Part shown: positions 1-64,000 of the stretch, one piece after another
Position numbering within the stretch: position 1 is the stretch's first letter
Layout of the letters: the number at the start of each line of letters is the position of its first letter
NCBI GenBank assembly: GCA_963697285.1
Contig: CAVONI010000012.1
Location: 248,616 to 312,615 of the forward strand
Direction of reading: 5' to 3'
DNA from: an uncultured Acidobacteriota bacterium
Lineage (GTDB): Bacteria; Acidobacteriota; Vicinamibacteria; Vicinamibacterales; JAFNAJ01
Length of the DNA: 64,000 nt
Made by a program: the position numbers and the translations under genes
Notes under the pieces: model-generated
Database searches by the model: none
Seen by the model: the letters and a program-made list of their open reading frames with translations, nothing else
What the model was told of the DNA's origin: nothing

Positions 1-855
1 CTCGTCGTCAACAAGCTGCGTGGCACGCTGCAGGCCGCGGCCGTCAAGGCCCCGGGCTTCGGCGACCGCCGCAAGGCCATGCTCGAGGACATCGCGACGC
101 TGACCGGCGGCCGCGCCATCACCGAAGACCTCGGCATCAAGCTCGAGAACCTCAAGCTCGAGGATCTCGGCCGCGCCAAGAAGGTCACGATCGACAAGGA
201 CAACACGACGATCGTCGAAGGGGCTGGCAGCTCGAAGGACATCGAGGGCCGCGTGAAGCAGATCCGCGCGCAGGTCGAGGAGACCTCGTCGGACTACGAT
301 CGCGAGAAGCTCCAGGAGCGGCTGGCGAAGCTCGTCGGCGGCGTGGCCGTCATCAAGGTCGGTGCCGCCACCGAGACCGAGATGAAGGAGAAGAAGGCGC
401 GCGTCGAAGACGCCATGCACGCCACGAAGGCGGCCGTCGAAGAGGGCATCGTGCCCGGCGGCGGTGTGGCCCTCCTGCGCGCAAGCAAGGCGCTCGACAA
501 CCTCAAGGGCGCCAATCACGATCAGCAGGTCGGCATCGCGATCATCAAGCGCGCCATCGAGGAACCGATGCGCTGGATCGCCCAGAACGCCGGCCACGAA
601 GGCTCGATCATCGTGCAGAAGGTCAAGGAGATGAAGTACGACGAGGGCTTCAACGCCGCGACCGAGACGTACGAGGATCTCGTCGCCGCAGGCGTGATCG
701 ACCCCGCGAAGGTCGTGCGCACGGCGCTGCAGAACGCGTCGTCAATCGCCTCGCTGTTGCTGACCACCGAGGCCATGGTGTCGGAGATTCCCGAGAAGAA
801 GGAAGCCGCACCGATGGGCGGCGGCCCGGGCGGCGGCATGGGCGGGATGTACTGA
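1..855 (+). CDS. groL: Chaperonin GroEL, 3' part (5' end outside window)
   Basis: Translation has [33 protein letters not shown]-like motif and C-terminal GGM tail. Confidence 0.98.
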
Positions 856-944
856 CACAACCGTCGGCGGGGGCAGCGTGCTGCCTCCCGTCGCGGACTC
901 GCGGCGGCGCCGTCCAGGCGCCGCGGCGGGTGGAGCGAAACGCG

Positions 945-979
945 AACGGCCCGGCAGGAGCACCTCCTGCCGGGCCGTT
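945..979. terminator. Probable bidirectional intrinsic terminator between convergent groEL and tonB-like genes
   Basis: Perfect 16-bp inverted repeat AACGGCCCGGCAGGAG-cac-CTCCTGCCGGGCCGTT followed by TCGTTT on + and preceded by A-rich GAAAC. Confidence 0.75.
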
Positions 980-1036
980 TCGTTTGCTGTCTGCTGCCGT
1001 CTGCCGCCCCCAACCGCGGGCGCCGAGCACCCGCCG

Positions 1037-1960
1037 TCAGCGGAGGTTGAAGCCCATCTCGACGCTGACGAGCACCGGCACCGGGACGCCCTGGCGCATT
1101 CCCGGAACCCAGCGCCACTGCTTCACGGCCTTGATCGCCTCGAGGTCGAGCCCGAACACGCTGTCGAGCGACTTCGTGACCTCCACGTTGCCCACGGTGC
1201 CATCGGGCAGCACGACGCAGTCGAGATAGACGACGCCCTGGATCTTGGCGCGCAGCGCATCGGCCGTGTACTGGGGCCGCGGCTGCGCAATCGGCCGCGG
1301 CGACGTGACGCCAGAGCCCGGCCTGTAGACGCCACCTCCGGTCCCGCCGCCCGAGCCCGGCCCAAGCCCTGAACCCTGTCCTGGCCCGGTCCCGGTGCCG
1401 CGCCCGGTGCCGTAGCCCCCGCCAGAACCCGGTCCCTGCGACGTGATGCTCGGATCGGGAATGCCCTGCATCGCCCCGGGCAGCACGATCTCGCCGGCGT
1501 TCATCGCAACAGCGGGGATGTTGAGCTGCTCGATGGGCGGCGGTTCCTTGGCCACCTCTTCCTTGGGCGGCGTGAGGTCGGGTGGCTTCGCCACGGGGAC
1601 CGACAACTTGTCCTGGCCGGGCATCTCCAGCTGTCGCGGGGGTTCCGGCTGCTGATTGCCGCCGCCACCACCGCCGCCGCCGGGCCCCTCCTGGGCGAGC
1701 CAGATCAGGTCGTGCGTCTCGCGGTCGGGGAAGAGGTTGACCGGTCGAGGACTCGGCATGACACGCATCAGGCCGAGCAGCAGCAGGACCGAGCCGACGT
1801 GGGTGAGCACCGACACACCCAGTGCTCCGCCCGCGCGACGTCCCTGGTTGCCGAGCTGGAACGGCTCGTCACCAGACGCACTGAGGTGCAGCGTGACGTA
1901 TGCAGTTTCGCCGCCGCGCGACGTCACGGGCGCGGCCAGCGGCATGGTAGTGTTCGACAT
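1037..1960 (-). CDS. TonB family energy transducer (TM helix, Pro/Gly-rich linker, TonB_C); start uncertain
   Basis: N-terminal hydrophobic helix SVLTHVGSVLLLLGL, GPGGGGGGG linker, C-terminal YTADALRAKIQGVVYLDCVV...LDLEAIKAVKQWRWVPG. Confidence 0.88.
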   Translation of the reverse strand: MSNTTMPLAAPVTSRGGETAYVTLHLSASGDEPFQLGNQGRRAGGALGVSVLTHVGSVLLLLGLMRVMPSPRPVNLFPDRETHDLIWLAQEGPGGGGGGGGNQQPEPPRQLEMPGQDKLSVPVAKPPDLTPPKEEVAKEPPPIEQLNIPAVAMNAGEIVLPGAMQGIPDPSITSQGPGSGGGYGTGRGTGTGPGQGSGLGPGSGGGTGGGVYRPGSGVTSPRPIAQPRPQYTADALRAKIQGVVYLDCVVLPDGTVGNVEVTKSLDSVFGLDLEAIKAVKQWRWVPGMRQGVPVPVLVSVEMGFNLR

Positions 1961-2057
1961 GGGCCGATCATTCGGGTGGGGCGCAGGCTCTCTCATTGTG
2001 GCTGACCACGTGAAGAGGCGCAAACGGAAATCGCGCGCCGCTCACCCCCTCGCCCAG

Positions 2058-2537
2058 TTAGACGCGCCCGCGCCACGCCCCGATGGCGGCGTTGCCGCCG
2101 CCGAAGTTGTGCATCACGGCCAGGACGTCAGCAGCCCGTGACGCCGAAGTCACCGCGACCATCACCCCACCACGTTCGACGAGCCGGGTGAAGATTCGGC
2201 CGTCGTGGGCCTGGAACCCGGCGGTGTACATCAGGCCTTCGATCCCTTCGGCCGCCAGGGCGGCCGCCCAGCTTTCGGACGCCAGTGGACCGGCGCACTG
2301 CACCGCACCCACGACCTGCGCCTCGACGGCGGTGGGCGCCTGGCCGAGCACGCCGGTCATCCACGCCACCGTGTCAGGGGCGTCCCTGGCGAGCAGCGAC
2401 AGGGTCGCCGGGGCGATGCCGTGACGCGTGAGGAGGGCGTCGACGCCGAGCTTCGCCGATGCGAGATCAGCGAACACGGCGACGGTGTGGAGGATGTTGG
2501 TGTCAGTGGGGGCAGTCGACATGGCCATGTGCTCCAC
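2058..2537 (-). CDS. Hypothetical protein, general-stress-protein (YflT/17M)-like
   Basis: 159-aa ORF; TVAVFADLASAKLGVDAL...LSLLARD and GGVMVAV resemble that family; similarity judged by eye. Confidence 0.5.
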   Translation of the reverse strand: MEHMAMSTAPTDTNILHTVAVFADLASAKLGVDALLTRHGIAPATLSLLARDAPDTVAWMTGVLGQAPTAVEAQVVGAVQCAGPLASESWAAALAAEGIEGLMYTAGFQAHDGRIFTRLVERGGVMVAVTSASRAADVLAVMHNFGGGNAAIGAWRGRV

Positions 2538-2589
2538 TGTAAGTCGTCGCCTCGCACGGCGGCAAGCGCAGATGCCGGACGTGGCGCAT

Positions 2590-3505
2590 TCAGTGTGTGA
2601 AGTACCCGGGTCGGGCGCGGATGACCGTCGCTCGTCCTGGCGTGCGGAGGTCGATCCGGCGGAAGCGTCGCGGGCCCTCGGCGCTGCCCTGGACGGGAGC
2701 GAACCCGATCAGGTACTGCTGACGCAGCTCCCCGGCAATGCTCAGGAAGGCCTCGTCGAGTGTCGAGGCGTCGCGCACCCAGAACGCTCGTCCGCCCGTG
2801 AAGGCGGCCAGTTGCGTGAACAGCGGCGAGTTCCTTCGCCCGACGACGACCGAGTAGCACAGCACGTCGCTGGCCCTCACCCTGGCTATCACGTCGGCCG
2901 CAGAGGCCTTGCTCCCCCTGTCGTCGCCGTCGGTCAGGATCACCAGCGCCCGGCGGCCCTGGCCGGACGCGAGCCTCGCGAACGACTCGATCACGGCATC
3001 GTGCAGCTTCGTCGTACCCCAGGGCGTCAACTGCGACACCGCGAGACGCTGGGCCTCACGGTCGCGCGACAGGGGCGCCAAGGTCTCGACTTCGCTGCTG
3101 ATCCCGATGACTGTCGCTTCGTCGTCGGGCCGCAGGGCCGAGAGAAACTGCAGCGCGGCGTCCTTCACGAAGGCCAGCCGTTCGCCTGACATGCTGAAAC
3201 TGCGATCGATCGCGAGGCCGACCGACAGGGGAAACGCCCCGCGCGCAAACGTGACGATCGTCCGTGGTTCTCCCTCGTCACGCACCTCGAAGTCGCTGGC
3301 CTCGCAGGTCGACCACCGGATCGCCCCGGGTCGACGACACGGTGGCGTACACCTCGACGACCGTCACCGACGACGAGAACTGGGCGCGTGCGCCGGGTGC
3401 GATGATGGCTCCGCACACGAGCACCAGAACCGCAGCGAGCGCGCCTGCCAGCCGATTTCCGCACGAGGGGCCCTCGCAGAGGGTGCTAGAATCGTGGCTG
3501 GTCAA
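2590..3505 (-). CDS. Secreted VWA-domain protein (acidobacterial VWFA type); apparent frameshift near 3300; start uncertain
   Basis: MIDAS DRSFSM, TKLHDAV, LVILTDGDD in ORF 2590..3285; signal-peptide-like segment and AQFSSSVTVVEVYATV in another frame (3278..3505). Confidence 0.8.
3484..3492 (+). promoter_or_regulatory. Extended -10 promoter candidate for tatA
   Basis: TG-C-TAGAAT about 25 nt before the ATG, with an AAGGAG Shine-Dalgarno in between. Confidence 0.55.
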
Positions 3506-3516
3506 GGAGACAATCC

Positions 3517-3675
3517 ATGGGCAGCCTCGGGCTACCGGAACTGGTACTGATCGTTCTCATCCTGATCCTGATCTTCGGTGCAAACCGCTTGCCCGACATC
3601 GGGCGCGGCATCGGCAAGGGGATCAGGAACTTCCGTGATTCCACGAAGGAAGGTCGGGACGAGACGCACCCCTGA
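3517..3675 (+). CDS. tatA: Twin-arginine translocase subunit TatA (52 aa, below ORF-track cutoff)
   Basis: Hand translation MGSLGLPELVLIVLILILIFGANRLPDIGRGIGKGIRNFRDS...; FG hinge and amphipathic helix; RBS AAGGAG. Confidence 0.93.
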   Translation: MGSLGLPELVLIVLILILIFGANRLPDIGRGIGKGIRNFRDSTKEGRDETHP

Positions 3676-3682
3676 CGCTGCA

Positions 3683-5614
3683 TCACAGGACCACTCGCGC
3701 GTCGCCAACCCTGCGGGTGACGCGCTCGCGGTCGAGATACTCGAGTAGCGGGATGGCATATTTCCTCGACATCCCGTAGCGATCCTTGAACGCGGCCACG
3801 TCGAGCCGCGTTCCCGCCGGCGTTCCCTTCAGGCCCCGGACCTCCCGTTTCAACGCCTCGAGCGCCACGGTCGAGAACCAGAGCGTGTCGAGCTTGACGA
3901 GCACACGCTGTCGCACCAGCAGGCTCGCCAGTTGTTCCACCTTGGCGACCCCGACGCCCACCTGCGCGGCCACGGTCGCCAGGTCGGGGGGCAGCAGGCC
4001 GCCCGCAGTCATCGCGTCCTGCAGCGCCGCGACGACCGGCCGATCGGCGGCCTCCACGACGACGCGGTGCGACGCGAGCGCCAGCCGGTCGGTGGCCACC
4101 AGCTTCCCCGCCGACGCGAGCGATGCCACGACGTGGTTGAACACCTGGTCATCGGCGTGCGCGAACACGCGCGACCGCGCCTCTTCGCGCGGGAGCCCGT
4201 CGGCGAGCGGCTGCGTGCGATGGTGGTCGCCCACGGCCCGCAGCAACTGCGCTTCGAGGGCACGCAGGGTGGCGACCGTGACGAGGAGTGTCGCGACACG
4301 CTCGACCCTGGCGCTGGCCACAAGGCCCGACATGACGCGCTCGGCGTCGTGCGGCGCGAGTCCGACGCGCGTCACGAGCGCCGACACCGCCAGCCCATGG
4401 CCCGCGCGCTCGGCCGTCATCTGCAGCACGGCCCGCGTTGGCGCGTCAGGCTGGCGCGGGTCAAGGGCCGCGAACCGCTCACGTCCCCGCACCGTGCGCG
4501 TGGGGCCCCGCTGGGGCGCCGGATCGATGACTTCGCCGCCTGCGACCGTGCGCGACGGCGAGTACGCGCGCAGGATGAACCGGTCGCCGCGCGTGACCAC
4601 GATCGGAGACTCGAGCCGCAGCCGGCCGAACGCGCGGGCGTCGGGCGGCACCTGGCTGAGGTCCGCGACGTCTCCCCCCGCCAACTCGACGCGTGACAGC
4701 GCGAGCCGCCCCAGCACTTCGCTGGTCCCGCTGTGCACGCGGACGCGTGCGCCATGCCGCAGCGCGGGCGCGTCGGCGAGCGTCTCGAGGGCGACGTCCA
4801 CGACGCGCGTTCCCTCGTAGGTGCCCGGCGCGACCGCGCACTCCCCGCGCACCACGTCGTCCACGTCAGCACCCGACAGGTTGACGGCGAGGCGCTGTCC
4901 GGGCTGCGCGTGGTCGACCTTCGCCCCGTAAGCCTGCAGGCCGCGCACCTTGACGCGCCGCCCGCTCGGCATGAGATCGAGGTCATCGCCGACAGCGACG
5001 TGCCCCGCCACGAGCGTCCCCGTGACCACGGTCCCGAAACCGCGGACGCTGAACACGCGATCGATCGGCAGCCGCGCCGGAGACTCGTCGCCTCGCACGT
5101 CGACCCGGGCGGCGAGCGCCGCGAGCACCGCCCGCAGCGCGTCGAGCCCTTCGCCGGTGACCGCCGACACGGGCACGATCGGCGCGTCGGCCAGGAACGA
5201 TCCCGCGACGAGTTCGCGCACGTCGAGTGTTGCGAGCTCGAGTGTCTCGGCGTCGACCAGGTCGGCCTTCGTCAACGCGATGGCGCCTGCCTTCACGTGC
5301 AGGAGGCGACAGATGGCAAAGTGCTCGCGCGTCTGTGGCATCACCGATTCGTCGGCCGCGACGACGAGGAGCACACCGTCGATGCCGGTCACGCCGGCGA
5401 GCATGTTCTTGACGAAGCGCTCGTGCCCCGGCACGTCCACGAACGACACGCGTGTCTCACCGAGATCGACGTGCGCGAACCCGAGGTCGATCGTGATGCC
5501 GCGCGCCTTCTCCTCGGCGAGCCGGTCGGGATCGACGCCCGTCAGCGCCCGCACCAGCGTGCTCTTGCCGTGGTCGATGTGTCCCGCCGTGCCGACGACG
5601 AGCGTGCGGGGCAT
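3683..5614 (-). CDS. selB: Selenocysteine-specific elongation factor SelB
   Basis: [24 protein letters not shown]-terminal winged helix [13 protein letters not shown]; 643 aa. Confidence 0.96.
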
Positions 5615-7896
5615 CAGCGTCCCCGCTTCTTCATCGAGCGCTCACGCTTCCCCGGCCGCTGCGAACGCGTCTTCACCTGCCGGCTCTCGCGCTTCGACGA
5701 CACGCCGCTCCGCACCGCCCGCTCTGAGGCCGCCGACGTGCGGCGACGCCCGCCTGTCGCCTCGACGATCTCGGTGAGCGCCAGCTCGATCTGCCGCCGC
5801 TCGCGATCCACCTTCACCACCTGCACCCGCACGCGATCGCCGAGGCGATACCGCTTGCGTGTCTGTTCGCCGAAGAGCAGGTGCTCGCGTTCGACGAACC
5901 GGTAGTAGTCGTCGTTCATCGTGGACACGTGCACGAGCCCGTCCACGAAGTGCTCCGCGAGCTGGACGAACAGGCCGAACGGCGCCACGCCGAGTATCAA
6001 CCCGTCGAAGTCCTCGCCCACCTTGTCGCGCATGAAGCGGACCTGCTTCCACTGCAGCAGCTCGCGCTCGGCTTCAATGGCACGGCGCTCGCGGTCGGAC
6101 GTGTGCCGCGCGAGTTCCGGCATGTTGTCGGCCCGCTCTTCGACCTCCTCGGCGTCCCAGGCGTTGTGTCGCTGTGCGCGCAGCGCGCGATGCACGACGA
6201 GGTCGGGATACCGCCGGATGGGCGACGTGAAATGCGTGTAGGAGCGCGCCGCCAGGCCGAAGTGTCCCAGGTTCGCGGCCTCGTAGCGCGCCTTCTGCAT
6301 GCTGCGAAGCATGATGGTCGCGATCGGCCGTTCCTCAGGCGTGCCGCGCATCCGCTCGATGACCTTCTGGAAGTGGTGCGGCTCGACCGCCTCGGGCGGC
6401 GCCGCCAGGCTATACCCGAAGGAACTGATGAACGCCTCGAACTCTGCCACCTTGAGGACGTCGGGGCGTTCGTGGATGCGGTACAGCGCCGGCGTCTCGT
6501 GCCGATCGAGGTGCGCCGCCACCGTTTCGTTGGCCAGGAGCATGAACTCCTCGATCAAGCGGTGCGCCACGTTGCGCTCCGAGGCGACGATCGACGTGAT
6601 GGCCCCATCAGGATCCAGCTGCACCTCGGCCTCGGGCAGGTCGAAGTCAATCGAGCCGCGCTTCCGCCGGCGCCCGTTGAGGATGCCGAACAGCGTGTGC
6701 ATCTCCTCGAACATCGGCACCAACGCCGCATGCGTCTCGCGCAAGGCCTCGTCGCGGTCGGTGAGGATGGCGTTCACGGCGGTGTACGTCATCCGGGCGT
6801 CGGAGTGGATCACGCCGTCGTGGAACTCCGCGCGCACCACGCTGCCATGGCGATCCACTTCCATCAGGCACGACTGCACCAGCCGATCGACGTGCGGATT
6901 GAGGCTGCACAGTCCCGTCGCCAGTTCGGCCGGAAACATGTGGAGCGCGCGCTCGGGGAAGTAGACCGACGTCGCGCGTTCCCGAGCGTCGCGATCGAGG
7001 GCCGACCCCTCGGCCACGTAGTGCCCCACGTCTGCGATGTGGACGCCGAGCCAGTGATTGCCGTTCGCCAGTCGGCTCAGGGTGATCGCGTCGTCGAAGT
7101 CCCGGGCGTGCTCACCGTCGATCGTGACCGTTGGCAGGCCACGGAAGTCTGTCCGGTTGTGCAGGTCGGCCTCGCGCACGTGGCCGCCCAGCCGCACCGC
7201 CTCGGCAATCGCATCGTCGCCGTGCACGTCAGGCAGGCCATGCTTGCGGATGACGACCTGCAGGTCGACGCCGGGTGCATCGATGTCGCCCAGCACTTCG
7301 ACGACGCGCCCGAGCGGACCGCGCGTGGACGAAGGCCAGCGCGTGATGTCGACCGTGACCATCTCGCCGGGCGCGGCGCCGCGCTCCTCGCCGCGCGGGA
7401 TCTGGACGTCCTGCGTCAGGCGCCGGTCGAAGGGCGTCACGTACCGGAGCCCGGCGGCGTCGACGTCGAAACGGCCCACCACCGTCGCCGACCGACGTTC
7501 GAGCACGCGCAGGACGCGCCCCTCGGCCCGACCGCTGGCCTGCCGGCGTTCGACGCGTGCCAGCACGCGATCGCCATGCATCGCCTCGTTGACGTGCATG
7601 CCGGCGACGAACAGGTCACCCGCGAGATCGTCCACGTGCCGGTCGGGCTCGACGAAGGCGTATCCGTCTGGATGGACCGTGATGCGCCCGACCACGAGAT
7701 CCATGAGGTCGGGCACGCCGATCTGGCCGCCACGCGTCTCGATGAGGGCGCCGTCGGCCACCATGGCACGCAGGCGCCGCCGCACCGCCGGCTTCTGTTC
7801 GCGTGGCACGCGCAGCACCCGCAGGATCTCGTTGGCGGTGGCGGGATGGCCCATCCTCGTGCGCAGCGCGTTCAGCAGTTCGTCAGGCGTCCACAT
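5614..7896 (-). CDS. rnr: Ribonuclease R
   Basis: HPDGYAFV cold-shock domain, [13 protein letters not shown] catalytic motif, [13 protein letters not shown]1 domain, basic C-tail. Confidence 0.96.
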
Positions 7897-7981
7897 GTCT
7901 GGCCAGTGTATCGCGCCCACTTGCGCGGCTGTCCTCAACTTTTCCCAACCCGGGGGCCTCGGCTGTCGTCTCTACGCGTGT

Positions 7982-8567
7982 GTGATCGACGACCCGCTGG
8001 TCGAGCGTGCCCGGGGGGGCGACCGCGAGGCGTTCGCCGCCCTGATCGACTGCCATCGCGTCGCGGCCCTGCGGGCGGCGATGGCCGTGCTCGGCGACCG
8101 CACGGCGGCCGAGGACGCAACGCAGGACGCCTGCCTGGCGGCGTGGAGGGGGCTCGACACGTTTCGCGGCGATGCGTCGTTCAGGACGTGGCTGCTGACG
8201 ATCACCTGGCGAACGGCGCTCTCGCAGCGGCGGCGTTGGGCCCCCTGGTGGCGCTCGCTGACGACCTTCGACGACTACCCGGAGGCCGACGGCTCGACGG
8301 CACGCTGCAGCCCGGTCGATACGGCGCCGCTGGCCGAGGACGTCGCCGTCGAGCCGATCGGAACTTGCGCTGGTTCGGCGGGTCATCCGGGCGCTGCCCG
8401 ATCGCCTGAAGCACCCGTTGCTGCTGGCCGGCAGCGGTCTCGGCATGCAGGACATTGCCGAGATGCTCGGGGTACCGGTCGGCACCGTGAAGTGGCGCAT
8501 CAGTGAAGCGCGACGCGTGACCCGCGAACGGGTCGCGCGACGCATCGAGGTGGGAGCGAGGCGGTGA
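7982..8567 (+). CDS. ECF RNA polymerase sigma factor; apparent frameshift near 8350
   Basis: Region 2 AEDATQDACLAAWRGLDTFRGDASFRTWL in one frame; region 4 MQDIAEMLGVPVGTVKWRISEARR in the next frame, ending at a TGA that overlaps the next start. Confidence 0.85.
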
Positions 8568-9151
8568 TGCACGACAGGGATCGAATCGAGCGGCTCATCG
8601 ATCGTGCCGCCTCCTCGCTGACCGAGGTGCCAGATGCGCGAGCGTTCACGGCACGCGTGCTGGCACGGCTCGATGCGCCTCCAGTTCGTCACCCGACGTG
8701 GTGGCGCGTGCTCGTCGTCGTGCCGGCCGCGGCCGCCGTGCTGCTTCTCGTCGTGGCCGGATGGTGGCAACAGGGTGGGTTCAACGGACCGGCGACGCCA
8801 GCGACGCGCGTGCTCGACTCGCGTGCCCTGCCCACCGCCGCCCTCCTGGTGCCGGCGGCTCGCGAGGCCACGTCGCCCCCGGCAGACCGGGCTGGCGGCG
8901 GGCGCACGCCTGCGTTGCCGGCCGTCTCCGGCAGCGCATCTGCCGCGAACCTTCCACGGGTGCCCGGATACGAGCCGATTGCGCTCGACGTGGTCGCCAT
9001 CGCGCCGGTCGGAGCAGACGACGATGGCGTCGCCGCCGATTCGCAGCTCGAACTGTCGCCGATTGAAGTTGAACGCCTGGCCATCGATCCCATCGATCTC
9101 TCGCGGCCCAGGGGCTCCGAACCCAACCCGTTCCCAGGAGGACGCCAATGA
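8564..9151 (+). CDS. Putative membrane anti-sigma factor
   Basis: Overlaps the sigma stop codon; short N-domain, one TM helix (VLVVVPAAAAVLLLVVAGWW), Pro-rich extracytoplasmic part. Confidence 0.6.
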   Translation: MMHDRDRIERLIDRAASSLTEVPDARAFTARVLARLDAPPVRHPTWWRVLVVVPAAAAVLLLVVAGWWQQGGFNGPATPATRVLDSRALPTAALLVPAAREATSPPADRAGGGRTPALPAVSGSASAANLPRVPGYEPIALDVVAIAPVGADDDGVAADSQLELSPIEVERLAIDPIDLSRPRGSEPNPFPGGRQ

Positions 9152-9954
9152 CTGCCCTGCCCATCTATGCCCTGCTCGCCGTCCTGGCGACATGGCCTGC
9201 AGATGCACTCGACTACCTCACGGCCGATCCCCCAACCGGGGAGGCCTCGACGCCCGCTGGTGCCGGCGTTGCCGCACGCTCGCCCGGGCCGCACTGGGGT
9301 GCGGCCCCTGCACCTGGCTGTGAATCCGGTCGCACGACCGCGACTCCGGTTGTCGCCGGCGACACCGTGGTCGCGGCGCCGTCACCCGACCAGCCGCCGC
9401 CGCCCCCGCCCCCGGCGCCATCAGCCTTGCCCGACCCGGCGCAGCCACCTCCACCCCCGCCACCACCGCCTTCGCCGCCCTCACCTGCCAAGGCATCAGG
9501 TCCAAAGGTCGTCGCGAGCCCGCAAGCCGCGGCGGCTCCCAAGGTGGTCGCCGCGCCCGCCGTCGCGCCGACACCGCGCCCGGCCGGCCAACTCGTGAAC
9601 GTTGCCTTCGAGATCTCGTTGATTGACCGGGGCGAGTCGCCCACACCGCCTCGTCTGGTCACGCTACGCGTCGCCGACGGGCGCAGCGCCCAGGTGCGGC
9701 AGGATCTCAACAGCGCCGCGGGCCTGAACATCGACATCGAGCCCCGCATCATCGACAGCGGCCGCGTCAACGTCTCGCTGGCCGTCGAGTTCTTCCAGCG
9801 CGAGAAGATCGACGGGAACTGGACGCAGCGTCAGATGCGGACGCGCGTGGACGTGATTCTCAAGGACGGCGAAGCCACGACGGTGTCGCAGTGGAGCGAC
9901 CCGTCAGTGAATCGATCGATGGACATCGTCGTCAAGGCGACGCAGGTTCGTTGA
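9148..9954 (+). CDS. Secreted Pro-rich protein with C-terminal secretin-like beta domain
   Basis: Signal peptide, poly-Pro linker, then LNIDIEPRIIDSGRVNVSL...TRVDVILKDGEATTVS. Confidence 0.55.
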   Translation: MTALPIYALLAVLATWPADALDYLTADPPTGEASTPAGAGVAARSPGPHWGAAPAPGCESGRTTATPVVAGDTVVAAPSPDQPPPPPPPAPSALPDPAQPPPPPPPPPSPPSPAKASGPKVVASPQAAAAPKVVAAPAVAPTPRPAGQLVNVAFEISLIDRGESPTPPRLVTLRVADGRSAQVRQDLNSAAGLNIDIEPRIIDSGRVNVSLAVEFFQREKIDGNWTQRQMRTRVDVILKDGEATTVSQWSDPSVNRSMDIVVKATQVR

Positions 9955-9963
9955 GGCTGCCCG

Positions 9964-11319
9964 TCAGCCGACGAGGGCGATCTGCAGATCGCCCACGTTG
10001 GTCTGCGTCCGGCCGAGCATGACAGCATCGCCGAGGCGCTCGAACACGTGGAAGGTGTCGTTGCGCGCCAGGACGTCGGCGATGTTCAGGCCAGCCGACT
10101 CGGCGCGTGCCACCGTCGTGGCATCGACGATCGCCCCGGCGGCCGGCGAGTTGCCGTCGATGCCATCGGTCCCGATGCTGGCGACCGTGATGGCGTATCG
10201 ACCGTCGTCGCCCGAGCCCGTTCGCGCGGGCCCGCCGTCGCCCGCGAGGATCCGGGCGACGGCCAGCGCGAATTCCTGGTTACGCCCTCCGACCCCGTCG
10301 CCGACGACCTGCATCGTGGTCTCGCCTGACGAGATCACGCAGACGCGCTGAGCGCCAGCGAGGTCGTGGCCCACGGCGCGCACGCGCGCCAGCCAGGTGG
10401 CTGCCGCGAGGCGGGCATCGCCCGTGACAGCCTCGGGAATCACGACGACGCGATCCCCGCGCTCGCGCGCCCAGGCCGCGGCACCTTCCATCGCGTCGCG
10501 GCGCGATCCGATGATCGCATGCGTCGCACGGCGTGCGTCGGTGAGGTCGCGACACTCGCCGGGTGCGCTCATCAGTTGGCGCACGCGATCGGGCACGCGG
10601 TCGAACACGCCGAGCCGTTCCAGCACCTCGCGCGCATCGGCCGCTGTGGCCCCGTCGACAACGCCTGGACCCGAGCCGATGATCGACGGGTCGTCTTCGG
10701 CGACACCGCAGACGTCCGAGATGGCGAGCGTGACGACACGTCCACCACTCGCGCGGGCAAGCCCTCCGCCCTTGATCGCCGACAACTGCGATCGCACGCG
10801 GTTGAGCGAGACGATGTCGGCTCCCGCGTGCATCACCAGCCGCGACGTGGCGACCTTGTCGTGGAGCGTGATGCCGGGGCGCGGCAAGGCGAGCATCGAC
10901 GAGGCCCCCCCCGAGATCAGCAGCACGAGCCACTCGTCACTGTCGAGCGTCGAGGCCATCTCGAGCGCAGCGGCACCGGCGGCCGCGCTCTGGTCGTCGG
11001 GAAACGGATGGGATGACGCGATGCGGGTCACCCACGGGTGGAGTGGCTCCCCGGCGAGGCTCGTGACGAGTGCGCGGGAGGTCGGCAGCGGGGCATCCTC
11101 GCACCAGGCCGAGAACATGGGCGCCGCGGCCTTACCTGCCGCCACGACCCGCGCGCGCTCCGCGCGGCCGAGCATCCCCACGACATCGCGGCGAGCCAGC
11201 GCGCGCGACACGAGGTGGCCAGGATGCGCATTGCGCACCGCCGCGTCAATCAGTCCGAAGAGGTCGCGATGGCGATCGCGAGGCAGGTCAGTGCACCTGG
11301 CGGGGGTCGCACCACGCAT
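9964..11319 (-). CDS. Glycerate 2-kinase / hydroxypyruvate reductase (GckA/TtuD, MOFRL domain); start uncertain
   Basis: AAGKAA, LISGGASS, IGSGP, SGETT, GGRNQE, GTDGIDG, TQTNVGDL. Confidence 0.93.
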   Translation of the reverse strand: MRGATPARCTDLPRDRHRDLFGLIDAAVRNAHPGHLVSRALARRDVVGMLGRAERARVVAAGKAAAPMFSAWCEDAPLPTSRALVTSLAGEPLHPWVTRIASSHPFPDDQSAAAGAAALEMASTLDSDEWLVLLISGGASSMLALPRPGITLHDKVATSRLVMHAGADIVSLNRVRSQLSAIKGGGLARASGGRVVTLAISDVCGVAEDDPSIIGSGPGVVDGATAADAREVLERLGVFDRVPDRVRQLMSAPGECRDLTDARRATHAIIGSRRDAMEGAAAWARERGDRVVVIPEAVTGDARLAAATWLARVRAVGHDLAGAQRVCVISSGETTMQVVGDGVGGRNQEFALAVARILAGDGGPARTGSGDDGRYAITVASIGTDGIDGNSPAAGAIVDATTVARAESAGLNIADVLARNDTFHVFERLGDAVMLGRTQTNVGDLQIALVG

Positions 11320-11590
11320 CGGGCTGCGTGATGCATCCCAACTGCTGCAGCCACGACTCGACGATGCCGTCGGCGTCCTGCCGATCGGACAAGCCCTCGA
11401 GTTCGGCGAGGATGCGCGTCAACACGCATTCGACATGCGAGATCGCCTGCTCCGAGAAGTACTCGCGCTGGTGCTCGAGCGAGCGCTGTACCTTCAGGAA
11501 CTCCTCGCGATAGAAATCGATACGTGTGTGGGAGATCCTGCTGCTGGAGTGGAAGACGACGTGAGGGATCCGGAGATGCGAGAGGCTCAT
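11288..11590 (-). CDS. Hypothetical protein (100 aa)
   Basis: Non-shadow composition; fits between ftsX and glycerate kinase on the same strand. Confidence 0.65.
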   Translation of the reverse strand: MSLSHLRIPHVVFHSSSRISHTRIDFYREEFLKVQRSLEHQREYFSEQAISHVECVLTRILAELEGLSDRQDADGIVESWLQQLGCITQPDAWCDPRQVH

Positions 11591-11640
11591 GTCCGACGTC
11601 TTCAGCAGTCTACCGACGTGCGGCCACGAGTGTCAACGCA

Positions 11641-12528
11641 TCACCGCTGTCGCTCGGCGTCGCGCAGGGCCATCGCGGCCGCGAGTGCGCCGGCGGCCCC
11701 CGAGGCCGCGACGATGAGGCTGGTGATCCCGAGGGTGATCTCCGGCACGACATCGAAGCCCAGGCCCGTCGATGCCGCCGTCAGCCGCACCGACACCAGC
11801 GGCAGGAGCACGCGCAACGTGATGAGCCCGACGACGGCGCCGAGCACGCCCTGCAGCACCCCCTCCAGGACGAACGGGCCACGGATGGCCGACAGCGGGG
11901 CGCCGACGAGATAGAGGATGTCGATCTCGTCGCGACGCGCGACGTACGACAGGCGCACCACGGCGTAGAGCATCGTCCACGCCGCGAGGACGAGCAGGAG
12001 ACCCAATGCCAGCCCGGCGCGGCTCACCGCGCGGCCGATGCGCTCGAGGCGCTCGATCCACTGCTGGTCGTATCGCACGTCCGAAACCGAGGGCAGGGCG
12101 CGCACCTCCGCCGCGAGCGACTCGACATCCGGCGCCGCACCGCTGCGCAGCGTTACGTCGAACGACAGCGGCAGCGCCGTGATGTCGTCGCGGATGCCGC
12201 CGGCGAGATCCGGAAACGCCGCCGTGAAGCGCTCCAGGGCCTCGGTGCGGGTCACGAACCGCACTCCCTCGACCGCACGATGCGCGCGGAGCATGTCGGC
12301 GATGCGCGACTGATCCGCGTCGGACGCGCCATCTGCGAGGAACACCGACAGTTCCGCCGATGCGGCCAGGCGTGTCAGCGCCATCCGCACGCCGACGCTG
12401 AACGACAGGCTCAGGCTCAACACGAGGACCGCCGTCGTGATGACCACGAGAGCCAGCAGGGTCGTGCGCCACGCACGCCGCGCGCTCAGCACCGCGTCGG
12501 CCAGCCACTGGCGGACGACGCGCATCAT
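11641..12528 (-). CDS. ftsX: Cell division permease FtsX
   Basis: Four TM pattern, RRDEIDILYLVGAPLSAIRGPFVLEG; overlaps ftsE. Confidence 0.9.
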   Translation of the reverse strand: MMRVVRQWLADAVLSARRAWRTTLLALVVITTAVLVLSLSLSFSVGVRMALTRLAASAELSVFLADGASDADQSRIADMLRAHRAVEGVRFVTRTEALERFTAAFPDLAGGIRDDITALPLSFDVTLRSGAAPDVESLAAEVRALPSVSDVRYDQQWIERLERIGRAVSRAGLALGLLLVLAAWTMLYAVVRLSYVARRDEIDILYLVGAPLSAIRGPFVLEGVLQGVLGAVVGLITLRVLLPLVSVRLTAASTGLGFDVVPEITLGITSLIVAASGAAGALAAAMALRDAERQR

Positions 12529-13199
12529 CGCGTGGCCCCGATCGACGTGACGTCTGCCCGCCCGTGCGACAGCGTGATCGCCCGATGGCCCACGCGCGTG
12601 ATCAGCCCGCGATCGTGCGTCGCGACCACGACGGTGGTGCCGCGCGCGTTCATCTCGCGGAACAACTGGAGCACGTCGCGGGCGAGGTCGGGGTCGAGGT
12701 TGCCCGTCGGCTCGTCGGCCAGCACCAGCACCGGATCGTTGACAAGGGCGCGCGCAATGGCGACGCGCTGCTGCTCGCCTCCCGACAACTCGAGCGGGAA
12801 CGCGTCGAGCCGGTGCTGCAGGCCGACGCCGTGCAGGACGGCGAGCGCGCGTCGCCGCTGCACCGACGGGGGCTGTCCCAGCGCCCGCAACACGACCGTC
12901 ACGTTCTCGAGGACCGTCCGGCGCGGAATGAGCTTGAAGTCCTGGAAGACGAAGCCGACCGAGCGGCGGTATGCCTGCACCTCGGCGCGCGACAGCGTCG
13001 CGAGGTCGCGACCGTCGACGACGAGGCGCCCCTCGCTGGGGATCTCGTCGCGCACGAGCAGGCGCAGGAAGGTCGACTTGCCCGATCCGCTCGGCCCCGT
13101 GAGGAACACGAATTCCCCGCGTCCGATCGACAGGGTCAGCCCCCGCAACGCGAAGACGCCGCGCGTGTACACCTTGGCGAGATCGACGGCCTCGATCAC
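12525..13199 (-). CDS. ftsE: Cell division ATP-binding protein FtsE
   Basis: GPSGSGKST, VFQDFKLI, LSGGEQQRVAIARA, ADEPTGNLDP. Confidence 0.93.
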   Translation of the reverse strand: MIEAVDLAKVYTRGVFALRGLTLSIGRGEFVFLTGPSGSGKSTFLRLLVRDEIPSEGRLVVDGRDLATLSRAEVQAYRRSVGFVFQDFKLIPRRTVLENVTVVLRALGQPPSVQRRRALAVLHGVGLQHRLDAFPLELSGGEQQRVAIARALVNDPVLVLADEPTGNLDPDLARDVLQLFREMNARGTTVVVATHDRGLITRVGHRAITLSHGRADVTSIGATR

Positions 13200-13216
13200 G
13201 GGCGTCCCACCTCGGC

Positions 13217-14725
<1,509 letters not shown>

Positions 14726-14835
14726 ACAACTCCCTGGACCCGAACAGGCGTGGCCACAGACACCGCGAGGCGCTGCGAAGCGGAACTGGGATCCTACCGG
14801 GCAGGGCGTCGAATCGTCAACCGCAGCGACCGGTG

Positions 14836-16326
14836 TCAGGCCCGCTTGTGCGCCGCCGCCTGCAGCCCGGTCACCAGGTGGTCGACATGCGGCTCGCCGT
14901 GCGCACCTTCGTCTCGCGTCAGCACCGACCCGTTCAGCGCCCCGCTCCGCTGCCTGCGGGAAATCGTGGCCCCGAGTTCGAGGCGCTCGAGCCGCCGATA
15001 CAAGGCCCGTCGGCTGACCCCGAGCATCCGCGCCGCCGCCTTCTTGTTTCCGCCCACCCGCTGCAGCGCCTTCATGATGTGCTCGCGTTCAACCGTCGAG
15101 AGCGTTCGCCCATCGTCGAGCGCGATCGGCGCGCCCGGGCGCGCATCGACCACGGGTGGGAGGCTGCGCTGGACGTCCTGCTCGGTGAGCATGGAGCCGT
15201 CGGCGAGCATGCACGTGCGCTCGATGACATTGCGCAACTCGCGGACGTTGCCGCCCCAGGTCGCCGCCGACAGCATCACCTCGGCATTCGGGGTCAATCC
15301 GTGGATCGGCTTGCCGAGGCGGTCTGCCATCTCGCGGAGGAACGCGGCGGTGAGATACGGGATGTCGTCGCGGTGCTCGCGCAGCGGCGGAATGACCAGT
15401 TCGACACTGTTGAGCCGATACAACAGGTCGCTGCGGAAGCGCCCCGCGGCGACCTCGGCGCGCAGGTCGCGGTGGGTGGCGGCGATCACGACGACGTCGA
15501 TCCGCTGGTCGCCCGGACCACCCGCGCCGTGGAGTTCGCCGGTTTCGATCACCCGCGAGAGCCTGGCCTGGATGGCCGTCGGCAGGTTCGCCACCTCGTC
15601 GAGGAACAGCACGCCCCCGTCGGCCGCCGCCAACACCCCTGGTTGCGCCGAGGCTCCGTGCGGCGACGGCGCCACGCCAAACAGCGTCGCCTCGAACGCC
15701 GGGTCGCCCGACGCCGCGCAGTCCACGACCACGAACGGCCGGTCGCGACGAGGCCCCATCGCGTGGAGCGCCCGGGCCACGAGTTCCTTGCCTGTGCCGG
15801 TCTCGCCCGAGACCAGCGCCGACCGCAGGTGCAGGGCGAAACGGCGGACCTGGTCGAACAGGCCCTGCATGGCGGCGCTCCGGCCGATCATGCCGCAGAA
15901 CTCGAGCTGCCTGGCGAGGCCGGCCTCGGCCGTCACGAGCGCACGGCGGCGGTCGATCGTGTCGCGCACCGACGCGAGCAGGCTCTCGAGCCGCGCCAGG
16001 TCGAAGGGCTTGCTCAGGTAGTCGAGCGCACCGAGCTTGATGGCTTCGACCGCAGTATCGACGGTGGCATACCCGGTCATCAGGATGGTCTGACACCCCG
16101 GACTGGCGTTGCGGAGGCTTCGGAGCACGTCGAGTCCGCCCACTTCGGGCATGCACAGGTCGACGATTGCCGCGTCGGCCCGATGTTCGCGCACGAGGGC
16201 CACCGCGTTGGCGCCGGTCGTACACGTGACGACCGAGAACCCCGCCCGCTGCGCGTGGTGCCGCACGACCGCAAGCACGCCCGGTTCATCGTCGATGACG
16301 AGAAGCACCGGAGACTGACCCATCAT
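14836..16326 (-). CDS. NtrC-like response regulator (REC-AAA+-Fis HTH) lacking the GAFTGA loop
   Basis: DDEPG/DLCMP receiver, [46 protein letters not shown]. Confidence 0.9.
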
Positions 16327-16506
16327 GTCGCAATCCTCCAAGCGGGGGACGCCCTGGTTCTGCCAGGGCTGTGCGCACCCGCTCACGGCGACAGAATCGG
16401 CACCGCGTGGCCGAACTTGATGACGGTCATGCCGTGTCTCGTGCTGCCGATACCCCCACTGTGACGGTGGCGCACATGCCGCTGGCGTCTGTCCGTCGCC
16501 CCTGGA

Positions 16507-16893
16507 GTGGTCCTGGTGCCCATCACGAGTGTCCTGCTGGCCGAAGATGATCCGCACATCCGTCGCGTCTCGGAGATCGCGCTGCGCCGCAGCGGCTTCG
16601 AAGTCTGCACCGTGGCCGACGGCGCCGAAGCCCTCGAGTTGCTCGATGACCGCCTCTTCGACCTGGTCGTCCTCGACGGCATGATGCCCAACGTCGACGG
16701 CCTCGAGGCCTGCCGTCAGATCAAGGCCAACCCGCGCACCGCCCACGTCCGCGTCATCATGCTCAGCGCCCGGAGCCAGGAGGCCGACGAACGAGCTGGA
16801 TTCGAGGCGGGCGCATGCGCGTACATCCGCAAGCCGTTCAACGCCCTCGGGCTGGGCACCCAAATCCGCCAGATCTGCGGCGACGCCGCCTGA
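16507..16893 (+). CDS. Single-domain response regulator (CheY-like)
   Basis: LLAEDD, LDGMMPNVDG, MLSA, KPF. Confidence 0.9.
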   Translation: MVLVPITSVLLAEDDPHIRRVSEIALRRSGFEVCTVADGAEALELLDDRLFDLVVLDGMMPNVDGLEACRQIKANPRTAHVRVIMLSARSQEADERAGFEAGACAYIRKPFNALGLGTQIRQICGDAA

Positions 16894-16895
16894 GC

Positions 16896-18299
16896 ATGAC
16901 TCCCTGGCCCTCGCTGCGACCGGTGGTGGCGTCAGGGCTCGTCGTGCCCGTCGCCGCGCTGGCGGCGCTCGGCGGCTGGACGGAGTCGCCGGCAGCGATG
17001 GCGGCGGCGACGGCCGCCGCGCTCGCCGCGTGGTTCCTGGGCGTGCGGCACCTGCATGCCATCGCCGCGGCCACGGCCGCCGTCACAAGGCTGAGCGAGG
17101 GCGACGTGTCGGTCACGCTGCCCGAGAGCGGCAGCGCTGACCTGCGTGCGCTCGCGCGGGCGATCAATCAACTCGGGGCCACGGCCGGGCGCCGCGAAGA
17201 GCAGCTGAACGGCGCGCTCGACGATGCGGCGACGCAGCGGGACCTGTTCTCGTCGATCATCAACGCCTCGAGCGACGGGCTGCTGCTCTACGACACGTCG
17301 CGCGTGCTGCTGGCCGCCAACAGCCGGTGCGGAGACCTGCTGGGGTTCACCGTCGAGCAGTTGCTGCATACCCCGGGAGAGGCGCTCATGGGCGACATCG
17401 CGCAGCGCACCGTCGGCGCCGACACCTACCGCGCCCGCCTCGAACGCCACTTCGCGCATGGCGACCAGGCCCACCAGGACGTGCTCGTGTTGAACGAGCC
17501 CCGCCGGCGGGTGCTGCGACGCTACTCGTGCCCGGTCGTCACTCACCGAGGGGTGCAAGGGCGCCTGTTCACCTACACCGACGTCACCGCCGAGTCGGAT
17601 CTCGACCGGATGAAGAGCGAGTTCGTCTCGACGGCCAGCCACGAGCTGCGGACGCCTCTCACGTCGGTGCACGCCGCGCTCCAGCTCGCCCTGTCGGGCA
17701 GCGGCGACCGCCTGTCTCCCGAAGACCGCGAGCTGCTGGAGATTTCGCTCGCCAACACCGAGCGGCTTGTGCGCCTCGTGAACGACCTGCTCGACCTGTC
17801 GAAACTCGAGGCGGGCCGAATGCCGTTCGAACTCTCGCCGGTGCCGGTGGCGTCGCTGCTCGAGGAGGCGGCGCGGGGCATCCACGCGCTCACCGCCGGC
17901 CGCGCCGCCGCCATCCTCGTGGAGCCAGCCGACGCCTCCCTGCAGATGGCCGCCGATCACGATCAAATCCTGCGGGTGCTGACCAACCTCCTGGGCAACG
18001 CACTCAAGTACTCGCCACCGGGAATCCGCGTGCGCGTCAGCGCGCGTCGCTCTCCGGATGGCGTCGAGGTGGCGGTCGAGGACGACGGGCCGGGCATCCC
18101 CGCCGAGCAGGTCGATCGGTTGTTCCACCCGTTCTCGCGGCTCGGCGTGCACGAGCGCCAGGCCAGCGGGGGCACCGGCCTGGGCCTGGCCATCTCGCGC
18201 GCGATCGTGGAGCAGCATGGTGGCCGGATCTGGTGGGAGCGAATCCAGCCGCGCGGCAGCCGCTTCGTGTTCGTCGTCCCGCTCGCCGAGGACGCCTAG
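16896..18299 (+). CDS. Sensor histidine kinase (TM-HAMP-PAS-HisKA-HATPase)
   Basis: ASHELRTPLTS H-box, NLLGNALKYS, VEDDGPGIP, GGTGLGL. Confidence 0.92.
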   Translation: MTPWPSLRPVVASGLVVPVAALAALGGWTESPAAMAAATAAALAAWFLGVRHLHAIAAATAAVTRLSEGDVSVTLPESGSADLRALARAINQLGATAGRREEQLNGALDDAATQRDLFSSIINASSDGLLLYDTSRVLLAANSRCGDLLGFTVEQLLHTPGEALMGDIAQRTVGADTYRARLERHFAHGDQAHQDVLVLNEPRRRVLRRYSCPVVTHRGVQGRLFTYTDVTAESDLDRMKSEFVSTASHELRTPLTSVHAALQLALSGSGDRLSPEDRELLEISLANTERLVRLVNDLLDLSKLEAGRMPFELSPVPVASLLEEAARGIHALTAGRAAAILVEPADASLQMAADHDQILRVLTNLLGNALKYSPPGIRVRVSARRSPDGVEVAVEDDGPGIPAEQVDRLFHPFSRLGVHERQASGGTGLGLAISRAIVEQHGGRIWWERIQPRGSRFVFVVPLAEDA

Positions 18300-18341
18300 C
18301 CACGCGCCAGGGCGATGCCACCGCTCGGTCGCGCACAGCGC

Positions 18342-18365
18342 CTGCCCTGGCGGATGCCAGGGCAG
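18342..18365. terminator. Hairpin between convergent kinase and HAD genes (no U-tract)
   Basis: CTGCCCTGGC-ggat-GCCAGGGCAG perfect 10-bp stem. Confidence 0.4.
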
Positions 18366-18419
18366 CCGTGACGCCGCGGGGCGCTGGAAGGCCTTGCCCT
18401 TCGACTGAGGGCTCAGGGT

Positions 18420-19103
18420 TCAGAAATGCTGCGGCAGTTCGTCGAAACGCTCGAGTTGCAGGAAGCGGTCGCCGGGGCGTGGCTGCGGCAGGGGTTCGAG
18501 TTCGAGGACCCACGTGGCGGCGTGCGGGATGAACACCGCGCCCCAGCCGGCGGCCATCGCCGGAAGGACGTCCGAGCGGGGACTATTGCCCACCATCCAG
18601 GTCTCCTCGGGCCTGACGCCGTGCCGATGCGCCGCGTCGACGTAGGCGGCCGTGTCCTTCTCGTGGACCACGTCGACCGCGTGGAACCACTCGCGCAAGC
18701 CCGATCGCTCGACCTTCTGGTGCTGGTCACCGGCGTCGCCCTTCGTCAGCATGATGAGGCGATACCGCGAGGCGAGGGTGTCGAGGGTGTCGGCCACGCC
18801 CGGGAGCAGGGCCATGGGCTGCGCGGCGATCCCGGCGCAGTGGACGTCGAGTTCCTCGATCGATGGGTGCCGAGACGCCATCGAGCAGGCCCCGGCAGGC
18901 TTCACGCAACGACTGGTTGAAGTTCTTGATCCCGTAGCCGTGTGTCTTGGTCCTGACGCGCTCGATGGTCAGCAGGCGGGCGCGGGCGTCGGCGGCGCGA
19001 TGCCATGACGGCCGACCAGCGTGCAATAGTGCTCGACGACCGCTTCGAAGTAGATGTTGTTCTCCCAGAGCGTGTCGTCAGCGTCGATGAATAGCGTCAG
19101 CAT
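18420..19103 (-). CDS. HAD-superfamily hydrolase; two apparent frameshifts
   Basis: MLTLFIDADDTLWENN (motif I) from ATG 19103, then GYGIKNF in a second frame, then LTKGD, EKD, MVGNSPRSD in a third. Confidence 0.82.
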
Positions 19104-19203
19104 TGCAGTCTCGGCAGGCGCTCTGGCCGCAAGCAATGGTAGATTGTAACGTCAGGCGGCCGGGCGCGAGGTAAACGGATTCGCGCAGGCCGCGTAGTGT
19201 CTC

Positions 19204-19833
19204 ATGGAGCGTTCACTCGCCGCCGCCGCGCCTCCGCTCGCCACCACGACCGACCTGGCTCGGATCGTCCGCGATGCGTGTACGGCCCAGCGACACGACG
19301 CGGCGTGCGCGGCATTCGGAGACCTGGTCCTGCTGCTGCAGCGTCGGGCCGTACGCCTCGCCTACGTCTACCTGCGCGACGCCGACGACGCCGACGACGT
19401 GGTCCAGGACGCGTTCGTGCGGGCGTTCACGCGGATCGGCGATTACCGGCCCGACCAGCCGTTCGAGCCCTGGTTCCTGAAGATCCTGGTGAACCAGTGC
19501 CTGGATCGCTTGAAGGCGCGGGAGCGACGGTCGCGGTGGATGGCGCCGCGAACGGACGACGACGAGTGGCAGGTCGAGGCGGTCGATTGCGCGCCGACGC
19601 CCGAGGATCGGCTGGTCGGCGCGGAGCGTGCGACGGCGCTGTGGGATGCCATTGCGACGCTGCCCGACCGGCAGCGCACGGTGGTCGTGCTGCACGAGAT
19701 TGACGGACAGAGCCCGAAGACCATCAGTGCGGTCACGGGCATCGGCGAATCGACGGTGCGGGTGCACCTGTTCAGGGCCCTGAAGAAGCTGCGGGCCTTG
19801 ATGGTGCCAGCCGGCGGGGCGTCGCGGGAGTAG
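19204..19833 (+). CDS. ECF RNA polymerase sigma factor
   Basis: ADDVVQDAFVRAF, FEPWFLKILVN, LPDRQRTVVVLHE, TVRVHLFRALKKLR. Confidence 0.92.
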   Translation: MERSLAAAAPPLATTTDLARIVRDACTAQRHDAACAAFGDLVLLLQRRAVRLAYVYLRDADDADDVVQDAFVRAFTRIGDYRPDQPFEPWFLKILVNQCLDRLKARERRSRWMAPRTDDDEWQVEAVDCAPTPEDRLVGAERATALWDAIATLPDRQRTVVVLHEIDGQSPKTISAVTGIGESTVRVHLFRALKKLRALMVPAGGASRE

Positions 19834-19838
19834 AACCG

Positions 19839-20330
19839 ATGGACAGGCTCGATCCTTCGCGCGTGGCGCCCCAGGCGCCGTTGTCGGCGGCCGACCGCGA
19901 GTGGCGCGCGAGCGTCGACGGACTCGTGTCGCTGGCCGATGCTGCGTTCGGCCGGGGCCGGCTGGAGCGGCAACGTGCGGCCATCGGCCGACGCGTTGCC
20001 CAGCGCAGCAGTGGCGCCCACGCGCGCGTCCTCCGATTCCCGGGTGCCGTGGTGCGGACGGCCGCAGCGCAGCCGTGGCGGCGTTGGGTGGCCGCAGCCG
20101 CCGTGATGGGACTGGTCGCCGGCGCGGCTGCCGGACGGTTCTTCCTGCCGACCCCGAGGCCGTCGGCCAGCCTGAGCCGAACCTTGCCGACGGTCGGGCA
20201 GATCACACCGGCACACCTGCGGATGTCGCCGGGTGACGAGGCATTCCTGATCGAGTTCGACGCAGCGCTCGCCGGCCCGTCGGGGGCGCCACTCCGGGCG
20301 CTCGACGCGCTGACGCCAGACGGACACTGA
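19839..20330 (+). CDS. Putative membrane anti-sigma factor
   Basis: Directly after the sigma factor; one TM segment WVAAAAVMGLVAGAAAG. Confidence 0.55.
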   Translation: MDRLDPSRVAPQAPLSAADREWRASVDGLVSLADAAFGRGRLERQRAAIGRRVAQRSSGAHARVLRFPGAVVRTAAAQPWRRWVAAAAVMGLVAGAAAGRFFLPTPRPSASLSRTLPTVGQITPAHLRMSPGDEAFLIEFDAALAGPSGAPLRALDALTPDGH

Positions 20331-20364
20331 CCCCGGGCGTCGACGCAACACGTATACTGCCGTT

Positions 20365-21559
20365 GTGCCCCCCCTGATCTTCCGCAAGGGCCTCGACCTC
20401 AAGCACGAGGTTGCCGGCCAGCTCGCCAACGACTACCACTCGATTCTCGTGGATCGTGTCCGCGAGAACGGCTTCGTGCATGCCGCCGGACACCTCACGC
20501 TCTTCCTCGCGCGGGAGTTCGGCTTCTGTTACGGCGTGGACCGCGCCGTCGACTACGCCTACCAGGCACGCACGGCGGTTTGCCGACCGCGACGTCTTCC
20601 TGACGGGCGAGATCATCCACAATCCCCACGTCAACCAGAAGCTCCGGACGGCCGGCATCAGGTTCCTCTCCGATCCGGGCGAATCGATGGACGTCCTGCG
20701 GCCTGGCGATGTCGTGATCCTGCCGGCGTTCGGCGTGACGCTGGGTGACCTCGACCGCCTGGTGTCGCGCGGCTGCACGCTCGTCGACACCACGTGCGGC
20801 TCGGTGCTGAACGTGTGGAAGAACGTCCTGCGCTATTCGCAGGATGGGTTCACGGCCGTCATCCACGGGAAGTACAACCACGAGGAGACGCGCGCGACAG
20901 CCTCACAGGCGCTCAAGTATCCCGACGGCCGCTACCTGATCGTGCTCGACTTCGCCGAGGCAGAGTACGTGTGCGACTACATCCGTCATGGGGGCGATCG
21001 CGAGCGGTTCCTGGCCACGTTCGCGCACGCGGTGTCGGACGGCTTCGACCCCGACCGCGACCTGCAGCGCATCGGACTCGCCAACCAGACGACGATGCTG
21101 ATGACCGAATCGCTGGCGATCGGCGTGATGTTCGAGCAGGCCATGCGCGACCGGTACGGCGCAGCGGCGCTCCCCGGTTGCTACCGCGCATTCGACACGA
21201 TCTGCAGCGCCACGCAGGAGCGGCAGGACGCCGTCGTGCAGTTGCTCGACAGCGAAGCCCTCGACGTGATGGTCGTCGTCGGCGGCTACAACAGCAGCAA
21301 CACCTGCAACCTTGCCGCGATCTGCGCCGAACGCGTCCCGACATATCACGTGGCCGAGCCGTCGTGCCTGGTTTCGTCGCGTGAGATCAAGCACCGTCCC
21401 GTGGGCACGCCCAAGGGGAAGGTGGTTGAAGTGGCGGCAAGTGACTGGCTGCCCACCGTCCGCCCCGTCCGCGTCGGGCTGACCGCCGGCGCCTCGACAC
21501 CCAACAACATCGTGGGTGAGGTCATCGAGCGCATCGACTCGCTCGTGAACGGCGCGTAG
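20365..21559 (+). CDS. ispH: 4-hydroxy-3-methylbut-2-enyl diphosphate reductase; apparent frameshift near 20575
   Basis: FGFCYGVDRAV, EIIHNPHVN, DTTCGSV, ANQTTM, DTICSATQERQ, VGGYNSSNT, TAGASTP. Confidence 0.92.
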
Positions 21560-21661
21560 CGCCGACCGCTCTGCCCCGCCGCACGCATCCCCTCGCATCG
21601 TCGACGCGCTCAAGCCGCCCCGATCGGCGCCGATGATCCTGATGACGGGTCCCCGCCCGTC

Positions 21662-22876
21662 GTGTCCCTGATGACCCGCATCCTGTTCGTCGACGACGAG
21701 ATCAGCGCCCTGCAAGGGTTCAGGCGCCTGCTGCGGCCGTTCGCCCAGCAGTGGACCATCGACTTCGCCACCACGGGCGAAGAGGCGCTGGCCAGGCTCG
21801 CCGAGACGCGCTTCGACGTGGTCGTGGCAGACATGCGCATTCGCGGGATGGACGGCGCGGCCCTGCTCGAACGCGTTCGCCAGGCACACCCCGATACCGT
21901 CCGGATCGTCCTGGCAGAGAGCGTGGACCGCGAGGGCATCCTGCGTGCGCTGGGCGCCGCACACCGGTGCCTCGTCAAGCCGTGCACGCCCGGCGCCCTG
22001 CGACAGGCTATCCAGGCGTCCGCCCGCGCGCGGGCCATGCTGCGTCTCGAGACCGTCCGCACGATGGTGTCGGAGCTGACCTGCGTGCCGAGCCTGCCGT
22101 CGGCGTACGCGGCCCTGGTGCGAGAGTTCGAGGCACCGAACACGTCGCTGGTGCGCGTGGCCGAACTCGTCGAGCGTGACCCCGGCATGACGGCGCAGGT
22201 GCTCCGCATCTGCAACTCGCTGCTGTTCGGCCTCCGCACCGAGGTGTCGAGCGCGGCGATGGCCGTCACGCTGATGGGCCTGCGAACCGTCGCGTCGCTG
22301 CTCCTCTCGATGCAGGTGTTCAAGCAGTTCGACGCCAGGGGGTTGGCCGACCTCGGATTCGAAGCGGTGTGCGAGCACAGCCTCTCGACCGCCTGGCTGG
22401 CGCGCGAGATCGCGCGCGCCGAAGGCTGCGGCACGATGGTGGCCGACCATGCCTTCACGGCAGCCCTGCTGCACGACGTGGGCAAGCTGCTGCTCGGCGT
22501 CAACTTCCCCACGCTGTGTCGCGAGGCGCGAATCGTGGCGTCGGCCCGGCTCACGACAGCCGCAGCGGCCGAACGCGCGGTGTTCGGCGCGGATCACGCC
22601 GAGGTCGGGGCCTTCCTCCTGGGCTTGTGGGGCCTGCCGCAGCCGCTCGTCGACGCGGTATGGCTCCATCACCGGCCGGCCGAGTCGGCGAGCCCTGCGC
22701 TGGACCTGGCGACCATCGTCCATGTGGCCGACGCGATCGACGGCGAGCACCGCGGCCTGGCGTGCAGCGGCCTCGACCACACCCACCTGGCCACACTCGG
22801 ACTGGAGGAGCGGCTCGACGCGTGGCGGTTGCTCCGCGTCGCGCCCGCCAACCAGCGCGTCGAAACAACGGCATGA
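21662..22876 (+). CDS. Response regulator with HDOD domain
   Basis: ILFVDDE/ADMR receiver; DPGMTAQVLRICNS, EHSLSTA, LLHDVGKL, DHAEVGAFLLGLWGLP. Confidence 0.9.
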   Translation: MSLMTRILFVDDEISALQGFRRLLRPFAQQWTIDFATTGEEALARLAETRFDVVVADMRIRGMDGAALLERVRQAHPDTVRIVLAESVDREGILRALGAAHRCLVKPCTPGALRQAIQASARARAMLRLETVRTMVSELTCVPSLPSAYAALVREFEAPNTSLVRVAELVERDPGMTAQVLRICNSLLFGLRTEVSSAAMAVTLMGLRTVASLLLSMQVFKQFDARGLADLGFEAVCEHSLSTAWLAREIARAEGCGTMVADHAFTAALLHDVGKLLLGVNFPTLCREARIVASARLTTAAAAERAVFGADHAEVGAFLLGLWGLPQPLVDAVWLHHRPAESASPALDLATIVHVADAIDGEHRGLACSGLDHTHLATLGLEERLDAWRLLRVAPANQRVETTA

Positions 22877-24053
22877 AACCGCGCGCGCTGTGTGTCGACG
22901 ACGAACCGCACGTACTGAACGCGTTGACGCGCCAGTTGCAGAACCTCTTCGTCATCGAGACGGCGTCGTGTGGTGAAGACGGCCTGAACGTCCTGCGAAC
23001 TCGGGGGCCGTTCACCGTGGTCGTGTCTGACTACCGGATGCCGGGGATGAGCGGCGTCGAGTTCCTCTCGAGGGCCCGCGAGATCGCTCCGGATGCCGTG
23101 CGGGTGGTCCTCACCGGCCAGGCCGACATGGAAGCGGCGATCGAGGCCGTGAACGAGGGGCACGTCTTCCGGTTCCTGACGAAGCCCTGCCCCGCGTTCA
23201 ACCTGATACGCGTGCTGCAGGCCTGCGTGGCCCAGCATCGCGTGATCGTCGCCGAACGCGAGGTGCTCGAGCAGACCTGGCGGGCGCCGTGAAGATGCTG
23301 ACCGAGGTCCTGAGCCTGGTGAGCCCGGACGCCTTCGGCCGGGCGACGCGCACGGCAGCCTGCGTCATCCACGTGGCCGCCGCCTTGCGTCTCCCATCGG
23401 CGTGGCAGTACAAGATGGCCGCGTTGCTGGCCCAGGTCGGACTGATTTCGCTCCCGCCCGACACCCTGACCCGTGCCATCGCCGGCTTGTCGCTCTCGGC
23501 GGTCGAGCGTGAGGCCGTGGCCAACCATCCCCGGGTCGCCAGTTCGTTGATCGCCCACATCCCGCGTCTCGACCTGGTGGCACAGATGATTGCCCGGCAG
23601 TTCGAGTCGCTGCCACCGGCACCAGCGGAGCCGGACGGCCTGGCCGCCGAGGCCCCGGCGACGATCGGCGCGCGGTTGCTCCAGTTGGCGACCGCCTTCG
23701 ACGAGGCGCTGATGCGCGGCAGCGGCGACCGCGCGGCGATGGCCGAGATCTGCGGCGGCGTGCCGACTTCCCGCCCTACATGCTGGACGCGCTCGAGACG
23801 TTCGTCGCCCGGCAGGTCGAGAGCCGGGTCAAGGAAGTCGGCCTGAAAGACCTCAACACCGATGATGGTGCTCGACCAGGACGTGTGCTCGCGGGCCGGG
23901 CTGCTGCTGGTGTCGAAAGGACAACCGGTGACGTTGGCCGTCATTCAGCGCCTGCGAGCGTTCGCGCAGGGGATCGGGGTCAGGGAACCGTTCCGGGTCC
24001 GGATTCCGGCGGATCCGCGTGCATCAATCGTGGACGCCCGCGTGGCCGTCTGA
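22873..24053 (+). pseudogene. Response regulator with HD-like output domain, broken into several frames (pseudogene or sequencing indels)
   Basis: Receiver CVDDE...SDYRMPGMSG...FLTKP from ATG 22873; continuation KMLTEVL...HP in 23289..23846 and MVLDQDV...GQPVT in 23862..24053. Confidence 0.75.
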
Positions 24054-24164
24054 CGGGGTCGGTAGCGGACATTCGGCGACTCCGGCGGGCCGGCACGCCC
24101 CCGGATCCCTCCGGCAAGGAAGTCGGTCGGTAAACGGCTGCCCCGGCTGCGTCGTAATCCTCCT

Positions 24165-24617
24165 GTGAAAAAGCGTGTCTTCTCCTGCGTGTTGGTCCTG
24201 CTGGTTGCGGTCGGTGTGGTCGGGCGGCCGGCAGCGGCGGCCGACGACCGCCACAAGTGGTGGTTGTCTGAGAAATATCGTGCCGAACTCGGGCTGAGCG
24301 ACCAGCAGTCCAGCGACCTCGACGCGGTGTTCCAGTCGGTGCTGCCGCGCATGAGGGGCGAGAAGGACGAGCTCGATCGCCAGGATCGCGCCCTGTCGGC
24401 CTTGTTGTCGGGCCCATCCGACGAGGCCTCGGTCGCCCTCGGCATCGACCGTGTCGAGCGGGCGCGCGCCGCCGCCAACAAGACCCGCACGTGGATGCTC
24501 TACCGCATGTATCGGGTCCTGTCGCCCGATCAGCGCGTCAAAGTGGCTGAGATGCACGAGCGCTTCGAGCGCGAGCGCCGCCAGAACCCGTGCGGACAGA
24601 CGAAATCGCAGCAATAG
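24165..24617 (+). CDS. Periplasmic Spy/CpxP-like protein
   Basis: Signal peptide; ELGLSDQQ and VLSPDQR (LTxxQ-like) motifs; helical. Confidence 0.75.
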   Translation: MKKRVFSCVLVLLVAVGVVGRPAAAADDRHKWWLSEKYRAELGLSDQQSSDLDAVFQSVLPRMRGEKDELDRQDRALSALLSGPSDEASVALGIDRVERARAAANKTRTWMLYRMYRVLSPDQRVKVAEMHERFERERRQNPCGQTKSQQ

Positions 24618-24667
24618 GCCCATCGAACTCCGCCTGCCACAGGTCGAACGCGAGGATGTCTCCGGTG

Positions 24668-26290
24668 ATGAACGTGCGCATGCGCGGCCTTGGAATGGCC
24701 GCGTTCCTGATGAGTGTGCTGCCCGTGGCGGCCCAGCCCGTGAGCGACGCGCGGGTCGCGCAACTGGTCCAGACGGCCCTGACGCAGAATGCCGTGTCAA
24801 GCCAGCCTGCCGACGATCGGCCGGCGATCGACCTGCGCCTCGACGACGCGATTGCCCGCGCGCTCGAGCGCAACCTCGACATCCAGGTCGAGCGGCTCAA
24901 CCCCGGGACGTACGACTTCACCCTCTCGGCGCTGCGATCGGCGTATACCCCGACCGCGACCAGCTTGCTGGGCCAGAACAATGCCACGCTGCTCCCGACG
25001 AGCCAGCTCGTCGGCGGCGACAAGGTCAAGAACGACGTGGGCACGGCCAACGTCGGCGTCTCCCAGGCCCTGCCCTGGTACGGCACGAACCTGACGATGG
25101 CGTGGAACAACCGCAAGCAGGACTCGACGAGCACCTTCAACACGTTCAACCCGCAGTACAACTCGGTGCTCACGGCGACGGTGACGCAGCCGCTGATGCG
25201 CGGCTTCAAGATCGACGGCACGCGCCAGCAGCTCATGGTGACGCAGGTCAATCGCGATATCTCGGAATTGCAGCTGCAGTCGACCATCACGACGACGCTC
25301 GCGCAGGTGCGCAACGCCTACTACGATCTGACCTACTCGGTCGCGGCGGCCCGGGTCGCGCGGCAATCGCTGTCCCTGGCCGAGAAGCTGGTGGACGACA
25401 ACAAGGTGCGGGTCGAGGTCGGCACGCTGGCGCCCATCGACGTCGTGCAGGCTGAAGCCGAAGCGGCCACACGCCTGCAGGCGCTCGTCCAGGCCGAGTC
25501 GACCCTGCGGACGGCGGAACTGGCCCTCAAGCGACTGGTGGTCAGCGGCACCGATGACCCGCTGTGGACGGCCGCGATCAACCCTATCGACATCCCGTCG
25601 TTCGCTCCGTACCCCGTGGACGTCACGGCGGCGGTGCGCAAGGCACTCGACGAACGGTACGACCTCAAGCAGGCTCACAAGACGCTCGAGGCGAACGACC
25701 TCGGCCTTCGCCTGATCGACAACCAGCGGTTGCCGGCCCTCGACCTGGTGGGCACGTATACCCTGCAGGGGATCGCGGGAACGACCAAGACCATAGACAC
25801 CGGGTTCAGCGATGCGCTCGCGGCCATCGGGAACAAGGAATACCCGACGTGGAGCGTGCAGCTGCAGGTGAGCTATCCGCTCGGCACCAGCGCCGCCGAT
25901 GCTGCCAGGGGCCGCGCGCGGATCCAGATGTCGCAGGCGCAGGCGCAGATCCGGTCGGTCGAGCTGCAGATCGCCACCGAAGTGACGAACTACGCCCTCC
26001 AGGTGCAGAGCAACCTGAAGCGCGTTGACGCCACGCGTGCGGCGCGCGGGCTGGCCGAGCGCCGGCTCGAAGCCGAGCAGAGCAAGTTCGAAGTGGGCAT
26101 GTCGACCAATTTCTTCGTCGTCCAGGCGCAGCGTGATCTCGCTGACGCCCAGAACAACGAACTGCGGGCACTCCTCGATTACATCAAATCGATCGTGGAC
26201 TTCGAGCGCTCGCAGCAGGCGGGCGTCACGCGGACCACGATCACCACGGTTGTGACAGCTGGCGCCGGGGGCGCCGGGGTGACGCGCTGA
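24668..26290 (+). CDS. TolC-family outer membrane efflux protein
   Basis: Signal peptide, LRLDDAIARALERN, VRNAYYDL, EQSKFEVGMST. Confidence 0.9.
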   Translation: MNVRMRGLGMAAFLMSVLPVAAQPVSDARVAQLVQTALTQNAVSSQPADDRPAIDLRLDDAIARALERNLDIQVERLNPGTYDFTLSALRSAYTPTATSLLGQNNATLLPTSQLVGGDKVKNDVGTANVGVSQALPWYGTNLTMAWNNRKQDSTSTFNTFNPQYNSVLTATVTQPLMRGFKIDGTRQQLMVTQVNRDISELQLQSTITTTLAQVRNAYYDLTYSVAAARVARQSLSLAEKLVDDNKVRVEVGTLAPIDVVQAEAEAATRLQALVQAESTLRTAELALKRLVVSGTDDPLWTAAINPIDIPSFAPYPVDVTAAVRKALDERYDLKQAHKTLEANDLGLRLIDNQRLPALDLVGTYTLQGIAGTTKTIDTGFSDALAAIGNKEYPTWSVQLQVSYPLGTSAADAARGRARIQMSQAQAQIRSVELQIATEVTNYALQVQSNLKRVDATRAARGLAERRLEAEQSKFEVGMSTNFFVVQAQRDLADAQNNELRALLDYIKSIVDFERSQQAGVTRTTITTVVTAGAGGAGVTR

Positions 26291-26317
26291 CGTCGCTGTT
26301 TACGAGTCTTCACACAC

Positions 26318-27694
26318 ATGCGGAATCGCGTTCTTCTCATCGTCGCCCTCGTCGTGTTCGGCGGAGGCTGGTATCTCTACTCGAAGTCGAATGCGCCGGC
26401 GGCAACGCCTGGTGCGGCCGGCGCACCTGGCGGAGCCCGGCCCGGCGGGGGCATGGGTGGCGGCATGGGCGGTCCCGGGGGAATGGGCGCCGGCATGTTC
26501 CGTCCACCGATGACCGTGGAACTGGCCACCGTGAAGCGCGCCCCGGTGTCGGAGTACCTGACGGTCGTCGGCAACCTCGTGGGGGCCTCGACGGTCGAGG
26601 TGGTCCCCAAGGTAAGCGGACGTCTCCAGACGGTCAGCGTGCGGATCGGGGATGCCGTTACGCGCGGTTCGTTGATTGCCCTCGTCGAGGACCGCGAGAT
26701 CCGGGAGCAGGTGAAGCAGGCCGAGGCCTCGTTCGATGTCGCACGCGCGACGATTCGCCAGCGTGAGGCCGACCTGAAGTTCGCCGAAACGAACCTCAAT
26801 CGCTCGCGCAACCTGTTCCAACGGCAGTTGCTGCCCCAGCAGGCGCTCGACGACGCCGACGCGCGCCAGCAGGCAGCCAACGCGCAGCTCGACCTCGCGC
26901 GTGCGCAGTTCGCCCAGGCCGAGGCGCGCCTCGAGGAACTCCGCATCACCCTGTCGAACTGCCGCATCGTGTCGCCGGTCGATGGCTTCGTCGCGAAGCG
27001 CAACCTCGACCCTGGGGCCTTCGTGTCATCGAACGTGCCGGTGGCGTCGGTCGTCGAGATCCGCACCGTGCGCATGGTCACCAACCTGGTGGAGAAGGAC
27101 TTGCGCCGGGTCGCCGTCGGCGCACCGGCCATCGTCGACGTCGACGCGTTCCCGGGCGAGACCTTCACCGGCCGCGTGGCGCGCGTCGCGCCGGTCCTCG
27201 ATCCCGCGACCCGCACGGCGTCGATGGAGATCGAGGTGCCGAACCCCACCTTCCGCCTCAAGCCGGGGATGTATGCCCGCGTCCGCCTCACGGTCGCGGA
27301 GCGGCAGGACGCCCTCGTGGTGCCCCGCAATGCCATCGTCGACTACGAGAACAAGCGTGGCGTGTTCCTGTTCGATGCCGGCGAGACCAAGGCCACGTTC
27401 CGAACGGTCTCGGTCGGCCTGCAGGACGAGGCGATCTCGGAGGTGACGTCTGGCCTCACTCAAGGTGACCGGGTCGTCACGACCGGCGCCGCAGGCCTGC
27501 GCGATGGTGACAGGGTCCTGCTCGAAGGCCAGGGGCCTCGACCGGGGAGCGGCCCCGGCGGCGGGGCTGCGGGCGCAGGCGGAAGGCGTCCCGAAGGCGG
27601 CAGCGGGCAAGCAGCGGGACAGGGTCCGGCGGGCGCGACCGCCTCGCCGTCTCCGGCGGGTGCGGCACGCGGTCCGGGCGGGCCGACGCGATAG
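26318..27694 (+). CDS. RND efflux periplasmic adaptor (MFP)
   Basis: N-terminal TM, VVPKVSGRL, IVSPVDGFV, LDPATRT, LKPGMYARV. Confidence 0.92.
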   Translation: MRNRVLLIVALVVFGGGWYLYSKSNAPAATPGAAGAPGGARPGGGMGGGMGGPGGMGAGMFRPPMTVELATVKRAPVSEYLTVVGNLVGASTVEVVPKVSGRLQTVSVRIGDAVTRGSLIALVEDREIREQVKQAEASFDVARATIRQREADLKFAETNLNRSRNLFQRQLLPQQALDDADARQQAANAQLDLARAQFAQAEARLEELRITLSNCRIVSPVDGFVAKRNLDPGAFVSSNVPVASVVEIRTVRMVTNLVEKDLRRVAVGAPAIVDVDAFPGETFTGRVARVAPVLDPATRTASMEIEVPNPTFRLKPGMYARVRLTVAERQDALVVPRNAIVDYENKRGVFLFDAGETKATFRTVSVGLQDEAISEVTSGLTQGDRVVTTGAAGLRDGDRVLLEGQGPRPGSGPGGGAAGAGGRRPEGGSGQAAGQGPAGATASPSPAGAARGPGGPTR

Positions 27695-27759
27695 TTCGGC
27701 GTTCACGAATGACACAACTGGTCCATCGCTCCGGCGATGACGTCACATAGAGGTTCGTC

Positions 27760-30700
27760 ATGAGTATTCCGCGCACGGCCATCCATCGGCCGGTGACCAT
27801 GTTCATGCTGTGCGGCGTCATCACGCTGCTGGGCGCGATTTCACTCCTCAGGCTCCCCGTCGACCTGATGCCCGAGGTGAGCTTTCCGAGCCTCACCGTC
27901 AGGGTGAGCTATCCCGGAGTGGGCCCGCTGGAGATCGAGGAGTCGATCACCCGCCCGATCGAGCAGTCGGTGAGTGCGGTCGCCGGCATCGAGCAGGTCA
28001 ACTCGACCTCGTCTGAAGGGTCGAGCATGGTGCGCCTCAACTTCGCGTATGGCACCAACCTCAACGTGGCCGCTGACGATGTGCGCAGCCGCCTCGATCG
28101 CGTGAAGGGCCGGCTGCCTGAAGACGCGGATCCGCCGGTGCTGTTCAAGTTCGACTCGACGCAGTTCCCGATCGTCATGCTCGCGGTCGAAGGCGACTAC
28201 GACCCGGTCGAACTGCGTGAGATCGCCGAGAACACCCTCGCCCGACGGATCGAGCGCGTGCCAGGCGTCGCGGCCGTGGATGTGAATGGCGGACTCCGTC
28301 GCCAGATCCGTATCGAACTGTCGCGCGAGAAGATCACTGCGCTCGAGCTTCCCGTAGACCGGGTCGTCAGCCTCCTCAGGTCAGAGAACCAGAACGTGCC
28401 CCTGGGCGAAGTCGAAGAAGGCGACATGACCTACCTGCTTCGCAGCCCCGGCCAGTTCACGTCGCTCGACGACATCCGCGGCCTCATCGTCCTCAACAAG
28501 GCCGGCGTGCCGGTGTACCTGCGCGACATCGCCGACGTGAAGGACGCCACCGAGGACGTGCGATCGGTGACTCGCGTCAACGGGAAGGCCGGGGTGCGCA
28601 TGCAGGTGCGCAAGCAGTCTGGCGAAAACACCGTGGCGGTCGCGCACCTGGTGCGCGAGGAGGTTGACCGCATCAACGCCGAGGCCTCGGGCGTCAAGGT
28701 GTCGGTAACGATGGACACCTCGACTTACATCGAACAGTCGATCGGCAGCGTGCAGGAAGCCGTCATGGTGGGATCGATCCTGGTGGTCATCGTCATCTTC
28801 GCGTTCCTCCGCAGCGCGCGCGCGACGATCATCATCTGCACGTCGATTCCGATTTCGATCATCGGGACGTTCGCCCTGCTCTACTTCGGCGGATACACGC
28901 TCAACACGATGACGTTCGGTGGCCTTGCGCTTGGCGTCGGCATGATTGTCGACGCGGCCATTGTCGTGCTCGAGAACACGCAACGGCACATGGAGATGGG
29001 CAAGAGCCGGCTCCAGGCGGCCATCGACGGCAGCGAGGAAATCTGGTCGGCCATCCTCGCCTCGACCCTGACGCACGTCGCGGTGTTCGTCCCCTTCTTC
29101 TTCCTCACCGGCGTGTCCAGCGCCCTGTTCGGCCAGTTGGCTATCGTCGTCATCTTCTCGCTTGCTATGGCCCTGTTCGTGGCCGTCACCATCGTGCCCG
29201 TGCTGTGCTCGAGGTTGCTGAAGATGCCGGTGCCGGCAAACGAACGCAAGGGCATCACGGGCCGGCTCTACACCATGAGCGAGAACGGGCTCGACTGGCT
29301 CGACGAGCGGTACCGCCGCGTGCTGCACGTCTGTCTCGAGCACAGGCCGACAGTGCTCGCAAGCGGCGTGGCCTTGTTCGCCCTCGCCATCTACCTGATG
29401 AGCGGCCTCAACTACGAGTTGATGCCGCAGGCCGATGAGGGCGAGGTGTCGGTGAACGCCGAACTGCCAGTTGGCACGCGGATCGAGCGCACCGAGGCGG
29501 CGATTGTGCAGCTCGAGGCATTGATCAAGCAGAACGTCCCGGAAGCCGTGTCGGTCATCTCGTCGGCGGGCGGGGGCGGAGGCGGCGGCATGATGGGCTC
29601 GGGCGGGACGCACCGCGGGAGTCTCACTGTGCGCCTGGTTCCGCGCGACGAGCGGAAGCGCAGCAATGACGCCATCGCAACGGCGCTGCGTCGCCAGTTG
29701 TCCGGGCTGCCGGGTGTCATCGTCACGGCGCGTCCGTCTGGCGGAAACTGGCAGTTGAGCCGCATCCTCGGCGGTGGCTCCGATTCGCGCCTGGCCCTCG
29801 AGATCCGGGGCCACGACCTGGTCGACGCACGACGCCTGTCGCAAGAGGCGAAGACGCTCCTGGAGGGCACGCCCGGCGTGGCCGATGCCCGCGTGGGACG
29901 CGAGGAGGGCCGCCCGGAACTCGCGGTCCGGGTCGACCGCGACAAGGCGGCGTTGCTCGGACTCACGGTCAGCGGCGTGGCCAGCACGCTGCGCACGAAT
30001 CTAGCCGGCACACAGGCGGCGATGTATCGCGAGCGCGGCTTCGAGTACCCGATCATCGTGCGCCTCCAGGAGTCGGACCGGTCCAAGGTGTCGGACGTGG
30101 ACGACCTGCTGGTGAGCACGCCACGCGGGCAGGTGGTCGAAGCCAAGAACCTGATGGCCATCGCGCCCGAAGCCGGCCCTGTCCAGATCGAACGCAAGAA
30201 CCAGCAGCGCATCGCGTTCGTCAACGCCGAAGTCGAAACCACCATCAGCGAGGCCGTCGAGAACGTCCAGGCGCGCCTTGGGCAGCTGCAGGTGCCGAAG
30301 GACTTCTCGGTCGGGTTCGGCGCCGAGGTCCAGGAACAGGCCAAGGCGTTCTCGCAGCTGCAACTGTTGCTCATCCTGGCCGTGATCCTCGTCTACGCGG
30401 TGATGGCGTCGCAGTACGAGTCGCTGCGCGACCCGTTCATCATCATGTTCTCGATCCCGCTGGCTGCGATCGGTGTGGTGCTCGCGCTCAAGCTGACCGA
30501 CACGCCGTTCAGCATGCAGGCCTACATCGGCGTCATCATGCTGGCCGGCATCGTCGTGTCGAACGCGATCCTGCTGGTCGACTACACCAACACGCTGCGG
30601 AGGCGCGACAACGTGCCGTTGCGGCAGGCCGTCGAACTTGCGGGCCGGACCCGGCTGCGTCCGATTCTGATGACGACGCTCACGACCATCCTGGGCCTCG

Positions 30701-30903
30701 TGCCGATGGCCACCGGTCTCGGGGAGGGTGCCGAACTCCAGGCGCCACTCGCGCGGGTGGTGATCGGGGGCCTGACGGCGTCAACGCTCATCACGCTGGT
30801 GTTCGTGCCCACGATGTACACGCTGTTCGAAGAGGGCCTGGCAGGCTTGCTCAAGGGTGCGCACGCACACGAAGCCGCCGTCGCCCCGGAGTCGGCCAGC
30901 TAA
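27760..30903 (+). CDS. RND efflux permease (AcrB/AcrD/AcrF family)
   Basis: 1047 aa; [44 protein letters not shown]. Confidence 0.95.
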
Positions 30904-30963
30904 CCACCTTCAGTCAGGGGCCGGGCGCACGCCCGGCCTCCCCACCTTCGCGGAGCCCTGCCC

Positions 30964-31338
30964 ATGCGCCCCCTGCTCGCCCCGTTCGAAGCCACGTGCT
31001 ACGCCGCGTTCCGGTTCGTGGCGGGATTCCTCATGCTCTTCCACGGCCTGCAGAAGCTGTTTGGTCTCTTCGGGGGCACGAAGGTCGAACTGCTGACGCA
31101 GCGGGGCCTGGGCGGGATCATCGAGCTCGGCTGCGGCACGCTGGTGGCCCTGGGTTTCTTCACGAGCCCCGCCGCCTTCATCCTCAGCGGCACCATGGCC
31201 GTCGCGTACTTCCAGTTCCACCAACCCGGCGGGCTGCTGCCGATCGTGAACCGCGGCGAACTCGCGGCGCTCTACTGCTTCGCGTTCCTCTACATCGCGT
31301 CGAAGGGCACCGGCCGCTTCGGCATCCACAAGCGCTAG
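30964..31338 (+). CDS. DoxX family membrane protein
   Basis: FRFVAGFLMLFHGLQKLFG, IELGCG, GELAALYCF. Confidence 0.88.
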   Translation: MRPLLAPFEATCYAAFRFVAGFLMLFHGLQKLFGLFGGTKVELLTQRGLGGIIELGCGTLVALGFFTSPAAFILSGTMAVAYFQFHQPGGLLPIVNRGELAALYCFAFLYIASKGTGRFGIHKR

Positions 31339-31413
31339 CGCGCGCGGTGCTCGGGGCCGCGCGGCTTCGTCGGTGGCGTTCGGCGTGCCACCAGGCGAGT
31401 TGAACCGCCCCGG

Positions 31414-31884
31414 CTACGTCGGGCAGTCGCGCGCGAGCTCGGCGATCGTGCGACCGGTCACCGGATCGCGCCAGTCGCCGGCGATCTCGGCCAGCGGACC
31501 GAGCACGAACGCACGCGTGCGGAACCGCGGGTGCGGCACCACGAGCGACGCCGTGTGGATCACCAGGTCGCCAAAGAGGATCAGATCGAGGTCGAGCGTG
31601 CGCGCGGCGTTGGGATGAGGGCGCGTGCGGCCATGGGCCTGCTCGATGGCCTGGAGCGCGGCCAGCAGCGCCTCAGGCGACAGGCCGGTGCGGCCGATGG
31701 CCACCGCGTTGAGATAGGGATGCTGAGCGTCGGGAGTGCCGACGGGATCGGTCTCGATGATTGACGACAACACCATGCCGTCGAGCACCGAGCCGAGCGC
31801 AACGGCCGCCGCGCGGAGGTGCGCCGAGCGATCGCCGAGGTTGCTGCCGAGGGCGACAGCGACGGGTGTCGTTATCCCAGCCAT
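31414..31884 (-). CDS. folK: 2-amino-4-hydroxy-6-hydroxymethyldihydropteridine diphosphokinase
   Basis: VALGSNLGDR, YLNAV, IEQAHGR, ARTLDLDLILFG, VPHPR, RAFVLGPLAEI. Confidence 0.95.
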   Translation of the reverse strand: MAGITTPVAVALGSNLGDRSAHLRAAAVALGSVLDGMVLSSIIETDPVGTPDAQHPYLNAVAIGRTGLSPEALLAALQAIEQAHGRTRPHPNAARTLDLDLILFGDLVIHTASLVVPHPRFRTRAFVLGPLAEIAGDWRDPVTGRTIAELARDCPT

Positions 31885-32360
31885 CGCACCGGCATCACGC
31901 CCCCGCCGGTGCCCGCGTTCCGGTGGCGACGGCCGAGCAGGTCGTCGCGTCGTGCCGTCATCTGCTCGAAGAACCGCTGCTGCTCGCGCATCTCGCCGAG
32001 AATCACGCCGAGCATCTTCTTGTGCCGCACCTGCGTCATCGCCTCGGCCCGGGGCGTCCACTTTGCCACGAAGGCCTGTGCCCGCTGCGCGTCGTCGCCC
32101 GCAATGGCCTGCTCGCGCGCGTCGCCCTTCCCTGCGGGCAGGTCGAGGGCCGTGGGCGCCGCTGGATGCTGGAGGCCCGCGTCGTCGAGCGCACTGCGGA
32201 TCCAGCCCAGGTGGAGCTCTTCGCGGTTGATGATGTACTGGTAGGTGTTGTTGAACTCGTAGCTCGACACGTGACGCGCGCCCTCGACGTGACGGTCGCG
32301 CAGGGCCACCTTGTCGCGATACAGGTCCTGCAGCAGCGAGTGGAGTTCGGTCGTAGTCAC
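31872..32360 (-). CDS. Hypothetical four-helix (ferritin-like) protein
   Basis: Overlaps both neighbours; helical pattern with REELH and GEMREQ. Confidence 0.6.
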   Translation of the reverse strand: MTTTELHSLLQDLYRDKVALRDRHVEGARHVSSYEFNNTYQYIINREELHLGWIRSALDDAGLQHPAAPTALDLPAGKGDAREQAIAGDDAQRAQAFVAKWTPRAEAMTQVRHKKMLGVILGEMREQQRFFEQMTARRDDLLGRRHRNAGTGGGVMPVRWLG

Positions 32361-32692
32361 GACTGTTGCTTTTCCTTGCAGTGGATGCAGACGCGCGTCC
32401 AGGGGATGGCCTGGAGCCGCGGCGACGAAATGGGCTCGCCGCAATCACGACACAGGCCGTAGGTGCCCTTGTCGATCCGCGTCAGCGCCTCTTCAATGGC
32501 CTGGAGGATCTTGGCGTCGGTCTGGCGCAGCCGCAACTGGACGTGCACTTCATTCGTGCCAGTGGCCTGGTCGGCGACGTCGCCCTGCCGGGTGTTGGTG
32601 TCCATCGAGACGGCGAGCGGCCGGATACCGTGCAGCTCGCGAATCTCGTCACGCTTACGCACGAGCAGGTCGCGAAAATCCACTACTTCCAT
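32357..32692 (-). CDS. DksA/TraR C4 zinc-finger protein
   Basis: GDVADQA, IEEALTRIDKGTYGLCRDCGEPI..RLQAIPWTRVCIHC; GGAG RBS. Confidence 0.92.
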   Translation of the reverse strand: MEVVDFRDLLVRKRDEIRELHGIRPLAVSMDTNTRQGDVADQATGTNEVHVQLRLRQTDAKILQAIEEALTRIDKGTYGLCRDCGEPISSPRLQAIPWTRVCIHCKEKQQS

Positions 32693-32829
32693 CGACGACG
32701 TGTCTCCTATGTCTGAGCCACCGGCGCAAACGCCGACCCGACATGGTATCACGCGCCACCGCCGGGTTTGCCCCCTCGCGGCGCCCCCGTTCCCAGGCGG
32801 CGAAGGCGAGGCCGGCGGCCGCGTGGCGA

Positions 32830-35406
32830 CTAGCCGTCCGAGCGGAGCACGGCGAGGGGCTTGCGCCGGAGGACGTCGAGGCTCGAGACCACGCCGAGCA
32901 TGCCCACGAGCACGACCGCCGCCGCGATGCCCCCGGCCACCAGGCCCGGCAACGGCGACCACGGCACGTCGAGTATCTGGCGACAGACGAACCACGACAG
33001 GCCGATCGAGGCGGTCGCCCCGACGGCCCCCGCGAGGGCTCCCAACGTCGCGTACTCGGCAGCGAGCGTCGAGGCCACGGTCATCGTCGTGGCGCCCAGC
33101 GTCTTGAACACGGCCGACTCGTGCAGCCGCTGGAACTTGGTCATCGCGATCGAGCCCACCAGGATCAGGAGACCCGAGAACACCGCGACGCCACCGACAA
33201 TCGAGATGGCCAACGTGATGTTGCGGGCGATCGCCTCGACCCGCTGCGCGACATCGCGCACGTCGATCGCCGACACGTTGGGGAACGCCGCCACGATGTC
33301 GCGCTGCAGCCTGGCGCGCGCCGGCGCGTCGGGCGGGCCCTTGGTGATGGCGATGTAGGTCTGCGGTGCCTTCTCGAGCGCCCCTGGCGCGAACACGAAC
33401 ATGAAGCCGCCCGTGCGCGCATCACTCCACTCGACGCGCCGCACGCTCGAGACGCGCGCGTCGATGCTGCGCCCGAGCACGTCGAACCGGACCGTGTCGC
33501 CCACGTCGATCCTGAACCGCTTGTGGATGCTCTCCTCGATCGACACCTCGGGCTGACCCGTCGGCGCCGTCGGAAAGGCGCCGCGAATCACGGTCTCGTT
33601 GGCCTGGAGGCCATCGCGATACGTGACCACGTATTCGCGCGCGAGCGAGCCCTGCCCCCTGACCTCCTCGAGTCCCTCGAGCTTGACGCGCTGGCCTTGC
33701 ACGTTGGTGACGCGCGCGCGCAGCGTGGGCACGAGCTGCGCGGTGTAGGACGGCGATGCGGTCGCGAGCAGGCGCCGAACGCCCGCCTCCTGGTCTGGCT
33801 GGATGTCGATGAGGAACAGGTCGGGGCCGTCGCTGCGCAGGTCGAGCCTGAAGGCCCTGAGCAGGTTGGTCTCGAGCGCCTGGACGCCGAGGATGAAGAA
33901 CGCGCCGAGGCCGACCGCCAGCAGGATGGTGCGTGTCTGGTTGCCCGGCCGCCCGATGCTGATCACCGCATGGCGCAGCGGGAACCATCGTGCCCGCCGG
34001 AGTGGCCGCACGGCCCACACGAGCGCCGCCCCCGACGCCTGCAGGATGAGGGTCAGGGCGAAGAACGCCAGGCACACCACCAGCCCCACGCGCCACGACG
34101 CGGCTTGCCAGCTGGCAACGGCGACGAGGCCGGCCACCAGGGCGACGGTGCTGACGACTTGCGCGGTATCGAGCCCCTGCCGCCAGCGCCGGACCCGCGC
34201 CGAGATCGGCAGCCGCGTGCCGCCGGCCCCGTCAGCGTCGTGGTCGCGCAGCAGGGCGAGCGGCTTGACCCGGCGCACGTCGAGCAGCGGCACCAGCGAG
34301 AACAACAACGACACGAGCAGGCCGACGGCGATCCCCTGCAGGCTTGCCGACCACGTCAGCGACGGCGCCGCACCACCAAGCCCCTCGAGCGCGGCGGTAG
34401 GGATGGCGTGGATGCCCCCCCACGCCAGCGCCACGCCCGCCAGGCATCCGGCCAGGCCGAGCAGCGTGACCTGCACGACGTACACCGCCAGGACCTGCGC
34501 GGTGCTCGCGCCGAGGCACTTGAGGATGGCGATGGCGCGCGTCTTCTGCTGCACGAACACGCGCGTGACACTCCACACGCCGATCCCGCCCAGCACCACG
34601 ATCACGAAGCCGACGAGGCTCAGGTAGTCTTCGGCGCGCTGGAGGTCGTCGCTCAGGTTGTCGTCGGCGGTGCGGTACGTCCTGACCGAGACGAACGCGT
34701 TCGCGAACTGCTGCCGCAGCGATGCGGCCGTCGCGTCGAGGTCGGCAGCGGGCACGTTCGCCAGGCGCACGTAGCGCGCGCGGCTGCCGATCCTCAGCAG
34801 CCCTGTCGCAGGCAGCGTCGCGTGATCGATCAGGACACGCGGTCCGACGCTGAAGAACCCGAGGCGCCGGCCGGGTTCGCTGAGGACGACGCCGCGAATC
34901 ACGAACGTCGCGTCGCCGATCTTCACGGCGTCGCCGACGGCCACGTCGAGTTGCGTCAGCACCTCGGGCCGTACGAGCACGCCCTGGTCCTTGAGCAGGT
35001 CGTGCGAGAAGGGCTTCCCGCCATCGAGTTCGACCTGCCCGAACAGCGGCCACCCCTCGGCGACGGCCTGGAGTTCCACCATGCGCGCGACGGCCTTGCT
35101 GTCGTCGGCGGGCCGGATCAGGGTCGTGGTCTCAACGAACCGCGTCTCGGCGGTGGCGCCGGCGCGGCGTAGCGACTCGTCGATCACCGTGGTGATCTCG
35201 GGCGTCCAGGGCCGGCTCGACTGGAGCAGCAGGTCGGCCGCCGTCAGCGACCGGGCCTCGCGCGAGATGGCGCCACGGGCGTCCTGGATGATCGACCGCA
35301 GGGCGACGATGGCGCCGACGCCGACCGCCACGCAGACGAAGAAGAAGATCAGTCGGACCCACGAGGCCCGCAGTTCGCGCGCCGTCATCTTCAGCACGAA
35401 TCGCAT
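32830..35406 (-). CDS. FtsX-like ABC permease (YbbP type)
   Basis: MRFVLKMTARELR start, two FtsX repeats, AILKCLGA and FKTLGA, FLIDIQPDQ. Confidence 0.9.
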   Translation of the reverse strand: MRFVLKMTARELRASWVRLIFFFVCVAVGVGAIVALRSIIQDARGAISREARSLTAADLLLQSSRPWTPEITTVIDESLRRAGATAETRFVETTTLIRPADDSKAVARMVELQAVAEGWPLFGQVELDGGKPFSHDLLKDQGVLVRPEVLTQLDVAVGDAVKIGDATFVIRGVVLSEPGRRLGFFSVGPRVLIDHATLPATGLLRIGSRARYVRLANVPAADLDATAASLRQQFANAFVSVRTYRTADDNLSDDLQRAEDYLSLVGFVIVVLGGIGVWSVTRVFVQQKTRAIAILKCLGASTAQVLAVYVVQVTLLGLAGCLAGVALAWGGIHAIPTAALEGLGGAAPSLTWSASLQGIAVGLLVSLLFSLVPLLDVRRVKPLALLRDHDADGAGGTRLPISARVRRWRQGLDTAQVVSTVALVAGLVAVASWQAASWRVGLVVCLAFFALTLILQASGAALVWAVRPLRRARWFPLRHAVISIGRPGNQTRTILLAVGLGAFFILGVQALETNLLRAFRLDLRSDGPDLFLIDIQPDQEAGVRRLLATASPSYTAQLVPTLRARVTNVQGQRVKLEGLEEVRGQGSLAREYVVTYRDGLQANETVIRGAFPTAPTGQPEVSIEESIHKRFRIDVGDTVRFDVLGRSIDARVSSVRRVEWSDARTGGFMFVFAPGALEKAPQTYIAITKGPPDAPARARLQRDIVAAFPNVSAIDVRDVAQRVEAIARNITLAISIVGGVAVFSGLLILVGSIAMTKFQRLHESAVFKTLGATTMTVASTLAAEYATLGALAGAVGATASIGLSWFVCRQILDVPWSPLPGLVAGGIAAAVVLVGMLGVVSSLDVLRRKPLAVLRSDG

Positions 35407-35416
35407 CGATGGCCTC

Positions 35417-36135
<719 letters not shown>

Positions 36136-36139
<4 letters not shown>

Positions 36140-36912
36140 CGTGTCTCGTGCGCATCGTGCAGGAGCGGACGCAATGCACCCCAGACGAGTTCCGCGACGC
36201 GCCGCGCGCCCTCGACCGATGGATGGATGCCGTCAGGTTGATTCAGGTCCGGGTGACCGGCGACCCCGTCGAGCAGGAACGGCAGGAAGGCGACCTGCTT
36301 CTCGCGCGCCACCGACCGGTAGACGTCGCGGAACTCGCGCGTGTACTGCGCACCGAAGTTCGGCGGCGCTTCCATCCCGCACAGCAGCACCTCGATCTTC
36401 CGCGCTCGTGCCTCGTCGATGATCGCGACGAGGTTGGCGCGGAGTTCCGAGGGTGCGAGCCCGCGCAGCCCGTCGTTGCCGCCCAGGGCCACCACGAGCA
36501 CGTGGACGTCGCCGTCGAGCGCCCAATCGAGGCGCCGGCGCCCGCCGGCGCTCGTATCGCCAGACACGCCCATGTTGACGACGTCGTACTCCAGCCCCGC
36601 CGCGTCGATACGCTGTTGGACGACATCGGGGAACGCGACGCCTGGGTCGAGACCGTAGCCCGCCGTGAGGCTGTCGCCGAGAAAGACGACCCGTGGACGC
36701 GCGGGTCGCGGCACCTCGCCGGTCTGCCCGCCAGGCACGCCAGGCGATGCGTGTGCCGTGTCGGATGCCGGACCTGACGCCGAGGCTGCCCCGGGCTCAC
36801 GCGACTCTCCGCAGGCGCCCGCAAGGCCGAGCATTCCGGCCACGACCACCAGGGCGGCGCGACGACCCACACGAACGGGCACGACAAGGGACGGGAACCG
36901 ACGCAACGTCAC
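36136..36912 (-). CDS. tesA: SGNH arylesterase / acyl-CoA thioesterase I (TesA-like), probable lipoprotein
   Basis: FLGDSLTAG, GVSGDTS, LGGNDGLRG, DGIHP; lipobox-like LAGAC. Confidence 0.9.
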
Positions 36913-36962
36913 AGACTCGCCATTATGACGCAGCGACCGGGTCGCCCGTCACGGCGCGCGCG

Positions 36963-38078
36963 TCATGGCCGGATCCGATACCGCACGATCTCCGGCCCCA
37001 CGGCCACATAGAAGGCACCTGGATCCGCGGCCACTGTCCACAGGGTCGACGCGAACGACGCGGGCCGCTCGGCATGGACGAGCTGTCCGGCCGGGTTGTA
37101 AATCAGCAGCACGTGCGCGTCGCGGAACCGGTTGTAGCAGAGAAAGACCTCGTGTCCCGACGGAAGCCGCACCGCGCGCGTGTAACGCGTCTCCGCGGCG
37201 TGCGGCGATTCCCGCGTGTCGATGACCCGGCCCGTCAGGTCACGTATCCGCAACGAACCGTCGCGGTGTGACACCAGCCTGGGCCCGGTGCCCCAATTCA
37301 CCACGCTGCTCCGGGCGGGAGCGGCCTCGTGCCAGGCCCGGATTCGTTCTCCGTGTTGATCGACGATGCGCAGCCAGGCGCCTCGGGTCGGATCCAGGAA
37401 GGAATACACCAGCAACTCGACCCCGGGCGCGGGCGTCGCCTGCACGGCGTCGAGATCGGTGACGAACTCGTCGAACACGATCGCCCGCACCCTGGCGCCA
37501 CCACGCCGCCACAGTTGCACCGCTTTGCCCGACGCCACGGCGATCTCGACGACGCCATCCCCGTCGATGTCGGCAAACACCGGCGCAGACCCTCCGCGGA
37601 GTTCGATCCGCCCGAGTTCACGTCCGCGGCGGTCGAACTCGATCAACCGGTCGATGTTCCCTTCTTCCGCGACCAGCGTGACCGGCCCCGATGCTTCGTA
37701 GCGAACCGGATGTGTACGGCGGTAGCGCTTCTCGAGATCGGTCACCGCCACCTGGCGCCAGGCGCTGTCGAACCAGTGGGCGGCGTGAGGCGTTGTCGCG
37801 ACCCACTCGCCGGGTCGATCGCCCGGCACGACGTCTTCGATGCCGAGGTAGCCGTCCTTTCGCTCGGCGAGGGTGGGAGTCGCCGCGCCGACGACCGTGA
37901 TTTCTAGTGCCATCGACGAGCGGAGCACGGTGCGCGCAGCCCCCGCGACGAGGCCACGCGCCGGCGATGGGGACACCGACGGCGTGCGTGTCGACTGCGC
38001 GTGTGCGGTCTGCATGACTGCCGCGGTCACCAGGCACCAGGCGAGCGTGGGGATCGTGAATCGTGTCGAGGCAGTCAT
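36963..38078 (-). CDS. Secreted hypothetical beta-rich protein with FG-GAP-like motif
   Basis: Signal peptide ending AHA-Q; FADIDGDGVVEIAV; GGAG 6 nt before ATG 38078. Confidence 0.75.
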   Translation of the reverse strand: MTASTRFTIPTLAWCLVTAAVMQTAHAQSTRTPSVSPSPARGLVAGAARTVLRSSMALEITVVGAATPTLAERKDGYLGIEDVVPGDRPGEWVATTPHAAHWFDSAWRQVAVTDLEKRYRRTHPVRYEASGPVTLVAEEGNIDRLIEFDRRGRELGRIELRGGSAPVFADIDGDGVVEIAVASGKAVQLWRRGGARVRAIVFDEFVTDLDAVQATPAPGVELLVYSFLDPTRGAWLRIVDQHGERIRAWHEAAPARSSVVNWGTGPRLVSHRDGSLRIRDLTGRVIDTRESPHAAETRYTRAVRLPSGHEVFLCYNRFRDAHVLLIYNPAGQLVHAERPASFASTLWTVAADPGAFYVAVGPEIVRYRIRP

Positions 38079-38147
38079 GCAAATCTCCATGTAGCACCTA
38101 TCGCAGAACGAGTCGGGCGGCGTGGTCAGGCACCGCCGGAGGCTCAG

Positions 38148-39371
38148 CTATTGTGCGTTGCCACACTGCGAGCACTCGGGCGGACACCAGTCGCCCATGC
38201 AACGCGTGCACACGCTGCCGTCGCTGCACGAGCCACCACCACCCCCGCCCCCGCCGTCGCCACCACCGTCAGAACCACCACCACCGCCCCCGCCGAAGGC
38301 TGTCGAGATGAAACACCCGACGACTTGCAGGTTGCACATCGAACAGTCAGAGCGCTCCCAGAACGCCAGCCACGACCACGCCGTGCAGCAGTTCGACTGG
38401 TCGGCTTCGAAGCACCGATCGTGGCTGTCGCAACACTCCCGGAACGCCGTGCCGTCGAGCCAGTGCATGCCGGTGCACCCGTCCGACGCGCCATCGCAAC
38501 TACCGCCCGCCGAGGCCCGGTGCACCGACAGGCCTGCCGCCCACCGTGAGGCCGCTGGCCGCAGCATCTTGTCGGCCGACTTCGTCAGGCTCTCGCGCAG
38601 GAACAGCGTCGCCTGCACATTCGCCCACGCCATCGAGGGGTTGAACGTGAACCCGCCCGGCACCCTCGACTCCATGATGACGCCCTCGGCCCCGTCGGGG
38701 AACTTCCAGGTCACGACGCGGGCCCTCGCGAACCAGCGCACGAACCCGATCTCGCGCCCCGTCGAGACGCTGAGCAGCCGCGCCGTGAACGTCGAGTACG
38801 ACACGTTCTCGTGCGTGCGTCCGTGACGGTCGCGCTCGGCGATCACGACCATTCCCGGGAACTCCGTCGCCACCGCCTCGATCCCCTCATCGGGATCGGG
38901 CGTTTCGCCCTGGCGGCGCCGCACGGCGAGGTCGGCGTCACCGAAGCTCCCCTCGTGCCACACCAGCGGCCCGCGGGGGCGTCCGCGCGCGTGCCGAGCG
39001 CGATCTTCGCGCCACAGGCGACGCAGCTGCCCATGGTGCCAGTCGGCGCCAAGCGACCGGTCGGGGCCGACGGCGAGCGCGACGCGATCGTTGCCGAGGC
39101 GGACCTCGACGATCCGCCCCGACTCCGCCGTGCGCTCGTTCCGCTCTGCCTCGGCGACGACCGCATTGGTCCGCTTGTCGAAGAGCCGTGCGACGAGCTG
39201 CCCGTCAGCCTGTCGCTCGCTCACGGCGTAGCTGTCGTCGAACCACGTGACGACGCGGGTCGCCTGCCGCTCGGCCTCGTGGAACGTCGTCCCCATGTCA
39301 ACGGTCTGGGCAGCGACGGGCGTGACGCTGACGAGACACACGCCCAGCACCCACAACATCCTGTAACGCAT
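38148..39371 (-). CDS. Secreted protein with C-terminal Cys-rich PLA2-like domain and 6-Cys tail
   Basis: GGAGGTG RBS; signal peptide; CCDSHDRCF and CNLQVVGCF motifs; 16 Cys in the last ~120 aa. Confidence 0.8.
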   Translation of the reverse strand: MRYRMLWVLGVCLVSVTPVAAQTVDMGTTFHEAERQATRVVTWFDDSYAVSERQADGQLVARLFDKRTNAVVAEAERNERTAESGRIVEVRLGNDRVALAVGPDRSLGADWHHGQLRRLWREDRARHARGRPRGPLVWHEGSFGDADLAVRRRQGETPDPDEGIEAVATEFPGMVVIAERDRHGRTHENVSYSTFTARLLSVSTGREIGFVRWFARARVVTWKFPDGAEGVIMESRVPGGFTFNPSMAWANVQATLFLRESLTKSADKMLRPAASRWAAGLSVHRASAGGSCDGASDGCTGMHWLDGTAFRECCDSHDRCFEADQSNCCTAWSWLAFWERSDCSMCNLQVVGCFISTAFGGGGGGGSDGGGDGGGGGGGGSCSDGSVCTRCMGDWCPPECSQCGNAQ

Positions 39372-39482
39372 CCTGCACCTCCACAACGATCGCGGACGGT
39401 GCTCCGGCACACCATCCGCCAGACGTGGCCTGCCACGGCTTGACGGCCGACTACTTCAACAGGCTGCAGCTCACACGGGTTG

Positions 39483-39499
39483 AGCAAGGCTCGGGCCAG
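39483..39499 (-). promoter_or_regulatory. Sigma54 (-24/-12) promoter candidate for the 39371 operon
   Basis: Minus strand CTGGCCCGAGCCTTGCT = TGGC..N5..TTGCW with exact GG-N10-GC spacing, about 110 nt upstream of the ATG. Confidence 0.7.
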
Positions 39500-39772
39500 G
39501 CGCTGCCGCGCGCGACTGCGCACCGCAGCACCTGGCAACACCACGAAATGCCTTGAAAACCGTCGAATGGCACGGTCCGCGGTCTGGCCGGGAGGCTGGC
39601 AGGTGCCGCGCGCTACCCACGCAGGGGGAAACGCGGGGATGCAAGGGAACCTTGCGGCGTCACGATGCGCTGCGCACGCATCTCGCCCAGGGTGCAAGTA
39701 TCATTGGACCCGCGAGCCCCTGAACGTCGGCGGTCGGCGGCGGCCGCTACCGGGCGGGGCGAGGACAACGAC

Positions 39773-40747
39773 ATGAAAGCGATTCGCGTGACGCAGTTCG
39801 GCGGCCCCGACGTCCTCGTGCTCGACGACGTCGCCACGCCGGCGGTCGGGCCCGGCCAGGTCCGCGTGAGGCTCGAGGCCGTCGGCGTCAATCCGGTCGA
39901 CACGTACGTCCGCGCGGGGGCTTATGCGCGCCTCCCGAGCCTGCCGTATACCCCGGGCACCGACGGTGCAGGCGTGGTCGATGCGGTGGCCGACGACGTC
40001 ACCGACGTCGAGGTCGGCGATCGCGTCTACGTCTGCACGATGCTCGGACGCGCGACCACCGGCACCTACGCCGAGTACGTCGCGTGTGATGCGGCATCAA
40101 CCCATCCCCTGCCTGCCACGATGACCGCAGGCCAGGGTGCGGCGGTCGGTGTCCCGTACGCCACGGCCTGGCGGGCGCTGTTCCAGAAGGCAGGCCTGCA
40201 ACCTGGCGAGTCGGTGTTCGTGCACGGCGCCAGCGGCGGCGTAGGCTTGGCGGCGGTGCAGATGGCGCGTGCTCACGGCGCCAGGGTGTTCGGCAGCGCG
40301 GGCACCGCCGAGGGGCTCGAGCTGATTCGGAGCGAGGGCGCACACGTGGCGCTGAACCACGCGACAGCCGACTACCTCGACGAGGTGCTCCGCCTCACGA
40401 ATGGCCGCGGCGTGGACGTCGTGCTCGAGATGCTGGCGAACGTCAACCTCGAGAAGGACCTGACCATTGCTGCCCTTCGCGGCCGCATCGTCGTGATCGG
40501 CAGCCGCGGTTCGCTGCAGTTCACGCCGCGCCTCACGATGGCCAAGGACCTCTCGATTGTCGGCATGTCGTACTGGAACACGCCGGCTGCCGCCGACGCG
40601 CAGGTGCAGGCCGCGCTGGCCGCTGGCCTCGAGTCCGGCACCCTTCGCCCGGCAGTCGGGCGGCAGTACGCGTTGGCAGAGGCGGCGCGCGCCCACGAGG
40701 CCGTGCTCGCGCCCGGCGCACACGGCAAGATCGTCCTCCTCCCGTGA
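39773..40747 (+). CDS. NADPH:quinone reductase (zeta-crystallin/MDR family)
   Basis: FGGPDVL, GVNPVD, PYTPGTDGAG, HGASGGVG, HGKIVL. Confidence 0.93.
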   Translation: MKAIRVTQFGGPDVLVLDDVATPAVGPGQVRVRLEAVGVNPVDTYVRAGAYARLPSLPYTPGTDGAGVVDAVADDVTDVEVGDRVYVCTMLGRATTGTYAEYVACDAASTHPLPATMTAGQGAAVGVPYATAWRALFQKAGLQPGESVFVHGASGGVGLAAVQMARAHGARVFGSAGTAEGLELIRSEGAHVALNHATADYLDEVLRLTNGRGVDVVLEMLANVNLEKDLTIAALRGRIVVIGSRGSLQFTPRLTMAKDLSIVGMSYWNTPAAADAQVQAALAAGLESGTLRPAVGRQYALAEAARAHEAVLAPGAHGKIVLLP

Positions 40748-42408
40748 TCGACCTCAACGATCCCGGCACCACGCGGACCCTCTGGCGACTCGGGTTCGCC
40801 GTCGCCATCGCGTACCTGCTGGCGCTCGCGCTGCCGATCCCGCTGTTCGACCCGGACGAGGGTTTCCATGCCGCGATCGCGCGCGAAATGGTCGAGCGCG
40901 GCGACTGGATCACGCCACGCCTGCTCGGCGTGCCCTTCCTCGACAAGCCGGTGCTCTACTTCTGGGCGCTCGCCACGTCACTGGCCGCCTTCGGCGCCAA
41001 CGAGTTCGCGGTCCGCCTGCCTGGCGTCGGCTTCGGCGTAGCGGGGATTCTCGCCACCGCGTGGTTCGGGGCGTCGCTCGCCGGGCGGCGCGCGGGCTAC
41101 CTGGGCGGACTCGTGCATGCGACGATGCTGCTTCCACTCGCGGTATCGATGGTGTCGGTGCACGACATCGCGCTCGTGCCGTTCACGACGGTGACGATGC
41201 TGGCCCTGTGGCGTGCCTCGCGCGCCGGCACCACCGGCAACACGATCCTCTGGGGTGCGGTGGCGGGAATCGCGCTGGGTGCGGCCATCCTGACGAAGGC
41301 CCTGTCAGGAGCCGCAGCGGTGGGCGTGCCGTTCGCGGTGTGGATGGTGTGGGACCGGCGCGTGCGGCTGCCGCTGCTGGCCGCGGGCATCACCTGCGTG
41401 ATCGTCGCGACCCTCGTCGCGCTCCCGTGGTATCTCGCCATGGAACGCGCGAACGCGGGCTACCTGCACTACTACTTCGTCGAACGGCACCTGCTCGGCT
41501 ACACGACATCCACGCAATTGCACGGCCACCGCTGGTGGTGGTACTACCTGCCCATCCTTGCTGCTGGCGCGATGCCGTGGACCGGCTTCCTGTGGGTTGC
41601 CGCCCGCGACCTGCGTCGGGGCGCGGTCGCAACGGCCGACGTCAGCGGGCAGCGGTTGGTGTGGACGTGGCTCGTCGTCGGCCTGATCTTCTTCAGCAGC
41701 GCGGGCTCGAAGCTGGTGACCTACGTCCTGCCGCTGTTCCCTGCCATCGCGCTGCTCGTCGCGACCGTGTGGGATCGCCGATGGCTGGACGATGATGCCG
41801 AGGACCGCGCGATGCGGATTGCCGACAGCGTTGGCGGGGCCACGCTCGGCCTCCTGCTGCCGGTGCTCATGGCGGTCGCGATCCTGCGGTTCGGCCTGAC
41901 ACCGGAGTCGCTGTTCGGTACCTTCGTGGTCGTGGCAGGGCTGGGCATCGCGGTCTTCTGGATGCGCGGTACCCGGACTCGTGCGCGCGCCCGCTTTGCC
42001 CGTCTCGTCGCGGCCTTCGCCGTTGTCGCGCCGCTGGTCGTGCTGATCGTGATGGCGCCCGCCGCGCCCATCTTCTCGGCCCGCGCTTTGGCTCGTTACT
42101 ACAACGCCCAGCGCGCCGTGCCGTCGGCCGTGTGGTTCCTCGACGAACGGGTCGGGTCGTTTTTCTTCTACCTGGATCGCGATCTGCGCGCGACGCTTTC
42201 GCCGGGCCGCATCGAGAACGTCGGCCTGGATCGCCTGCTCGGCCTGCGCCAGGCGCCGCCCGGCCTGGCGGTGGCCATCCCGTTCGAGGCCGTGGCACGC
42301 GTCGAACGGCGTGTGTCGCTGGCAGGTGTTCCCCACGTGGTCGCCGGCCATCACCGCGTCTACGACGGGGCCGTGTTCGCCGACGCCGTGCGTCGCGCTG
42401 CGCCGTAA
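40744..42408 (+). CDS. ArnT/PMT-like (GT83/GT39) membrane glycosyltransferase
   Basis: DPDEG, EMVERGDWITP, FLDKPVLYFW, LTK, SKLVTYVLPLFP; many TM helices. Confidence 0.88.
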   Translation: MIDLNDPGTTRTLWRLGFAVAIAYLLALALPIPLFDPDEGFHAAIAREMVERGDWITPRLLGVPFLDKPVLYFWALATSLAAFGANEFAVRLPGVGFGVAGILATAWFGASLAGRRAGYLGGLVHATMLLPLAVSMVSVHDIALVPFTTVTMLALWRASRAGTTGNTILWGAVAGIALGAAILTKALSGAAAVGVPFAVWMVWDRRVRLPLLAAGITCVIVATLVALPWYLAMERANAGYLHYYFVERHLLGYTTSTQLHGHRWWWYYLPILAAGAMPWTGFLWVAARDLRRGAVATADVSGQRLVWTWLVVGLIFFSSAGSKLVTYVLPLFPAIALLVATVWDRRWLDDDAEDRAMRIADSVGGATLGLLLPVLMAVAILRFGLTPESLFGTFVVVAGLGIAVFWMRGTRTRARARFARLVAAFAVVAPLVVLIVMAPAAPIFSARALARYYNAQRAVPSAVWFLDERVGSFFFYLDRDLRATLSPGRIENVGLDRLLGLRQAPPGLAVAIPFEAVARVERRVSLAGVPHVVAGHHRVYDGAVFADAVRRAAP

Positions 42409-42409
42409 G

Positions 42410-42471
42410 GGCCGGGCCGCGTCGGGGCGCGGCCCCGTAACGGCCGGGCCGCGCAGGGGCGCGGCCCCTAC
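42410..42471. repeat. Two tandem GC-rich palindromic units (REP-like) between convergent genes
   Basis: GGCCGGGCCGCG-TC/CA-GGGGCGCGGCCCC-(G)TA twice; the minus-strand copy begins GTAG. Confidence 0.6.
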
Positions 42472-44935
42472 ATCCTGGGATGCAACGTCAGCGTGTGCAC
42501 CGTGGGCCCGGGCAGGAAGGGCGTCGGCTGCCCGGTCACCCACGCTGCGTGCGCGTCGCGGTAGTGCGGCGAGAGCGGATGCCCGCTCTGCCCGGTCGGC
42601 ATGTGGAAGTAGCCCTGCTCCTCGCGACCCGGCGAGACTGCAAAGCGTTCCGACGCCCCGAAGCCCGGCCCCTGCACGCGCGGCATGTGCGAGTCGCCCG
42701 GCAGTTGATCGCCGGGCATGTCGAGGAAACGCGCCAGCATCGGCACCGCAAGGCTCAGGGGATGCCTGATGCGTAACGTGTTCGCCCGGCCCCAGGTGTA
42801 GGTCGCCATCCCGCCGGCCTTCAGGGCGGCGTCGGCGACACGATCTGCGGCGGCCAGCAGCAGGTCGGTCCACGTCGCGAACTCCGGGTTGAGCAGGTGT
42901 TCGGGACGCGCCGAGACCAACGCCCAGAGTGGCCCCTCGCCTCCGCGTCCGGCCGTCGGCGAGTACTCGGCGTCGACTGACCGGATCCGCTCGACAAGGG
43001 GCGCGAACGCCAGTTCGCCGACCTGCGATCTGAACTCACGCACGATGCGGTACGCGGCCGAATCGGTCGACGCGCGACCGCTCCAGGTCGTGTTGACGAC
43101 GCGCCGCAGTTCCGCGCGCGTGTCGGAGAGCTTGCCCATGCCGTCGGCCACCGTCAGCGCCTGGAGCAGCAGATCGCGCCAGGGTGCCAGGAACAACGCC
43201 CTGTCATCCAGGTGCACAGCCAGCATGTCGGCCATCGTCGCCCGATCGACGCGTGCAAGTCCCTGGGCCAACTGGCGGGCTCGCGCGCCCACGTCGTAGC
43301 CGCCGTCGCCGAGCGCCTGCAGCCCCACGCCGTCCACCAGCCGGTTGTTGGCGGTGACGATGCGACCCTCGGCGGGATCGATGACGCGCGGGATATTCGT
43401 CGGCCGACAGCCAGCCGTCCCATCCGCGTGACCCATCAGCCCACGACGTCGGCAGGCGTCCGTCGAAGCCCACGCGACGCGGGATGCGTCCGGCAACCGA
43501 CCACCCGATGCGGCCGTCACGCTGCGCGGCGGTCAGGTTCTGCGCGGGAATGCCAGCCCGCGCGGCGACGTCGTACAGCTGCTCGAGTGTCTCTGCGGTC
43601 TCGGCTTCGGCGAGCGTGAAGTTCAAGCCGCCATCCCGCAGCGGCACCCACGCGAGCGCGCGCGGGTTCCCGGCCGCGTCCTTGCCGACGATCGGGCCCC
43701 AGATCGTCTCGCGCACCTCGAGCGGCACTGCGGCGCTGCCCTTCACGAGGATGGTGTCCGTCGACACCTGCATCGACTGCATCCCCGCCGGTGTGCGGTA
43801 GCGGGTGGCGTCGGCGGGATCGACCTCGACGACAACGAGATCGCTCCAGTCGGCCGTCGTGTTCGTGAAGGACCACGCCACATCGCCGTTGCTGCCGACG
43901 ATGAGCGTCGGCACACCCGGCAGCGTGACGCCGGTCAGGCGACGCGCGCGCGTGTCGGTCCACGCCATCGACGCGCGGTACCAGATGTTGGGGACCGACA
44001 GCCCCAGGTGCATGTCGTTCGCGACGATTGCGCCGCCATCTGCCGTCAGGCGCCCGGCCACCGCCCAGTTGTTGCTGCCGCGTGCATCGTCGTGCGTCGG
44101 GGCCGAGAACCATGCCCGCAGCGCGTCATCGGGATCGCCCGTCGCGGGCCGCGCGCCGCGATGCGCGGCGTGCGGCGTCGACGCGCACGTCGATCACGTT
44201 CGCGCCCGGAATCGCCGGAACCGCGATCCGCGCACCCGTGAGCGGCGACTCCCACTCGCTGGCGCTCGTCGTCATGAAGTCGGCGACCGGCGCAGGCAGC
44301 GCGCTGTAGACCGACGCCAGCCGCGACTCGCGCAGCGCCGTCGGCATCCTGCAACGACAGGTACATCGATGCGACCACCAGGGCCGAGTCCTCGACGGCC
44401 CACGGTCGGGGCACGCTGCGCAGGGCCAGGTATTCCGGCGGCACCGCGCCGAGCGCCGTCAGGCCGGCGTTGACGCCGTCCGCGTAGGCCTCCATCACTG
44501 CGCGCTCCTCTGCTGTCGCAAGGTCCATCGCCCTCGCCGCTCGCGCGCGAAGGTGCAACACGCGCGTGCGTCGATCGACGGCGACGGTCGCCGGGCCGAT
44601 CAACTCCGACAACTCCCCCGCCGCCCGGCGCCGCGCGAGGTCCATCTGGAAGTAGCGGTCCTGCGCGTGGACGAAGCCGAGCCCGCGGGCCACGTCCGCC
44701 CGGTTCGTTGCGGTGATGGTCGGGATGCCGAGCGCGTCACGCGCGATCGAGATCGACCCCGGAGGCTCCGGCCACGGCGTTGGCGCCGTCGAGTTGCGGC
44801 AGGCTTGCCCGCACCTGGAAGTAGTAGTAGCCCGCCGTCGCGCACGCCACCATGACGAGGACGAGAACGATGCCGAGGGTGTAACGCGCGAGCCGCCGGG
44901 CGCGTGAGGCGGGTTGACACTGCTGGAGTCGACAT
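42468..44935 (-). pseudogene. Penicillin acylase family (S45 Ntn hydrolase) with about five apparent frameshifts
   Basis: IARDALGIPTI, GFVHAQDRYFQMDL, GSNNWAV, ANDMHL, PNIWY, IVTANN, GQSGHPLSPHY spread over several frames. Confidence 0.85.
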
Positions 44936-45110
44936 GAGGCAAGCGTCCGATGGAAGGCTGGCGTGGTACCGGCGTCCTGGGCAATAGCGCGCCGGCATAT
45001 TACTCCGGGAGGTATTTCGCCGGGGGCGGCCGCGCCCCTTGCACCGGGTGGGGGTTTGGCACGAGGATGGACGATGCGCGTCGGACGTGTCACGCGCGTC
45101 AAGGAGCCTC

Positions 45111-47157
45111 ATGTCTCGCCTCATTCGCACCTGCCTGCTCTGTGCAGCCACTGCCCTCATGTCTGATATCGCCTTCGCGCAACCCCACCCGTTCACCGTC
45201 CGCGACCTGATCGCGTTCGATCGCCTGTCGGAGCCTGCCGTCTCACCCGATGGCCGGGCCGTTGTCTTCACGGTCAGCACGCTCGACCTCGAGGCCAACC
45301 GCCGGCGCACCGACCTGTGGTGGATGCGCATCGACGGCACGGGCCTCAAGAAGCTCACGACCAGCCCCGCCGGCGACACCAGCGCAGTCTGGCAGCGCGA
45401 CGGCGCGCGCGTGTTCTTCCTGTCGTCACGCTCCGGGTCGTCGCAGGTATGGGCCGTCGACCCCGCCTCCGGGGCCGAGACGCAGATCACGCAGTTGCCG
45501 CTGGACGTGGGGGCCTACGTCGTGTCGCCGACCGGCTCGCACCTCGCGGTGAGCCTCGAGGTCTTCGCCGACTGCCCGACGCTCGAGTGCACGACGCAGC
45601 GCATCGAGGCGCAGGGCAAGGCCAAGGCGACCGGCCAGATCTACGACAGGCTGTTCATCCGGCACTGGGACACGTGGAACGACGGCCGCCGCGCCCACAT
45701 CTTCGTCGTGCCGGTTGCCGGTGGGATGCCGGTCGACGTGATGAAGGGCATGGACGCCGACTCGCCGTCGAAGCCCTTCGGCGGCAGCGACGAATTCGCC
45801 TTCACGCCCGACGGACGGTCAGTTGTCTTCACCGCCCGCGATGCGGGCCGCAGCGAGGCGTGGTCGACGAACTTCGATCTCTACGTCGCGCCCATCGACG
45901 CCAGTGCCGCCCCGCGCAACCTCACGACGGCCAACGCCGCCTGGGACACGAGCCCGGTCTTCTCGCCCGACGGCAAGCTGATGGCCTATCGCGCGATGTC
46001 GCGGGCCGGGTTCGAGGCCGATCGCTTCCGCATCATGGTGCAGCCGTGGCCACAGGGCGCAGCACGCGTCGTGGCCGACAACTGGGACCGCTCGCCGAAC
46101 GAACTCGTGTGGTCGGCCGACAGCACGACCCTGTACGCAACAGCCCCCAACGTGGGACACGTGTCGCTGTTCGCGATCGACGTCGCGACGGGCAGCGTGA
46201 AGACCGTCCTGAACGACGGCCATGCCGTGTGCGCCCCAGGTTGCCGGACAGCAGCTGCTCTTCCTCCTCGACCACCTGAAGTCGCCTGCCGAAGTCCACG
46301 TCGTCGGCAAGGACGGCAGCGGGCTCAAGGCCCTGACCTCGATCAATGCCTCGAAGGTGGCGACGGTCAAGATGGGCGACGGCGAGCAGTTCTCGTTCAC
46401 CGGGGCCGACAACGCGAAGGTCTACGGCTGGGTGGTGAAACCCATCGACTTCACGGCGGGGCGCAAGTACCCGGTGGCCTTCCTGATTCACGGGGGCCCG
46501 CAGGGGTCGTTCTCGAACAACTTCCACTACCGGTGGAACCCGCAGACATACGCCGCCGCCGGATACGCCGTCGTGATGATCGACTTCCACGGATCGGTCG
46601 GGTACGGCCAGGCGTTTACCGACGCGATCAGGAACGACTGGGGCGGCAAGCCGTACGAGGACCTGATGAAGGGCCTGGATGCGGCGCTCGCCAACAACCC
46701 GTGGATGGACGGGACGAAGGTCGCAGCGCTCGGGGCCTCGTACGGCGGCTACATGATCAACTGGCTTGCCGGCCAGGCCCCCGATCGCTTCACGTGCTTC
46801 GTGAACCACGACGGGAACCTCGACGAACGGTTCGCCTACTTCGCAACCGAGGAACTCTGGTTCCCCGAGTGGGAGCATGGCGGCACGCCGTGGGACAACC
46901 CGGCCGGATATGCCAAGCACAACCCCATCGACCATGTCGCGAAATGGAAGACGCCGATGCTCGTGGTGCACAGCGCGCGCGACTTCCGCGTCGTGTACAC
47001 GGAGGGCATCGCGACGTTCACCCTGTTGCAGCGTCGCGGCATCCCGAGCAAGTTCCTGTTCTTCCCCGACGAGAACCACTGGGTGCTGAAGCCGCAGAAC
47101 AGCATCCAGTGGCACGACACCGTCCTCGCGTGGCTCGATCAGTGGACGAAGAAGTAG
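45111..47157 (+). CDS. S9 family (prolyl oligopeptidase/acylaminoacyl) peptidase with beta-propeller; apparent frameshift near 46225
   Basis: Signal peptide, SPDG repeats, IHGGPQG, GASYGG, FPDENHW; AAGGAG RBS. Confidence 0.9.
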
Positions 47158-47165
47158 GGATCAGC

Positions 47166-50100
47166 ATGCCTGCCCGCACTGCGCTCGCGGTCGTCGTGGC
47201 CGTTGCCGTATCGCTGGGGTACCCCACCCTGGCGATCTCGCAGCATCCCGCGCACGCCCTGACGGTCACCCTCGCACCACCCGCCCATCGCGTGACCGTG
47301 ACCGACACGGTCACCTTCTCGCCGGGCACGCGTGTGCCGGGCGAATTCCTGCTCAACGCTGCACTGCGCATCACCGCGTCGACGCCGCAGGCGACTGAAG
47401 TGCCGCTGGGCGACACGAGCCCCTTCTTCGGCAACAACGGTGGCAGCGGCGGACTCGACGCGACGCGCGTCAAGCGATACCGCTTCGCATCGCCGCCCGC
47501 GGGCCGCGTGACGCTGTCGTACGAAGGCGAGGTCAACACGCCGCTCAGCGCACAGGAGGAAGAGTACGCGCGCGGCTTCCGCGACACGCCGGGGCTCGTC
47601 GGGCCCGAGGGCGTCTACCTGGCCGGCGCCACGTTCTGGTATCCGCACTTCGACGCCGCCCTCGTCACGTTCACGATCGAGGCGCACGCGCCGGCAGACT
47701 GGCACGTCATCAGCCAGGGCGCGGGCACATCGCGCGGAGCGGACGGCGTCGTCCGCTGGTCGTCGCCGGAACCGATGGACGAGATCTACCTCGTCGGCGG
47801 CCCGCTGAAGGTCTGGCGCGAGCCGGCAGGCTCGGTCGAGGCGCTGGTGTACCTGCGGGAGCAGGACGAGGCGCTCGCGCGCAAGTACCTGGATGCGACC
47901 GCGCAATACCTGTCGATGTACCGGGGACTCCTCGGGCCGTATCCCTACACGAAGTTCGCGCTCGTCGAGAACTTCTGGGAGACCGGCTACGGCATGCCGT
48001 CGTTCACGTTGCTCGGGCCGAGCGTCATTCGCTTCCCGTTCATCCTCACCAGCTCGTATCCCCACGAGATCCTGCACAACTGGTGGGGCAACGGCGTCTT
48101 CGTCGACTACGGGTCGGGCAACTGGAGCGAGGGCCTCACCGCGTATCTCGCCGACCACCTGATCCAGGAACAGCGCGGGACGGGCGCAACGTACCGGCGC
48201 AACACGGTCCAGAAGTACCGCGACTACGTGACCGGCGGACGCGACTTCCCGCTCACCGAGTTCCGCAGCCGCCACAGCGCGGCCACCGAGGCCGTCGGCT
48301 ACGGCAAGATGCTGATGGGCGCACACATGCTGCGCCTCAAGATCGGCGACGAGAAGTTCACGCGGTTCGTGCAGCGGTTCTACCGCGAGCAACGCGGCAA
48401 GGTCGCCTCGTTCGCCGACTTCCGCGCGACCGCGGAGGCCGTCGCCGGCGAGTCGCTCGCCACGTTCTTCCGCGACTGGATTGAGCGCCCGGGCGCGCCG
48501 GCGTTCTCGGTCGAAGGCGCCGCGGTGGCGCGCAGCGGCCAGGGATGGGTCGTGACGGGTGAACTGGTGCAACACCAGCCGGGCGACGCCGTTCGCCTTC
48601 GACGTGCCGCTGGTCGTCCAGTCGGACGACGGCAAGACGACGCGCGCCGTCGTCACGGCCGCCGACGCGCGCACCCGTTTCACCATCGCGACGAGCACCA
48701 CGCCGGTGCTGCTGCAGGTCGATCCGGAGTTCGACGTGTTCCGCCGGCTCGATCATCGCGAGACGCCGCCCGCCCTGTCGATGATCTTCGGCGATCCGGC
48801 GATCACGGCGGTGCTCCCGGCCGATGCCCCCGACGAGGCGGCGCGCTACCGGGCCATGCTCGACGGGTGGAAGTCGCCGAACCAGACGATCACGATCGTC
48901 CGCGACAACGAGATCGCCGACCTGCCGGCCGACCGGTCTGTGTGGCTGCTCGGCCGGAGCAATCGCTTCGCGGCCACGGCACTGCGGCACGAAACACGCT
49001 TTGTCGCAACGCCGACGACGTGGACGTTCTCGGGCGAGGCGCTGACACTCGGCGGTCACAGCGGCGTGGTGGTGGTGCGGCATCCGCGGGATCCGTCGAA
49101 GGCGGTCGGCTGGATCGTCTCCGAGCCGGCGGCGGCCGTGCCGGGCCTTGGGCGCAAGCTTCCGCACTACGGACGCTACTCCTACCTCGGCTTCGAGGGC
49201 GACGAACCGGTCAACACCATCAAGGGCGAGTGGGTGCCCGACGATTCGCCGATGCGGGTCGACCTGCGCGCACCCGGCGAACGCACGACGCCGCTGGTGG
49301 CAACGACACTGCCCGCGCGCAAGGCACTGGTTGACCTCCCGCCGGTCTTCTCGTCGAAGGCGCTGGGTGACCACGTGGCGTGGCTGGCGGCCGCCGAGCG
49401 CGAGGGACGCGGCATCGGCTCGGCGGGGCTCGACGCGTCGGCCACGTACATCGCTGAGCAGTTCAAGACCATCGGCCTGACTCCGGGCGGCACCGACGGC
49501 TTCTTCCAGCCGTTCACGATCGCCAGGGGGCCGGGCGGCGCGCCTGCCCAGGCAAAGAACATCGTCGGCATCGTCAAGGGCACGAAGACCGAGTGGGCGC
49601 AGCAGCCGGTGATCGTCTCGGCCCACTACGATCACCTGGGCCGTGGCTGGCCCGAGGCACGGGCGGGCGAGGCAGGCCAGGTCCATCCCGGCGCCGACGA
49701 CAACGCGAGCGGCGTGGCCGTCCTGCTCGAACTGGCCCGCGCCGTCGCGGGTGGCGAACGTCCACAGCGCCCAATCATCTTCGTCGCGTTCTCGGGCGAA
49801 GAAGCCGGGCTGGCAGGCGCGACCCACTTCGCTGCGCAGTCGACCCCGACGCCCGTCGACAAGGCCATCGGCGTGATCAACATCGACACCGTCGGCAGGT
49901 TGCGCAGCGGGAAGGTGCAGATTCTCGGGGCGGGCACGGCAACCGAGTGGCCGCACATCTTCAGGGGCGGCAGCTTCGTGACGGGCGTCGAGAGCACGTC
50001 GATTGCGGGCAACGCCGAAGCATCGGATCAGTGGGCGTTCATCCAGCGCGGGACCCCGGCCATCCAGGTCTTCACCGGCCCGCACGAGGACTACCATCGC

Positions 50101-50554
50101 CCGTCCGACACCGCCGAGAAGGTCGACGTCGCGGGCATGGTCAAGGTCGCCACGCTCGTGAAGGAAGCCGTGGTCTATCTTGCGGGGCGCGCGGAGCCCA
50201 TGACGGTGACGATCGCCGGCACACCGTCGGCGTCTGGAGGTGCACAGCGCCCCCGGCGGCGCGCCTGCCGATGGGCGTCCGCAGGGCACGCGCCGCGTCA
50301 CGTTCGGCGCAGTGCCCGACTTCGAGTTCCAGGGCAAGGGCGTGCGCCTGTCGGGAGTGGTCGCCGGCTCGCCGGCCGAGACCGCCGGGATGCAGGCGGG
50401 TGACGTCCTCGTGCGGCTTGACGGGCGCGAGGTCGCGTCGCTGGCCGACTTCTCGGCCGTGCTGCGCACGCTCACTGCGGGACAGTCGGTGAAGGCCACC
50501 TTCACGCGCGAAGGCACCGAGCGTGACGTGATGGTGAGCGTCGTCGAACGCTGA
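47166..50554 (+). CDS. Secreted M1-like + M28 metallopeptidase with C-terminal PDZ; apparent frameshifts near 48580 and 50250
   Basis: HEILHNWWGN...NWSEG; AHYDH, GADDNASG, FSGEE, HEDYH; FGAVPDF...SPAETAGMQAGDV. Confidence 0.85.
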
Positions 50555-50559
50555 CGCCC

Positions 50560-50991
50560 CTACCCGCGCGTCCTCAGGCTGTCCCTGATCTCGGCGAGCA
50601 GTTTCTCGGTCACGGTGGGTTCGGGCGGCGGCGCCGGGGCGGCTTCTTCCTTGTGGCGGGCCGTGTTGATCGCCTTGACGACGAGGAACAGCACGAACGC
50701 GATGATCAGGAAGTTGACAAGGGTGTTGAGGAAGACGCCGTAGTTCAGCGTGACCGCGCCGTCGGCCTTGGCCGCTGCGAGGGTGGCGTAGGATGCCGCC
50801 GACGCACCGGGCTTCAGCACCGCGAACATGTTCGCGAAGTCCACGCCGCCGGTGACGAGCCCGACGGCCGGCATGATCACGTCGGCCACCATCGAGTTGA
50901 CGATGGCGCCGAAGGCCACGCCGATGACCACGCCGATGGCGAGGTCCATGACGCTGCCCTTCATTGCGAATTCCTTGAACTCCTTGAACAT
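50560..50991 (-). CDS. mscL: Large-conductance mechanosensitive channel
   Basis: [37 protein letters not shown]. Confidence 0.97.
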
Positions 50992-51040
50992 GTCAGCTCT
51001 CCTTGCTGGTGGGCGTACCGGGGTGTGACCACGCGAGCAT

Positions 51041-51781
51041 TCAGAACTTGGCGACCAGCGCCACCGCGGTGATCGCGTCGGTCTTCTCGAAGCCGACCGT
51101 CGGCTCGTTGACGTACCGCAGCGTGTGCGACACCTTGAGCGACAGGAGCGTCGTCAACTTCGCGGTCACAGCTGCAATGTTCTCGCCGCGCCAATGGCCC
51201 GCGTCCTCCATCGACAGGGTCGCGCGCGCCTCGTCGCTCACCTCGGCCGAGGACGACAGCTTCAACTTGTAGGCGGCGCCAAATGTCAGCACGCCGCTGC
51301 TCTCGTCGTCGCCGATGACCCGCTGCTCGGCCGCGTAGCCGACGCCTGCATCGAGGCGCAGTACCTGGCGCGCCACGTCCACGGACTGCCACGAGAGGCC
51401 CACTTCGAACGCGTTCCGATTCCGGATGCCTGCCAACGTGTTGCGAAGGTAATCGTACTGACCGTAGATCGACAGGCGCGGGCGCAGCAGCCTCGATCCC
51501 CTGAACAGGGTCGCGAACGAGCGCGCGTTCACGACATCGTCGGTCTCGTTCTGGATGAACGCGGTCTTCGAGCGCAGCGTCCATGAATCGGGCCGGACGA
51601 TGATCTCGCCGCCGAGCCCGATGGTCTGGGTCTGTGCGTTGCCCGTCGTCGAGACGAAGGCGAAGTCGGCCGACCCTTCGTAGAACGGTGGGGGTGGAGG
51701 TGGTGGTGCCGCTGCCGGCTGCGCGAGCGACAACCGGGGCGCGCACACCAGGGCACAGGCAAAGACGAACGCCGCGGTCAT
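51041..51781 (-). CDS. DUF481-like outer membrane beta-barrel protein
   Basis: Signal peptide, [10 protein letters not shown], alternating beta pattern, C-terminal Phe (LVAKF). Confidence 0.8.
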
Positions 51782-52077
51782 TACGCGGCGACAAGAGCGC
51801 GTGAACACGAGACTGACCCTTTCCGGTGGACCACAGTTGAAGCCGGAACCTGTGCAACCCTGACCTGTCGTGTCGGTCGCGGCGTTCGATTCCGTACTCG
51901 GCCCCGGACGACCGCCGACCCGTTCCGGCACATTCAGTGTAAGCCATGACACCAACCTGCCGAGGAATGTCACATCGTCTCGCGGACCAGCGCGTTCGCG
52001 AGGGCGAGGAACACGTCAGTGGTAGAGTCGTGGGGACGCCTGCTCGTCGCCGTGCCTGAAAGCCAGGAGAGACAGGG

Positions 52078-52446
52078 ATGAACGTTCGATTCGCGTGTGT
52101 TGTATCGCTTGCGCTCGCCAGCGTCGTTGTCGCCAGCGCGCAGTCGCCGACAGGTGGCCGGCAGCGACCAGGGTCGCCGGGCGTCAGCCAGGGTTCAGGA
52201 CAGCATCCACCAGGCACGATGGGCACGCCGCCCGCCGGCACGATGCCCGGTGGTCAGCGTCCACCGCGCACCGGCATGGGCCAGCCGCCTGCGGGGACGC
52301 CGCCTTCGGGCACGATGCCTGGTGGCCCCGGCCAACGCGTTCCCGGCATGGGCCAGCCGCCCACGGGCACGCCACCCACCGGCACGCCCCCGAGTGGCAA
52401 GCAGCCGAAGCGGCCGCGTCCTCCCGCCGGTGGCGGGCAGGGATAG
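52078..52446 (+). CDS. Small secreted low-complexity Pro/Gly/Thr repeat protein
   Basis: GGAG RBS, signal peptide, repeats of (GMGQ)PPxGTPPxGTMPGG. Confidence 0.65.
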   Translation: MNVRFACVVSLALASVVVASAQSPTGGRQRPGSPGVSQGSGQHPPGTMGTPPAGTMPGGQRPPRTGMGQPPAGTPPSGTMPGGPGQRVPGMGQPPTGTPPTGTPPSGKQPKRPRPPAGGGQG

Positions 52447-52496
52447 CCACCGCTGGCGAAACAGCACTCTCCGAGAGCTCAATCACAGTGCGAGGC

Positions 52497-52586
52497 TGGT
52501 GCCGGGGGCGGGAATCGAACCCGCACGAGGGGGATGCCCTCGGGGGATTTTAAGTCCCCTGCGTCTGCCAGTTTCGCCACCCCGGC
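52497..52586 (-). tRNA. trnL: tRNA-Leu(UAA)
   Basis: GCCGGGG acceptor stem, D-loop TGGCAGAC, anticodon arm GGGGA-CTTAAAA-TCCCC, long variable arm, GGTTCGATTCC, encoded CCA. Confidence 0.97.
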
Positions 52587-52748
52587 GCACCGCGTCCCGA
52601 CGATAACACGGGCGTCGGGTCGGCGAACGACGGCACACGCCTGCGTGGCGGTCACAGCACCGCCACCGGCGAACGTCAGTGACCACCGCGCGTCGTGTCG
52701 CGTCCGACGATGCGCGAGGCCACATCGGGGACGAGGCACCGCGACCGG

Positions 52749-53954
52749 CTACAGCACCGCCGCGAGGAACCGGTCGATCGCGAACGTGCTCAACTGCCCG
52801 CACGGTCCGGTGAAGTTGTAGTCGCACCCGTGCGTCGCCCATCCGGGCGCGAGCAGGTAGTGCGGACGCCCGTGCGCACGCAACCGATCCGCCAGGCGCG
52901 TACTCTGCGCGACCCACACGATCTCGTCACGCTGCCCGTGAATCAGCAACGTCGGTGGCGTGGTCGTCCCCACATACTGGTACGGCGACGCCTCGTCGTA
53001 GCGCGCGCCCGCTTGCGCCGGCGGACCGCCAAGGTACCGCTCGATGGTGCCGATGCCGTCATAGACCCACGCGTTGCCGGGATGCTCCCAGGCAAACCGC
53101 AGGTCGGCCGGCCCGTAGAACGACACGACGCCGCGAATCGCGTCGCCTGCCTGCCGATACCCCAGCAGCAAGGCGAGCTGAGCGCCCGCGGATCGACCGA
53201 TGACCGCGAGACGCTCGGGATCGGCATTCCACTCGCGTGCACGGCCGCGCACCACGGCGAGCGCCGTGGTCAGGTCGTCGAAGGCCGCCGGATACTCGTG
53301 CGCGGGCGCAAGCCGGTACGACGGCGCCACCACCAGGTAGCCACGCTCGGCAAGGTGGAGGTTGAGTGCGGCGAGGTCGTCCCGGTGGCCCGTCCACCAC
53401 CCCCCGCCGTGAATCACCATCACGATGGGGGCGGGACGGCCCCCGGTCTGTTCAGCCGGACGATACAGGTCGAGCGCCAGTGCCTGGCCATCGCGCACCG
53501 CGTAGGTGATGGTCGTGACGGTGACGGTGGACTGCGGCACCCTCGCAGCCCCGAACAGCATCGCGGGATCGATCGGCGTCACCCGCAACCGCACGTCGGG
53601 CCGCAGGTCGGACGCGACGGGACCGAAGGCCGCATTCAGTTCCGACTCGAGCGTCTGCGCCAGCAGCAAGCCCCGCACGACGGGCGACAGGAAGCCCGCC
53701 GCCGCCAGGGCAGCGCACACCAGGGCGAATCGCCGCGACCAGGTGCGGTGCCAGCCTGGCCACAGCCACAGGAGCGCGACCGGCGCGAAATAGTGGCCGT
53801 ACTCCGTGACGACGATGGTGAGCAGCCACAATCGGTACGTGGGCGCCGGCACGAAGGCCAGCAGCGAGACGGCAAGCAGGACGATGGCGGCCGCGAGGTG
53901 CACGCCTCGCCACAACGAGCGCGCCACGTTCACGAGGTCGGTGAGCCGGTCCAT
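52749..53954 (-). CDS. Membrane-anchored alpha/beta hydrolase (HSL-like esterase)
   Basis: HGGGW, GRSAG nucleophile, HGQRD, THGCD; N-terminal TM helices. Confidence 0.88.
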   Translation of the reverse strand: MDRLTDLVNVARSLWRGVHLAAAIVLLAVSLLAFVPAPTYRLWLLTIVVTEYGHYFAPVALLWLWPGWHRTWSRRFALVCAALAAAGFLSPVVRGLLLAQTLESELNAAFGPVASDLRPDVRLRVTPIDPAMLFGAARVPQSTVTVTTITYAVRDGQALALDLYRPAEQTGGRPAPIVMVIHGGGWWTGHRDDLAALNLHLAERGYLVVAPSYRLAPAHEYPAAFDDLTTALAVVRGRAREWNADPERLAVIGRSAGAQLALLLGYRQAGDAIRGVVSFYGPADLRFAWEHPGNAWVYDGIGTIERYLGGPPAQAGARYDEASPYQYVGTTTPPTLLIHGQRDEIVWVAQSTRLADRLRAHGRPHYLLAPGWATHGCDYNFTGPCGQLSTFAIDRFLAAVL

Positions 53955-53967
53955 GCGGCGCCGGCGT

Positions 53968-54318
53968 TCAGTGCACGACCTGCGACGACGTCGCACCCGA
54001 GAGCACGCGAGCGATCATGGCCTCCAGGCGCTCGACCGGAATCTCGAACGGTCCCGCCACCGCCGATGCGCTGTGGATCTCGATCGCGAGGACATTGCCG
54101 GCGGCCGACGGATGGACGATCCACGTGAGGCCTCGCAACGCGACGATGCGACCTGTGCCTCCGCCGGGATCCAGTCGGCGGTCGATGGCGCGCAACACCT
54201 GCATCAGCACGACCTCCACGTCGGGCTCGGTCCACGACGCGACATCCGTCGGGTGTTCGATGGTCTCGGTGAACACTCGCGCGTCGTTGCGCAGCATGAT
54301 CTCGGTCGTGAACGTCAT
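53968..54318 (-). CDS. Hypothetical protein (116 aa)
   Basis: GGAG RBS; overlaps the upstream stop; globular composition. Confidence 0.65.
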
Positions 54319-56492
54319 GACTCGCCTCCTGTCGGTCTCGACGCCGCGCGCGTGCCCGCATCGAGCACGGCGTGCAGGTCGCCCGGTGTCGTCACGGGCC
54401 GTGCGCATGTGAAGTCGTGGCACACGTAGGCCGCCGCCTGCCCGTCAACGGTGGTCATCGACGCGGTCCACGGCAGCACGGTTGCCAGGTGCTCCTGCTG
54501 CGCACCCGGTACGACCGGCACCACCACCGCCGTCGGCAGGAATCGCTGCGCGATCACGTCGTGCAGCGCCAGCGTGTCTGACTCCCCCGCACGCCCGACG
54601 ATCACGACCTGCGTCGTGCCCGCGTGGTACGCCGACACGACCGACGCGAGCCACGGCATGACGCGCACGGCATCGGACGATGACACGCGCGCGAGCGTCT
54701 TCTCGAGGTGCACGGCGCTGGCCGGAGGCTGCAGGTGCGCGAGGACGAGCGCCACCGACGCTCCCAGCGCGGTGGCAGAGGGCTCGGCCCCGTCGTAGTC
54801 GTCGTGCATCCGCAGCAGCACCGACGGATCGGCCCCGCTCGTGCTGAACCATCCCCCGGCCGCCTCGTCGGCGAACTGCGCGTCGAGTGTCACCATGAGC
54901 GCCCGTGCCCACGTGAGCCACTCCACGGTGCCGGTGGCCTGGAACAGTTCGACGAGGCCCCACGCCAGGAACGCGTAGTCTTCGGCGAAGGCGTCGATGG
55001 CCGCCTCGCCCTCTCGCCAGCGGCGCGACAATCGCTGCCGATCGGTGTCCCACAGGTGCGTGTGCACGAACCGCGCAGCCCGCGCCGCGGCCTCGCGGTA
55101 GCGACGCGCCTGCAGGCCATCTGCGTCGTGGGCGGCAGGCAGCGTGCGCGCCGCGCGCGCGAAGGCCCCGATCATCAGGCCGTTCCACGCCGTCAGCACC
55201 TTGTCGTCGAGCAGCGGCCGCGGCCGCGCCGCACGGGCCTGCAGCATGACCGCACGCGCGTCAGACACGGCGCGCACCACGTCGTCTTCGGAGCGACCCG
55301 TCTGCCTCGCGATGTCGGCGGGGTCGCTCGCGACGTGCAGGATGCTGCCGTCACCGAACTCGTCGTGCGGATCGTGCGCCACGTTGCCGCCCGGACGCAC
55401 GTCGAATCGCGCCGCGACGATCGCCGCGTCGGCGCCGAGCAGGGTCTCGAGCTCGTCGCGACGCCACAGGTAGAAGGCGCCCTCTGTCGCGCGCGCGCCG
55501 GGATCGTCGGCGAGCGCGTGCGGCACGCTGTCGGCATCCTCGGCCGAGTAGAACCCGCCCTCCGGGTGCGTCATGTCGCGCAGGACGTAGTCGAGCGTGT
55601 CCTCGGCGATCCAGCGGTGGAAGCCGTCGCCGGTGGCCTGCGCCGTTTCGAGCAGCGCCACCACCAGTTGGGCCTGGTCGTACAGCATCTTCTCGAAGTG
55701 TGGCACGCGCCACTCCCGATCGACCGAGTAGCGGTGGAACCCGCCGCCAACGTGATCGCGCATCCCGCCGAGCGCCATCGCGCGCAGCGAACGATCGACC
55801 ATGGTGCGGAAGTCTTCGTCACCCGTCGCGCTCCACATCCGCAGCAGGAACAGGAGTTCGGAGGGCCGTGGGAACTTGGGCGCCTGTCCGAACCCGCCGT
55901 GGCGCTCGTCGAACGTGCGCGCGAACGCTTCGGCGCCCTTCACCAGCATGTCGAGCGGCGCGACACGCGCCGCGTCGGGCGTCCCGTGCGACGTGACCGC
56001 ACGCAGGCGCGACAGGATGGCATCGCCCGAGGCCAGCACGCGCGGCCGCTCCTCGCGCCAGAGGCGCGAGAGCTCGCGCAGGACATCCGAGAACCCCGGA
56101 CGTCCGTACCGCCCATCGGGCGGGAAGTACGTGCCGCCATAGAACGGCTTGAGGTCCGGAGTCAGCCAGACGCTCATGGGCCAGCCACCCTGGCCTGACG
56201 TCGCCTGCACGAAGGCCATGTACACCCGGTCGATGTCGGGGCGCTCCTCGCGGTCGACCTTGATCGACACGAAGTGCTCGTTCAGGAGCGCCGCGACCGC
56301 GTGGTGCTCGAACGACTCGTGCGCCATGACGTGACACCAGTGGCACGTGGCATAGCCGATCGAGAGGAAGATCGGACGATCCGCGGCGCGGGCTGCCTCG
56401 AAGGCCTCGTCGCCCCACGGGTACCAGTCGACGGGGTTGTCGGCGTGCTGTCGGAGGTAGGGGCTGCGCTCGCGCGCGAGGCGGTTCGCCAT
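54315..56492 (-). CDS. Thioredoxin-domain protein, YyaL/SPATA20 family
   Basis: [56 protein letters not shown]. Confidence 0.95.
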
Positions 56493-56585
56493 GAGTGGAA
56501 ACCCAGTGTAACGCGTGGACACGGCAGGACGTGATCGCCGGGCCGGATGCATGAGGTGCGCTACAATGCCCCGCCGGAGGATGGA

Positions 56586-57122
56586 ATGACCGATCGCCCC
56601 GCTCGACGCGTGGCGTTACTCGTGGAAGACGACTTCGAGGATCGCGATGTGACCGGTACCCGTGACGCGCTTCGCGCTGCCGGTCTCGAGGTCGTCATCG
56701 TCGGTCCCGTCGCCGGTGCCTCCTACAAGGGTCGTCGCGGAGAAGCGGTCGTGACGGCCGACGTCTCGGCCGGCAAGACGCGGCAACCCGACGTCGACGC
56801 GGTGGTCATCCCCGGTGGCTATGCGCCCGATCGGATGCGGATGCGTCACGCCATGGTCGATCTCGTCCGCGACTGCGTCGAAGCCAACAAGCCCGTGGCG
56901 GCCATCGACCACGGCGCCGCGCTGCTCATCTCGGCAAACGTCGTGCGGGGACGCACCATCACGTGCTGGCCGTCGATCGCCGTCGACATCAAGAACGCGG
57001 GCGGCCGGTACGTCGATCGCCCCGTGGTCGAAGACGGCCCCGTCATCACCTCGCGCAAGGCCGACGACCTGCCGTTCTTCACCGAGGCGATCGTGCGCGC
57101 CCTGCTCGGCGGCGGCACGTAG
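56586..57122 (+). CDS. DJ-1/PfpI family protein with the canonical Cys replaced by Asp
   Basis: [26 protein letters not shown]. Confidence 0.88.
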
Positions 57123-57136
57123 CCGCGCGGCGCCGG

Positions 57137-57496
57137 CTACTGCGCCTGGTACTCGGCGATCGACTCGTCAATCCACCGCATCGCATCCAGAGCGGCCGGC
57201 AAGCCGATGGTCGGCAGCGCCAGGATGGGAATGTGGCGCAACACGTCCGGCTCCACGTCCAGTTCCAGTGCCTTGCGGGCGTGCGCATGCGTGGTGCGCG
57301 CCGATCCGCATCCCACCGAGATCGCCACCTTGAACAGCGCGATGCTCGTCGCGCCCAGCGGCCCGGCGTCGCGCGTCGCAGCGGTCAAGGCCTCGTACGC
57401 CTCGACCACGGCCGGCGCCAGTTCCTGCAGGCGGTCGTAGGCACCCGTGCGGGCGCGGACCTTCGTGGGTGTCGCCTTCTTCGTGGCCTTGGCCAT
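57137..57496 (-). CDS. Carboxymuconolactone decarboxylase (AhpD-like) family protein without CXXC
   Basis: GPLG..SIALFKVAIS, THAHARKAL, LPTIGLPA; GGAG RBS. Confidence 0.82.
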   Translation of the reverse strand: MAKATKKATPTKVRARTGAYDRLQELAPAVVEAYEALTAATRDAGPLGATSIALFKVAISVGCGSARTTHAHARKALELDVEPDVLRHIPILALPTIGLPAALDAMRWIDESIAEYQAQ

Positions 57497-57535
57497 GGGG
57501 GACTCTCCGTATCGTGGGTTCAGGGATTGAAAAAG

Positions 57536-57564
57536 GTGATAAAGAAAGAGGCGACTCCTATTAT
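57536..57564 (+). promoter_or_regulatory. Sigma70-type promoter candidate for nrfHA in an AT-rich intergenic patch
   Basis: GTGATA-N17-TATTAT, 21 nt upstream of the nrfH ATG. Confidence 0.45.
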
Positions 57565-57585
57565 GGCACCCACGAAAGGTCCCCG

Positions 57586-58038
57586 ATGAGTCCGTTGCCT
57601 GCAATCGTGCTCGGCACCACGCTCGGCCTCGCCACCGGTGTCGGCGCGTACACGTTCCTGTACGCCAGGGGCGCGTCGTACCTGACCAACGATCCTGCAG
57701 CCTGCGCCAACTGCCACGTCATGAACGACTACTACGGGGGCTGGATGAAGTCGAGCCACCGCGCCGTCGCGGTCTGCAACGACTGCCACGCGCCCGCCGA
57801 TCCCATAGGCAAGTACACGACGAAGGCCTTCAACGGCTTCATGCACTCGTGGGCCTTCACCACCGGTCGCTTCCCGCAGGAGATCCAGATCACCGCGCGC
57901 AACCGCCGTATCGCGGGAGCGTCGTGCGAAAAGTGCCACGCCGACATCGTCGAAGAGATGCACGGCCTCGACACCGCCGCGTCCGAGCAGGTGTCGTGCG
58001 TCCGATGCCACGGCGCGGTCGGCCATCCCCGTCAGTGA
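57586..58038 (+). CDS. nrfH: Tetraheme cytochrome c nitrite reductase small subunit
   Basis: N-terminal TM; CANCH, CNDCH, CEKCH, CVRCH. Confidence 0.95.
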   Translation: MSPLPAIVLGTTLGLATGVGAYTFLYARGASYLTNDPAACANCHVMNDYYGGWMKSSHRAVAVCNDCHAPADPIGKYTTKAFNGFMHSWAFTTGRFPQEIQITARNRRIAGASCEKCHADIVEEMHGLDTAASEQVSCVRCHGAVGHPRQ

Positions 58039-58083
58039 ATCGCCGGCGGTCGTCATCGTCCGCCCCTCGTCCCGGAGTCCGCC

Positions 58084-59532
58084 ATGCCTGCCGCACCCGC
58101 CCCGTCGTCTCTCAGCCGCGGACGCGTCGTCGCCATCACCGCGGTTGTCGCCACGCTGGTGACCGCCGGCGCGACCGCCATGCTCGTGAACATCTTCGAG
58201 CGCAAGCAGGAGAGCCGCGCCCCTGGCGTTCGCGTCGTGGAGATCACCGACGACACCGACGACCCCGCCGTGTGGGGCCGGAACTTCCCGCTCGAATACG
58301 ACGGCTACCAGCGGACGGTCGACCAGGTGCGGACGCGGTTCGGTGGCAGCGAGGCGGCCCAGCGCACGCCCACGGCTGCCGATCCGCGCACCATCGTCGC
58401 GCAGTCGCGGCTCGAAGACGACCCGCGCCTCAAGACGATGTGGGCCGGCTACGCCTTCGCGGTCGACTTCCGCGAGGAGCGCGGCCACGCCTACATGCTC
58501 GATGACCAGACGTTCACCGATCGCCAGAACGTCGTGAAGCAGCCGGGCACGTGCATGAACTGCCACGCGTCGACCTACGTGCTCTACAAGCAACTCGGCA
58601 ACGGTGATCTGACGAAGGGGTTCGAGGCGCTCAACCAGATGCCGTACGCCGATGCGCGCAAGCTCGCGAAGCACCCGGTCGCCTGCATCGATTGCCACGA
58701 CCCCGCGACCATGGCGCTGCGCGTGACCAAGCCGGCGTTCATGGAAGGGATGAAGGCGCTGAAGGCCTCACAGGGCATCGCCGATTACGACGTGAACCGC
58801 CAGGCGACGCGGCAGGAAATGCGCGCGTTCGTCTGCGGCCAGTGCCACGTGGAGTACTACTTCAAGGGCCCAGAGAAACGGCTCACGTTTCCGTGGGCCA
58901 AGGGCCTGAACATCGACAACATGATGGAGTACTACGCTGAGGTCGGGCACAAGGACTGGGAACACGCCGACACCGGCGCGCCCGTGCTCAAGGCGCAGCA
59001 CCCGGAGTTCGAGATGTGGAACCAGGGCATCCACGCCCGCTCGGGCGTCATGTGCGCAGATTGCCACATGCCCTACATGCGGGTCGGGGGCACCAAGGTC
59101 AGCGACCACCACGTGCGCAGCCCACTGCTGAACGTCAACCGCGCCTGCCAGACCTGCCACAAGTGGACCGAGGAGGAACTGACGTCGCGGGCGCATACCA
59201 TCCAGGCGCGGACGTTCCGGATGCGCAACGACGCGATGGACGCCCTCGTCGCCCTGATCGGCGATGTGAAGGCGGCCCGCGCCGCGGGCGCGACCGACGC
59301 GCAGCTGTCGGCGGCCTGGTCGTACCAGCGCAAGGGGCAGTTCTATCTCGACTTCGTGGAGGCCGAGAACTCGATGGGCTTCCACGCGTCGAGCGAGGCG
59401 GCACGCATCCTGGGCGACTCGATCAACGCCACGCGGCAGGGTCAGATCGCCCTGCGCGATGCCCTCGACGGCAAGACGGTGGCCCCGGCGAACACCACGG
59501 CCCCGCCCCCGCTGCTGGCCGAACCGAAATAG
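58084..59532 (+). CDS. nrfA: Pentaheme cytochrome c nitrite reductase (ammonia-forming), CXXCH at heme 1
   Basis: RGHAY, CMNCH, CIDCH, CGQCHVEYYF, KAQHPEFE, CADCHMP, CQTCH, GFH. Confidence 0.95.
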   Translation: MPAAPAPSSLSRGRVVAITAVVATLVTAGATAMLVNIFERKQESRAPGVRVVEITDDTDDPAVWGRNFPLEYDGYQRTVDQVRTRFGGSEAAQRTPTAADPRTIVAQSRLEDDPRLKTMWAGYAFAVDFREERGHAYMLDDQTFTDRQNVVKQPGTCMNCHASTYVLYKQLGNGDLTKGFEALNQMPYADARKLAKHPVACIDCHDPATMALRVTKPAFMEGMKALKASQGIADYDVNRQATRQEMRAFVCGQCHVEYYFKGPEKRLTFPWAKGLNIDNMMEYYAEVGHKDWEHADTGAPVLKAQHPEFEMWNQGIHARSGVMCADCHMPYMRVGGTKVSDHHVRSPLLNVNRACQTCHKWTEEELTSRAHTIQARTFRMRNDAMDALVALIGDVKAARAAGATDAQLSAAWSYQRKGQFYLDFVEAENSMGFHASSEAARILGDSINATRQGQIALRDALDGKTVAPANTTAPPPLLAEPK

Positions 59533-59623
59533 GGCGACTCGCGGCCGGGGACGATCTGCGTCGGAGCGGTCGTCACGACCGCCCGCCGTCACCACCCGAT
59601 GTCGGTGTTCGCCATGGACCGCG

Positions 59624-60535
59624 TCAGCGACCCGCGTCGTCGAGCCTCACGCGCCGCAGGTGTGCGTAGGCCGCCGTGTACTCGACGCCGTACAGCAGGA
59701 TCACCGACGAGAGGTACACCCACATCAGGAAGATGATGACAGCGGCAATCGATCCGTGAATCGAGAACCGGGAGAGGTCGCGCACGTACCACGAGAACCC
59801 GTCGAAGGCAACCCGCCAGAGCACGCCCGTCAGCACGGCGCCGATCCACACGTCGCGAAAGCGCACACGCGTGTTCGGGACGAAGTAGAACACCAGCCCC
59901 ACGACGAAGATCAGCATGGCCGTGGTGGCCGACGAGGTGGCGGCCCCCGACAGCCGGGCCAGCCACGGGCTACGCTCGAGGACCTGGGCGAACCACGACG
60001 CGTTGACCACGCTCGCGGCGCTGATGATCAGCAGCGCGATCAGCATCAGCGCGCCCGCGGCGACCAGCATCAGGAACGACGTCAGCTTGTGCTTGAAGTA
60101 GTTCGGCTGCTTGTCGACCCGCCACGCGTAGTTGACGGCGGTGGTGATGGCGCCGAACACGCCCAGCGCGCCCCAGACGGTGAGGATCCCGCCGGCGAGT
60201 CCCAGCGTGATACGTTGCCCGCGGAACGCGTCGAGCTGCTCGGTGAGGAACCCGAACTGCCTGGGGAAATAGCGGAACAGGAACTCGACCACGCGTGTGC
60301 GGTCGACGTCGTTGGCCGTCGCGGTGCCGAGCAGCGACAGCAGCAGCATCAGGCACGGAAACAACGACAGCAACGCGAAGAACGCGATGCTCGACGCGTA
60401 GGTGAGGTCGTTGCTGTTGTAGAACCTGAGCGCACTCCTGCGCGCCGCCTGCCACGCGTCAGGCAGCACCGTCGACGCGTGCACGACCAGGCGCCGCGCT
60501 GCACGCGCCAGGCGCCGGTCAGGGGTGGTCGGCAT
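59624..60535 (-). CDS. YihY/virulence factor BrkB family membrane protein
   Basis: YASSIAFFALLSLFP, AVNYAW, YFVPN, IAAVIIFLMWVYLSSVILLYG. Confidence 0.92.
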   Translation of the reverse strand: MPTTPDRRLARAARRLVVHASTVLPDAWQAARRSALRFYNSNDLTYASSIAFFALLSLFPCLMLLLSLLGTATANDVDRTRVVEFLFRYFPRQFGFLTEQLDAFRGQRITLGLAGGILTVWGALGVFGAITTAVNYAWRVDKQPNYFKHKLTSFLMLVAAGALMLIALLIISAASVVNASWFAQVLERSPWLARLSGAATSSATTAMLIFVVGLVFYFVPNTRVRFRDVWIGAVLTGVLWRVAFDGFSWYVRDLSRFSIHGSIAAVIIFLMWVYLSSVILLYGVEYTAAYAHLRRVRLDDAGR

Positions 60536-60788
60536 CCGCGGTCGGGGCGAGTGCCGGCACGGGCGCTGCAGGCGCCGACTCGGTCCAGGCCTCGCGGAGC
60601 TGACGCAGTCCCCAGGCGGGAAGGTAGGTGGTGAGCGCAAACGACACGGCAGTCCGCGCGAGCCGACGCAGGCGCGGCGAACGCACCAGGACGACAACAC
60701 CGCCCGCGACGACCGCCCCGACGGCAAGCGACGTCAGCAGGCGCTCATCAGCGCGCAGCTGGTCCGCGGAGTTCGAGACCGGGATCAT
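60519..60788 (-). CDS. Hypothetical small membrane protein
   Basis: One hydrophobic segment; overlaps both neighbours. Confidence 0.55.
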   Translation of the reverse strand: MIPVSNSADQLRADERLLTSLAVGAVVAGGVVVLVRSPRLRRLARTAVSFALTTYLPAWGLRQLREAWTESAPAAPVPALAPTADADHP

Positions 60789-61057
60789 CGGAGGTCGCCT
60801 CCACCGCCCCAGGCACTCCGCTGCTTCTGATACTCGTCGACCAGGTTGGTCATCGAGCGTCGGCCCTCGTCGGCTGCCGCCTTGACCTTGTCGAGCGTGC
60901 CGCGCCAGCGCGACACCTCGTCGACCAGGTCACCCACGTGCGGTTCCAGCCGCGACCGCAGCCGCTTCCCGTCGTCGGTGAAGAAGAGATACCCGAGGGT
61001 GCCGCCCACGGCCGCACCCGCAACAATCGACCAGATCACTCGTGACCGGCTGTCCAT
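60785..61057 (-). CDS. YtxH-like small membrane protein
   Basis: IVAGAAVGGTLGYLF...GKRLRSRL. Confidence 0.7.
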   Translation of the reverse strand: MDSRSRVIWSIVAGAAVGGTLGYLFFTDDGKRLRSRLEPHVGDLVDEVSRWRGTLDKVKAAADEGRRSMTNLVDEYQKQRSAWGGGGDLR

Positions 61058-61089
61058 CGTCCTCAACCACCCTCCGCGTGCCTGCCGGG

Positions 61090-62496
61090 TCACGCCGACG
61101 CGCTCGCCCGTCGAGCCGTCGCCGCGCGGCTCATGTCCTGGATGTTGTGCTTCCGCATCTTGCTGTAGAGCGTCGGCCGGTAGAGCCCGAGGATCTGCGC
61201 GGCCTCCTGCTTGTTCCAGTTCGTCCGCTGCAGCGTCTGCAGGATCGCATGCTTCTCGATCTCGGCGAGCGTCCGGTGCGCCGGGATGACGAACTCCGCG
61301 TTCGACAGCACGGGTTCGCGCATCTCGTCGGGCAGGTCGGCGACCGTGATCTCTGGCCCCTTCGTCACCAGCACGCCGCGCTCGATGACGTTCTCGAGCT
61401 CGCGCACGTTGCCCGGCCACCGGTGCCGGATCAGCACGTGATACGCCGCCGCCGCGATGCCCTTCACCTGCCGGCCGTGGCGCTGCCGGTACTTCTCGAG
61501 GAAGTACTCGCACAGCAGCGGGATGTCTTCCGTCCGCTCGCGCAGCGGCGGCACCTTGAGCGTGATCGTGTTGATGCGGAAGTAGAGGTCCTCGCGCAGC
61601 GATCCGTCGCGCAGCGCCGCCTCGACATCGACGTTCGTCGCGCAGATGAGCCTGAAGTCGACGCGCACCGTGCGATCGCTGCCCACGGGGCGGTATTCGC
61701 GCTCCTGCAGCACGCGCAGCAACTTGGTCTGCAGGTACGGCGGCATCTCGCCAATCTCGTCGAGCAGCAGCGATCCGCCCTCGGCCAGCTCGAGCAGGCC
61801 GTCCTTGTCCTGCGAGGCTCCGGTAAAGGCGCCCTTCCGGTACCCGAACAGCTCGGACTCGATCAGGTCCTTCGGGATGGCCGCGCAGTTGATCTTGATG
61901 AACGGCGCCTTCGACCGCTTGCTGTTCGCGTGCAGGGCGTTGGCGATCAGTTCCTTGCCCGTCCCGTTCTCACCCTGGATGAGGATGTTCGCGTCGCTCG
62001 TGGCCACGTTCTCGACGAGTTCGAGCAGGTCGTGCATCCGGCGGCTCCTGCCGATGATGTTCGCCAGGCGGAAGGGCCCCTCGAGCTGCCGCTTCAGCTG
62101 CTCGTTCTCGCTGCGCAGCTTGCGCCGCTCGAGCGCCTTGTCGAGGATCGCCAGGAGCGCGTCGGGCGCGATGGGCTTCTCGAGATAGCTGAACGCCCCC
62201 CACTTCATGGCGGCCACGGCGCTTGGCACCGAGCCGTGCCCCGTCAGCACGAGCACTTCGATGGCGTCGTTCAACTGCCGGAACCGCCGCACCAGCTCGA
62301 GGCCATCGAGGTCGGGCAGCCGCAGGTCGGTGATCACCACGTCGGGCTTCGTGGCGCGGAACTCGGCGTCGCCCTGGCGAGCCGACGTGGCCGTGCGCAC
62401 GTCGAAGCCTTCGCGCGTCAACAACAGCGACAGCCACTCGAGGACGGGTGGTTCGTCGTCGATGGCGAGGATGCGAATACGTCTGTCCGAGGCCAT
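61090..62496 (-). CDS. Sigma54-dependent response regulator (REC-AAA+-HTH)
   Basis: [40 protein letters not shown]. Confidence 0.95.
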
Positions 62497-62644
62497 GGGT
62501 CGCTGTGGGTAATCGACGAGAAATCGAGGGGCCGGGGACCCTCGGCGCATCGGGCCGCCGAGTCCAAAAATTATACACGAACCTCGCCCGCGCATGAATC
62601 ATGGTCAGCACATCCATGCGTCGCGCATCATCGCTGCACACCGC

Positions 62645-62661
62645 GGCGGATATAATCCGCC
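62645..62661 (+). promoter_or_regulatory. Perfect -10 hexamer inside an inverted repeat; probable leaderless start
   Basis: GGCGGA-TATAA-TCCGCC; TATAAT at 62651-62656, ATG at 62663. Confidence 0.55.
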
Positions 62662-62662
62662 C

Positions 62663-62839
62663 ATGAGCGACGTGCCGAACACGCCCGTGGTGCCTATCCG
62701 CAGTGCGCCTCGCCCGGTGGTGCAGGTGACCGAACCCGACAAGGTGCTCTGCGAGCGCTGTGGTGCCGAGATGTTCCGGATGCACGCCGTCTGGCGCTGC
62801 CCTGCCTGCCGGTTCAAGACCGACTGCTGCGGCTGGTAG
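62663..62839 (+). CDS. Small Cys-rich zinc-ribbon-like protein (58 aa)
   Basis: CERC...[13 protein letters not shown]. Confidence 0.72.
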
Positions 62840-62877
62840 GCCCGCCCGCGCCAGCCCCACCCCCGTCGCTGCCCAGC

Positions 62878-64000
62878 ATGGACGTCCTCGCCACGCACGT
62901 TCGCCCCACCGACGCCGAGTTCACGGCGAACGCCGCCCACATGCGGCGCCTGGTGGATGACCTCAAGCAGCAACTCGCCCGCGCTCGCGAAGGTGGCGGC
63001 CCACGCTACCTGCAGCGCCAGCGGGAGCAGGGCAAGCTGCCAGTGCGCGAGCGCATCGACACGCTGCTCGACCAGGGCTCGTCGTTCCTGGAACTGTCGC
63101 CGCTGGCAGCCACGGGGATGTACGACGACGAAGCGCCCGGCGCGGGAATCGTCACCGGGATCGGCCGCGTCTCGGGACGCGAGGTGCTCATCGTCGCCAA
63201 CGACGCCACCGTCAAGGGCGGCACCTACTTCCCGATGACGGTGAAGAAGCACCTCCGGGCACAGCAGGTGGCGATCGAGAACCGCCTGCCCTGCGTCTAC
63301 CTCGTCGACTCCGGCGGTGCCTTCCTGCCGCTGCAGGCCGAGGTCTTCCCCGACCGCGAGCACTTCGGGCGCATCTTCGCCAACCAGGCGCGCATGTCGG
63401 CCGAGCGCATCCCGCAGGTCGCCGTCGTGATGGGCTCGTGCACGGCGGGCGGTGCATACGTGCCCGCCATGTCTGACGAGACGGTCATCGTCCGGAACGT
63501 GGGCACGATCTTCCTCGGCGGCCCCCCGCTCGTGAAGGCGGCCACCGGCGAGGATGTCACGGCCGAGGAACTGGGCGGAGCCGACGTGCACACGCGCATC
63601 TCTGGCGTCGCCGACTACTTCGCCGACGACGACGCCCACGCCCTGCACATCGCCCGGACGATCGTCTCGACCCTGCACACCGACAAGCAGTTACCACACG
63701 ACCGCACGACTCCCGAGGAGCCTCGATACGACCCGCAGGAGATCTACGGCATCGTGCCCTCGAACCTGCGCACGCCCTACGACGTGCGTGACGTCATCGC
63801 GCGCATCGTCGACGGGTCGCGTTTCGACGAGTTCAAGGAGCGGTACGCGACCACGCTCGTGACCGGGTTCGCGCGGCTGCACGGTTTCCTCGTCGGCATC
63901 GTCGCCAACAACGGCGTGCTGTTCTCGGAGTCGGCCCTCAAGGCCGCGCACTTCATCGAACTCTGTGCCCTGCGCAGGATCCCGCTCGTGTTCCTCCAGA
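62878..64000 (+). CDS. Biotin-dependent carboxylase carboxyltransferase subunit (methylcrotonyl-CoA carboxylase beta-like), runs off the window
   Basis: Hand translation [48 protein letters not shown]. Confidence 0.93.

Follow-up and report, generated by a model that had tools for sequence, protein, structure and literature searches.

Is the cysteine-rich end of a secreted bacterial protein a relative of the animal secretory phospholipases A2 (sPLA2s), and, if so, what would such a domain do for its producer? The question is raised by a minus-strand gene at 38148..39371 of a 64,000-nucleotide stretch of DNA from an uncultured Acidobacteriota bacterium; the whole of that stretch is referred to here as the window. 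The CCxxHDxCY sPLA2s, with their many disulfides, are counted among eukaryotic enzymes and venom constituents, and the bacterial PLA2-fold toxins known to us belong to the Streptomyces type. In this protein the cysteine-rich end defines a large undescribed toxin family, because it combines an sPLA2 signature with placement at the tips of RHS toxins and a nearly constant downstream gene that is likely to confer immunity. It would thus appear to be a new sPLA2-like polymorphic-toxin domain, presumably with phospholipase activity. A literature search of partial coverage found no described bacterial CCxxHDxC PLA2-like toxin.

The gene, as called and translated, encodes 407 amino acids plus a stop codon, with nucleotides 38148-38500 forming the 3' end of the reading frame. 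The listed frame opens at GTG 39410, and a length of 420 residues had been given for it; a start at ATG 39371, which lies downstream of that GTG and follows a GGAGG by 7 nt, yields 407 residues, the length of a 100% identical database copy (P0002). Residues 1-22 (39306..39371, minus strand) read as a Sec signal peptide, MRYRMLWVLGVCLVSVTPVAAQ, with an apparent basic n-region, hydrophobic core and cleavage-type VAA/AAQ end; homologues align with ...AQ immediately before the conserved mature start. The following ~263 residues (38517..39305, minus strand) form a Cys-free, beta-rich domain built by tandem duplication, as delineated by AlphaFold2 and hhalign: six strands and one long helix occur twice (pLDDT ~90, residues 23-270), and the two halves match one another (hhalign 93.7%, P = 1.9e-7). 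A Foldseek search of the PDB with the full model gave no credible match to this domain, OspA, LolA and polo-box all having TM <0.3. A role in receptor binding or delivery is possible. Fusions of the domain to other toxin tips, which would have marked it as a delivery module, were sought, but the candidates proved to be frameshifted or truncated gene calls. Since near-matches to sigma-54 elements are not enriched in the window (55 found against 66.6 expected, at 70% G+C), the sigma-54-like -24/-12 element TGGCCCGAGCCTTGC (39484..39498, minus strand; one mismatch), ~110 nt upstream of the start codon, is a positional lead only.

There is no cysteine in the mature N-terminal 270 residues, and there are 16 in the last 120, ten in a 76-aa core and six in a tail. 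The core (residues 290-360; 38292..38504, minus strand) has the form GC-x13-CCDSHDRCF ... C ... CSMCNLQVVGCF, its two principal motifs standing 30 residues apart. The cysteine count and both sPLA2-like motifs had been reported in the original prediction and are borne out by the translation, as is the agreement of motif spacing with the animal enzymes when the core is set against the consensus of 20 PLA2G1B orthologues, CCQTHDxCY ... CNCDRxAAICF. The cysteines are spaced by 7 on both segments in the window's protein and in pancreatic sPLA2, and the distance from Asn to CF in the toxin core equals that within CDRxAAICF of the consensus, with the Asp missing. Translated in six frames, the window contains the PROSITE-style PA2_HIS pattern CC[^P]xH[^LGY]xC once, against 0.05 expected from mononucleotide shuffles; CxxC[DN]x5C[FY] also has one match in the six frames, against ~0 expected, and it falls in the same ORF. 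The Ca2+ loop Y-G-C-Y-C-G-x-G-G is not found in toxin-domain alignments, where only G-C is invariant, within a loop of the type GC[DT]G[LM]HWLDG or a variant of it. The histidine of HWLDG was considered as a second catalytic His and rejected, since the wider family does not keep it throughout. The N-terminal helix of PLA2 is not evident in the toxin domain.

The protein had been taken for an orphan. It has 16 close homologues and belongs to a family of ~493 cluster representatives, mainly from Acidobacteriota; neither the full toxin nor its C-terminal 130 aa matches anything at threshold in Pfam or NCBIfam. The HD pair and the cysteines, whose conservation in homologues had been proposed as a check, are indeed preserved: one G, the eight core Cys, the H and D, and one N are invariant in alignments of 16, 57 and 68 toxin domains. 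The motif CCxxHDxC is present in 125 of 146 family representatives (consensus CCDxHDxCY). The residue that follows HDxC in these 125 is Y in 106, F in 16 and H in 1, so that the Phe described in place of Tyr52 is real in the window (CCDSHDRCF) but is a minority choice in the family. At the position of Asp99, Asn is found in 117 of 117 representatives and Asp in none. The Asn is therefore a family trait and not the local D-to-N change that had been supposed.

The proposed relation to PLA2 holds in part: every weak remote signal points to sPLA2 alone, but no Pfam PLA2 model is matched at threshold. Of all Pfam families, just PF06951 and PF00068 are matched, weakly, by more than one toxin-domain member. 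PF06951, the group XII sPLA2 family, gives the best single-member E-values (4 of 57 members match, best E = 0.043, or 0.037 in the 16-member set; all sub-threshold), with matches centred on GC ... CCxxHDRCYE. The best match to PF00068 is the RHS tip of locus L075, with 15.0 bits (E = 0.037) against a gathering threshold of 32.1 bits; the window's own domain has no Pfam match at all. PF09056, the Streptomyces type, which had been named among the folds to compare, gave no match at E up to 10 among ~80 scanned domains. A profile of 68 toxin domains found a single match among 177,635 PDB sequences, a PLA2 (E = 1.1), and that match spans both motifs. The full-length toxin profile found no match in the PDB, and phmmer matches of the toxin C-terminus there were discarded as Gly-linker artefacts (e.g. 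scFv linkers).

Against a pancreatic PLA2 profile built from 20 sequences, hhalign scored the toxin domain at 69% (P = 4e-5), all toxin domains at 84%, and the RHS plus myxobacterial subgroup at 85% (P = 6e-6, 64 columns); these probabilities, all <90%, sit beneath the level usually counted as proof, and reversed controls gave 0.4-0.7%. The 85% alignment pairs GC with the GC of the Ca2+ loop, CCxxHDxCY with itself, and CN..CF with CD99..C105F106. With a pancreatic PLA2 HMM, 42 toxin-domain ORFs ranked at the top of 6,589 ORFs (best E = 1.9e-4). Much of the score for similarity to PLA2 is supplied by a single 9-residue motif. The similarity is weak but exclusive, and at the level of sequence it suggests that the toxin domain is related to sPLA2.

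AlphaFold2 models the core, with moderate confidence (pLDDT 70, pTM 0.56), as two helices that carry one motif each. The fold comparison with sPLA2s that had been proposed did not turn out as anticipated: Foldseek with this model, itself of moderate confidence, found no PLA2 and nothing else in the PDB or BFVD. The empty Foldseek search, the sub-threshold standing of all PLA2 matches and the hhalign probabilities under 90% would be expected if the likeness to sPLA2 were convergent, with CCxxHDxC a coincidence in an unrelated disulfide-rich or metal-binding fold and H, D and N part of another active site, for example that of a metallo-hydrolase or a cell-wall enzyme. Such convergence is fairly unlikely, given that two separate motifs agree in spacing, order and helical placement, that each Cys position has its counterpart in one of four sPLA2 disulfides, and that PLA2 is the only family to emerge from three independent types of search, with reversed controls <1%. 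Common descent with sPLA2 is preferred here, and the fold, disulfide map and Ca2+ dependence of the core would then resemble those of sPLA2.

RHS toxins, too, carry the domain as a C-terminal cassette. In no fewer than six proteins that Pfam confirms as RHS (L075, L077, L083, L085, L097 and L100; RHS_repeat E = 1e-55 to 1e-111) the same ~70-aa domain forms the end and comes directly after the DPxG[LF] with which the RHS shell closes (...NNP.n..DP.G[LF]). In these carriers the domain begins within ~5-40 residues of ...DP.G[LF/T], ends 40-80 residues past the motif, and is followed at once by a small gene. Placement at the C-termini of RHS proteins and the conserved downstream partner genes lend the toxin reading strong and independent support. 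The window's carrier is not an RHS protein but a Sec-signal protein with the duplicated beta-rich domain; downstream immunity genes are a feature of RHS/YD-repeat toxins, and a candidate for one is present at this locus as well. RHS carriers occur in phyla other than Acidobacteriota.

The candidate (36963..38078, minus strand) starts 69 nt past the toxin stop on the same strand and encodes a 371-aa FG-GAP-like protein with a signal peptide (...QTAHA/Q). It is kept in the close relatives L081 and L082, and it matches the ORF right after the verrucomicrobial L075 RHS toxin (BLASTP E = 5e-7 over 261 aa); the family member at L075 matches FG-GAP_3 (E = 2e-7). Searched by tblastn, 80 homologue loci showed no match to the partner protein, a single-sequence negative that is superseded because a later profile search found the family, which lies downstream of toxin homologues at 9 genome loci and 3 metagenome loci. 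A partner gene is immediately downstream at 68 of 79 genome loci (TM1 at 43, TM2 at 16, FG-GAP-like at 9) and at 46 of the 74 metagenome loci with room for one; TM1 and TM2 are two unrelated families of small 4-TM membrane proteins. Partner type clusters on the toxin-domain tree, with 8 changes against 34.8 when shuffled, and partners of the FG-GAP-like and TM1 types also sit behind RHS toxins with this tip. By this evidence, which is that of synteny, the downstream partner is a candidate for the cognate immunity protein. Immunity proteins of known phospholipase effectors are periplasmic, and membrane-embedded ones are not, to our knowledge, typical of such effectors, a point that tells against the preferred reading. 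The presence of immunity-like genes favours bacterial rivals as the target of the toxin.

The gene pair adjoins a tesA-like GDSL lipase, an ABC ATPase and an FtsX/MacB permease, in an order kept in two close relatives, and these neighbours might befit a housekeeping enzyme of periplasmic lipid remodelling with a regulatory or anchoring partner, rather than a weapon. A housekeeping role is very unlikely, however: by tblastn the neighbour genes are conserved at 0 of 80 more distant loci, the domain also serves as the cassette of RHS toxins, and the partner gene switches among three unrelated families from one toxin clade to another, as it does in polymorphic toxin-immunity pairs. On balance the locus is probably a two-gene module that consists of an exported sPLA2-related toxin and an FG-GAP-like immunity protein.

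In the mechanism that we infer for release, immunity and lipase activity, the toxin would be exported by Sec, and its last structured ~70 aa would form a disulfide-locked two-helix domain related to sPLA2. Helix 1 would carry CC-D-x-H-D-x-C-[Y/F], with His317 (38421-38423, minus strand) as the general base and Asp318 (38418-38420) as a Ca2+ ligand, and helix 2 would carry C-x2-C-N-x5-C-F, in which Asn347 (38331-38333) may replace Asp99 and hydrogen-bond the His. The 7-residue spacing of cysteines on both helices would permit two inter-helix disulfides like 44-105 and 51-98 of sPLA2, and the other two invariant Cys pairs may mimic 29-45 and 84-96. Having folded in an oxidising compartment, the domain would cleave the sn-2 ester of the membrane phospholipids of a competitor. 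Protection of the producer would fall to the secreted FG-GAP-like protein, whose gene starts 69 nt downstream; in other toxin clades one of the two unrelated small 4-TM membrane proteins would take that part.

The missing Ca2+-loop consensus, the unvarying Asn at the Asp99 position and the predominance of integral membrane proteins among the immunity candidates, which would fit a toxin acting in the bilayer, might instead indicate a true relative of the sPLA2 fold that is no esterase. Such a protein would bind or damage membranes as inactive PLA2-like proteins do, or would cleave lipid A, lipoprotein acyl chains or lipid II-linked groups. This is distinctly unlikely. None of the alignments shows a change in the His or Asp of the HD pair, a sign of selection on catalysis, and plant sPLA2s that have Asn, Ser or His at the Asp99 position are active (PMC6635587). 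Thus the Asn of the toxin core is no argument against catalysis.

The preferred reading, that of an active sPLA2-related toxin, invites comparison with known enzymes. Like the animal sPLA2s of groups I/II/V/X (PF00068, e.g. PLA2G1B), the toxin core is small, secreted and disulfide-rich, with CC-x2-HD-x-C-Y on one helix, C-[D/N]-x5-C-F on a second, cysteines 7 apart on each, and a GC ahead of the active-site helix at a similar distance (x13 against x14). It differs from them in size (~70 aa against ~120 aa), in the first Cys of helix 2 (C-x2-C against C-x-C), in having invariably Asn for Asp99, and in lacking the YGCYCGxGG Ca2+ loop, a clear N-terminal helix and the beta-wing. Unlike the animal enzymes, it is fused C-terminally to either a 263-aa bacterial domain or RHS repeats, and an immunity-like gene accompanies it. 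The group XII proteins (PF06951) are animal proteins of ~190 aa, against ~70 aa for the toxin core. The plant sPLA2s (group XI), likened here by description only, are small and Cys-rich as the toxin core is and share its freedom from Asp at the Asp99-equivalent, but they keep a conserved Ca2+-binding loop (PMC6635587) that is not seen in the toxin core.

Tox-PLA2 (Zhang et al. 2012, PMC3482391; Streptomyces type, PDB 1kp4, PF09056) resembles the toxin domain in its placement, being a PLA2-fold domain that serves as the toxic C-terminus of polymorphic toxins of the RHS and filamentous kinds. Its motifs are DxC[ST] and CxxHxxxYxN (PMC3482391), the N of YxN being absent from the toxin domain, and its family has only two disulfides (PMC6635587). 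No immunity family is given for Tox-PLA2 in the table of that survey (PMC3482391), in contrast to the three candidate families for the toxin domain described here.

If confirmed, these findings would bring the CCxxHDxCY many-disulfide chemistry of sPLA2s into the warfare that bacteria wage with toxins and immunity proteins, both in Acidobacteriota, with hundreds of cluster representatives, and on the RHS carriers of other phyla. The ~70-aa domain would be the smallest known sPLA2-like catalytic core, and three families of candidate protein inhibitors of that core would be at hand. Many 'hypothetical proteins' in soil MAGs would be annotated, and immunity candidates would be gained in two new families of small membrane proteins and a third that is FG-GAP-like. 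The origin of eukaryotic sPLA2s would likewise become testable. One may speculate, although the idea is doubtful, that the toxin family is the bacterial sister group or source of the eukaryotic CCxxHDxCY sPLA2s, by way of a minimal two-helix toxin cassette that had immunity proteins of its own; horizontal transfer and elaboration would then have given rise to the animal, venom and plant enzymes, and the three immunity families would be natural inhibitors of the sPLA2 active site.

Beyond the core, the translation continues into a Gly-rich linker, GGGGGGGSDGGGDGGGGGGGG (38229..38291, minus strand), the length of which varies among homologues. The poly-Gly run is followed by the C-terminal six-Cys tail, SCSDGSVCTRCMGDWCPPECSQCGNAQ (38151..38228, minus strand). 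The tail motif C.R..G.WCP.EC..C is missing in members that end right after CF and is kept in part of the family.

The region at 38148–38500, described in the original prediction as a phospholipase A2 (PLA2)-like, disulfide-rich domain closing an orphan secreted protein, is the 3′ end of a minus-strand ORF. The observation itself is sound: the motifs, the cysteines, and the ORF are all present. The ORF as listed starts at GTG 39410; because GGAGG precedes ATG 39371 at the right distance, and the database copy P0002 (407 aa) begins at this ATG, the toxin gene is taken to span 38148–39371. Its product begins with a typical Sec signal peptide (MRYRMLWVLGVCLVSVTPVAAQ), followed by a Cys-free N-terminal region of ~263 aa (38517–39305, minus strand), a 70-aa Cys-rich core, and a poly-Gly run with a 26-aa tail (38151–38291, minus strand). 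The core has 10 cysteines and the tail a further 6, giving the 16 originally counted in the final 120 residues. A pattern like the PROSITE PA2_HIS signature occurs once when the 64-kb window is translated in six frames (0.05 expected from shuffles), as does CxxC[DN]x5C[FY] (~0 expected); both matches fall in the toxin ORF, 30 residues apart. The G+C content is uniform across the region (0.68–0.72) and thus gives no compositional sign of recent transfer. A sigma-54-like element (TGGCCCGAGCCTTGC, 39484–39498, minus strand) lies ~110 nt before the toxin start; the window has 55 matches of the same quality where 66.6 are expected, which is no enrichment.

The protein is not an orphan. A word-based search yields 16 homologues (26–100% identity), and an exhaustive profile search yields 493 cluster representatives at E ≤1e-3, with 127 at E ≤1e-30; their source annotations offer no name beyond “hypothetical protein.” Among one-genome-per-species contigs the family is overwhelmingly acidobacterial (Vicinamibacterales, Luteitalea, Thermoanaerobaculia), with a few members from Planctomycetota, Verrucomicrobiota, and Polyangiales, including Sorangium cellulosum. 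Two copies may occupy distant sites in one genome, as on a single 5.2-Mb contig (loci L007 and L020) and in one MAG (L063 and L067).

Conservation within the core is high. Across 57 family sequences the invariant elements are GC, the H, L, and D of HWLDG, CC, HD, C, C, W, C, CN, and CF. With more divergent members included, the set shrinks to a glycine, eight cysteines, the His and Asp of HD, and the Asn. CCxxHDxC is found in 125 of 146 representatives, and since the residue after it is Tyr in 106, Phe in 16, and His in 1, the Phe of the window protein is a minority state. The Asn noted at the place of catalytic Asp99 (Asn347) is present, but it is a family-wide trait rather than a peculiarity of this protein: all 117 carriers of the second motif have Asn and none has Asp. 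This substitution has precedent, since active plant secretory PLA2s (sPLA2s) carry Asn, Ser, or His at that position (PMC6635587).

The window protein matches no Pfam or NCBIfam family, and no family member reaches a curated threshold. In scans of single domains, first 16 and then 57, PF06951 (group XII sPLA2) and PF00068 are the only Pfam families matched by more than one member; the best E-value for PF06951 is 0.037. PF00068 also matches, at E=0.037, a domain copy borne on an RHS protein. The single match of a 68-sequence profile among 177,635 PDB sequences is a PLA2 (3v9m, E=1.1), with an alignment that spans CCxxHDxCYE and pairs aCNlevvlCF with ACDAAAAKCF. Profile–profile comparison was made with 20 pancreatic PLA2G1B orthologues, gathered with a sequence for the human digestive enzyme that matches a database entry at 98%. 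The hhalign probability is 69% (P=4.3e-5) for the toxin family, 84% with RHS-borne copies added, and 85% (P=6.4e-6) for the RHS and myxobacterial subgroup; reversed-profile controls give 0.4–0.7%. Over the 64 columns of the 85% default alignment, the family GC pairs with the Ca2+-loop GC, CCxxHDxCY with itself, and C-N-x5-C-F with C98-D99-x5-C105-F106. Conversely, when the pancreatic PLA2 HMM is searched against 6,589 ORFs (loci plus window), 42 toxin-domain ORFs rank at the top. In its best match, to a Polyangiaceae protein (E=1.9e-4), the aligned stretch begins in the N-terminal helix of PLA2 and extends through its active site.

All of these faint remote-homology signals point to sPLA2. The PLA2 reading is the best available, resting on several concordant comparisons, although each is individually below threshold. 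The domain is probably homologous to the sPLA2 superfamily; that it has actual phospholipase A2 activity is also predicted, with rather less assurance.

Structural modeling is less decisive. The core is of low confidence in the full-length AlphaFold2 model; modeled from the 57-sequence domain alignment (pLDDT 70, pTM 0.56), it has exactly two helices, residues 26–38 (RECCDSHDRCFEA) and 56–75 (SDCSMCNLQVVGCFISTAFG), in a layout that would be expected of sPLA2 helices 2 and 3. A Foldseek search of this pLDDT 70 model against the PDB and BFVD, the fold comparison proposed with the original prediction, returned no match, to PLA2 or otherwise. In the sequence, cysteines lie seven apart on both helices (313 and 320, 346 and 353), as do sPLA2 cysteines 44/51 and 98/105. 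The eight invariant cysteines might be mapped one-to-one on the sPLA2 pairs 29–45, 44–105, 51–98, and 84–96. The canonical sPLA2 Ca2+ loop is absent. The domain cannot be assigned to PF00068, PF06951, or PF09056; the most fitting description is a minimal sPLA2-like polymorphic-toxin domain of a new kind, served by any of three candidate immunity families. At this stage its enzymatic activity, disulfide map, immunity, and target are all predictions.

Context that lay outside the view of the original prediction gives the toxin reading strong support. The 70-aa domain also forms the extreme C terminus of RHS/YD-repeat proteins, a few residues past the shell end (...NNP.n..DP.G[LF]), which is the position of the variable toxin cassette (PMC3482391). 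Such carriers (Pfam RHS_repeat, E=1e-55 to 1e-111) include a verrucomicrobial protein of 1,825 aa (L075), one from Vicinamibacterales (L077), and proteins in metagenome loci L083, L085, L097, L100, and others. The Tox-PLA2 of PMC3482391 is of the Streptomyces type (1kp4; DxC[ST], CxxHxxxYxN) and is a different family; its model matches no member of the toxin family. In its N-terminal third, the verrucomicrobial carrier (L075:781–6258, plus strand) combines TPR repeats with a Peptidase_C39-like segment (E=1.7e-6), which is unusual in RHS proteins.

The partner gene (36963–38078, minus strand) lies 69 nt downstream of the toxin gene; its 371-aa product has a signal peptide but matches no Pfam family. 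The gene follows that of the toxin in two relatives as well (77% and 66% identity), in one of which the upstream context differs. The partner is homologous to the ORF directly after the L075 RHS toxin (BLASTP E=5e-7, 22% identity over 261 aa, reaching the last residue), which itself matches FG-GAP_3. An FG-GAP-like partner profile finds matches directly downstream of toxin homologues in L002–L004, L023, L024, and L033, in three phyla. One of three unrelated families lies immediately downstream on the same strand in 68 of the 79 loci with room: 43 have a small four-TM protein (TM1), 16 another small membrane protein (TM2), and 9, besides the window, an FG-GAP-like protein. In 80 metagenome loci (6 without room) the counts are 36, 7, and 3, respectively, and the genes after RHS toxins L083 and L100 are likewise of TM1 type. 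None of the three families is found downstream of the Thermoanaerobaculia/Multivoradales-type copies (L007, L017, L020, L025).

Partner type changes 8 times on the toxin-domain tree, versus 34.8 with shuffled labels, and TM2 loci form a single clade (support 100); part of this clustering is to be expected from plain vertical descent. Because the partner tracks the C-terminal domain across carriers and is always periplasmic or membrane-bound, it is, by synteny, a candidate for the cognate immunity protein of a toxin acting at the envelope. A 157-aa, lipoprotein-like ORF with a lipobox-like start (…LCASAAC) follows the RHS toxin of L077 (2560–3033, plus strand) and is possibly a fourth immunity type. 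Directly downstream of the toxin–partner pair (32830–36912, minus strand) are genes for a GDSL lipase (TesA-like), an ABC ATPase, and an FtsX/MacB-type permease; the close relatives L081 and L082 have these in the same order. This segment resembles the E. coli tesA/ybbA-ybbP neighborhood, except that in the window all genes are on one strand.

The N-terminal region is modeled well (pLDDT ~90) as two repeats, each of six strands and a long helix. The halves are homologous to each other (hhalign 93.7%), and each unit closes in a W...Q helix (DW..GQL and AWANVQA); the region is an internal tandem duplication. Foldseek against the PDB gives no convincing structural relative (polo-box, LolA, and OspA matches all have TM <0.3), and a search for this region joined to other toxin tips found none. 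It may be a receptor binder, a delivery module, or a prodomain. The six-Cys tail motif, C.R..G.WCP.EC..C, is kept only in some clades, those with FG-GAP-like or TM2 partners; TM1-clade proteins lack it, and the chain stops just after CF. Some family proteins (P0065, P0086, P0090) extend 170–200 aa beyond the core, as the window protein does not, with repeated Ca2+-binding-like D-x-[DN]-x-DG-x-[IV] motifs (…LDRNGNGRIDDG…, …DRNNDGVVNDG…).
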